Shown here in pieces: positions 1 to 64,000 of a DNA stretch of 64,000 bases. The notes under the pieces were generated by a model, which saw only the letters and a list, made by a program, of their open reading frames with translations, was not told the origin of the DNA and did no database searches. The translations under genes and the position numbers were made by a program. This stretch comes from Eledone cirrhosa (taxonomy: Eukaryota), in assembly GCA_964016885.1 (NCBI GenBank), contig OZ024741.1, positions 87,420,001 through 87,484,000 of the forward strand. Direction: 5' to 3'. Positions within the stretch are counted from its first letter, which is position 1, and each line of letters opens with the position of its first letter.

Positions 1-360
1 ATTTTTATGATAGAGGGAGATAGATTTTTGTTATTATATTGCATCAGTTATTATTCGGATGTTAATTTATGTGCAATGTGAGTTGTGTTATTTTGTTAGG
101 TGGTGAATATGTTTCGCATGTACTGTGTAATCGGTGCTACGTGTCTTAGTGGCGGGTGTGTGGTACGTGATTTCATTAACATTAATGTGTTGGAGGTGTG
201 AGTTAGTGTTGATGCGACGGGTATCGTTTATGTACTAGTATGCATTGCATTACTTTATTGGGTGTTAATCCTGTAGAGTAGATGTGTTTTGTTAGGTGCT
301 TACTGTATGCCATGTGTATTGTGTGCGTTGTTTGAGTTGTGAAATCGAATCAGCAATGCT

Positions 361-640
361 TTACACAGGATCTGGACTGTTCCTAGCAGAACTATTTTGA
401 GAATATTTTAACATTGAGCCTTGGTATGGTTTCTATGTTTTTGTTCAGATATGTTTAATCATATCTAGCGCCCCTATTATTATTGGCACTGTTTTTACCT
501 TCATGTCCCACATCTTGTATATCTCAATTTTAAGATCCTTCTATTTTAACAGTTTTTCCATTTCTTTTCGGACAATAGTTTGGTGAGAAGGTATCGTGAT
601 GTCTATCAGTATGCATGTGTTTTTATTCTAGTCTTTGGTA
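361..640 (-). pseudogene. R4/Dong-like non-LTR retrotransposon fragment (C-terminal restriction-like endonuclease)
   Basis: Minus-strand translation gives CILIDITIPSHQ...EKLLK*KDLKIEIYKMWDMKVKTVPIIIGAL...IVLLGTVQIL, homologous to the C-terminus of ORF 15488..16858; contains stops. Confidence 0.8.
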
Positions 641-649
641 TATCTCGAT

Positions 650-815
650 AGTAGATTGGCCGAGCGTAGGAAAAATGCTTAGTAATATTTCTTCCGGTTC
701 TTTACGTTCGGAATTTAAATCCCACCGAAGTCAACTTTGTCTTTCATCCTTCTGAGGCTGATAAAATAAAGTATGAGCAAATTACTGGGGGATGTATTAT
801 CGACTTAACCCCACC
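650..815 (+). mobile_element. Old diverged copy of the dominant tRNA-derived SINE (family A)
   Basis: Diverged match to the SINE core: aaatcccaccgaagtcaactttgtctttcatcc...gataaaataaagta. Confidence 0.7.
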
Positions 816-1769
816 GTACACAGAATGCCGTTGGTGGAATATGTGGGAAGAGGTTTGAACAAAATGTTTGGCGATATTTAGTCGAGTCCTTTTACAAAGC
901 CTACCAAAGGCACTTTTCTATTCCGGATTCTATAAAATATGTTAGCAATCAAGAAGAATAAAGATTTCTAACATAGACGGAAACCTACATTAGAAATCTT
1001 TATTGGTAATTAATTACTTTTATTTAAATCACTGTGAGCGCGACATTGCCATTCCTGCTTCATGTGTTGATAAAAGTTAATTGACTGCCACCCACTCTAA
1101 AATGTATTTCTTTACTCATATATTTCAAATCAATAGTCTTAGTGCGCCAGTCTGATAAAATTTCTGTTTTCTCATATACTCTTATCCTTCATGATCTGTA
1201 TTTAGTTGGCATCATTGAAAAATATTGCTATTCTTTTTGCTTTTTGTTTAGAATTCTTCAATTATGGTTTTATTATTGTGATTTTGTTGTTGCTGATGAT
1301 GATGTTATTTTAGTTGTTGATGTTATTTTTCGTTTTCTTGCTTTAAAATGTCATATATACTTAGAATCATTTTCCTAGCGATTTGCTATCTTCTTTTTTA
1401 TTACTTCAGCCGCAATATTTGCTGTCCATTTATATTTTCGAATTACTTTAGCTTTCTCATACGATCTGTTAAATTGAATATTTTTCCTGGAGTCATTATA
1501 TTTATCGTAGTCTTAATTCAATGTAGCATACAATTACTGTTATTTCAATTTCTTGTTTTCTTAACAATCTCGGGACTACGACCATATATGCCCTGCTCTC
1601 ATACAAAATATTTGAAAGGTGATTAATTTTAGAATTCCATTTTACCTTTGTACCTTTATACATTTAATATTACATCGGTTATGTTTTAATTTGCTAGTAA
1701 AATATATTTTGAGTTGCCCAGATTCAAAACAGTTTCATTGTAGCTGCATATTTATATCAATGTACGCAA

Positions 1770-1915
1770 GAGATTTGCTTCGCAATCATTAAGTCCCGGG
1801 TTCAATCCCACTGCGTGGCACCTTGAGCAAGTGTTATTTACCCTAGCCGTGGGTCGATTCATGCCTTATTAGTGAAATTGGGTAGACGAAAATTACTTGT
1901 AACTCCGTCGGATGG
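1770..1915 (+). mobile_element. tRNA-derived SINE with CORE-like segment
   Basis: B-box-like ggttcaatccc followed by gtggcaccttgagcaagtg...gccttattagtgaaattgggtagacg. Confidence 0.6.
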
Positions 1916-3329
1916 ACTGCACCTCAAAGGGCCAGTCTTGTCATACACAGTAGCATACTGAACCTCTTTGAGAATTATGTGAAAGGTACACGTGTCTGTG
2001 ATTTTCTCAGCCACTTACACGTTGATTTCATGAGCAGGCTGCTCCACTGATCGAACAACTGGAATCCCCATTGTCGAATCTGGCGGAGGTCCGTCAATCA
2101 ATCTGTATATCAAATTAACCTGATTGTCTTAACTGTTTTTATTGCAGATGGTTAAAACATGTTGCATATGAACTTAGCATTATTCTAACGACTCTCTCGG
2201 CTTAGAGAAATATAACTAAATAGAACAACGTATTTGTGTTTTCCTAATAATTTTGGCTACATGGTTACTTTAACAGTAAGAGTGTAACACATATGAAAGG
2301 ATAATTTAAATGGATACGATCAAATGGGGAATAAAACAGAATTGGAAAAGGTTTCTTGATGTCTGTTTCATCTTATAGAATGAAATGAAATGATAAACTT
2401 AAGTAATTTAAAGATAAATGCCAATATTCAATTCACGATAGAATTTAGCAAGGAATTTTCCCAACTTCAGAAATTTTCAAATTTTCCAATTTGCAGACGA
2501 CATTACTGAACAACAGAAATAAACAAGGAAAAATTGGTAATTAACAAATATAATCCAAGCTTAAATGTTTAGGTACAATAAATATTCTGCCAGAAACTCA
2601 CATGACGTGGCTACTGCTATGATTCTTACAGTTTTAAAATTTAGTAACAAAATGATTGAGTCCTATCATAATGTTCTGAAATAAAGCCGAAGATTAGATT
2701 AATTTTATAAGCAGTAACGTCTATGATGAATTTCATGCAAAAACTGGTTGATAAATTGCTCATAGTAAACAGTAATTCATATTTACTATTCTCGGTTGGT
2801 CTCGCTTGGAGATCCAGCCGTGTCAATTGGAGAAGGATGCTTCTGACATGAATATCTGGAAGGTGAGTCAGAGAACTCTGTCCCTACCATCCTCACAGAA
2901 ATAAGAGGGTGAAGAAAGAAGAAGAAGAAGTTTATAATACAAATATACTCTTTGTGTGCTTTTCGTCTTTATATATTTATGTATGTTCTTCTGGTTTCAT
3001 AATTTCACACATTTTTGCCAATAGAGAGAGAGTCGGTTTTTAACATAGTTACAAGACTCTCTCATTGGAATTTACAAAACATCAATTAGGTAGATATGTA
3101 AGCATGTCTGCATGCATGCATGTGTGTGCAGGTATGGATATTATTGTATATGTGGATGTGTATGTTGTGAGTTATATGTGAGCATGTACATATGCTTTGT
3201 ATCTGTACATGTGTATATGCAGTTATTACATGGAGAATTTTTGGAATATTTTACTGTTTTTTTTTACTGTTCCATTTTTACTGTTTTTTTTTTTTACTGT
3301 TCCATTAATGGATTATACTTGTCATTTCC

Positions 3330-5770
3330 TAACTAGTCGTGTTCTTTGTGTTTCTGTAAAGCTCACCTTCTCAAGATTTGTACTGAAGCAATTACTAACA
3401 TATCCCAGTGTCACAATAATCTGAAGGTATAGTCAGGGTGGAGTATCTGTAGATTTCTCATTAGTTCTGCATTAATATTCTCCTTTTGGCTAATCTTTAA
3501 TATTATATTGGCATCTGCTGGGAAGCTAATTTCCACTACTGTGCATGCCTTCTTTTCTCTGTCTCATATGATTATATCTGATCTGTTATACCTGCATTTT
3601 ATAGGGGTTTTGACTGGAACATTCCAACAGTACTCTTTCATATTATGTATGTGTATGTCTCCCACAAAAATTTGGCCAAATTCGTTTCCTATATCCTTTG
3701 GGAATGTTGTAACCAGGTCAAGATTTTTCTTCATCCCATTTATATTTTTGGTATAGAGTTTCAGGTCATCCACAAAGAAATTATGGGTTAGGTTCATATT
3801 TCTGTCATCCTGTGAGCCAATGATGTATCATTCACATTTCTTGAGTAGAAAGGACAAGGGTTTAATGACAGGATATATAGTAGCACAGAGAGACTGTCTC
3901 TTTGAAATATACCCTTGTGATATTCTATTTTATCAGTGAAAATAGAGTCCTCCTTCTCTGTTTTTAACTTTAGGATAGTAACCCAAGAAGAAAAGTTCTC
4001 TGTGACTCTGATATTAATGTCTGGGACTTTAGCAAGTCGGAAGGCCGCTATCATCCAAGAGTGGAGAACTGAATCAAATGCTTTCATGTAGTCCAGCCAG
4101 ACTGTAGCCATATTCCTCCTAAGTTGTCGCACCTCCGACATCGCAGTTTTGTTAATTAGTAGTTGTTCAGCACACCACCAAACACCTTTCTTTCTAGCTG
4201 CTTGTTCATCTGTGCTGATGTCATTACTGTTGCAGTGCTCTTGGAGAAATAGGTTCAGGCAGGCTGTATAAATCTTATACATCAGGTTCTGGGATGCAAT
4301 GGGTCGGTAGATTTTTGCCAAGTGGGTGTCTTTGTTTTGGGGGACTAGTATTGTTTGTGCTAATGTCAACCATTCTGGTATATGACTATCTCCCTTCAGA
4401 ACTTGTTGGTAGAAGTAGATAAGATACATCCGATAGAATATCAGTTTTTTTGTACCAGTAGCCGACAATCAAGGGTATCCTCATTTATTTCGTGTGTTTT
4501 TGTTGTATTGTAGGAGCAATAGTTCGTTTGGATTTCTTTTAATCGCATTGCATCCTGGTTGAAATTGTTCTTTTCACCCCATATTTTTCTCCAGAAGGAA
4601 TTTATGTCTTTCTGGGATGGGGCATCAGTGACATTTATTACTTTGCCCTTCATATTTCTATAGACTGATGTTTGGTTTCGTCTGAATCTTTTATTAAGTA
4701 CTTTTCTTTCATCTACTCTCTTCAGTTATCGGCGTTTCTTGCTAACAGCTCCCAATTCTTGTTTGAGGGTGATCAGCTTATATTGAAGAGTTATGGTTGT
4801 ACTGTCACCATACATCGTTTTATTTTTCATTCTTTATTGGTGAGGAGTGAAGTTTTTTGTTTTTGTTTGCATGTAAGGAGCATTGTCACATATCCTATAG
4901 TATTTCGTAGGTCAGCAATCTATTTTTCTATTTTAGTTATATATTATGGTATTTTTTTTGGTGGTGTTTTGTTCTTGTTTATATCTCTGCTATCACCAAG
5001 ATAATGCTTCACTGTCATTGCTAGGGAATATAAACAGCGTTAATTTGCCAACATGTGGGTGTTTTAAATCGTCGTAAATATTCATCCCTTATTTCGTCAG
5101 TAGCACGTAAGATTTCATTATTTGGTTTAGTATTTAGTATTTAGTATTTCGTTCAAATCCCGCCGAGGTTAACTTTGCCTTTCATCCTTACGGGGTCGAT
5201 AAAATAAAGTACCAGTAATGCACTGGGTAATTGCTGGCCTTGTGCCTAACGTAGAAACAATTATTTGGTTTAGTATTGTTGTTTTATTACGTTCAGCAAA
5301 ATAAATTGTTATACATGAATTAGTTTCGCTCTGCAAGATTTCGTTGAGGAATAATTTCAATTGTTTATATTTTTTATTATTATTATCAATAGTGTTTTCC
5401 ATAGCAGTCAAGACAGACTCAGCTGGTACACGTGGTGTCAAATTTCTTACGGGCATAGATATTTCAAGAAACTGTTCGACCTGGCTGCTAGAAAGTCTAG
5501 TAGCATGGCGACCTGTAGCACGTGTTGTTGATTCCATGTTTGTTCTGGGGGACTTATAATTAATAATATTTATCTTATTTTTACGTTCAACAAACGTCAC
5601 TTGTTGGCGTAATTGTTTGACTGTGAAGTGATTTAGCTCTGGATGTATTTCGTCCCGGTGTAGCTTCATTCTGTTCATATAGCCAACGGAGGGATTTTTT
5701 TTCCGCCACTTTATAACAATTAAATAAATCATCATTACATCATTAAGTTCGCAACTCCAACAGAAATGCG
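3330..5770 (-). pseudogene. Decayed R4/Dong-like non-LTR retrotransposon (N-terminal region and RT), interrupted by a SINE
   Basis: Frameshifted ORFs 5169..5735, 4441..4653, 3794..4468 and 3564..3797 with RT motifs YRPIA, WLDYMKAFDSV, GIFQRDSLS and FVDDLKLY. Confidence 0.85.
5151..5265 (+). mobile_element. 5'-truncated SINE family A with 18-bp target-site duplication
   Basis: SINE body gttcaaatcccgccgagg...gtagaaacaattatt; TSD attatttggtttagtatt at 5117-5134 and 5260-5277. Confidence 0.9.
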
Positions 5771-6084
5771 ATTTATAATTTCAGTTTCCTTTTTCATTGA
5801 TTTTCTCACCGATTTTCTCCGGTAAATTTGTTTCATTCCTTGTGTTCACCCATGCTGTTTGTAGCAAATCCTTGTACAATGAATTATGTATTTAGTCGGA
5901 TATCTCTACGAATTCGAATAAAATGTGTTTTCAGTGGATTTAGCTAGAAGAATACTAAGTTATTCAACATGACTGGTAGTTGTGGCATTGCTGTCGGAGA
6001 TAGTATTCATCTTAAATTTAATGAATAGTCTTCCACGCCAAAATGTGCGACTGATCGCGTTGACTGACTGTGTATGTATGTATG

Positions 6085-6163
<79 letters not shown>

Positions 6164-6342
6164 TGAAGAGGAAGTATATATATTGACTGAAGTAGCAGGT
6201 AAATAGAAAAAGAGAGATTGCTTCGAAAGGCGCACGCATGCAAACACACACACACACGAACTATTCAATGCTGTCTGTTAATAGCGTTTGTGCAAAGTTC
6301 ACACTTTCTTTGTTGTATTAACATATCGTGTATGAAAATATA

Positions 6343-6645
6343 TAGAGGGTTGGACGCCATGCTTTCTATCATAGTTACGTCCCTTTACGGTCTGAGTTCA
6401 AATCCCGTCGAGGTTAACTTTGCCTTTCATCCTTACGGGGTCGATAAAATAAAGTACCAGTAATGTACTGGGTAATTTCTGGCCTTGTGCCAAAAGTAGA
6501 AATAATTATTACATATAACCTATATGTAATAATTGTTTCCACGTTAGGCACAAGGCCAGAAATTACCCAGTGTATTACATAAGTCTCTGATGCAAAGCAT
6601 GGTGTCTGATGCTCTACTGATACTGCCAATCCACCGCCTTAATAA
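6343..6645. mobile_element. Two SINE family A copies tail-to-tail (+ 6343-6510; - 6528-6645, internally deleted)
   Basis: Both match the SINE sequence seen repeatedly in the window. The minus copy retains the 5' head aggcggtggattggcagtatc. Confidence 0.85.
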
Positions 6646-7309
6646 TAATAACAATAATAATAATACTTAATATTCACAGAATATTTAACCCTAAATTGTT
6701 ACTTCAGCATTGTAAAAAGGAATTTTGTAGTGACATGGGTTACTATATAAATTTACGTTTTCAGATACTTTCATAATAGAAAATGTACAAAATATTATGA
6801 GCAACAGGAAATATATCGAAAAAAAAACATGAATATAAAGAATAAAGAAAGTATTTGAAAACAAAAAAAAAGAAAAAAAAAAGAGAAAAAAAGAAAATAA
6901 GTCAATAATTCAATAAATAAATGAAATATCCAGAATGCCAACGAAAAACCTGTTTGAAGTTTTATTTAGTTATTTCTACAGCACAAATAAGATGACTATA
7001 TTTCATACTTTGCCTAGAGGATTTAAGCATTCTGTAGCCTAACTATTCTACACAATACCAGATTTTCCACTCTATCGGTAACATATACATGTAGAACATC
7101 GCCTGGGGTGGAGTTTCCTCTACTAAGTAAATAAGGATGGGTGGATGTGTGTGTGTATATGTATATATATATTATATAAATACGTAAATATATATATGCA
7201 CACACACATATATAGACATACATATAAATACATGCATAAACATACACACACGCTCACATACATACACATATATATATGTATACACACCTATACACACACA
7301 CACACACAT

Positions 7310-7398
<89 letters not shown>

Positions 7399-7429
7399 TA
7401 TATGTGTGTGTGTGTGGAGTGTGTGTAAA

Positions 7430-7575
7430 TATTGATATATTTGGAGATGGCCATCGTATCAATATTGCCAATAAAAGCATTCGCACTATTATAGTTTCAT
7501 TTCTGCTTTATTATTAGTTATTAGTTAGTTCGTCAAAGTTCGTTCGCTACACATTCTGTGACCTCAATGACTATT
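7430..7575 (-). mobile_element. Degenerate solo Penelope pseudo-LTR fragment with decayed hammerhead
   Basis: gtcaaagttcgttcgctacacattctgtgacctc and ttgccaataaaagca resemble the pLTR at 52230-52403; adjacent to a (TA)n/(TG)n tract. Confidence 0.55.
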
Positions 7576-8229
7576 TCTTTTCCTCTGTACCTTCTCTTTC
7601 CCTTTATATATTGTAGATTTACTAAGGCGATCAATCCTTTTATTGTCAGAATATGAGACACAAATTTGTTACTTGTTAATAGTATTATGGGCGGTTGTCG
7701 AACTAGAACCAATTTTGACAGAAATCTCCCGTTCCGAATAACTTATGTCGTATAGGGCTACTCTTTGGATTCGTTGCCAAGAACAATGCTGTCGAGCAAG
7801 TAAACAGTCTTTAAATTAGCACAAAAAAAAATGTGTTACAGACATTTGAATAATCAAGAAGGTGTAATTGATTGAGACTATTGAAAGTATTTTACAAAAG
7901 ACAAAGTCAATGAAGCAATACTTTGCAATAATTAAGAAGTTAAAAAAGAATTACTAGACCATTATAAACGTTTGGTTATGAATGTTAGTGTGAATTTTTA
8001 AATTAAAAGTTTTCGCTGAAAAACAAATGAATTATGAAGTGTAAATACTTTCAACCACTCGTCTGTACTCAGAAATATTCATAGAAATATTCCTCAGTAC
8101 ACAGAATTATAGGGATAATTGTTCGCTGATGAGAAAATATATATCTCTGAAATGCACGAGGATAATCACTAACAGATACTTCGCAGCTCCTCGATTATCT
8201 ATTTCTTTGTAGTTATTAAGATAATACAC

Positions 8230-8278
8230 GTGCCTTCTGATGAAAGCCCAACTTGGCTCGAAGACCGGTTAAAAGTAT
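8230..8278 (+). ncRNA. Degenerate minimal hammerhead ribozyme
   Basis: CTGATGA-aagcc/ggctc stem II-GAAG(A)-palindromic accggt; stem I imperfect. Confidence 0.45.
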
Positions 8279-8439
8279 TTATTATGTTTCAACTTACCAA
8301 ATATATTTGGCATGATTATATATCTAAGTACTAAAAGTGTGTATAAATGTAGTCTCGTTTGCTGATATTCTGTATAAATACAGAGATTTTACCATGTATT
8401 TCGGCTACTTAGCGCACAACTTTATATATATATATATAT

Positions 8440-8779
8440 AAATTAGTAAAAACAATGAATAAAAAGACAGCATATATATGTGTAGGTATGTATATTCCCT
8501 CTGATAGTTTGTAAAATTTTTACATAGATCTATATGATATACATACCAATACACACATATATATCCTAGAAACGATCGTAAAACGATGATTTTTTTTTAA
8601 TATAAGGAACTGTTTCTTTGTTTTTATTCATTGTTTTTATTAATTTATCTTGACTCTGTTTTCCTGTGATTTTCATCGAAAAAAAAAATGTTGAATACAC
8701 CTTCTCTTTTCATGATATTTGGATTACATTGAGTTCTTCATACGGATTGGACACTACCGTATATTTTGGTAGATTTATC

Positions 8780-8782
<3 letters not shown>
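8440..8782 (+). mobile_element. Non-autonomous (TA)n-embedded element, homologous to 46740-47283, with short 5' inversion and truncated HHR
   Basis: Clear similarity to the reverse complement of 46740-47070. 8440-8465 is the reverse complement of ~8620-8645. Flanked by (TA)n. Confidence 0.8.
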
Positions 8783-8822
<40 letters not shown>

Positions 8823-8829
<7 letters not shown>

Positions 8830-9248
8830 TTCAAAATATTAACAAAAATAGACATTCGTGTGATCAAGTATATTTTATTATACATATTTCAGAGGTACTG
8901 AGCTATCTTCAACAGTACGTCCTCATCAGATAAAATAAGATAATGCATGACATACCCTGACTTAGTAGATGGTTAAGATTCAGTCATGGTAGACTGAATC
9001 TTAACCATCTACTAAGTCAGGGTATGTCATGCATTATCTTATTTTATCTGATGAGGACGTACTGTTGAAGATAGCTCAGTACCTCTGAAATATGTATAAT
9101 AAAATATACTTGATCACACGAATGTCTATTTTTGTTAATATTTAGAATTAATATTAATAACTCTGGAAAACCAAAACTGTTGAGTGCTTCCAATCTATTG
9201 TAAAACTCATTCTTTGATTTATTCATTGAACATTGTTTAACCTTTAAA
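8823..9248 (+). mobile_element. Fold-back non-autonomous element: 163-bp inverted arms (8823-8985 / 8992-9154) plus 3' tail ending in (TA)n
   Basis: Near-perfect palindrome (1 mismatch seen) around the loop atggta; flanked by (TA)n on both sides. Confidence 0.9.
9040..9106 (+). ncRNA. Type I hammerhead ribozyme (mirror copy on - strand at 8871-8937)
   Basis: Stem I tattttat/ataaaata, CTGATGA, stem II ggacgtactg/cagtacctct, GAAA, minimal stem III atatgtat, AUA cleavage triplet. Confidence 0.8.
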
Positions 9249-10526
9249 TATATATATATATATATATTGTTATACTTTGGGAGGGGCAATAAGAAATCTC
9301 GCAAAACAAATTCAAAAACGAATTGTATATATATGAAAATATAGTCACCACAATGCAGATAACTATAACAATTGTTGATAACTTGAGATGAGATAATATT
9401 TCAATAAATGGGGTTCAGTGCCCTAGAGATGGAATGAAGTGGGCAGAGACACCTACGGGGACTCAACCACCACATCCCTCGTATGCTGAGTGAACGTATT
9501 TAACCATTACACCATTTATTAAATACCACACCATGTGTGGTGAATTGGCTGAATTGTTGAAACGTCGCATTGGATGGTTTGTGATATCTGTTTAGTTTTG
9601 TGAATTCACTGGCGGTTCATGAATATTCTCCTTATTAACACTAAATTTGAAATCAGCGATTTGCAATAACATTAGTATTCATGGAACTCCTAGCAGATGG
9701 AAAATTTGGAAGCAGCATGTGAAGAGCTGGAACAGATAATCCACTTTAGAACTGACACTTTATTTATTGACAAGGAAATTATGAAAGACGAAATTGACTT
9801 CAGCGCGATTCAAACTCAAAACGCCATGAACTGGAACAAATACTGTAAAACATTCTTTCCAAGATGTATGTGTGTGCATGCGTGTTTGTGTGTGTGTGTG
9901 CATGTGCATAAGAATATCGATGAAAGATACTTATATCGATGAGAAATTGATGATAAATGAGCGTTTGAACAAAAATACATTGTAGCATTTAGTTTTTACA
10001 CGGAAACTCCTTTGTCTATCACCATGCAATAAATAGTTATTATCCTGAAGGAAATTCATAGTCAATAATGCTATTATTCCCACATGCATGAAATAATAAA
10101 CGATATAAATAAAAGTCTAATTGTGTCCGTCCGTGTGTCAGTCCACTCATTAAAAAATAAAATTAAATTAAATGAAGAAACAACAAATTTCATTTGAAAT
10201 CAGAGGCAGTGGTGCAGAATTTTGATCTCGTTTGAAAATTAATTACCTTGGACGTATTTTAGCATGCTAACTATTTGTTGTTTTATAGGCGATGTTTTTT
10301 TTCTGCGGCTTAGCTAGAGGATGAAGATCGGCGCCCATACAAATCCATATCACATATGTGTATTTCAAACTTAGCTGGATCTCATCTTTGTAGTACCGAA
10401 TTTTAGATTATTCATGAGAATCAAGAGGGATGCAGTTTTTCAAAGCGTGAAAAGTATGGGAGAGAGGAAGATAATGAACATACTCTTTTCTTCAAATCAG
10501 AAGGCTAAAGTGATAGACAAATAGAT

Positions 10527-10600
<74 letters not shown>

Positions 10601-10829
10601 AAAGGGATGAAGGGGCTAAGGGATTCCTTTGTTTTTCACCTCATAGGCTTTCATGGCGGTTCCTCCTCGAATTCAAATGTTTATGAAAAATTTCTGTTAA
10701 TCTGTTTAAGCCTTTTTCTCTTGGTTAAGCCGTAAATTAGGGTATATATCATTTAATGCGAGCAGGAAACGAACTTAGTTCCTCATCTACTCCTGATTGT
10801 TGCCTTTACGACAATTGAAACAAGCCAAT

Positions 10830-11003
10830 GATAATTGTTTCTACTACTGGCACAAGGCCAGCAATTATTACAGTACATTACTGGTACTTTATTTTATCGA
10901 CCCCGTAAGGATGAAAGGCAAAGTTAACCTCGGCGGGATTTGAACTCAGAATGGCAAGAGCCATAACTCTATGGCGTCCGACCCTCTACCGATACTGCCA
11001 ATT
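10830..11003 (-). mobile_element. SINE family A
   Basis: Reverse complement of the SINE sequence, including the B-box-like gagttcaaatcc. Confidence 0.9.
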
Positions 11004-11859
11004 CAAATCCAAATATCCAAATATTTCCTTTAGACGAATTCAGTTGGAGACTCTTTGACAACCTTTACATTAAATGTGCCATTGTTAGAAATCATTATTG
11101 TTTACAAATTCAATGCTATTTCTTGTGGAAGAACAAATCTTCCACCATATCCATTAATTGTAAGCAACAACAATTCATAAAATACAACATCGTATGAAAT
11201 TTTATTCTTCTATCTAATTATTCATTTGTTTAAGTAAGTTACTTTATTTATTTATTTTTTACGCGGACTTAAAATTATTGTGTAAATTTAATTTTAAAAG
11301 CCAGCATAGGAAATAAAATGTAAAAAAAATTTCATAATTAATTCACATACTTACCGAAAAAACAGCACACAAATATAATTGAATACAAAGTGCAGAATAT
11401 TATCTTCACGCGTAGCTGATCAAAAGGATTGACAAATTCAGTCCAGATTTTCTCTGATGTATAATTGCTTGATGTATTGAAGTTTTCGGAAAACATTCTC
11501 TTTGAATTTTTCAAAAGGGATATATTCCGCTTTCGTTTAAAGTTATATAATCAGCTTCTGACTGACGTTGGCGCTGCTATACGATTGAAATTGTAATCAT
11601 TTATTACAAATACTTTTCCTACCAGATTGCCGTCTTATGTGGAGCAGGATTTTGATTATTTCCAGTGTAAACTCTAACGAAAAGGAAAGAACAGTTAGTT
11701 TGAAATCAAAATGTTTTAAAACTGTAAATGAGTAACAAAGAATTTAAACAGAAAATCACTATTCTTTTTTCATTAGGTCTAGTTACGCTGACATTCAATT
11801 CACCCGCTATTTACATTAATAATGATTTCGTTATTAGCCACACAAGGCTTAAATATTGA

Positions 11860-12265
11860 CTTCTAATTTAGGTACAAGGCCAGCAATTTCGGGTAAAAGA
11901 CAGTGTTGATTAAGGTAACCCCAGTACTTAACTGGTAATTTATTTTATCGACCCTGGAAGGATGAAAGGCAAAGTTGATCTCGGCGGTATTTGAAATTAG
12001 AATGTAAAGAGCTAGAACAAATACCACAATTCATTTTATCCGACGCTCTGAAGATTCTGTTAATATGCCGCATTTCTGTTATATTATGCAATATACTGCA
12101 TTTAGACCCTTTAGCTTCTGAGTTCAAATACGGTGGCGGCCGGCTCTGCCTTTCAGTGGTCCGAAATTAAGTAAAATAAGTACCAGTCAAGTACTGGGGT
12201 TGATACAATCGACTAAAGGCCGTCAAAGAATGTGTGGTCATGCGTCTATGTTAGAAATCTATAAA
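11860..12265. mobile_element. Two older SINE family A-related copies, head-to-head (- 11860-12075; + 12100-12265)
   Basis: Diverged matches to the SINE core and tail. Confidence 0.7.
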
Positions 12266-13696
12266 TATGGAGTCGTCGGTAGAGTGACAGTAGGGTGCTG
12301 GATTAAATGCTTTGCAGAGTTTAACTGCGTATTTTTTACACAATAAAAACACTGACTCTTATCTTACCTAATCAGGCTTCATTAAAACAATTACACCCTA
12401 TCATCACCTTATAGATTTTAAACGTTATATCAATGTCAGGAATTGAGGTCTGTTAATACAGATGCTGATGGAGGTGACAGATTGGTAAACTTGCAGTATT
12501 TGTTTAATCTCTCATTGTTGTGATTGTTCCTAATAGAAAGTTAATGTTACAATTTGTGATGAAGTAGCTAAATGGCTTCAACTGAATTTTACTTCAAATT
12601 TGAAACTTCTGGATAGAACTTGGCCATTATGAGTGTGCCTTGGGTAAGATTGGTTGTGCAATTTGCATTATATATGGAATATAGTTCCACTCCGAAAATG
12701 CTACTCCATTGGTATCTTTAATATTCATAGAAATCGATGGCGTCCTCAAGAGAGAAGTGAAAATTATAATTCATCTAAGATTATAGCAATTTAGAAACTT
12801 TCTCAGCGCAAAGTTTAAGAAATTGGTTTTTGTATAAAGAATATTTCGAAATAACTAAAATTCTAGTAAATACTTCAAATTCTTTATTTAAAACAGATTT
12901 AAATAGAGTGTTCAGATAAAGTTATTCCCGTCACGTATTGTAAAAGTCTTCGATATTGAAATAATCATCAGCTATATATCACTAGAGACTCCTTTTGTTC
13001 GCATTCGCCAATTTTCTAAACTGATAGCCGAAACGTTGTTATTTAATTTCTTATGGCTTTGTCATAAATCAGCTCTTATTGTGCAGTACTATGATAAAAG
13101 GCGTTTCAGCCATGACCATCTTACGTTTTAAAAGCAAATATATATGGTTAAATTGTGCAATGTCCTAAAAAGCGTTCCAACCATGATTATACCACCATTT
13201 TACATATCTATGACTATACTGTACACTGTGTTCTTCTTATTATAGAGATGGTAGGGTACGATATGAGTAAATTTGGCTGTAATTGTTAACTGTCGAGCAA
13301 CGGCATATAGGTTCTGATTTCTTTTATAGTGACAGACCTTCTCCATTAAATATTAGATATTCTCTTCTGTGCATATTGGTTAATATAGTACACCATTTTG
13401 AGCTAACATTTTCATGGTTTTTATGCCTATAACAAATTTTCAAGTAAATGAACCCTTCCCTTCTTTGAAAGTAACGAATATTTGCTTTCGTTAATGTGAT
13501 AGATAGAATTTAAAAAAACACACTTTCCACTAACATTATTAGGTGAAAAAATGGACGAGAGCTTGCATGTTTTCATGATGAATTTTGACTTACGCAAGTC
13601 ATATGTAACACGTCTTGCTGAGGTAGAAACAACAACTGCAGCAGCAGTAGCATCAGCATCAACATCACCAACAGTGTTATTATTATTATTATTATT

Positions 13697-15092
13697 GTTC
13701 TTTGAATCTCAGTAATTGATGTTATTTAACTGGAAAGTTTGTTAAAATGAATATCAAGCCGCTACCTGCAGCCTCAGACATTCAGGACGTATCGGAGGGT
13801 TCTTGCTGTTCCCAGCAAGCATGCCTTTTGAAGTGTTCCAAAAAGCGGGGCTGGACTAATCTTCTTTAACCATCCTTGGAAACTCCTTGAGATAGTACCT
13901 AGTGCGCCTATGAAAATCGAGACGACCTTGATTTCATGGCAGTTCTAAATCCTTTTTAAGTCCCACTTTAAGTCCTGGTATCAGTAAATTTTTTCCCTCT
14001 CCTTTTCTTGCACTCTTGTATCAAATGGGCAGGCTACATCTACAATCAGACTCGATCTTTTTTCCTTGGCCAAAACCACCAGGTCAGGCTTATTGTATTC
14101 TAATTTATTGTCCGTCTGTATCCTAAAATACCATAGAACCTTAACCTGATCGTTTTCTATCACCGACTCTGGTTTATGCGCATACCACTTTTCCGAATGT
14201 GGTAAATTGTTTACTTTGCATAGATGCCAGTGGATCACCCTGCCTATCACATCATGTCTCCTGCCTTTATAATGAGTCTGGGATAGGTGTTTACACTCGG
14301 ATACAGTCTCCTCTCTCTCTCCCAGATCCTACACAGTGAGCTAGCCTCCTCCTTGTAAATATGGTGTTTCACCCACTTCGTTTTGAGGGCCTGCTCCTGC
14401 GCAGCCATTAGCATTCCTTCTGTAGCTTTTTTAAGGTCTCCTCTTTTTAACCAGTTTCATATCTATGGATCTCTAAATTCCGTTTTCTAAAGGAAGGTGC
14501 TATGAAAGGATTTTTCATGAAGGTTGCTCTTCCTCCTTGTTGTTATTTCTTCCTTGACATCCCTTGGTCTATTGTCTTCTCCTTCAGTACAATTTTGAGC
14601 ATTGGCTCCCTACTGTCTGTTTTTCTCCATCTGAACACAGTCCTCTATGCTGATAAGACATCTTCCATCTTCAGATCTATTTAAGTAAAGTCTATCGACA
14701 TCACTCCTCTTGTGGAACATGTTGTAGATAGTCAATAGCTTCCTAGTCTTCCTATCCATTTCTTTTTGTTCAGCAACATTCCATTTCAGAATTCCCGCAC
14801 TGTACCTAATAATAGACACAGCTCGGGAATTTACTGCACTTATGACATTCCTACTATTTAGATGTGATTTTAGTATGTTCCTTACTCTCCTTATGTACTC
14901 AGATCTTATCAATTCCTTCATTTGTTTTGTTCTTGATGTCATCTGCCTCCAGAACACTTAAATATTTGTATTCATCTTCAGTGTCAATTTCCTTTATCAT
15001 CTCACATGCTGGTACCTGGATTCCGTTGCTTCTGCTCAATTTACCCTTCTTCATCACTAGGACTCCACACTTATTAATACTAAATTCCATAC
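13697..15092 (-). pseudogene. 5'-truncated R4/Dong-like element (RT thumb, Zn knuckle, RLE, 3'UTR) bounded by (TAA)n
   Basis: ORFs 14899..15090, 14610..14957 and 13981..14250 (KPDLVV...DVACP). (TTA)n lies at 13677-13696 and 15093-15107. Confidence 0.9.
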
Positions 15093-15107
15093 ATTATTAT
15101 TATTATT

Positions 15108-15330
15108 GTTCCTTGAGTCTCAAACATTGATGTTATTTAACTGGAAAGTTTGTTGAAATGAATATCAAGCCGCTACCTGCAGCCTCAGATATTCAGGACG
15201 TATTACTGTTCCCAGCAAGCATGCTTTTTGAAGTGTTCCCAAAAGCGGGGCTGGACTAATCTTCTTTAACCAACCTTGGAAACTCTTTCATATAGTACCT
15301 AGTAAGCCTATGAAAATCGGGACGATCTTT
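15108..15330 (-). mobile_element. Short 3'-end copy of the same R4/Dong-like family
   Basis: Highly similar to 13697-13930, with a small internal deletion; bounded by (TTA)n on both sides. Confidence 0.85.
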
Positions 15331-15346
15331 TATTATTATTATTATT

Positions 15347-17098
15347 ACAGTTGCATTTATCTTGCTTTATGTTCATACGAGTTATCACCAAGTCACAGCC
15401 AGTGACCACAAGAGACAACAAGGTCCGCCATGTTCAAGAAAGAACATATTCACACATGCATCTTTAGTGTTTAGACTTGTGATGTACTTATATTGACAGA
15501 ATCTTCCTTAGTATATGGGCAGTTCCCATTAGTACTATCTTTTGTATTTCTCCTATACGCGGGTTTCCTGAGATTTGCGATAAGTAGTCATTAGACCCCT
15601 TAGGTATCATTCCCAGAGCGCCTACAACCACTGGTATTGTTTTAGTTCTCAATTTCCACATTTTTCCAATTTCTATCTCCAGGTCCTTATACTTGCTCAA
15701 TTTTTCAAATGTTTTTATAGATACATTCTTGTCTATTGGAACAGACATATCAATTAGCAGGCATACCCTCTTTTGAAAGTCCTTCAATATTATATCAGGT
15801 CTATTTGCATCTATTTTTCGGTCTGTTTGGATGCTAAAGTTCCACAAGATTGAGATGTGATCTTTTTCAAGTATGGGAGGTGGTTGATGCTCCCACCAAT
15901 TCTTTTGATGGGGCAGGTCAAAATGCTTACACATTATCCAATGTATGTATTGTGCAACTCTGTCATGCCTGTTTAGGTATTCGGTTGGAGCTATAGGACT
16001 GCACATTGAAATTATATGGTCAATGGTCTCTGGTTGTTTTTTGCATACACGGCATAATGGGCTGCACCCATTTTTTATTATGTTGGCTTGGTAATTTTTT
16101 GTTGGCAGACACTGATCTTGTGCCGATATAATCAGTCCTTCAGTCTCCGATTTCAGTCCAGAGGATGCCAACCACTGATGGGTTAAAGTTTTGTCAACAT
16201 CAGGATTGTTAGCTCGCTCTGGGTATTTTCCATACAGAGGCTTTTCTTGCCATTTCTTAGCCAGTTTCTGTAGCAGTTCTTTCTTTGCAGTTACTTTTAC
16301 CTGCTTTGCTTTTTCTGTGTTTTCCATTTCAGCAGTAAATGGGACTTCTGAAATTTGTAGTCCATTACTGTATCTTTGTGCATCTTTTGTAATGGAATAT
16401 GATCTTTTGATGCTTTCGTGTTTCAAAACGAGTTTGATCATCCAATCATGTGATTCCCTTAGATATGTAGATAATCCAATTGTTGCAGTTTTCAACGCAA
16501 TGTCTAAGTGGATTAACCCACGTCCTCCTTCTTTCCTAGGGAGATATATTCTATCTATATCTGCCTTAGGGTGATGCATTCTGTGCATGGTTAAGAGTTT
16601 TCGAATTTTTGTATCGAGCCTACGGATCTCTGTGCTTGACCAGTTGATGACATTGTAACTGTAGGTTACTACTGGTATGGCAAGCGTGTTTATGGCATCG
16701 ATCCTATTCCTTGCATTCAATTCCGTTCTTAAGATTGCTCTTACTCTGCGGTAACATTCCTTCCTTATCCTTTCCCTCATTGTCGAGTGCTTGATTCCGT
16801 CTCCTTCACAAACACCTAGATATTTGTAAGTTTTTTCTTGATCAAGTTCTCTTATCACGTTCCCCCGATCAAGATTAATGTCTGAACTCTTCAGCAGCTC
16901 TGGTGAACGTTGCTTTGGCGCATTTATCTAGTCCAAACTCCATTTTAATGTCATCACTGAACTGCTTCACAGTGGATAATAGCCCTTGCAATTGTTCATC
17001 ATTTTTTGCAAATAGTTTCAGGTCATCCATGTAGAACAGGTGATTAATGGTTTTGTCATAGACTTTATATCCATGTTTTGTTTCATTGAGCATTTTAC
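15347..17098 (-). mobile_element. 5'-truncated R4/Dong-like non-LTR retrotransposon with long open C-terminal ORF (15488..16858, 456 aa)
   Basis: YMDDLKL, YKYLG, GGRGL, CRVC...ETIDHIISMC zinc knuckle, RHD and RPDIIL...D...K..KY RLE motifs; flanked by (TTA)n at both ends. Confidence 0.92.
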
Positions 17099-17165
<67 letters not shown>

Positions 17166-17166
<1 letters not shown>

Positions 17167-20100
17167 GGCGACCTACGTAGTAAATCGTATTATCGTGAAC
17201 TCCGCAAAATTTTGTTATTTTCAGTTGTTTAAAATTGCCATTTATGGAAAATTTTTATTGTTAACTGTATATAAGTGCACATACATTGTTTTCTAAAAAG
17301 GACACTCAAAAAGATTGGGGTCTTGAGCCCAAAATTTAAACTTTTATAATTATTTTTAAAAAAATATTTCTTTGAAAAATCATGGCCGACTCACAGCTGA
17401 ACCCAGTAGCTGAGAGCCTTCCTCACAAACTAACACCTCACACCGACACCACCATTGTAACTATTACTACGTTTGCCAACACTAAAAATATAAGCAGTAG
17501 CAATATTTTAAATTTGTCTCAGGCAGACATTCATTTCCCGCCATTACCAATGACTGCAGATGTTAAAGCCGCCACCCCACCACCACCACCACCACAGCGA
17601 CAACAGAAACAAAAGAAAAAAATAAATTAACTCGTGATATCGAAATGAATTCAACCAAAATGAACTCTTCCACACCGAACACCACTGACGCGACCACCAC
17701 CACAACTGAAACTAAAATTAACAATAACAAAAATAACGATAACAACAACAGCAACAATGAAATTAAGAAAACCACCCTGCATTTTGCCAGAGTAGCAAAA
17801 CAGTGCGAAGCATTCCAGGTAACTCAGGAGGAATTAAAAGAAGCCAAAAAAATGGTAAAGAAAGATGGGTACAGGGTCAGCCCCCCACCCCCACCCCCAC
17901 CTAATAAAATGGAGCATCGGCGCCTATGCACCGTGTCTTATCGGACGATTAACATAAAATCGCGCCGAGTGAAACGGGCATCCGAGTCCCAAATCCAAAA
18001 AGCTTTGGGACATGTGTGGGCAAAAAACCCCACATCAGACGTGGGCAGAAATATGGAACCGTGGACGTTTTCTTTGAAACACCACAGGAGGCCAGAGAAC
18101 ACTCCATGGCCCCATTAAGAAGTGACGACTTCACACTCCTCCCAAGCTATTGTGGCCAGAGACTCGTGAAGATCAGGGTGACCCACGTTCCACCGGCCAT
18201 CGAAATTCCCTGGCTAATAGCTGCCGTCCTCGCTGGCATCGAAGCCAACACCAAGATAATCGAAATAGCGAAAGAAAAGCAGGAGAACTGGTCCGGATCT
18301 GGGATGGAGCTCCTGATCCAAGCGGACCAAAAAAGCATTGAGGAGATCCCAGAGGTAATAGACCTCACTGACGGCAGCCACCTCACCGTAATCGTCGAGG
18401 GCAGAAGGCCTAGGTGTGTCGTTTGTGGTGAAGGAACCAACCTAAGGGCTTTCTGCCCTCAGGCTAAAAGGTTGAGGCCACCTCTCTTACCCACCCCAGT
18501 GACTCAACCATCAACACCACCAGCAGCAGAGATGGCAGCAACAACTGTAGCAGCAACAACAGAAGCAACTGTAACAGCAACAACCCCAGCAACAGTAGCA
18601 AAACCAACACCACCACCACCCAACGCGCCAGAACTAGCACCAGCGCCTACACCATCCACCACGCCACAACCAAAACCAATGCCTGTGGAGGATTTTCCAC
18701 TCCAATGCCTGGAGACAGATTGTGACGAGGAGTGGGAAACGCTATCAGGAAAAAAGAAAAAAAGAAAAAAAATCCCCCCCCCCCCCAAAAAAAAAATACA
18801 GAGTGAAACAAATAAACTATCAAACAAAAAAGTTAGGACAGATATGCCACCATCCGCACCAGCATCACCAACCCCATCACCACAAACACCAACACCATCA
18901 CCATCATTAATCCCAACACCACCATCACCAACAACACAAAAGTCACCCAGAAGGTAAGTTGGTGGTGCTGGACGTGACCAGCGGAGACGGGCAAGCTTTC
19001 AGGCGGCTAGTGGCCGTCTATGCCCCGACAGGAGCAGGGCGGCCTGATTTCTTCCGGCGTCTGGAGACCTTTCTTGGAACGTCCCGCTCTTTAGTGTTAG
19101 TGGGCGACTGGAACGGGATCTTAGATGCACGCTGGGACTGTGTGGGATTAGCGGATAGGGGAGGAGGGTGCAAGAGCCTCACCAACCTGCTCAGGCGTTT
19201 TCAACTGTCTGACAGGTACCGATTGGATTTCCCGAATGTGCCAATGTGGACTTGGACAAATCGCATAGGGTCATCCAGATCATATCTAGATAGAGTATTT
19301 TGTAGGGAAATAGATAGGTCTAGCATAGGCTGTCCACAATTCAAGATAGTCAGCTACACGGACCACAAATTCGTGATATGTGTGCTTGACTTAGATAGGC
19401 TTCATAGACGAGGACCATAAACGCGTCCTTACCAGCGCGCAAGGACTACAGAGACCGGATTAGCGAACTAGTTAAACGGGCGTTGACGGGGGCCATCGTC
19501 AAAAACAAGTGGTGGTTTGCTCTGAAAAGAGCGATTAGAATAGAGTCCATTAGGTTTAGTAAGGTTTTAGCAATAGAGAAAAATAGAGCAGAGGGAGAAC
19601 TAGTTAGAAAATTAGACGAGGCGCTTAGCAAAGGCATCGCGACCGACGTACTTGCGGCGAAATTGGCCCTTGACCAATTCTTCAATGCAAAGCACGAAGG
19701 CTGCGTTGTCAGAGCTACGGTGCGTGCTCTCAGACACGAGGGGACGAAAGCCGTTCAATGGGCCCGAGTGGCGGAGTCGCGTCGTGGAAACAAAGCCACG
19801 ATCCGGTCTTTGGTGGACCACGACGGGCGCATGCTACTCGAGCCCGGGCAAATGTGTGAAGCTTTTCAGCGACACTTCGCACAGCTGTTCGGCGGCAGCG
19901 GCGGGCCGGATCGAGGGATGGACTTTAGTGTCTACCTCGACGGACTGCTGCGGCTCTCGGCCACTGAGGCGGAGTGTTGCGAAAAGCCGATAACAGCCGC
20001 TGAAGTACGGGAGGCAATGACTGGCTGCACAAGGGGTAAATCGCCTGGTTTGGATGGTCTGCCCTATGAACTTTACGTACAGATGCCAGACTTGTTCGGA

Positions 20101-23100
20101 GGCCTCTTGTCGGACGTCTACTGCAACTGGCAATAGAACGGGTGAATTCCCAGCTTTGTGAGCCGAGGAGTTGTGGCGCTGCTGAGAAAGGATCTGAACA
20201 AGGGGGATAACATAGATAATTTCACGCCCATAACTCTGCTAAACACAGGGTTCAAGATTTTGGCCAAGGTGCTAGCAAAGAGGTTGGACCAGGCTACGGC
20301 CTCCCTGAGTTCTAGGAAGGTAAAGACGATCCACATCTGCGTTTGGGTGGTGCATCCTATTACAGGTCAGTAGCTTACGGACTTTGATTTCACTCATATT
20401 CCAGTTCAACACACCGAAGCTATAAGTGACAACTGGGACTGCCAAGGAATTTATGGCTAGCACCTTGTTACGAGCGTTTAATTCTGTTCTCAGAACTGCA
20501 CATACTCTCCTGTGACATTCTTTCCTTATCCTCTCTTTCATACTTGCATGATGTATGCCAGAGCCTTCATTAATCCCTAAGTATTTATAGGTTTATTCCT
20601 GCTCAAGTTCCTTTATGATTGTTTCAGCATCCAATTCAACTGAGTCTGAGTTGACAAGCTTCCCCTTCTTGAAAGTGGCTTTTGCACACTTGTCAAGTCC
20701 AAACTCCATCCTGATATCAGCGCTAAACGTTTTTACTGTCCCGAAAAGGCCTTCCAGTTCGTCATTATCTTTGCAATATAGCTTCAAATCATCCATATAA
20801 AATAGGTGGCTTATTTTTTGTTATCAATTCTATAACAGTACCCTGTTCTATTAAGCTCGGATGTAAGGGGTATTAAAGCTATGCAGCAAAGCAAAGGTGA
20901 AAGTGAGTCACCCTGTAATTTACCACAGTTGATGTTTATATTCCTAGAGCACAGTACCCCAGTGGAATGAGACAATTGGAGATTTGTGTTCCATAATGAC
21001 ATATTGTGCTTCAGGAAGTTTGAGATCACAGGTGAGATTTTGAAGATGTCCAGTGATTTCTGAATCCATGAGTGTGGTATGCTGTCAAAGGCTATTTTTA
21101 TAAGCGATCCATGCAGAACTGAGATTTCTGTGTTTATTATGACAGTTCTCAAGGATCATACGATTAATCAAAAGTTGATCTTTGCAACCATATGAATCTC
21201 GTCGGCACCCTTTTTGTTTAATGGGGGAAAAGATTGTTCTCCTCCAAAAACACGTATGCTTTTTCCATGAGAATAGAGGTTAATAGTTTATAAGTGGTGG
21301 ACAAGCCGATAGTTTTTTGGATCTTTGGTTTCGTTGTTTTTGGTAGAAGGTAGGTAATGCCACTTGCTATCCAATCAGGTGTATTTTTTGGATCTTTCAT
21401 AATTCCATTAAACAGCTTGACCAATATATTGTGAGTGCACGGGAGTGAGGAAAGCACTCAATAAATCTCACAAATGGAAATCTCCTGGTAGAGACAGCTC
21501 TACCAGGAGATTTCCATTTGTGAGATTTATTGAGTGCTGTCCGCTATATAGATGTCTTCCCACGCATGTTCTTCTAAATTTGTGTAGGATTTTTCCAGGT
21601 GACTAATCCAATCTACATTAGTATTATATGTCTTCTCATCACTCCAAATCTTACTCCAGAAGTTTTCAACTTCTTCTATGGGCGGGAGGTCTTCAATAAT
21701 TATTTTTTCTTCCCTACTTCTCTATAAAATGACTTGGCATTGGATGAGAACAACTTATTTTGCCTGTAGAAGTTGTTTCGCTTCTCGAATCTACGAATTC
21801 GTTGGGCTTTTACTTGAACTTTTTGTTTCAGAGATTCTTTTGTTGAAACTATTGCTTCTCTAGAAGACAGTCCATATTTTCTCTTTAGCTTTCTTACCTT
21901 CTTGGATTTTATATCATTTCCAGCAGTTAACTCACTCAATAAAGATATTTCTCCTCTCATTACGTCAATCTCCTTTTCTATTCTACTCCTCCAAACTGGT
22001 TTACCTCGAAGGTTCGACTTTTTTTGTATTTTTGGTGGTAAACAACTTGTTTCAATTACTCTAGAAGATGCATAAATGATTTCATTTAACTCAGTAAGAT
22101 CAGGTTCTAGTTCTTCTATGATTTCTTTTGTCACAGAATTACCAATCATTATTTGTTTTCTATTTTGGATTGTATTTGGGAGTTTTTGAAGTGGTTCTCT
22201 ATCATTTATACTAGAATGTCTTACTACTGCAAGCTCATTCAGTATGTGTTGCTTTAATTCCTTCATAGTCTCCCTGTGTTCTTCAGCAGATGTTTGGTTT
22301 TCAATTACTGTTTCTAAGTCCCTCTCCTGGCTATTTTCAGCGGGTTCAATAGGGCTTCTCATTTCTACAAACATATTTGTGATTTGGTCGGATGGAGGTC
22401 TTTCAGTAGAAGATTCTTCAGTTCTTTCATCATTTATATTTATGTCATTCTCCACAGCCTGCTTGATCGCAGTTAGTTCAGTGTCTGTGAGTCTATTATT
22501 TCTGAAGATATACCTCCTTACATTTGCCAACTTATTTCCATCCATATCACATCTGTTGGTCTGGCAGTACTACCGGGGAGCGCTGCCGGTTCGAGATAAA
22601 CTCTACAGGCAGGGAAGTGCCGTCAGCCGAGCCTGTCCGAGATGCGCGCAGAGCGACGAAAGCGTCGTGCACGCACTCGTTCAGTGCCCGAGCATTGCTG
22701 ACTTGTGGAGCTATGTCAAACAGTTGCTGTCGCGTGTAGGACTGATCCGGTTATCGACTGAGTCCATTGTGCAGATGGTCTCGCCGTCTTCCTTCGAGGA
22801 GGAAGGGCAGGCGGTTTTCATCTGCCTGGTGGCCATGGCGAAAGAGATTGTGGTGGACAAGGTTGAAAGGGTTAAAGACAGACACTTTCCTCTTCGGCGA
22901 ATCCCTAATTAACTTTTTCAAGTTTCACTTGAAGAGGAAAATCAGGGTGGAGAGGCAACTGCTGCCTTCTAGCTAGTTTGTTGAAAGGTGGGTGAATGTA
23001 GCGAGAATGGTCCGAGTGAACCACTCTGAATATACGTCTGTAGTTTGAGAAATGGAAAAATTGAGAGAGGGCGCTTGCCCTGGTGGTCAGGGTGGCCGTG

Positions 23101-23346
23101 GTCTTTTGTGTGGTTTTCGCCACGAGTAACCCTCAGAGGTTTCCCCCTTATTGGGGAATTTTTCATTGTTTCAATTTTCATTTTTATTGTTTATGTATCT
23201 TTCTATGTCTTTTTTTCTTTTCTTATATAAATAATAAAAATATTTACAAAACCCACATCGTACAAAACCCACATCGTACCGTTCTGTACCGTCCTGTACC
23301 GTCTGTAATGTTTTTTTGATGTCAGCCCATGTGGCCAATAAAGAAA

Positions 23347-23350
<4 letters not shown>
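17166..23350 (+). mobile_element. Tx1/L1-clade LINE copy 1 (ORF1, partial APE, RT N-terminus, C-terminal Zn finger, 3'UTR); RT core replaced by a Dong-like fragment
   Basis: ORF1 pieces 17382-18957 with degenerate CCHC (CVVCGEGTNLRAFC); APE motifs VYAP, GDWN, SYLDR, TDH; KSPGLDGLP; CPRC...ESVVHALVQC. Ends aataaagaaatc(att)n and begins right after (TTA)n. Confidence 0.9.
20288..22548 (-). pseudogene. R4/Dong-like fragment (N-terminus to RT thumb) nested inside Tx1 copy 1
   Basis: ORFs 21700..22545, 21218..21457, 20811..21152, 20593..20796 and 20272..20541 (QGDSLSPL, MDDLKLY, RMHHP..DVDRLY). Confidence 0.9.
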
Positions 23351-23381
<31 letters not shown>

Positions 23382-26300
23382 GAGTCTGAACGGTCTTTTT
23401 GCTCGCTCCCGTAAGTTCACTTATTTACCTATCAAAACTGATTTATTGAATTGTTGTTGTTGTGTAAGGCATACAAGCCCTTGGACTTTGCCCTGTGAAG
23501 GGGAAAGAACAATATTTGGTCCTTTTGGCCCAAATATTTGAACTTTTTTTACATTTTAAAAAATTATCGAGAAAAAAACAAAAAAACATGGCTGAGCCAC
23601 GCCCCCAACGATGTGTCTGCTGTCGTGCAACAACGACGTACAAGTTGAGAGGAGCGCTACAGCGAAATTAACACAAATTGATAACACAAACACCACCACA
23701 AACAATGTAAACAAAGACACCAATGATAACACTGAGAACTCTAATTTTGAAAAAAATAACTGTAACAGCGACAACGAAAATACAGATAACAAAAACAAAA
23801 TGACAAATACAACAACAATATCAACACCACTAACATGAAAACAAATAGCGACAGCACCAACAGTAACAATATCAACTGCACCGAGAACAACGGTGGCAAC
23901 AAAGACAACAATGATAACAGCGACAGTGATAACAACAACACCAACAAGAACAACGACAACGACAACACCCCCAACGAAAACAAGAATACTTTCGCTGCGG
24001 CAGCATAAAAAAAGAGGCCATGCTTCAACATGGACCTCTCAAACAAAGATGAAAAGTTGGCCCAGGCCTGGAAGCTCATCAAGCAAGAGCAAACCTGGGC
24101 CAACTTAACTGTCTCGGTAGAAGCTACTGAGGCAGTGGAGCGCAGAACGGTGCATTATAGATACATCTCAGCACAAACCAAAAGGGCAGCTTTAATCCCA
24201 CAAGCAGATGTCGAAGTCGCGCTGAGGTGCATCATAGAAGACACCGAATACATAGAGAGGGGCAGACAATACGGCACCATTTCGGTGCTGTTCAAGTCAG
24301 AAGCCCTCGCTATGAAACACGCTATGACTCCTTGCAAAACCAGCAAGGTCATAATGTACCCCTCCCACATGGGAAAAAGAACGGCCCGTCTCCGCATTCC
24401 CAGAATCCCACCAGGACTTGACATGTGGTGGCTTCTGGAATGTATAATTGTGGAGGGGACGGATACCGTCCCGATAGAAGTGACCCAAACGGCCAGAGAG
24501 GACTGGTCCGAGGTTGACCTGGAGATCCTTCTCCAGATCAGTCCCGAGAATGTGAAGACAATCCCGGACCACATCCGCCTTCAGAATTGGACGGTCATTC
24601 ATATTATGACTGAAGTAAAAGGCCGCATTGTTTTGTTTGTGGGGAAAAAACCCATTTGCGAGCCTTCTGCCCTCAACTGCTGAAAGATGCAAGGGGTCAA
24701 AAGGCTCCACTGCTGCCGGCGCCGGGGCGAGGACCACAACCAACACCAGCACGGCAAAAGCATCAACAACAACACCAATAGAAAGACCATCACCAACATT
24801 GACCACCCAGGGGGGAAACGAGGAAAGCTGTCAAATTCCCCCTCCCTCCCCCCAAAATACACACACCAATAAAACCATAAACACACACACAAACACACTT
24901 ACAGACAGACCCCTCATCTACCAGTAGTGAAGATGAGGGAAAACCAAAATCCCCCAAAATACAAAAAAGGAAACACAAAAAGAAAAAAAAACTCAACAAA
25001 GCACAAAATCATCCACAATAAAAAAAAACGCAAACATCTCTCCAATAACACCAACATCAACACCACCATCACCATCACCAGAATCCCCCAAACGCAAACC
25101 TAAACAGACGCAAGAACAAATATACACACAAACATCTGAAACCACAGACACCGCACTCACAACAAACACAGACACAACCGAAAGAACACCACCAAAACCA
25201 TCACCACCACAACCATGCAAACAAATTAAATCACACCAACAAAACATACAAAACTTCGTGCTCGTCAGGAGGGCCAACAAGGAACTGATGGCCCTCGTAG
25301 CACGAAGTGAAAATATACAAAAAGAGGGGGAAATTTTAAATCGAGCACATTTCGCGTGCCGGAAGATTTGGTTCTGGTGCGAATGTCGATCGATTTATAC
25401 AAAGAAATACGAGACAGCTTTCCTCGGGACGTGGGAACCCCGAACGTAAAACCCACTTCAAGACTTTTAAAGGGGTTCCCCCCAAAAAACTCACCAACTA
25501 TGGAGGTCGAACAAGCCGACCTTCACAAGAGCCCGGAAGGTAAGTAAACCTTTCCTCTCTCTCTTTTTAACCTGCCAACATGGCCGTATTAAGAGTAGGT
25601 TGTTTAAATGTTCGAGGCCTGGGATCGTCCTGGAAGCAGGGTCACCTGCTCAACGACCTTAGGTCTCTAGAAATGGATGTAATTGCCGCCAGCGAGACCA
25701 GGATTTCCGACACGCGTGCACTAGCCCCAATTTTCGACGACTATCAGATCTTTGCATCAGTTAGCCGGCCGGGAATGGGAGGCGGGGTGGAAGTGCTGTT
25801 TAGGAAAGGCCTGGATCTCGAGGTAAGGTCGATCTTCTGGGACCCGGACGGGAAGTTGGTGGTCCTGGACGTGAACAATAACGAAGGTGGTGCCTTTAGA
25901 CTGGTGGCCGTCTATGCTCCTCCTGGGGCAGGACGGCCGGACTTCTTTAGACGCCTGGAAGCCTTTCTGGGTACGTCTCGCCCTTTACTGATAGCGGGGG
26001 ACTGGAACGGCATCTTGACGCATGCTGGGACTGTGTGGGAGTATCCGATGGGAGCGGGGGGTGCAAAAGCCTCAAGAACCTAATCAGCCAGTGACAACTG
26101 TCTGACAGGTACCGACTAGATTTCCCTAATGCGCCAGTGTGGACCTAGACTAACCGCAAAGGGTCATCTAGATCGTATATAGACAGGATATTCGTTAGGA
26201 AAATAAACAGAAATAGTGTAAGCTGTCCACGTTTTGAAACGGTCGCCTATTCAGATCACAAGTTTGTGATCTGTATGGTCGACCTAGATAAGACGCGTAG

Positions 26301-28590
26301 GTTAGGACCTGGTTACTGGAAGCTAAACATGTCATTTCCGGCACGTAAGGCTTACAGGGACCAGGTCAACCATTTAGTTAAGAAAAATTTGACAGGGGGA
26401 ATCGTCAACAATAGATGGTGGGGGGAGGGGCTCTCAAAAGAGCGATTAGAGTAATGTCGATAGTGTTTAGCAAAGAAGTTAGAGAAAAATTGAAAGGAGG
26501 GGGAGTTGGTAGATAAGTTAGACGAGGCTATTGGTAGTGGCATTGCAACTGACGTGCTAGTGGCGAGAATGGCATTAGACCATTTCTTCAATGCGAAACA
26601 CGAAGGTTGCATTGTCAGAGCTAAGGCGCGTGCTCTGAGAAACGAGGGAACCAAAGCTGTTCGATGGGCCCACGTGGCAGAGGCGCAGCGTGGTTATAAA
26701 ACCACGATTCGGTCTTTGGCGGACCGAGACGGACACGAGCTGAGCGATTCCAAGCGGATGTGTGAGGCCTTTCGCCAACATTTTGCTCGGTTGTTCGGGG
26801 GAAGTGGCAGGTCAGAGATGGCGGCGGACTTCAGTCCCTACCTCGATGGCTTACTGCAACTCTCGACGGCTGACGCTGGGCGCTGCGAAAGGCCAATTAC
26901 TTCAGCCGAGATTCAGGATGCCCTTGTCGGCTGCATGAGACGAGGCGCAAGTCACCCGGTTTGGATGGTCTGCCCTACGAGCTTTACGTAAATATGCCAG
27001 ATTTGTTCTCCAATCTCCTCGAAGCCCTCTACTGCAACTGGCAGCAAAATGGGAGTATTCCCATTTCTGTGAGCCGGGGCGTAGTGACGCTGAGAAGGAA
27101 AGACGAGAACAAGAGGGACACATTAGACAATTTCAGGCCCATAACTCTGCTCAACACAGAGTTTAAGATTTTGGCCAGGGTGTTAGCGAAGAGGTTGGCG
27201 CTTGTCGTCGGGGATTTGGTTGGGGAGGCGCAAACTTGCGCAATCCCAACCAGGTCCATACACGACAACCTCCACCTAATGCGATACATCATAGAGAGGG
27301 TAGGGTGTAAACCTGGCTTCGGTGGGGCTCTGATCAATTTAGATCAATCGAAAGCATTCGATAGGGTCGACCATCGGTACCTGGAGGCTCTCCTCAAGGC
27401 GGCTGGCTTCGGCCCCGTCTTCAGAAGCTGGATCGCTGCAATGCACAGCGGCACCTGCTCGATGGTCAAAATTAATGGCCACCTGTCGGAACCGTTTCAG
27501 GTCTCCCGATCGGTCCGTCAAGGGTGCCCTCTCTCCTCCCTTCTGTACGTATTGACTCTCGAGCCTTTACTGCGGAAGGTGGAGCTGTTGCAGTGCATCC
27601 CGCTCGAACCGGGACGCGGAAAGGCTGTGTCGGCTTATGCAGACGACATCACCGTGATGGTGTCGAACACCACAGATATCGAGGTGGTTGGCACCTTATT
27701 GGAGGATTATGAAAGGTTAACGGGAGCAAAACTTAACCCGGAAAAGTCGGTGGGCTTGCAACTCGGCACCTGGAGAGGCAAGTCCATGCCGTCCAACAGC
27801 GTATTTAGGCGCTGGACGGACGGACCGGTAAAGTTGCTCGGGGTTTGGTTCGGGCCAGACCTCCAGGTGGATAAGAATTGGGACGAGGTGACGGGCAGGG
27901 TAGCCAGTCTCACCCAGAAATGGGTTGGGATGAAGTTATCACTGAAAGGTCGGGCGGAGGTGGCGAACGCGTACATCGCATCCGTCATCTACTACCGTCT
28001 GACCGTCGTCCCTTGCCCCCGTTCGCGCCTCGCCATCTTGGAGCGGCTCCTCTTCAAATTCTTGTGGAGGGGTCAGGTTCCGCTGGTGAGGCGGTCCACT
28101 GCTGCCAGCACCCTCTACGTGGAAGGCTGGGCATGCCGTGGTTAATGATGCGCAGACACGATCTGAGGCTGCGGCATCTCCAGATATTCTGCCTAAACGG
28201 CTAACAGGTGTGGTTGCCGTTTGTCATACGGGCCTTTCCGCAGCTCGTTTCTTCGACTGAGCTGCAGTCCTGGGTCAAGAAGAGACCGAGAATGGCCCGT
28301 GTGAGTGGGCCTACTCAGGTCATGCAGCTGTAGGTAGGTAAATTTGAGGAGGAGAGGGGTGCCCTTCCAGGGTGCTCTCGAAGCGTCGGGTCGTTCAGGA
28401 TTGGTGGGGTACCTGAGCGAACCTTGGGTGGTCATCCCCCTATTGGGGAATTTTTTCTTGTTGTAATGTTATTGTTACTTTGTTATTGTTATTCATATTG
28501 TTTACTCGATTTTTCTGTAAAACCCCACTGTCCCAGTCTTTTGTATTATCCCCTATATGTTGACCCTTGTGGCCAATAAATGAAATCATT
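23382..28590 (+). mobile_element. Tx1/L1-clade LINE copy 2, near full length but mutated (ORF1 ~23588-25547; ORF2 from 25580)
   Basis: APE N-terminus CLNVRGL...SET, GDWN, SDH; RT motifs FRPITLLN, LDQSKAFDRV, VRQGCPLS, AYADD. (TTA)n lies at both ends. 3' part of ORF2 deleted. Confidence 0.92.
26961..28145 (+). pseudogene. Reverse transcriptase domain of Tx1/L1-clade ORF2 (394-aa open segment)
   Basis: Canonical L1-clade RT motifs; flanked by frameshifts. Confidence 0.9.
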
Positions 28591-28610
28591 ATTATTATTA
28601 GTAGTAGTAG

Positions 28611-28780
28611 GTAGAGGGTCGGACGCCATGCTTTCCAGCATAGTTACGTCCCTTTACGATCTGAGTTCAAATCCCGCCGAGGTTGACTTTGCCTTTCATC
28701 CTTACGGGGTCGATAAAATAAAGTACCAGTAATGCATTGGGTAATTGCTGGCCTTGTGCCTAAAGTAGAAACAATTATTA
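28611..28780 (+). mobile_element. SINE family A inserted in the (TTA)n(TAG)n tail of Tx1 copy 2
   Basis: SINE match; (TTA)n(TAG)n is present on both sides. Confidence 0.9.
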
Positions 28781-28799
28781 TTATTATTATTATTATTAT

Positions 28800-28852
<53 letters not shown>

Positions 28853-28854
28853 TT

Positions 28855-29335
28855 AATGATGATGATGATTTCTTTATTGATCACAGGGTCTGGAAACATT
28901 AAGGTCCATACATTTGGCAAGGAGAGTGGTGATATATTTGCAATAGAGTAATAAGGAAAAAACTCATAACAAAAGTAACAATTAAGTTTTAAATCAGCAT
29001 TCTCCAATAGGGGAAACACAACTAAAGAGCAGCCAAGGAATCCCACAGATCCCACGCCACATTGATCATCAAAAAAACCTTAGACAAGTGCCCCTCTCAC
29101 ATTTATTCCTTCCAGTCTATAAGCGCATGCTCAGGTCAGGCTTATTCATTCGTGTGATTTTTGCTACATTCACCCACCTTTCAACAAGTTTACTGGGGAC
29201 AACACTTCTATCACCAACCTCACCTTCCTTTCCATGTGAAATAAAAAAAAATATAGATGAGGGCTTGGCCGAAGAGGAATGTCAGTCTTTAGTCTTTTCA
29301 ACCTCGTCAACTACACAACTTCTTTCGTCATATCC
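28855..29335 (-). mobile_element. 3' end of a third Tx1-like element, opposite orientation
   Basis: Reverse complement ends gaccctgtgatcaataaagaaatcatcatc; homologous to 22830-23350 (ccctattgg, aaaggtgggtgaatgtagc). Confidence 0.8.
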
Positions 29336-29339
29336 ATCA

Positions 29340-29505
29340 GACAAATGGAAACTGCCCGCTTGGCGTTAAGTGACTAAGAGTACAAGACTCCCCTGAACAG
29401 GATATCAGCCCATCGTGGGATTAAACCTCATCTGCTTTTGATACTCATTTTAGCTGAGTGTATTGAAGCTATGTTAAATGAATGTTTTGCTCAAGAACAC
29501 AACTC
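29340..29505 (-). mobile_element. Old tRNA-SINE fragment (family B)
   Basis: Reverse complement gttgtgttcttgagcaaaaca...actcagctaaaatgagta resembles 36225-36297. Confidence 0.55.
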
Positions 29506-30294
29506 ACATAGACTTTTTGTTCTGTGTAAGATGAATTCTTAAAAATTCCACTTTTCATATATTTTCTTTCATATATTTCACACACATTTTAAAAATATAG
29601 CTTATCGCTCTTTTAATGTGACTTTTATTTCCTTCCGCGATATTTAAACCAATTCTATTCTTTGCCATTTCATGTCGATATAAACATAACATATGTGAAT
29701 ACATTGCTCACTTCGACAATTCAAAAAGAATGACTACAAAATACTAAAATACATATATAAAAAGTTGAAATAATATATATCTCATAAGCTAGGATAAAAC
29801 CGTCCGGTAACAAAACAAAGTGCTTTGACGTTTCATTATTCAATAACTTTCCTTATAAATATTTGATATGCAAAGTTTTAAAGATGTATCTATTACAATC
29901 CTTCTCATATATATTCAATGTTTCTCTTTCAAATTTCACTATTTTATATATTTCAATTTGTTTTCCTATTCTTTTTGTGTATTCTTTCACTATTGATACT
30001 TTAATCAGGTTTCTGATTTAGTAGATTAATTTTAGATTTTGTATAGAAAATTAAGATTTGATATTTTAATTTCGTTGTTTTACCTCCGCATTCTTTAGTT
30101 TCTTTCTTTTTTTCGTTTCTAGCTGTAATAGCAAGTGATTCCATTTGAATTAAATGTTTATGGAATGCTATCATTTTTGCAACAGATCAAATTGGTGTTA
30201 ATTTTAAATTGCGTAATTTGCACCACGTTATAGTAACAACTGAAAAAACAATAAAAACCAAAGAACGATTTTCAAAATATGGTTTGTTGCACAA

Positions 30295-31268
30295 CAGAGA
30301 AATCTTGTCAACTCAAACTCAGTTGAATTAGATGCTGAAATAGTCATAAAAGAACTTGAGCAGGATCAAACCTATGAATACTCTGGCATTCAGCATGCAA
30401 GTATATAAGAGCGGATAAGGAAGTAATGTTACAAGAGAATATGCGCAATACTGAAATCAGAACTAGATGCTCATAACAAGGTGTTAGACATAAATTCCTT
30501 GGCAGTTCCAGTTGTCACTTCTAGCATCGGTGTGTTGAACTGGAATATGAGTGAAATTAAAAGAATCGTCACCAAAATCCGTAAGTTACTGACTTGTAAT
30601 AGGATGCACAACCTGAAAGCAGATGTGGAACGTCTTCACCTTCCTAGAACTCAAGGAGGCCGTTGCCTGATCCAATTTGAACTTACCTAAAAGACCACCA
30701 CTATTGGACTGGCTAAATACCTTGAAACAACAAACGACTGTATACTGAAACTTGTTGAAAAACATGAGCGAAGTAAAAGGCTTCATTCTATCTTGAAGGA
30801 GAGCAAAAAATATGCTACTGATCTCATGCTTGATCCCCATGTCAGACAGACTAAGGAAATAGTTGCAATTGATGCTGCTAAGTACATAAAATGAATGGCA
30901 AAAGCAAAAGGACAAGAGCAATTAGCATCAAAGTGGGAACAGAAACCTCTGCATGGAAATTATGTGGCCCGTAGAAAACAAGCTTATGTTGACCAAACGC
31001 ACACCCATCAAGATCAAAGATCAAAGCTTACTGACACGGAATTACCAGGACAATGTGATAAGAAATGGGGTAAATACAAATTGCCGATTCTACAATGTTG
31101 AGGTTGAAACAGTGGACCTAGTTTCTGGATGTAAAGTTTTATCCCCAGTAGAGTATAAATATAGATATGACAGAATTGGCCAATATCTACAATGGGTAAT
31201 ATGTCAGCATTATAAAATCAAAGCTGCTGACAAGTGGTACAATCATCACCCCGAGACTGTAATTGAAG
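30295..31268 (+). pseudogene. R4/Dong-like fragment (thumb to Zn knuckle/RHD), same family as 20288-22548
   Basis: ORFs 30481..30690, 30895..31101 and 30953..31348; directly similar to the reverse complement of 20288-20655. Confidence 0.88.
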
Positions 31269-31970
31269 ACGGGCCCAATACTAGCCGCTCACAGGACCGC
31301 CGCCAGATAATGATGGTCGACCCTATTAAAAGCTTTCGATTGACCTAGATTGATCAAGGCCCCATCTGTGCCAGATTCGTCAGCTACCGTCTCCACGATG
31401 TATCGCATGAGGTGGAGGTTGTTGTGGATGGATCTATCTGGAATGACGCATGTCTGCACCTCTCCCACCAGACCATCGGCGACAAGCGCCAACCTCTTTG
31501 CTAGCACGTTAGCCAAAATCTTGAACTCTGCATTTAGCAGAGTTATGGGCCTGAAATTATCTATGTTGTCCCCCTTGTTCGGTCCGTTCTCAGCAGCGCT
31601 ACCACTCCTCAGCTCACAGAGCTGGGAATTCTCCCGCTCTTCTGCCAGTTACAGTAGACGTCCGCCAAGAGGTCGTCGAACAAGTCTGACATGTGTACAT
31701 AAAGCTCGTAGGGCAGACCATCCAAACCAGGCGATTTACCCATCGTGCAGTCAGTCATTGCCACCCATACTTCAGCGGCATTTATCGGCAACACTCCGCC
31801 TCAGTGGCCGACAGCCGCGGCAGACCATCGATGTATGCGCAAAAGTCCATCCTACGATCCCACCCACCGCTGCCCCCGAACAGTTGAGCGAAGTGCTGAA
31901 AAGCCGCACACATTTGCCCGGGTTCGAGTAACATACGCCCGTCGTGGTCCTCCAGAGACCAGATCGTGGC
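31269..31970 (-). pseudogene. Tx1-like RT N-terminal fragment, same family as copy 1
   Basis: ORFs 31609..31794 (KSPGLDGLPYELY) and 31289..31516 (LAKRL...QSKAFNRVDH). Confidence 0.88.
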
Positions 31971-32053
31971 TTAGACACTCTTTGATTTCCTGTACAGGCA
32001 ATATTTATTAGAATGCTATTGAAGTGTGTATACATCTTTGTGACATCCTGTAC

Positions 32054-32105
<52 letters not shown>

Positions 32106-32106
<1 letters not shown>

Positions 32107-32156
32107 TATTGTTATACTTTGGGAGGGTCATGTTGCTAAACAAATTCAGAAACGAA

Positions 32157-32160
<4 letters not shown>
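32106..32160. mobile_element. 55-bp Penelope stub: inverted pLTR piece fused to the 3'-terminal piece, in (TA)n
   Basis: 32106-32136 is the reverse complement of 54529-54559, and 32133-32160 equals 54592-54619; the two overlap at ttgc. Confidence 0.8.
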
Positions 32161-32199
<39 letters not shown>

Positions 32200-32204
32200 T
32201 ATAT

Positions 32205-32934
32205 AGAATAAGGTTAATATATATCTGAGGGTACAATGTACCCCCGGAAATATATAGTGTGTCTATGATTTAAGGTGGTTCTATGGTAATAGGGCCATTT
32301 GAATAGGTAAATATTTATATTATATTTTTTAATTTTGATTAATTTTATTTGTATATTAATTTTGATTTATTTTGAAAAATTGGTTGAATTTTACTTGTTC
32401 TGCTTATCTTGATATTAAGTTCTGGTATATCAAATTATTACCATAGAACCACCTTAAATCATAGACACACTATATATTTCCGGGGGTACATTGTACCCTC
32501 AGATATATATTAACCTTATTCAATATTCTCCAAGTATGTAGAGAAAAATCCTGTCGTTCTATTTAGTTGCTAAAAATCTTTTTTGGTAGCGATCATAGAC
32601 GACCAGTCTACGATTTCCCGCCTTCACTATACACCAACGTATTTATGGGTCACTTTCACGACCTTTCAGACCTGTATTAGTTGGAGTGAGGTCATATATT
32701 TTATCGTTCCTGGGGTTTTTAATCCTAGGATAGGAAAATGCTTCTCTGATGATCTTTGCTTTTCCATTAATATCCACGTGATATCTAATGTTTTGCAACG
32801 TGAAACTGTACAGTTAGGGCCATTTGAATAGGTAAATATTTATATTATATTTTTTAATTTTGATTAATTTTAATTGTATATTAATTTTGATTTATTTTGA
32901 AAAATTGGTTGAATTTTACTTGTTCTGCTTATCT

Positions 32935-32939
<5 letters not shown>
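32205..32939 (-). mobile_element. Rearranged Penelope-like 3' fragment (degenerate GIY-YIG and HHR remnant) with inverted and direct internal repeats
   Basis: Inverted repeat 32205-32290/32436-32521; direct repeat 32290-32417/32816-32939. Minus frame gives NCTVSRCKT...HKYVG. Partial HHR ctga-gggtac aat gtaccc-gaaa tatata. Confidence 0.55.
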
Positions 32940-33011
<72 letters not shown>

Positions 33012-33012
<1 letters not shown>

Positions 33013-33302
33013 TTTAGCCCCACTCGGTCACGAATGACCATGATTTTGCACCTAGAAAGTTTCCCTCCGAGGCACAAGCCTGGGCAAGGTTTGTTTTTGT
33101 GGAAGACCAGCAGCCGCCCATGCATACCAGCCTCCTCTCCCCACGTCACCGATGTTGACCAAGGGAAAGGCAATGGCCGATACAGCTTTGCACCAGTGAC
33201 GTCGCAACTCATTTCTACAGCTGAGTAAACCTAGAGCAACGTAAAATAAAGTGTCCTGCTCAAGGACGCAACGCATCACCCGGTCCGAGAATCAAACTCA
33301 CA

Positions 33303-33305
<3 letters not shown>
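33012..33305 (-). mobile_element. tRNA-derived SINE (family B)
   Basis: Homologous to the reverse complement of 36200-36296 (ttctcggaccgggtgatg...ccttgagca.gacactttattt...actcagctgtagaaatgagt). Confidence 0.8.
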
Positions 33306-33394
<89 letters not shown>

Positions 33395-33754
33395 CAAAGT
33401 CATAAGGACATATATATATAGTCACAGATACATATATGAGTGTGGCTACCTTAGCTCCGTTTACATGATTATTTATTTAGTTGATTTCTACGGACTAAGA
33501 AGTAAAAATTTGATAAATTTTGTCTGACTATTCTTCAAACTTATAATTTTATATAGCTCTGATTGATAATTATTTACGTATTCATTCACTCATCGAGCCA
33601 CACCGTTGAAGGTAGCCAACATTCATATATATATATATAGTGTGTAACGTTTTTCGAAATATTTACTTCTGCGTTCACAGATTGATTTTTTTAGTTTCAG
33701 AAGATCCCGTTAAGGGTGAAAGCAGCGATTCTTTGCTTAAACTTTAATCTGTTA

Positions 33755-33890
<136 letters not shown>

Positions 33891-34965
33891 TATATTCGTG
33901 TACAGATATGTTTGCATACACAATAACAAAATATAAACAAACGTATTTATTTCACGAGGATCGATAAGGATAAATATATATCAAATATATAAGAACCCTA
34001 GAGCAAATCCCGAGAAACGCCGGGCGCCATTCTGCTAGTTATAGCTATTTGCATTGTGGCGACTATATTTTCAAATATATATATACTAGACCTGAAAAAT
34101 GCGCAAGCTGAAAAAGCCACAGAATGTTATAATAAACCTTCGAAAGTGTGGGACTAGAGTTGTTGCTCAAAAATATTTTAATCATTATCTATCGTAAACT
34201 CTGTGGCATCCTTTTATAAAAAATAGACTCATAACGAACTCAAGACGACACGATAATTATTTAAGTGAATTTATAATATAGAATTCGGTTTAAGTGCTTT
34301 TCGTATTAATCGTTACTAAACATCTAATATGAGATATTGAACATTAGCTTAAATAATTATCGTGTCGTCTTGAGTTCGTTATGAGTCTCTTTTTTATAAA
34401 AGGATGCCACAGAGTGTACGATAGATAATGATTACAATATTTTTGAGTAACAACTCTAGTCCTACACTTTTGAAGGTTTATTATAACAATTTGTGGCTCT
34501 TTTGAGCTTGCGCATTTTTCAGGTCTAGTTCAATATTTTTTTAAGGCAACGCTTGTTAAACATGATATATATTAATAATAAATTATCGTTGTAATGTAAT
34601 TAGATTATATAATTATTATTTTATAAATGATCTTATAAATATTATTGTAAGATGTATAAAAATATTTTCAGACTTTTAATATAAACAACTACAAAACACA
34701 ATCAATATTAAATAAATATATTTTACATAATAACTGTTATAGTTGAATTAATAAAAATTAAATATTACATACAAATAGTCTAACATAATAATAAAAAAAA
34801 TAATCTAACATAATAATAATAAAATAATCTAACATAAAACGAACAATAATATGGATAAATATACAAGTAAATATGATACAACCAATATTATAAGCATGTT
34901 ATAACGAACTGAAAAAAAAAATAGTTAATATAAATTTAAAAAATCATATATAAATTAAAAATATA

Positions 34966-35163
34966 ACTTACCAAAACGAGAAAAATAAATTGATGGTAAA
35001 CGACGAAATACAGGAGGAAGATTCGAAAGCGAAACGATAAATAAACGTGCAAACAAAATGGCGGATGCTTTTGAGCAACAATTACTCTCGTTTGTTGATT
35101 AGCCAATAAGACGATACATTACAAAACATATTTGGCAGCGATCACCACGGCTAGCCACACCCC
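34966..35163 (-). promoter_or_regulatory. Candidate Pol II promoter and non-coding first exon (Sp/KLF box, CCAAT box, YY1 site, splice donor)
   Basis: Order on the minus strand: GGGGTGTGGC (35154-63), ATTGG (35103-07), CCGCCATTTT (35055-64), then TTG|GTAAGT (34966-72). Confidence 0.45.
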
Positions 35164-35243
35164 TTTAATTTTTTATTCACAAGCTACGCATATATGTCAG
35201 ACACGCAGACTTAAAACATTATGTTGTTAGTCACTGCGTGTCT

Positions 35244-35298
<55 letters not shown>

Positions 35299-35991
35299 GC
35301 AATCTGAGTTTTTTTAATATTAATAATAATTTTCGATTTGTTTGCAATTATGCAAACATCCTCTTTTAAGCCATGTCAAACAAATTGCAAACGAATCGAA
35401 TATTATTATTAATATTCGAAAAACTCAGATTACATTTATTGTATTCAGCCATGTAGAGCGATAACTATTTGTTTTATATATATACAAGCGTTGCCTTTAA
35501 AAAATATTAAACTAGACCTGAAAAATGCGCAAGCTCAAAAAGCCACAGAATGTTATATTAACCTTCGAAAGTGTGGGACTAGAGTTGTTGCTCAAAAATA
35601 TTGTAATTATTATCTATCGTACACTCTGTGGCATCCTTTTACACAATATAGACTCATAAAGAACTCAAGACGACACGATAATTATTTAAGTGAATTTATA
35701 ATATAGAATTCGGTTTAAGTGCATTTCGTATTAATCATTAAACACCTAATATAATATATTGAACATAGCTTAAATAATTATCGTCGTCTTGAGTTCGTTA
35801 TGAGTCTCTTTTTTATAAAAGGAGCCACAGAGTTTACGATAGATAATGATTACAATATTTTTTAGCAACAACTCTAGTCCCACACTTTTGAAGGTTTATT
35901 ATAACATTCTGTGGCTTTTTGAGCTTGCGCATTTTTCAGGTCTAGTATATACATATTTGAAAATATAGTTGCCACAATGCAAATAGCTATA

Positions 35992-36584
35992 ACTAGCAGA
36001 ATGGCGCCCGGCGTTTCTCGGGATTTGCTCTAGGGTTCTTATATATTTGATATTTATTTATCCTTATCGAGCCTCGTGAAATAAATACGTTTGTTTATAT
36101 TTTGTTATTGTCTATGCAAAAATATCTGTAAACGAATATATAATTATATATATAGGCGCATGGCTTAGTGGTTAGAGCATTGGGCTTGCAATCGAAAGGT
36201 TGTGAGCTCAATTCTCGGACCGGGTGATGTGTTGTTTCCTTGAGCAAGACACTTTATTTCACGTTGCTCCAGTTTACTCAGCTGTAGAAATGAGTACCGG
36301 CCTGCCCGCCCAGCCAGTGGGATGGCGTTATCTTATGGCTAAAACAGCACGACGTGCTGTGACCAGCAGCGCCGATTGGCGCGCGACAGACTGGTCGGTC
36401 AAGGTGATGAAGGTGATATATATTAAAATAACAGATTAAAGTTTAAGCAAAGAATCGCTGCTTTCACCCTTAACAGGATCTTCTGAAACTAAAAAAAATC
36501 AATCTGTGAACGCAGAAGTAAATATTTCAGAAAACGTTACACACACTATATATATATACATATATATATATACACACTATATAT

Positions 36585-36626
<42 letters not shown>

Positions 36627-36917
36627 CGTCATAATATACTAATGCAGACAGCCAGACATACAGACAGATATTATAAGGGCGCAACGTTATATCTATGTAT
36701 CTATCTAAAAAGAAAGACTAAGAATTATAGAGAGAGGTCACTAAATTGCCTAATGCGGTCCCTAGAGCATTGAAAATTTGAAATAGTTTTTGCACAAAAC
36801 ACTCACAGGACCATAAATATTACATGTGTAAAGTTTCAAAAAATTCGGTTGGGTAGATCTCGAGTTTTAGGGAATCAGACAGACAGACAGACATTCTCTG
36901 TTTTAGATATATAGATA
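35992..36917 (+). mobile_element. Lep1-like/Helentron-type non-autonomous rolling-circle element ends (may not be one element)
   Basis: 5' ACTAGcagaatggcgCCCGGcgtttctCGGG hairpin; 3' aaagtttcaaaaaattcggttg...(cagA)n...atatagat, typical of this MITE-like class. Confidence 0.45.
36154..36416 (+). mobile_element. Full-length tRNA-derived SINE (family B) inserted in TA tract
   Basis: A box tggcttagtgg and B-box-like gagctcaattc; absent from the left arm, where only (TA)n is present (33760-33885). Confidence 0.85.
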
Positions 36918-37561
36918 ATAGGTATGTATGTATTTGTTGATTAATCGATTTTGAAAATTATTATTATTAATAAGCACGCTCAATGAAGTAAGAAAATAGT
37001 GGGAGACAAAGAAATTCAGATTCAACATTGGATTCAATATACAGAAATACACCAGAAACGCTTATTACTTCCTGGAACACACAATCTAAGCCGAACAGTG
37101 TACTATAACTCTATTGTAGTGTTTGTATGTTCTGATCTACACAACTAGAAATTACTTGGAACAACCCAGTGAGCGTAACCACTTGTAAATTAAAGGGTGT
37201 GAAATCAGAAGAGAAACCCTTCTACCCAACTAAAAGTAAATATGTTTAATTGATCTTTTAATAAGAAATTAATTTAAACATTATAGATTCTGATTATGTT
37301 TATTTCAAGTTATATAATATTGATTCGTGTTATCTAAACTTTAAAAAACATCTAATGATCAAATTTCTCCATTTTTAGAGTAAGGTCGTTTGTTTTAATT
37401 CTTACAATTAAATACTCCCATTATCATAATATATAATTACACTATAGTTAATTGGCGGCCGATTATTCAGCAATCGGCTTATTTGCTTATCGGTATATAT
37501 ATATATAAGGAAAAGAAATCGAAAATGCAACTGGAGTCTTTTTAAGAATATTTATTTATTT

Positions 37562-37599
37562 CCTTTACCGGTTTCATAGTTCGTATGCTTTTCAAAAGT
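37562..37599 (-). ncRNA. Hammerhead ribozyme, U3-A8 core variant (degenerate stem II)
   Basis: actt-TTGAAAA-gcatacgaactat-GAAA-ccgg-TA-aagg; same family as 49106-49143; the element ends in (TA)n at ~37505. Confidence 0.55.
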
Positions 37600-38308
37600 A
37601 GAATTGAGATGGAGGGTTTGTGGTTTGTCTCGCATCTGGTTCTTGTTCGAAAGTTCTGTTTGTTTTATGTGGAAAGAATGACAGACATTGCTGGGTTTAA
37701 AAAAAAAAATTTAGTTGGTTGATGACTGTCACGTGAATAAGTACAATAAATTTCGCGCCAGTTCGCGTTCCAAAGTTCTTATTGTATTTGCCTTTAAAAA
37801 ATGTGGCTCAAATTGTTGTTTTTTTTATAAGTGTAATTTGGTTGGTTGATGACTGTCACATGAGTAAGTACATCCAATTTCGCGCCAGTTCGTGTTTGAG
37901 GGTTCTTTATTGTCATTTTCACAATCACATGATTGGCCATATAATATAGGTACCATAAAAGGATGGTTTGTCCTAGAAAGTTTTGTGCCAAACAAAAGAT
38001 AATGGTCAAGAAATAGGAGGGGGGGGGGTAGTTCTGGTTCAGTGAGTATGGCTGATGTAATGCTGAGGTGTCAAAATTCAGACTTTCTATTGAAATATAT
38101 TGAATTTTTGTGTTGATAGTGGTGGCAGGGTAGAAAAGAGAAATATATTTTTTTATTTGTGTGCGGGTGTGTGTGTGTGTAGCAAAGCGGCTTATCGTCT
38201 TGATAATAGAAATAAAAATGATTCCATTCGTAGAAATGGAGAAGGGTGTTATGTGTGTGAGTGTGTGTGGGAAGGAGTATAGTTAGCATGTTAAGATGTT
38301 AAAATATT

Positions 38309-38709
38309 GGTTTCTGATTTAGGCACAAGGCCAACAATTTTGGGGGATGGGAAAGACTATTAAATCGACCCCAATGCGTGACTGGTACTTTATTTTATCG
38401 ACCCCGTAAGGATGAAAGGCAAAGTTAATCTCGGTGGGATTTGAACTCAGATCATAAAGGGCCGTAACTCTATGCTGCAAAGCATGGTATCTGACCCTCT
38501 GATACTGCCAATCCACCGTTAAAATATTTATTTCTACTTTAGGCACAAGGCCAGCAATTATCCCAATGTATTACTGGTACTTTATTTTATCGACCTCCTA
38601 AGGATGAAAGGCAAAGTTAACCTCGGCGGGATTTGAACTCAGATCATAAAGGGCCGTAACTCTTTGCTGCAAAGCACGGCGTCCGACCCTCTACCGATAC
38701 TGCCAATCC
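38309..38709 (-). mobile_element. Two tandem SINE family A copies sharing one target
   Basis: ttaaaatatt occurs at 38299, 38519 and 38710, bracketing the copies. Confidence 0.85.
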
Positions 38710-38922
38710 TTAAAATATTAACATATATTTAGCTCTGGTCTTTTTTTTCCGAATATAGAGACGGGTGTCATGTGTGTGTATGTGTGTGTGGATGGTTAGC
38801 ATGTTATGGTGTTAATATATTAACGTATATTGAATATATATATATATGCACTATACACTCACACACATACATACACACACACATGCACGCACACAAACAC
38901 ACACACACATATATATATATAT

Positions 38923-39079
38923 AGGTTTATCCTGGGTTCAATCGGGGCTAACCACAGTAATTAAATAAGGTACTCAATACATAGCAGAGTATATATATTT
39001 AATATAGAAAAGGCTTCTATAGGGCTAGAACATTTCTCCCGAATGGAACAGTTCTAGTCCTGTAGAAGCCATTTCTATA

Positions 39080-39080
<1 letters not shown>
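38923..39080 (-). repeat. Short (TA)n-flanked element with ~80-bp hairpin and subterminal TTGAGTAC motif
   Basis: atatagaaa.ggcttcta.agg.ctagaac ... gttctag.cct.tagaagcc.tttctatat. Confidence 0.6.
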
Positions 39081-39152
<72 letters not shown>

Positions 39153-39161
<9 letters not shown>

Positions 39162-39790
39162 GACGTAAATAAGAAAGTTATGAAAATTGACTTACTTACT
39201 AAAATCTCACTCCAACTAATTAGTTTCTGTAAGGGGATAAATACAGTTATGTAATACCTGTAGAGAAGCCTTACGTCATCAGGGAGTCTATTCTCAGCTA
39301 AGCTAGATATATTAATTCTTTATATTCTTCTCCAAATTATTTGTTGAGCAAAATTTGCCAAATTACTACTGTGACTGATAGTAGTGGCTAGGCTCTGTCT
39401 TAATAGCACCCCAACTCCAAGCTGGTTAACCTCAGTGTCACGTGATTAATTCTTTTGAATTTGCCACTTGACCAAGAAGGCAGCGAATTTTTCAGTGGCC
39501 TGAAATCTAGCCCCGCTCGCTTTTTTCGCTTTTTTCCATCCACTGAATTATTGTTATATACGTTTCCAGTGTCCCCGCATTGCCTGGTAGCTTAGCTGAG
39601 AATAGACTCCCTGATGACGTAAGGCTTCTCTACAGGTTTACATAACTGTATTTATCCCCTTACAGAAACTAATTAGTTGGAGTGAAATTTTAGCAAGTAA
39701 ATCAATTTTCATAACTTTCTTATTGACGTCTTTCATATAATTGTTCTGCATTCCCCTGCATAGAACTACAAAGTTACTAAGACAAAACAA
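39153..39790 (+). mobile_element. Non-autonomous element with ~150-bp inverted arms (39153-39306 / 39588-39739) carrying an HHR
   Basis: Arms match as reverse complements with a few mismatches; preceded by a long (TA)n. Confidence 0.8.
39606..39683 (+). ncRNA. Type I hammerhead ribozyme (mirror on - strand at 39209-39287)
   Basis: Stem I actcc/ggagt, CTGATGA, stem II cgtaagg/ccttaca, GAAA, palindromic actaattagt, GUU triplet. Confidence 0.7.
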
Positions 39791-39850
39791 ATATATCTGC
39801 TAGCATAGGTATGCATCTGTATACATATGTCGGTAGATATATTAATTCTT

Positions 39851-39935
<85 letters not shown>

Positions 39936-40017
39936 GTAGAAGCCATTTCTATATTAAATATATATATATATATATAGTTTTGCGAGGTTTTTTATATGAA
40001 ATCGTGTGTCGGAACAA

Positions 40018-42427
40018 ATATTGTTATACTTGGGGCGGGTCACATTCTGTAATATTGCCAGAATTAATAACAGAACACACTCACTGTTTGGTTGGTTTTC
40101 GCTTTTCACTTCTGTGTCTTTTATATCGGTAATCTAATTTATTCGGTCCTCAATGTTGCCATTGACTGACCGACGGTCAAAAATAATACAGATACAATAT
40201 AGACACAAACACATATATATAGTTTATCAAAGTTCTTTCGTTGCACATCTGCAACATCGTCAGTGGTGCTATTGTTTCCTCCCGTTACATTGTATGTCTA
40301 CGCCATTTTTATTTAGTCTGTCTATATATTTATTTATTTATTTATTTGTTTGTTTGTTTATTTTATTTTGTCTTCTTTGCGCATGCATTTGCGTGTGTAT
40401 AGTGTTTTGTTTGATGTGTGTTCGTGATTGGGTGACTAGTGTGTGTTTATATGTGTTTGTTGTTATTGTGCTTGTGTATGTATTTATTTACTTATCTATT
40501 TATTTATTTATTTATTTATACTTCTCTTAGATCAGTGTTGTTTGTTTGGGTGTTGTTGTTATTTCATTCATTCTTTCTGTTTAGTCTTGGCCTTCTAAGT
40601 AATATAGCTAGCAACTACAGGATCTCCTACTTCCTCTCAATGGTTATACGCCCCAAAATCAAGATGTCCCCAGATGTATGTGACAGTACAGAGGACCTCC
40701 TCAGCAGAATCAGTGAGTGCAACAAAAACAGGAACCTATCCAACTGCATAATAGGCAGCATGGATGTGGTATCACTGTACCCATCCATTAACATTGATTT
40801 TGCTGTGGAAAAATGTGTGGAGATGATCATTGAGAGTGAGGTGGAGTTCTGCGACGTCGACACAGACGAACTGGGCCTCCTACTTAGACTTACCTACGAC
40901 ACTGACTACCTAGACAGCCATGACCTTAGACGTTTCTGCCCTAGTAGACCCATAAGAGGTAGACCCCCCACCATAACCTCAATGGCAAAAAGACTCCCAT
41001 GGAAGGTGGATTGGGTGAACCAAAGCTATACGGACCCCCCAAAACAATGATCAGGTAAGAAAAATGGTCGCACATGCAATAGGGGCTAGTATCAAAACTA
41101 CCCTAAAGGGCCACATATTCAAGTTCAACGAGAAGATCTACACCCAAAATGAGGGAGCAGCCATTGGCGTCAGCATAGCTGGTGATGTTGCCAACCTTTT
41201 CATGGTATGGTGGGAAAGGAGACTTAAAGATCTCCTTAATGAGAGCTCCATAGACCTCATCATGTACTCTCGTTACGTACACGATATCAATATAGTTATA
41301 AGAACATCCCCACTAGAGAGCACTAACAAGTTTGATTTAGAACGTAGCACAATGGAAAGCATCCAGCAGATAGCTAATTCCATACACCAGATTATAACTG
41401 TAACTATCGACCTCCCTTCCAAACACCCTAACAATAGACTACCTGTATTAGACGCGGAACTCTGGATTAACACTATAGACGAGAGAGCCCAAATTCTCCA
41501 CTCACACTATGCTAAATCCATGGCCTCCAAATACCTGATACTCAAAAACTCAGCAATGTCCAGTAGTGCTAATTTTAATATTCTGATCGCAGATTTGGTA
41601 CGAGTGATGAAGAATGTGTCCCGCATGTGCGACCCAACAAAAATGGAAAGACACATCCAACACTTCATCAACCGCATGCAGTTCTCTGGCTACAACCAAA
41701 GAGACAGAGTCAGAGTATACGAAGGAGCCATGGAAAAGTAAAAGACCCTCATAGAATCGGACATGAAAGAAATTTGCCCATTATACAGGAGCAAATCATG
41801 GAATAGCTTAGATAGGGCTAGACATAAGATAGGGAAAGCCACCTCATGGTACGACAACCAGAGATACCAGAGTGTCATGTTTGTGGACGCTACCCCTGGA
41901 GGGAAATTAGCGAACCAGTGTAGAAAGGACCTGAGAAAGACCCACTTAAAGATTAAGGTGGTAGAAAAGCCAGGAACCACCATAAAATCCCTGATCAGCA
42001 AAACCTACCCTTTAAGAAAACCCACTGTACTAATAGGAAATGTATCATATGTAAGGTAAACCCCCGGATAAACTGTAAAACTAGAAACGTAGTCTATAGC
42101 ATAAGATGTACAGAGGGTACTTGCAGAAACATGACAACAACATACATAGGTGAGACAGCTCGTAGCATAGGTGAAAGGATAGACCAACACTGGGGGAAAC
42201 TAAACGGACGAAAAAACGGGTCAGTACTATACGAACATGCCAGACAACAACATGACGGTAACATAGACAACATAGAAATTAGAATAATATCTAAACATAG
42301 AAATGACCCAGCAGATAGGCAAATCGGAGAGGCCAGTGAAATAGAACTTAGAAGGCCAAGACTAAACAGAAAGAATGAATGGAATAACAACAACACCCAA
42401 ACAAACAACACTGACCTAAGAGAAGTA

Positions 42428-42458
<31 letters not shown>

Positions 42459-42954
42459 ATAGATAAATAAATAAATAGATAAATAAATAAATACATACAC
42501 AAGCACAATAACAACAAACACATATAAACACACACTAGTCACCCAATCACGAACACACATCAAACAAAACACTATACACACACGCAAACGCATGCGCAAA
42601 GAAGACAAAATAAAATAAACAAACAAACAAATAAATAAATAAATATATAGACAGACTAAATAAAAATGGCGTAGACATACAATGTAACGGGAGGAAACAA
42701 TAGCACCACTGACGATGTTGCAGATGTGCAACGAAAGAACTTTGATAAACTATATATATGTGTTTGTGTCTATATTGTATCTGTATTATTTTTTACCATC
42801 GGTCAGTCAATGGCAACATTGAGGACCGAGTAAGTTAGATTACCGATATAAAAGACACAGAAGCGAAAAGCGAAAACCAACCAAACAGTGAGTGTGTTCT
42901 GTTATTAATTCTGGCAATATTACACAAATATGACCCTCCCCAAGTATAACAATA
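40018..42954 (+). mobile_element. 5'-truncated Penelope-like element (RT plus GIY-YIG) with inverted pLTR (40018-40600 vs 42345-42954)
   Basis: SMDVVSLYPSI, EGAAIG..AGDVANLFM, YSRYVHDI, LPVLD, YIGETARSIGER motifs across frameshifted ORFs; ends abut TA-rich tracts. Confidence 0.92.
42705..42746 (+). ncRNA. Minimal hammerhead ribozyme in Penelope pLTR (mirror on - strand at 40226-40267)
   Basis: CTGACGA-t-gttgca gatg tgcaac-GAAA-g aa c-TT; weak stem I. Confidence 0.65.
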
Positions 42955-43093
42955 TATATATATATGGGTATATATTAATATTTTTAAACGGCAGTGAAGT
43001 GTAATTATTTCAGGATAATTCTGTAATTTAATAGCCCTTTACCAACTAAATTCGAAAATTAACTTCCAGCATTTTACTTTATTATTTCTACAT

Positions 43094-43210
43094 GAGTTCA
43101 AATCCCGCCGAGGTTGACTTTGCCTTTCATCCTTACGGGGTCGATAAAATAAAGTACCAGTAATGCACTGGGTAATTGCTGGCCTTGTGCCTAAAGTAGA
43201 AACAATTATT
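43094..43210 (+). mobile_element. 5'-truncated SINE family A with 15-bp TSD
   Basis: attatttctacatga at 43081-43095 and 43205-43219. Confidence 0.92.
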
Positions 43211-43324
43211 TCTACATGAAATATCAGAACCATTATGCGTTAATATAAACAAATCTAAAATGACAAACACACGCACAATCACACAGACACACAGACAGAC
43301 ACACACGTACACACTGACACACAC

Positions 43325-43371
<47 letters not shown>

Positions 43372-44032
43372 TACAGAGAGAAGGGGGGGGAGAAAATTAG
43401 GGTCGGAGCGGGGATGACGGAAGGTAAAGTGTGTGTGTATGTGTAGATGTGTGTGTGTGTGTATGTGAGTGTGTGTGTGTGTGGATGTGTAAATGTAAGT
43501 GCGAGAGTCTAGGAGGAAGCGAGTATGTGACTGTGGGTTTTGAAAAACCATTGTGTGTGTTGAAGTGGAGTGTATGTCTGTGAATGTATAGTCCCTGTGT
43601 GGGTGTAGGTGTGTGTGTGTGTGTGGATGGAAGGGGACGGGTAGGGTAAGATGAGATCGTGTCAAATCCAGAGGTGGTGTGGGGTGGAGTGTAGGTGTGC
43701 ACGAGTGTGTGGTTAAGAGAAGGGGGATGCGTGGTATGTCTGTAGGTCATGTGGGGTCATGTGAACTGTGTAGTTGCGTGTGTGTGGAAATGGTGCAAGT
43801 ATCTGTGTATGTGTCTAAGTTTCTTAATGGCTGTTGGTGTGTGTGTGTGGATCCACTGTGGTAAATTCAGGGTTCTAGTGGACGAGAATGGCGATGAGGA
43901 AGTGAAATGTTAGTGCGGCACGCACAACCGGAAATGGTCAAGTCGAAGGAGTGGGAGGAGAGGGTGGCAAGGGTGATAAGAGCAGGGCATTGTGAGAGAC
44001 GGAAGGGAGGAGGTGGTGCCGATAGAACTAAA

Positions 44033-44325
44033 CTAGATGGGTGAAAGTGATAGTAGTACTGTGGCTTCCTTATCCACCGACGCTTCCAACCTTATACTGT
44101 AGGTCGCCCTGGACCTGTCAGTTTTGTGGGGTTCTTTGGCGTTAGTTAATCTCAATTTGCAGATAATTAGATAGTGATCAGTTGACCACTCAGTCCCTCT
44201 CTTAACACGAACATCCAGCACCGAATCGAAGAGATCAGAGGCAATAAAAAAAAATCAACTATTGAACTCTGTCTCTGATTGTCCTTATACCATATATATT
44301 TATGGATGTCTCTACGCCGGAAGAA
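44033..44325 (-). pseudogene. RTE-like LINE AP-endonuclease C-terminal fragment
   Basis: HKYIWY...SSIVDF...DVRVKRGTEWSTDHYLIICKLRL. Confidence 0.7.
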
Positions 44326-44519
44326 CTACATCTAACACCGCAGTGACTTCATCAAGGACTCTTTGTTTGGTTTATAAACTTCTACCACCCACAGAGACCT
44401 ATCTTTCAGCCTAAGCTTCAAGAGGCAAATCCTCCCTCCTAATGGAACCCAGTCCATAATACACTCTGACAGTCAGGGGCTTGTGAGTATCCCCACACTC
44501 GCCTGTGAAGTAATTTTTT

Positions 44520-44620
44520 AGAGTATTGCCAAGATATATATTCTTGCTTTGTAGACATTGAAAAAGCATATGACCGCGTTCCTCGGGACCTGGTGTGAAA
44601 GGTTTTGCAGGAGTGTAGGA
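44520..44620 (+). pseudogene. Short LINE RT fragment (RTE-like)
   Basis: Translates CFVDIEKAYDRVPRDLV*KVLQE. Confidence 0.7.
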
Positions 44621-44824
44621 CGTATTCGTCTATTATTATCTAAGTGCTCTTCTGTACCACTGTATTTATACGACCATCGAATTTATTTACTCGATTTCTA
44701 ATTCCTTTTATGGTTTATATCTGGGATAAAATGATTCAAATCATCTTGATGATCGTTGAACTACCTTGAGCTTGAAACATTATTGACATAACATTTTTAC
44801 CTGAAGTATCCTGGGGCGTATATC

Positions 44825-44884
<60 letters not shown>

Positions 44885-45018
44885 TCTGGTGGGTTGTGGT
44901 CCACCTGGTTTTTTACATCAACCTATCTGAGATTTCAACATGAACGGATCTGTTATTTTTATCTAAATTTCCAATTCTACTCCGCCCGTACCCTCAATCT
45001 ATCTTATTTCTCATTTGT

Positions 45019-45054
45019 TCTTCTGATGAAGGACTAGCGTGCGAAACGTTAAGA
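45019..45054 (+). ncRNA. Minimal hammerhead ribozyme, one stem II mismatch
   Basis: tctt-CTGATGA-a-ggac tagc gtgc-GAAA-cg-TT-aaga, within a (TA)n-bounded segment 44881-45125. Confidence 0.55.
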
Positions 45055-45176
45055 CCTCCTGCTATTTCAAGCGTTAACCTAATATATTCCTTCCATATGC
45101 TGTACCGATTGTGTTGTTATTTTACATACATACATGTATATATATATATAAATATATATATATGTATATATATATA

Positions 45177-46281
45177 TTGGGTTGAGTCATAAATAATTTT
45201 CGTTTTAGTAAAATAATTTATGCTTGAATAATTTACCAATGAATTCATTTCAATCAATAGTATATTTGTCATTATTTTGAATCACTTTATTCCATTCATC
45301 AAGTAATTTGTTGATTCCTCTCAAGTAAAACCAGCTGATTTCGAGCTCAAGAAATTTTCCACAAACGTTTTCACCTGAACTTCTTGAGAAAAGTTTTTGC
45401 CATTCAGAGCATTTTGTAGAGAACAAAAAAGACGTAAATCAGTTGGTGCAAGGTCTGGTGAATATGGTGGATGGGATAAAACAGACCAGCCTAAATCCAA
45501 TATTTTCCTGTGTGATTATTGCTGAATGTGGCTTTGCGCTATCATGGAGAAGCACAACGTTTTTTCAATTGACGAATGGGGAGCGTTTTCTTAGAAGATT
45601 TTCATGCACACGTTGCAGCTGTTGAGTGTATAAGTCTGCATTGTGTATCTGATTGCAGTTTCAAAACTCAAAATGGATAATACCGCGGTTATCCTACCAT
45701 ACACAGGGATATGCGATCTTCCTTATTCTTCTCACTTAGAGTATGAGGAACCCTAACGCCCAGCCTGCTCACTTCTCCTATCTTATCCAAATGGCGGCAG
45801 GTTGTGGATTGGGATGTGTTGAGGTCAGGTGCTAATTCTTGAGTATCTTTGTGCAGATTGCATCCCAGCATTTCTCTAAAAGCATCTTGATTGACGTCTG
45901 ATGAGCATCCTGGTCTGAGTTCATCTCCCAATGACGTACCCCCAGAAAGAAATTTTGAAAACCAGTTTCTGACTTGGCGGTCAGTAATGACACATTGGCC
46001 ATAAACACTGCACATTTTCTTAGCTGTTTCTGTAGCGTTTTTGTTATTCTTAAACTCCCACAACATTACGTGTCGAATATTCACTTTCAGTTCCTCCATT
46101 TTAGGAGCGGGAAATAATAGATTAAATTATGATGCGCAGTCTTTCACTAATGAAATAAGAATAACTGATGAAGATTCTCTCTAATCAGATAATTTCTGAT
46201 TGCTTTTAAAATATTGGAAGTTTGAAATGTGGAGTTACATCTTGCTTTTACAAAATGGAAATTATTTATGACTCAAACCAA
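45177..46281 (-). mobile_element. Decayed mariner DNA transposon with TIRs and internally deleted transposase
   Basis: TIRs ttgggttgagtcataaataattt / aaattatttatgactcaaaccaa; HTH N-terminus (45689..46099), RVPHTL (WVPHEL-like) and YSPDLAPTD motifs; TA context. Confidence 0.92.
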
Positions 46282-46660
46282 CATACATTAAAACATATTA
46301 CCAAACACTGTTAATGATATCATCAGTTAATTTAAATATGTTTCATCCTAATAGGACTCGTCGGAATTAAATAAGATATAGATACCTCAACAGATTGATC
46401 TCGTCTAACAACAAAGCATACCAGAAAACGTTTTGTTTACATTTTAATAACGCACTGTCATAATAGGAAATAGTCCTTAACATACGTATCATGACAAGTA
46501 TTTCACATTGGCACTCATACGTTAAAAAAGTATTATAATCATGAGCAATGTTTCTGTTTGCAATAGATACTAAGTTCATCCAGAGAAATTCATACATCTA
46601 CACACACACATATCTATATAAATGCACACACACCTATACACACCTATATACACCTATATA

Positions 46661-46739
<79 letters not shown>

Positions 46740-46742
<3 letters not shown>

Positions 46743-47274
46743 GATAAATCTACCAAGAGTTTACGGTAGTGTCCAATCCGTATGAAGAACTCAATGTATT
46801 CCGGATATCATGGAAAGAAGAGATGTAATGAAAATCCACTTTCGGTGAAAGATAAACGGTATACAGAGTCAAGATAAAATATTAAACAAATAATGAAGAA
46901 ACAATTCCTTATATTAAACAAAAAAAGTTCACTATTTAACGATCGTTTCTAGGGTATATATGTGTTATAATTGGTATGCATATTCAACAGATCTATGTAC
47001 AAAATTATACAAAATTATACAAATTATCAAGATTAAATATACATACCTAACACATATATACGCCGTCTTCAGAAATAATTATTTCTGAAGACGGCGTATA
47101 TATGTGTTAGGTATGTATATTTAATCTTGATAATTTGTATAATTTTGTATAATTTTGTACATAGATCTGTTGAATATGCATACCAATTATAACACATATA
47201 TACCCTAGAAACGATCGTTAAATAGTGAACTTTTTTTGTTTAATATAAGGAATTGTTTGTTCATTATTTGTTTA

Positions 47275-47283
<9 letters not shown>
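46740..47283 (-). mobile_element. Fold-back non-autonomous element with a spacer-less ~410-bp palindrome (46874-47283), in (TA)n
   Basis: Centre cagaaataa|ttatttctg at 47078/47079; homolog at 8440-8782; missing from the mirrored arm. Confidence 0.9.
47078..47226 (+). ncRNA. Type I hammerhead ribozyme with ~116-nt stem II domain (mirror on - strand at 46931-47079)
   Basis: Stem I attattt/aaatagt, CTGAAGA, stem II cggcgtatatatgtgtt/aacacatatatacccta, GAAA, palindromic acgatcgt, GUU triplet. Confidence 0.72.
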
Positions 47284-47356
<73 letters not shown>

Positions 47357-47359
<3 letters not shown>

Positions 47360-47487
47360 TTATTAGAAGATTCACTAACTCAACTAATCTGTCATGTTCT
47401 TATTAAATTTGATAATCTATATACATCTACTTATATATATATATGTATATATTGGCTGACATATGCGTGTGTATATATATATATATA

Positions 47488-47554
<67 letters not shown>

Positions 47555-47664
47555 GCATATGTCAGCCAATATATACATATATATATATAAGTAGATGTAT
47601 ATAGATTATCAAATTTAATAAGAACATGACAGATTAGTTGAGTTAGTGAATCTTCTAATAACTG
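47357..47664. repeat. Palindrome with ~115-bp arms around a (TA)n centre (mirror at 63500-63821)
   Basis: cagttattagaag...catatgcgtgt (TA)n acacgcatatg...cttctaataactg. Confidence 0.9.
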
Positions 47665-47907
47665 TTACCCCAGAATCGGAACTCATACTATAGCAATTAT
47701 TTAGGAAAAAGAAATCGAAGTTTGTAGCTCCCCCAAACTCTACTTACATAATCACATTCACACCCACACACACAGATCCATACACACATGCACATACTAT
47801 AATATAACCAAGTATATATTATGTGTGTGCATACACGCACATGTAGATGTGTATGTGTAACTACTATTGTATAAGTCTACCAATTACTACTACCCGAACT
47901 AATTAAT

Positions 47908-48005
47908 TAATTGTTTCTACGTTAGGCACAAGGCCAGAAATTACCCAGTGCATTACTGGTACTTTATTTTATCGACCCCGTAAGGATGAAAGGCAAAGTC
48001 AACCA
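47908..48005 (-). mobile_element. 5'-truncated SINE family A with 17-bp TSD (mirror at ~63159-63256, +)
   Basis: cgaactaattaattaat at 47895-47911 and 48006-48022. Confidence 0.92.
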
Positions 48006-48340
48006 CGAACTAATTAATTAATAGTGAACAAGAAGTTTTAGGTTATATATGAAAAGACAATCAAACATTTACAAGAGTTACCTCCCTCACATCCTACCTA
48101 ATCCTTTTTCTTAAATAAATTAAATATCATCCACCAAGAATTGCTTCCTCCTGCATATTAACTCTCTAAAAAGGGAAATCATATCAAACCTCAGTCCACC
48201 ATTTGCCTCCATAATGGATTCATGGATCAACTAAGCACCCTTGCTATATTAACACATTTTGATCTGCTTAACTTCAAGAACTATGCCTGTAAATAAAATT
48301 TTTTCTTCCACATTGATTTTTATGCTCTACATTATGCCCG

Positions 48341-48348
48341 TTTTCTTT

Positions 48349-48379
<31 letters not shown>

Positions 48380-48612
48380 CTTTTTTCTTTTTTCTTTTTT
48401 CTTTTTTCTTTTTTCTTTTTTCTTTTTTCTTTTTTCTTTTTTCTTTTTTCTTTTTTTCTTTTTTTCTTTTTTCTTTTTTTTTCTTCTTTTTTTTTCTTTT
48501 TTTTTTCTTTTTTCTTTTTTCTTTTTTCTTTTTTCTTTTTCTTTTTCTTTTTCTTTTTTCTTTTTTCTTTTTTCTTTTTTCTTTTTTCTTTTTCTTTTTT
48601 CTTTTTTCTTTT
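48341..48612. repeat. (TTTTTTC)n polypyrimidine tract (mirror (GAAAAAA)n at ~62533-62823)
   Basis: Seen directly in the sequence. Confidence 0.95.
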
Positions 48613-48927
48613 CACTTCATAAACCTTGTTTGTAAATAACATTATTCTTTCTGCACCTTCTCTTTAACATATGTGACACCACACTAATACATTTCACTAT
48701 CATTTGATAATGCATAAAAATGTTGAAACTGGTAATAGACAATTATTAAATATATAAATAGATAAATAAATGCCATTGTTAAATAATAAATAAATCAACT
48801 AATACCTTAACACTTCACACAAAGTAAAACATTTCATTTAATCATTTCCTAACACAGAAAAAAGAGAGAGAGAAACAAAAAAGAAAAGAAAAATATTTTT
48901 TTTCCTAATAATCGTCTCTTTCTCTGT

Positions 48928-48973
<46 letters not shown>

Positions 48974-49105
48974 GTGGGGTTTTTTTTTACAAAATGAAAA
49001 ATAACCGAGGTGTCCTACACGAGTGGAAGTATAAAGAAAAAGAGATGAAATCGAAAATGCAACTGAAGTCTTATTGAAAAACCACAGACCCTCCATCTCA
49101 ACTCA

Positions 49106-49143
49106 CCTTTTGAAAAGCAGAAGAACTGCGAAACCGGTAAAGG
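49106..49143 (+). ncRNA. Minimal hammerhead ribozyme with compensatory U3-A8 core (mirror on - strand at 61932-61969)
   Basis: cctt-TTGAAAA-gcag aagaa ctgc-GAAA-ccgg-TA-aagg; all stems pair. It lies between ~45-bp inverted repeats 49031-49075/49175-49219. Confidence 0.7.
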
Positions 49144-49212
49144 AACCAAATAAATATATATATTTTTTTAAAAAATAAGACTTCAGTTGCATTTTCGATT
49201 TCATCTCTTTTT

Positions 49213-49250
<38 letters not shown>

Positions 49251-50591
49251 ATACCAGATTAATCTGGCATTTTAATAAATATTTAATATGGTATTTTAAT
49301 AAATATTTGCTCTACGGTTCTTATATATCTGATATATATTTATCCTTATCGAGCCCTCTTTGGATTTTAGTCTTCAAATTTTTTATTATATATATATATA
49401 TATATATAAATATTAAGTTAAATTAAATTAAATTAACTGAGTTAATAAGGATATTTATATTTATATGTTTTAGAATGGGAAGATACGGAAAAACTCCAGT
49501 TTAATTTATTTATTCGTTAGTATGAGACTATTTAGTCAAAATAAGTATAGATGTTGAAAGATATGTTTAGCCAGAATCAGTTAGTGGTTATAAATCTATT
49601 AAAAATATTGAAAAAATATTAAAAATTTGAGAAAATTAAAAAAATAATAATTTATAAGAGATAAGTAATTTTTAAAGAAATAAAAATTAAAGAAATAAAA
49701 ATAAAGAATTAAAATTTATTTAAATTAAAATTACAATTAAAAATTTTTAAAAATTAGAATTATATACGTATATATTTTATGAAACATTAAGAAGTGGAAT
49801 TATAGCAAATATTATAGATATTATGATTTAGAGATATCAATATATTAAAACCAAGAGGATAGGATTGTTATGGAAATAAGTAGAAATATTATAAGAATAA
49901 TTATAATTTATATATAGTTCTGAATGTTGAATTCAAGCGATGTCTACAAGAATTAAATAAATTCGTTCTTAGATTAATAGAGTTCTTACATTTAAGTATG
50001 AAAAGAATCTGGACTATTCATTAGCTTGGGAAACAGTTTCATAAGCACCCGCGTGCTTTATCTAGATTCTGCAAATTGTGTGTTGAGGAAATTTTTTTCA
50101 TACTTAAATGTAAGAACTCCTTTAATCTAAGAACGAATTTATTTAATTCTGGTAGAATTATCTATAACATGGTATACCCATCTATTTATTTATTTATTTA
50201 TTTATTTATCTACTTAAAACAGAAAATATTATATTATAAACGAATTTTAAACAACTAAAAATCCTAAATACACGTACTATTAAGGTATATACTTAGAATA
50301 TATTTCCCCCAAATTAACGTTATATGAGTTTTATTCATCTTCTCCTGTTTATTTATTCTCTATCTCTCTCTCGTACTGTTTTTATCCTTCTCCACTTATC
50401 TTTTCTCTCTCTCTCCCTCCCTCTCTCCATAGTTGTTTAAATAAACCGTTGTTTTTCAATTATTTACATATTCATTTGCATATTCACACATAAGTTTGAA
50501 TAATCCCTAATATATTTCCACTATCCAGTGAATTTACAACCGATAAGGTATGATTTTCATGGGTACGTCTCTATTTATAAGACAAACTTTG

Positions 50592-50656
50592 TATTTTATC
50601 TAAATGAAAGCGTACCAATGTTTTCTTGGTACCCTTGAAATATATATAATAAAATA
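50592..50656 (+). ncRNA. Hammerhead fold homologous to 9040-9106, with mutated core (mirror on - strand at 60408-60472)
   Basis: tattttat-ctaaatga-aagcgtaccaa/ttggtaccctt-GAAA-tatata-TA-ataaaata. Confidence 0.65.
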
Positions 50657-50790
50657 AATATGGTTTTATAAATATAGTTTCCATTTATTAAATATCATTG
50701 AATATTTACTCCAGTAAACTGTTGAGTGCTCTAAATCAGTTATAAACATTTATATTTGTCGGGCTTTCAACAAATTAAATACCCCTTCTA

Positions 50791-50831
<41 letters not shown>

Positions 50832-50833
<2 letters not shown>

Positions 50834-51037
50834 CGAAGGAAATGTGGTAAGGAACCAGATGGACCTTAACGCACCAAAGTACTCAATACTTAGGGTAGTA
50901 GAGTGGGTAATAGGAACGAGTAGGACATCGACGGCTGAGCTCAAGCCGTTTCGACCGGTAATTCTGGACCAATTCTAGACCGTCCAGAATTAGCCGTCGA
51001 AAAGGCTTGAGCTAGAGCCGTCGGGGTCCTACTCGTT

Positions 51038-51042
<5 letters not shown>
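50832..51042 (-). repeat. (TA)n-flanked element with a GC-rich ~130-bp rod-like hairpin (50910-51042); mirror at 59992-60202
   Basis: aggaacgagtaggac..cgacggct..agctcaagcc.tttcgac...taattctggac and its reverse complement, with small internal loops. Confidence 0.85.
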
Positions 51043-51079
<37 letters not shown>

Positions 51080-51206
51080 TGTGTGTCTGTATTTTTATAG
51101 ATATGCATGTGTGTAGTGTAGAGGTATGCATTTGTACATTTTGACATTTATCTAGAGATACCTAATATCTATTTCAAAAAAGAAACATATATATATATAT
51201 ATGAGT

Positions 51207-51274
<68 letters not shown>

Positions 51275-51878
51275 AAATAACAGGAGGCTGGACTGGTGTA
51301 AAACCTTGAAAGGTTTATTATACTATCATCATTTCAATGATCGGGTTCCATATGAATCCGGTGATATCATCAGGTATTGGAATATAACAAAGGAATATGT
51401 AAAAAACCATGGGTCCGAAAAATCAGAGACAAAGAGGGCGACTGACCAACTAGCTTCTCGGCCAGCCGCCCTCAGAGTGTTGGCAACAGAATCTACTAAT
51501 GAATATCTGGTGAGGGTGCGAAGGCTTATAATGCACTACCACCACTCCATCAAAGAAGAAGGGAAAGAAAGAAAGGGAGAAAGAAGTGTAATGTAAGGGT
51601 CATACTACATTCATGCTAGAAAATGCCGCGAAAAAATGCTACCCCATAGAATCTATAATGGGTGTCTGTATGGTCTAATGTGTGAACCGAAGATTGGAAC
51701 GTTAAACTTATGTTGCGAGTTATAGGATGAAATTAAGTTAAATTAAAAATATACACAAACGAAGATGGGTGAACTGCACTGCGTTGAGTTCTCTTCACAA
51801 TATTACACCAGGATTGACCATACGGAATGACCTGTTCTATCCAGTGGTGAACCAACAAACCTATATATATATATATTT

Positions 51879-51955
<77 letters not shown>

Positions 51956-52096
51956 GTGTGTGTTTGTGTGTGTACAAATGCATACCTCTACACTACACGT
52001 GTGTAGTGTAGAGGTATGCATTTGTACATTTTGACATTTATCTGGAGATACCTAATATCTATTTCAATAAAGAAACATATATATAAATATATGAGT

Positions 52097-52148
<52 letters not shown>

Positions 52149-52360
52149 CGTTTCTGAATTTGTTTAGCAAGATTCTTTATCTGAAAACGTGTGTTGAAAC
52201 CGATATTGTTATACTTTGGGAGGGTCATGTTGCCAATAAGAAACACACGCACCAGTTGCTTTCAATTCAATTTATTATAATAAATTTATAAATTTAGGAA
52301 TTTATAAATTTCCGGTTGGTTGGTTGGTTGGTTCCACAATCAGATGATTGTTTATATATT

Positions 52361-52403
52361 GTCAAAGTTCTTTCGTCACACATTCTGTGACCTCTTCAGT
52401 GAC
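52361..52403 (-). ncRNA. Minimal hammerhead ribozyme in pLTR (intact core); core-mutated copies at 54364-54406 and 58657-58699 (+)
   Basis: gtca-CTGAAGA-g-gtcaca gaatg tgtgac-GAAA-g aa c-TT-tgac. Confidence 0.78.
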
Positions 52404-54533
52404 TGGGGATTCTTTTCTTTGTTTTCGTGCCTCTCCTTTGTTCTGTCCTACGCCATCTTGTTTTTGTGTGTGTTGTGTGCTTAGTTTACGCATGTGTTAC
52501 ATCCGGGTGTCTGTGTGTGTTTATATTTGTTTATTTACATGTTACTGGTTGGTTGTTTGTTCTATGTGCGTGTGTGTTTTCATTTTGTCCTTAATTGTAA
52601 GTTGTGATGTTGCTGTTCCATTCATGTTTTCTATTTAATTTTGGTTGGAGTTCATTTATGTTTATTGCCTCTGTGATTTGTCTAAACATTGCATCTTTTA
52701 TGTGTGTAGATTATATTTTTATTTCTATGTTCTCTAATTTACCCTTATGTTCTATTTTAGCATGTTGGAAGAGTACAGATGATTCTTTACTATCTTGAAG
52801 GGCTCGCCAGTGTTCATTTATCCGTTCCCCTATACTACGAGCTGTCTCACCTATGTACACTATATTCTTATCTCTACATTGTCCTTCAGTACATCTTATG
52901 CTATATACTACATTTCTAGTTTTACAGTTAATATGGGGGCTTAATTTACAGATTATACATTTCTTATCTATACAGGGAGGTCTTTGAAAAGGGTATGTAT
53001 TGCTAATAAGTGTTTTTATGGAGGTACCTGGTCTTTCTACTATCTTAATATTGAGTTTATGTTTATCTAGGGCCCTTCTAAATTTGTAAGCTAATTCACC
53101 TCTAGGGGTTGTATCGATGAACATTACACTCTGGTATTTATTGCTATTATACCATGAGTTTATTCTATTAACTTTATTCCTAGTTCTTTCTATTCTATTC
53201 CAAAATTTGCTCCTATAGAAGGGGCAGGTCCCATTTGTGTCATTATTTACCATTTTTTCCCATTTGGTTGTGGCTCCTCTATATACTCTGATTTTATCTC
53301 TCTGATTGTAACCAGAGAACTGAATACGGTGGATGAAGTGGTGTATGTGTCTCTCTAGTTCTTTGGGGTTGCACGTGCGGGACACGTTTCTCATCACACG
53401 TACCAAATCCGCAATCAGTATGTTGATTTTGGTATGGTCCGAAATGGTTACAATCAGAGAGATAAAATCAAAGTATATAGAGGAGCCACAAACAAATGGG
53501 AAAAAATGGTAAATAATGACACAAATGGGACCTGCCCCTTGTATAGGAGCAAATTTTGGAATAGAATAGAAATAACTAGGAATAAGGTTAATAGAATAAA
53601 CTCATGGTATGATAGCAATAAATACCAGAGTGTAATGTTCATCCATACAACCCCTAGGGGTGAATTAGCTTACAAATTTAGAAGAGCCCTAGATAAACAT
53701 AAACTCAATATTAAGATAGTAGAAAGACCAGGTACCTCCATAAAAACACTTATTAACAATACATACCCTTTTCAAAGACCTCCCTGTATAGATAAGAAAT
53801 GTATAATCTGTAAATTAAGCCCCCATATTAACTGTAAAACTAGAAACGTAGTATATAGCATAAGATGTACTGAAGGACAATGTAGAGATAAGAATATAGT
53901 GTACATAGGTGAGACAGCTCGTAGTATAGGGGAACGGATAAATGAACACTGGCGAGCCCCTCAAGATAGTAAAGAATCATCTGTACTCCACCAACATGCT
54001 AAAATAGAACATAAGGGTAAATTAGAGAACATAGAAATAAAAATATAATCTACACACAGAAAAGACGCAATGTTTAGACAAATCACAGAGGCAATAAACA
54101 TAAATGAACTCCAACCAAAATTAAATAGAAAACATGAATGGAACAGCAACATCACAACTTACAATTAAGGACAAAATGAAAACACTCACATAGAACAAAC
54201 AACCAACCAGTAACATGTAAATAAACAAATAAATAAACAAATATAAACACACACAGACACCCGGATGTAACACATGCGCAAACTAAGCACACAACACACA
54301 CAAAAACAAGATGGCGTATGACAGAACAAAGGAGAGGCACAAAAACAAAGAAAAGAATCCCCAGTCACTAAAGCGGTCACAGAATGTGTGACGAAAGGAC
54401 TTTGACAATATATAAACAATCATCTGGTTGTGGAACCAACCAACCAACCGGAAATTTATAAATTCCTAAATTTATAAATTTATTATAATAAATTGAATTG
54501 AAAGCAACTCTGCGTGTGTTTCTTATTGGCAAC

Positions 54534-58458
<3,925 letters not shown>

Positions 58459-59065
58459 AGACAAAATGAAAACACACACGCACATAGAACAAACAACCAA
58501 CCAGTAACATGTAAATAAACAAATAAATAAACAAATATAAACACACACAGACACCCGGATGTAACACATGCGCAAACTAAGCACACAACACACACAAAAA
58601 CAAGGTGGCGTAGGACAGAAAAAAGGAGAGGTACAAAAACAAAGAAAAGAATCCCAGTCACGGAAGAGGTCACAGAATGTGTGACGAAAGAACTTTGACA
58701 ATATATAAACAATCATCTGGTTGTGGAACCAACCAACCAACCGGAAATTTATAAATTCCTAAATTTATAAATTTATTATAATAAATTGAAGTGAAAGCAA
58801 CTGGTGCGTGTGTTTCTTATTGGCAACATGACCCTCCCAAAGTATAACAATATCTGTTTCAACATACGTTTTCAGATAAAGAATCTTGCTAAACAAATTC
58901 AGAAACGAAATATATTCATATATATATATTGGAACTCATATATATATATATGTTTCTTTATTGAAATAGATATTAGGTATCTCCAGATAAATGTCAAAAT
59001 GTACAAATGCATACCTCTACGCTACTCACATGTGTAGTGTAGAGGTATGCATTTGTACACACACA

Positions 59066-59162
<97 letters not shown>

Positions 59163-59656
59163 TATATATATAGGTTTGTTGGTTCACCACTGGATAGAAC
59201 AGGTCATTCCGTATGGTCAATCCTGGTGTAATATTGTGAAGAGAACTCAACGCAGTGCAGTTCACCCATCTTCGTTTGTGTATATTTTTAATTTAACTTA
59301 ATTTCATCCTATAACTCGCAACATAAGTTTAACGTTCCAATCTTCGGTTCACACATTAGACCATACAGACACCCATTATAGATTCTATGGGGTAGCATTT
59401 TTTCGCGGCATTTTCTAGCATGAATGTAGTATGACCCTTACATTACACTTCTTTCTCCCTTTCTTTCTTTCCCTTCTTCTTTGATGGAGTGGTGGTAGTG
59501 CATTATAAGCCTTCGCACCCTCACCAGATATTCATTAGTAGATTCTGTTGCCAACACTCTGAGGGCGGCTGGCCGAGAAGCTAGTTGGTCAGTCGCCCTC
59601 TTTGTCTCTGATTTTTCGGACCCATGGTTTTTTACATATTCCTTTGTTATATTCCA

Positions 59657-59714
59657 ATACCTGATGATATCACCGGATTCATATGGAACCCGATCATTGA
59701 AATGATGATAGTAT
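59657..59714 (+). ncRNA. Degenerate hammerhead-like motif (mirror on - strand at 51320-51377)
   Basis: atac-CTGATGA...GAAA-tgatga-TA-gtat with an imperfect stem II, ~50 bp from a (TA)n end. Confidence 0.4.
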
Positions 59715-59759
59715 AATAAACCTTTCAAGGTTTTACACCAGTCCAGCCTCCTGTTATTT

Positions 59760-59827
<68 letters not shown>

Positions 59828-59954
59828 ACTCATATATATATATATATGTTTCTTTTTTGAAATAGATATTAGGTATCTCTAGATAAATGTCAAAATGTAC
59901 AAATGCATACCTCTACACTACACACATGCATATCTATAAAAATACAGACACACA

Positions 59955-59996
<42 letters not shown>

Positions 59997-60200
59997 AACG
60001 AGTAGGACCCCGACGGCTCTAGCTCAAGCCTTTTCGACGGCTAATTCTGGACGGTCTAGAATTGGTCCAGAATTACCGGTCGAAACGGCTTGAGCTCAGC
60101 CGTCGATGTCCTACTCGTTCCTATTACCCACTCTACTACCCTAAGTATTGAGTACTTTGGTGCGTTAAGGTCCATCTGGTTCCTTACCACATTTCCTTCG

Positions 60201-60273
<73 letters not shown>

Positions 60274-61816
60274 TAGAAGGGGTATTTAATTTGTTGAAAG
60301 CCCGACAAATATAAATGTTTATAACTGATTTAGAGCACTCAACAGTTTACTGGAGTAAATATTCAATGATATTTAATAAATGGAAACTATATTTATAAAA
60401 CCATATTTATTTTATTATATATATTTCAAGGGTACCAAGAAAACATTGGTACGCTTTCATTTAGATAAAATACAAAGTTTGTCTTATAAATAGAGACGTA
60501 CCCATGAAAATCATACCTTATCGGTTGTAAATTCACTGGATAGTGGAAATATATTAGGGATTATTCAAACTTATGTGTGAATATGCAAATGAATATGTAA
60601 ATAATTGAAAAACAACGGTTTATTTAAACAACTATGGAGAGAGGGAGGAAGAGAGAGAGAAAAGATAAGTGGAGAAGGATAAAAACAGTACGAGAGAGAG
60701 ATAGAGAATAAATAAACAGGAGAAGATGAATAAAACTCATATAACGTTAATTTGGGGGAAATATATTCTAAGTATATACCTTAATAGTACGTGTATTTAG
60801 GATTTTTAGTTGTTTAAAATTCGTTTATAATATAATATTTTCTGTTTTAAGTAGATAAATAAATAAATAAATAAATAAATAGATGGGTATACCATGTTAT
60901 AGATAATTCTACCAGAATTAAATAAATTCGTTCTTAGATTAAAGGAGTTCTTACATTTAAGTATGAAAAAAATTTCCTCAACACACAATTTGCAGAATCT
61001 AGATAAAGCACGCGGGTGCTTATGAAACTGTTTCCCAAGCTAATGAATAGTCCAGATTCTTTTCATACTTAAATGTAAGAACTCTATTAATCTAAGAACG
61101 AATTTATTTAATTCTTGTAGACATCGCTTGAATTCAACATTCAGAACTATATATAAATTATAATTATTCTTATAATATTTCTACTTATTTCCATAACAAT
61201 CCTATCCTCTTGGTTTTAATATATTGATATCTCTAAATCATAATATCTATAATATTTGCTATAATTCCACTTCTTAATGTTTCATAAAATATATACGTAT
61301 ATAATTCTAATTTTTAAAAATTTTAATTGTAATTTTAATTTAAATAAATTTTAATTCTTTATTTTTATTTCTTTAATTTTTATTTCTTTAAAAATTACTT
61401 ATCTCTTATAAATTATTATTTTTTTAATTTTCTCAAATTTTTAATATTTTTTCAATATTTTTAATAGATTTATAACCACTAACTGATTCTGGCTAAACAT
61501 ATCTTTCAACATCTATACTTATTTTGACTAAATAGTCTCATACTAACGAATAAATAAATTAAACTGGAGTTTTTCCGTATCTTCCCATTCTAAAACATAT
61601 AAATATAAATATCCTTATTAACTCAGTTAATTTAATTTAATTTAACTTAATATTTATATATATATATATATATATATATAATAAAAAATTTGAAGACTAA
61701 AATCCAAAGAGGGCTCGATAAGGATAAATATATATCAGATATATAAGAACCGTAGAGCAAATATTTATTAAAATACCATATTAAATATTTATTAAAATGC
61801 CAGATTAATCTGGTAT

Positions 61817-61862
<46 letters not shown>

Positions 61863-62105
61863 AAAAAGAGATGAAATCGAAAATGCAACTGAAGTCTTAT
61901 TTTTTTAAAAAATATATATATTTATTTGGTTCCTTTACCGGTTTCGCAGTTCTTCTGCTTTTCAAAAGGTGAGTTGAGATGGAGGGTCTGTGGTTTTTCA
62001 ATAAGACTTCAGTTGCATTTTCGATTTCATCTCTTTTTCTTTATACTTCCACTCGTGTAGGACACCTCGGTTATTTTTCATTTTGTAAAAAAAAACCCCA
62101 CTTTC

Positions 62106-62219
<114 letters not shown>

Positions 62220-63609
62220 ACAGAGAAAGAGACGATTATTAGGAAAAAAAATATTTTTCTTTTCTTTTTTGTTTCTCTCTCTCTTTTTTCTGTGTTAGGA
62301 AATGATTAAATGAAATGTTTTACTTTGTGTGAAGTGTTAAGGTATTAGTTGATTTATTTATTATTTAACAATGGCATTTATTTATCTATTTATATATTTA
62401 ATAATTGTCTATTACCAGTTTCAACATTTTTATGCATTATCAAATGATAGTGAAATGTATTAGTGTGGTGTCACATATGTTAAAGAGAAGGTGCAGAAAG
62501 AATAATGTTATTTACAAACAAGGTTTATGAAGTGAAAAGAAAAAAGAAAAAAGAAAAAAGAAAAAAGAAAAAAGAAAAAAGAAAAAGAAAAAAGAAAAAA
62601 GAAAAAAGAAAAAAGAAAAAAGAAAAAGAAAAAGAAAAAAGAAAAAAGAAAAAAGAAAAAAGAAAAAAAAAGAAAAAAAAAGAAAAAAAAAGAAGAAAAA
62701 AAAGAAAAAAGAAAAAAGAAAAAAAGAAAAAAGAAAAAAGAAAAAAGAAAAAAGAAAAAGAAAAAAGAAAAAAGAAAAAAGAAAGAAGAAAAAAAAATAA
62801 AGAAAAAAAAAAAAAAAAGAAAACGGGCATAATGTAGAGCATAAAAATCAATGTGGAAGAAAAAAATTTATTTACAGGCATAGTTCTTGAAGTTAAGCAG
62901 ATCAAAATGTGTTAATATAGCAAGGGTGCTTAGTTGATCCATGAATCCATTATGGAGGCAAATGGTGGACTGAGGTTTGATATGATTTCCCTTTTTAGAG
63001 AGTTAATATGCAGGAGGAAGCAATTCTTGGTGGATGATATTTAATTTATTTAAGAAAAAGGATTAGGTAGGATGTGAGGGAGGTAACTCTTGTAAATGTT
63101 TGATTGTCTTTTCATATATAACCTAAAACTTCTTGTTCACTATTAATTAATTAGTTCGTGGTTGACTTTGCCTTTCATCCTTACGGGGTCGAGAAAATAA
63201 AGTACCAGTAATGCACTGGGTAATTTCTGGCCTTGTGCCTAACGTAGAAACAATTAATTAATTAGTTCGGGTAGTAGTAATTGGTAGACTTATACAATAG
63301 TAGTTACACATACACATCTACATGTGCGTGTATGCACACACATAATATATACTTGGTTATATTATAGTATGTGCATGTGTGTATGGATCTGTGTGTGTGG
63401 GTGTGAATGTGATTATGTAAGTAGAGTTTGGGGGAGCTACAAACTTCGATTTCTTTTTCCTAAATAATTGCTATAGTATGAGTTCCGATTCTGGGGTAAC
63501 AGTTATTAGAAGATTCACTAACTCAACTAATCTGTCATGTTCTTATTAAATTTGATAATCTATATACATCTACTTATATATATATATGTATATATTGGCT
63601 GACATATGC

Positions 63610-63690
<81 letters not shown>

Positions 63691-63818
63691 TATATATATA
63701 TATATACACACGCATATGTCAGCCAATATATACATATATATATATAAGTAGATGTATATAGATTATCAAATTTAATAAGAACATGACAGATTAGTTGAGT
63801 TAGTGAATCTTCTAATAA

Positions 63819-63943
<125 letters not shown>

Positions 63944-64000
63944 TATATAGGTGTATATAGGTGTGTATAGGTGTGTGTGCATTTATATAGATATGTGTGT

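Follow-up and report, generated by a model that had tools for sequence, protein, structure and literature searches.

A probable recent insertion of a truncated Hydra-clade Penelope-like element into the (TA)n tract of one arm of a large inverted repeat in Eledone cirrhosa

Among Penelope-like elements (PLEs), the Hydra clade prefers (TA)n targets and has a member in Octopus bimaculoides, Hydra-1_Obim; its elements carry a hammerhead motif and a single ORF with a reverse transcriptase (RT) and, C-terminally, a GIY-YIG endonuclease (PMC8557442). PLE insertions are described with head-to-head arms, a tail of 30–40 nt on one arm, partial tandems and a short target duplication, of 8–10 bp in Adineta (PMC8557442, PMC3846280). 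In vitro, Poseidon of Anolis carolinensis cuts and extends both strands of an AT-rich target, with uncut RNA as the main template, from two internal RT start sites that bound the tail (PMC11167929). Animal non-LTR retrozymes are non-coding pieces with a type I hammerhead and a link to PLE end repeats (bioRxiv 10.64898/2026.07.22.740005, PMC7229834), and template-switch rearrangements seeded by inverted repeats have one junction in pre-existing inverted repeats and the other at a microhomology (PMC11293582, PMC4352052). PLE start sites sit within the end repeat (pLTR).

We analysed a window of 64,000 nt of the E. cirrhosa genome (assembly GCA_964016885.1, contig OZ024741.1, positions 87,420,001 to 87,484,000), in which one arm of a large inverted repeat holds an insert within a (TA)n tract that is uninterrupted in the other arm. 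This insert is almost certainly a piece of a young Hydra-clade PLE. Taken as a whole, the account that we favour with moderate confidence is that the young stub inserted recently into the (TA)n of one arm of an inverted duplication, itself likely real and equally young, and that the other arm represents the empty site. A filled and empty pair of a young transposon is ordinary, and mostly shows very recent movement of the family. The parts of the insert are as follows, numbered so that element position +1 is the first A of ATTATTTCTGAAGA.

46740..47283, insert of 544 nt, in which two 5'-truncated stretches of the end repeat (pLTR) of a Hydra-clade PLE meet head to head
46740..47079, minus strand, long arm, element +1 to +340; +341 to +343 (46739-46737) are common to the TA run
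46740..46873, minus strand, "tail", +207 to +340, in the long arm only
47078-47079, centre of the insert, 2 nt (AT) shared by both arms
47078..47283, plus strand, short arm, element +1 to +206; the final 3 nt (TAT) are common to the TA run

The left 338 nt of the insert were found joined to an open frame of 812 codons in a parent element, of which two units of 6,641 nt stand in tandem behind an inverted truncated copy on contig C4. The frame is open in each unit and its ATG lies at +496, so the insert (+1 to +340) is non-coding. The first-pass annotation had not identified the element, which is better described as a copy with twin arms, truncated at the 5' end and derived from a Hydra-clade Penelope-like retroelement, than as a separate class of element. 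At the parent locus (G000:C4:1528001-1548000, L034-L035) the tandem full-length units are near-identical and adjoin putative host-gene exons, with von Willebrand D-like frames as judged by motif. Searched against the genome, the left 338 nt yielded 1,585 candidates, and 38 of the 40 scored places, the window copy included, were full-length at a rounded identity of 100%. Among 30 loci examined, 13 (besides variants) were twin-arm copies like the insert, and others extended into the longer element.

The 812-codon frame has the organisation of endonuclease-bearing (EN+) PLEs, a single ORF with a PLE-type RT and a GIY-YIG endonuclease, and its motifs (DIDNYY, GSSDS, YRDD and IVYKC..YIG) are conserved in 16 aligned proteins, except for two without the C-terminal part. 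The pLTRs in partial tandem and the inverted 5'-truncated copy of the C4 locus, and the tail on one twin arm, are also those of PLEs. The Hydra-clade set of RWK-type, DKT (in place of DKG), CxCx5C, CxxC and CxH motifs without CCHH (PMC8557442) was recovered as RWR at 36-38 (RWK or RWR in 15 of 16 rows), SDKTG, CNCRNKTNC in the linker (CxCx5C), CRLC (CxxC) and CNH (CxH), without a conserved CCHH; the (TA)n target is shared as well, both at the long ends and at the short ends counted below. On these motifs, with named Hydra sequences compared by eye, we would assign the parent to the Hydra clade with little hesitation. In contrast to the size of under 3 kb given for the clade, a general and not a strict trait (PMC8557442), the unit here measures 6.64 kb, from a low-complexity 3' region of 3.7 kb, and its protein has an Asn/Lys-rich insert before the linker. 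Pfam gave no hit on the parent 812-codon protein and an RVT_1 hit in one of the two homologues scanned; in total, 103 homologues were found, 102 of them without an informative name.

Two other classes were considered and set aside. A MITE or Tc1-mariner-type foldback does not fit, since the ends are different sequences and the duplication is 15 bp and not a 2-bp TA. The second was a non-LTR retrozyme: unlike those elements (bioRxiv 10.64898/2026.07.22.740005, PMC7229834), the family has no tandem of short ribozyme monomers, its sequence runs on into a coding unit of which the stub is the literal end, and the stub centres differ copy by copy; the likeness lies in the non-coding pieces, the type I hammerhead (putative here) and the link to PLE end repeats. 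We also noted an older single-arm relative of the element at 8440-8783 of the window, which is 76% identical, lies flanked by TA runs and has a hammerhead core that has decayed; it is directly adjoined at 8823-9154 by a TA-flanked palindrome of a different family with CTGATGA...GAAA cores.

Each arm of the insert carries a hammerhead-like motif:

47078..47226, plus strand, putative type I hammerhead-like motif in the short arm
46931..47079, minus strand, mirror hammerhead-like motif in the long arm
47078-47084 with 47220-47226, helix I, 7 bp
47085-47091 (CUGAAGA) and 47208-47211 (GAAA), hammerhead-like core parts
about 47093-47206, long helix II, a hairpin of ~110 nt
minimal helix III, 2 bp, with a palindromic GAUC loop
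after 47219 (GUU), predicted cut, equal to after +142

PLE hammerheads are known with a small palindromic helix III and weak activity (PMC4209133), and helix II has 22 nt in Hydra-1_Obim versus about 110 nt here (PMC8557442). In the putative motif an extra A precedes GAAA, helix I is missing from the minimum-energy fold, and Rfam gave no match on the window, hammerhead included. The divergent relative L049 has a different helix II sequence that is yet paired, and a sister subfamily has GUA in place of GUU at the putative cut; the variants compared had been selected through the core itself. We looked for a clustering of 5' ends at the predicted cut and found none, about 88 of the 100 rows listed (from 591 matches) being the sister subfamily reading through. 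The first-pass annotation had reported a hammerhead element in the left tract that is absent from the mirrored one: the presence and absence stand, with the motif placed in the palindrome arms and not in the unpaired 134 nt. This 134-nt end lacks a CTGANGA core on either strand and its fold z-scores are weak (-1.7 to +0.6), so we rejected it as a ribozyme.

The global alignment of the two arms of the inverted repeat has a single 574-nt gap at the site, equal to the 544-nt insert plus 30 nt of TA, and gives the following layout:

46687..46739, (TA)n run of 53 nt to the left of the insert
47281..47356, (TA)n run of 76 nt to its right, including 3 nt shared with the insert
63822..63917, (TA)n of 96 nt without interruption, at the empty site
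filled site: CACC[TA11]G[TA19]T[TA53]-G46740 ... insert ... 47280-[TA76]-CAGTTATTAG
empty site, minus strand: identical flank, then [TA96] 63917-63822, then CAGTTATTAG

The filled and empty pair proposed in the first-pass annotation is thus borne out, with runs of 53 and 76 nt around the insert against one run of 96 nt at the mirrored site, and chance is ruled out because the flanks are a near-identical inverted repeat (46099-53234 / 57815-64506). The confirmation is at the level of the assembly; the public contigs X1-X3 are short and break at the TA runs, none of them spanning the site. Two corollaries drawn from the pair did not survive. It had been said to define the boundaries of the element, but 3 nt at either end are common to the insert and the TA run, so that the ends are set by the sister copies and not by the site pair; it had also been said to define the target, but a pure TA run cannot fix the duplication, for which sister copies in interrupted runs give 15 bp.

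The inverted repeat itself is organised around an older element:

46099..53234, plus strand, left arm (self-comparison and arm alignment)
57815..64000, minus strand, right arm, continuing to 64506 (G000:C2:87484506), 506 bases beyond the window
52143..58913, plus strand, PLE from a different group (RT followed by GIY-YIG), older and broken, its end repeats in inverted orientation, at the centre of the inverted repeat
45689..46200 (right edge approximate), minus strand, mariner remnant, which is intact across the left boundary at 46099, whereas the right boundary cuts it at the start codon

Outside simple repeats, the arms differ by 3 substitutions over a young part from 46102 to about 51970. 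The inner ~1.2 kb (about 52000-53234) belongs to an older PLE end repeat, ~2% from its partner, and the switch from young to old identity falls inside a 100-nt microsatellite; the young inverted duplication covers about 5.9 kb around the older PLE, which is too distant from the parent of the insert to align with it. One junction of the duplication falls within (TG)n next to old inverted repeats, and the other at a short microhomology. The right boundary cuts the mariner with a short TAAAA microhomology, and at 64506 the arm joins a cut copy of another repeat family, whose internal cut is seen in 1 of 21 rows while the other 20 continue upstream. We rejected the idea that the right flank is a new insertion in the mariner beyond which the left flank picks up again, as this other family is cut internally at the junction and there was no second copy of the left flank in the genome or within 233 kb. 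Those 233 kb contain no N.

The duplication likely stems from a template switch for which the central element's older inverted repeats served as the seed, with the switched template returning at the short microhomology observed at 64506. Such a route would resemble the inverted-repeat-seeded rearrangements in having one junction in pre-existing inverted repeats and the other at a microhomology, and differs in that the duplication here is inverted about a spacer and no triplication was observed (PMC11293582, PMC4352052). If so, the locus illustrates a way in which inverted duplications of several kilobases may be seeded by old PLE repeats in inverted orientation. Two broken PLEs of the window, at 40018-42955 and at the centre (52143-58913), are ~72% alike, each with inverted end repeats; both have RT then GIY-YIG and a CX4CxxC linker, and going by motif alone they are Neptune- or Nematis-like. 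An abundant family of palindromic repeats has two copies, at 49457-50334 and at L031:1505-2377, that are collinear over 873 nt at 93%, while distant copies match in pieces only; this pair is possibly the trace of an older local duplication. Adjoining the insertion site, a palindrome with a (TA)n centre (47356-47665 and 63499-63822) is kept in both arms.

We consider that both arms probably lie on one chromosome, as a true duplication; that they are two alleles is the less likely case, which nonetheless deserves weight. In its full form, this alternative has the arms as alleles of a structurally heterozygous locus, joined by the assembler or by unequal exchange, and the pair as a presence/absence polymorphism of a Hydra-type insertion, and we regard it as rather unlikely. 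The depth of arm contigs relative to left-flank contigs was 0.97, 1.28 and 1.07 in three runs (1.14 pooled), near flank depth, while a local two-copy palindrome reached 1.9-2.1 times; a pooled value of 1.14 counts against a homozygous duplication and is below the 1.5 expected for a heterozygous one, contig depth being a weak measure of copy number. Alleles would also be expected to differ as these arms do, in many microsatellite lengths and at 3 sites. The outer junctions were both present in public contigs, so both are physical, yet each run had one junction only, the right one in X1 and the left one in X2 and X3, again as alleles might show. Contig simplification, however, can drop one of two short branches per run, and run X3 has at 46282 a base that neither arm has, a third allele. 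The left flank is single-copy, and a second haplotype would therefore seem to need two nested rearrangements. The identity switch also speaks against an assembler's join, as a long-read misjoin would presumably need more than a 100-nt microsatellite. Runs X4 and X5, of reduced representation, had no coverage of the unique flanks, and the arm-specific bases 47971 and 48298 sit in repeats and are uninformative.

The family to which the insert belongs offers many further junctions. A count of near-identical copies, which the first-pass annotation had suggested, gave 4,659 exact long ends, 487 short ends joined to TA and 368 palindromic centres genome-wide. Our samples, taken entirely from contig C1, comprised the 60 long ends and the 40 short ends that head the respective lists; 56 of 60 (4 without a main match) and 40 of 40 were analysable, and three insertions were in both samples. 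Long ends were followed by (TA)n in 50 of 56 cases, by internal repeats in 5 and by other sequence in 1. In 20 of the 40 short-end loci an inverted partner was present that ended at +343 or +345, most of the remainder exceeding the stretch analysed, and there were no short-short pairs; at a locus outside this sample (L022) the second arm ends at +509 and not at +206. Target duplications were sought in 47 twin-arm insertions with both flanks: the two informative copies (L014 and L059), both in interrupted TA runs, have 15 bp, and two further flagged cases in periodic arrays were uninformative.

The 5' ends of the arms gather at +1. Arms started within 5 nt of +1 at 17 of 56 long-end and 15 of 40 short-end loci, and over the whole genome the departure from the template falls at +1 in 1,586 arms versus 322 at +2. 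A G stands in front of +1 in 387 of the 1,586 arms; in front of +2 it was found in 4 among the 100 matches listed, all explicable by the other arm. By eye, the extra G could not be read as sequence of the other arm in 23 of the first 50 rows, and about half of the cases could be read so. No AG precedes +1, so we dropped a splice acceptor at this position. The TTCATT context fits an initiator consensus. Untemplated G has been tied to copying of the mRNA cap in L1 (PMC9341517). In the literature searched, with most subscription papers outside the search, we found no report of a target duplication, a start site or an untemplated G for Hydra elements, and the junctions of this family give numbers for three steps called unexplained in PMC8557442: the duplication length, the two priming sites and the copying stop.

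The TA target, two fixed 3' ends, the 15-bp duplication, the hot spot at +1, the extra G and the 2-nt overlap are observed, and from them we propose the following route. The parent's GIY-YIG endonuclease would nick the (TA)n at staggered positions ~15 bp apart, as the duplication in two copies suggests; each freed target 3' end would pair by 3 nt with the sense RNA of the element, at +343 or +206. Both primed ends would then be extended to the RNA 5' end at +1, probably a capped transcription start, and the two cDNA ends would be joined via the 2-nt microhomology that is seen as overlap at the centre. We lean slightly towards priming of both target strands on sense RNA. As to the complete scheme, that the stubs record a PLE reaction in which (TA)n strands nicked 15 bp apart are primed on capped sense RNA at sites 137 nt apart, with a cap-derived G and head-to-head joining, we see the case for and against as balanced. 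If true, the inverted pLTR and tail of PLEs, for which an explanation has long been wanting, would stem from two-strand priming and not from antisense self-priming, and this Hydra family, still active and having both intact ORFs and empty sites, would be a ready test system.

The scheme would agree with the in vitro Poseidon reaction in the cutting of both strands and their extension from two internal sites bounding the tail (PMC11167929). Poseidon belongs to a different clade, with start sites inside the ORF and no strand preference, whereas the start sites here lie upstream of the ATG (+496), one per arm. The head-to-head arms, the tail on one arm, the partial tandems and the short duplication (15 bp here) follow the described PLE architecture, with a longer tail of 134-137 nt and with both arms often cut back to the same +1, giving palindromes free of ORF (PMC8557442, PMC3846280).

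For PLE junctions of the head-to-head kind, antisense self-priming had been the earlier proposal (PMC3846280), and our scheme differs from it. Under that proposal the twin arms would form by fold-back on an antisense template, which could give perfect palindromes with a 2-nt overlap shaped like the insert, such as 9 of the 50 listed centres (besides close variants). We consider it unlikely here, since the arms end at different fixed 3' points that each abut TA, their 5' ends vary independently between arms (+1 with +203, +25 with -1, +91 alone), and the extra G can precede +1 on both arms, as in L022. With an intact frame and thousands of near-identical ends in a Hydra-clade element, statistics of the junctions make the insertion mechanism testable.

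Whichever way the arms were primed, the presence of the insert in one arm only is very probably due to insertion rather than to loss, in a single event, from a family active on the time scale of the duplication. The first-pass annotation had argued for a recent insertion into (TA)n, and this gains support from the 38 places at 100% rounded identity among 40 scored candidates, from both ends coinciding with the fixed ends of the family, and from three other TA-associated palindromes (3 of 3 checked in the arm) that are kept in both arms. It had also taken the difference of about one site between palindrome arms as a sign of youth. The count is right (1 of 205 pairs in 46874-47283, at 46898/47259); the mismatched base is private to the window copy (1 genome match) and is alone no dating tool.

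Under loss, an insert older than the duplication would have vanished from the right arm when the two TA runs slipped or underwent single-strand annealing, a process that the 205-bp hairpin would have favoured; a near-perfect palindrome flanked by direct TA repeats is suited to it. The private change in 544 nt also points that way as weak evidence, the chance of at least one such change being 0.1-0.2 if insertion followed duplication. The 96-nt run fits either direction: the filled runs minus 15 bp predict a target of 114 nt, and the gap to 96 nt carries no weight, since the lengths of other TA runs differ by 4-72 nt from one arm to the other. We consider loss improbable, as it needs an extra, traceless event that also removed the unpaired 134-nt tail, while both arms have kept the three other palindromes and the duplication is matched in youth, approximately, by the youngest copies (2 mismatches in total across 13 twin-arm copies with a +206 end and a centre near +1, drawn from L001-L030, a set chosen by identity). 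Hairpins between long TA runs are hard to sequence and no read was seen spanning the site, yet an assembly collapse, with the insert in both arms and its hairpin dropped from one consensus, is scarcely credible, given that the same assembly retains 368 such palindromes and the neighbouring ones in both arms.

Beyond the window, a 2-kb inverted pair at 99.9% identity with nearby 99% repeats (L192-L193, window coordinates about 162,900-172,000) is probably another very young twin-arm insertion. Finally, a 1.8-kb LINE-like stretch of the window (15330-17101) has an inverted copy at 97.8% about 100 kb rightward (L188).
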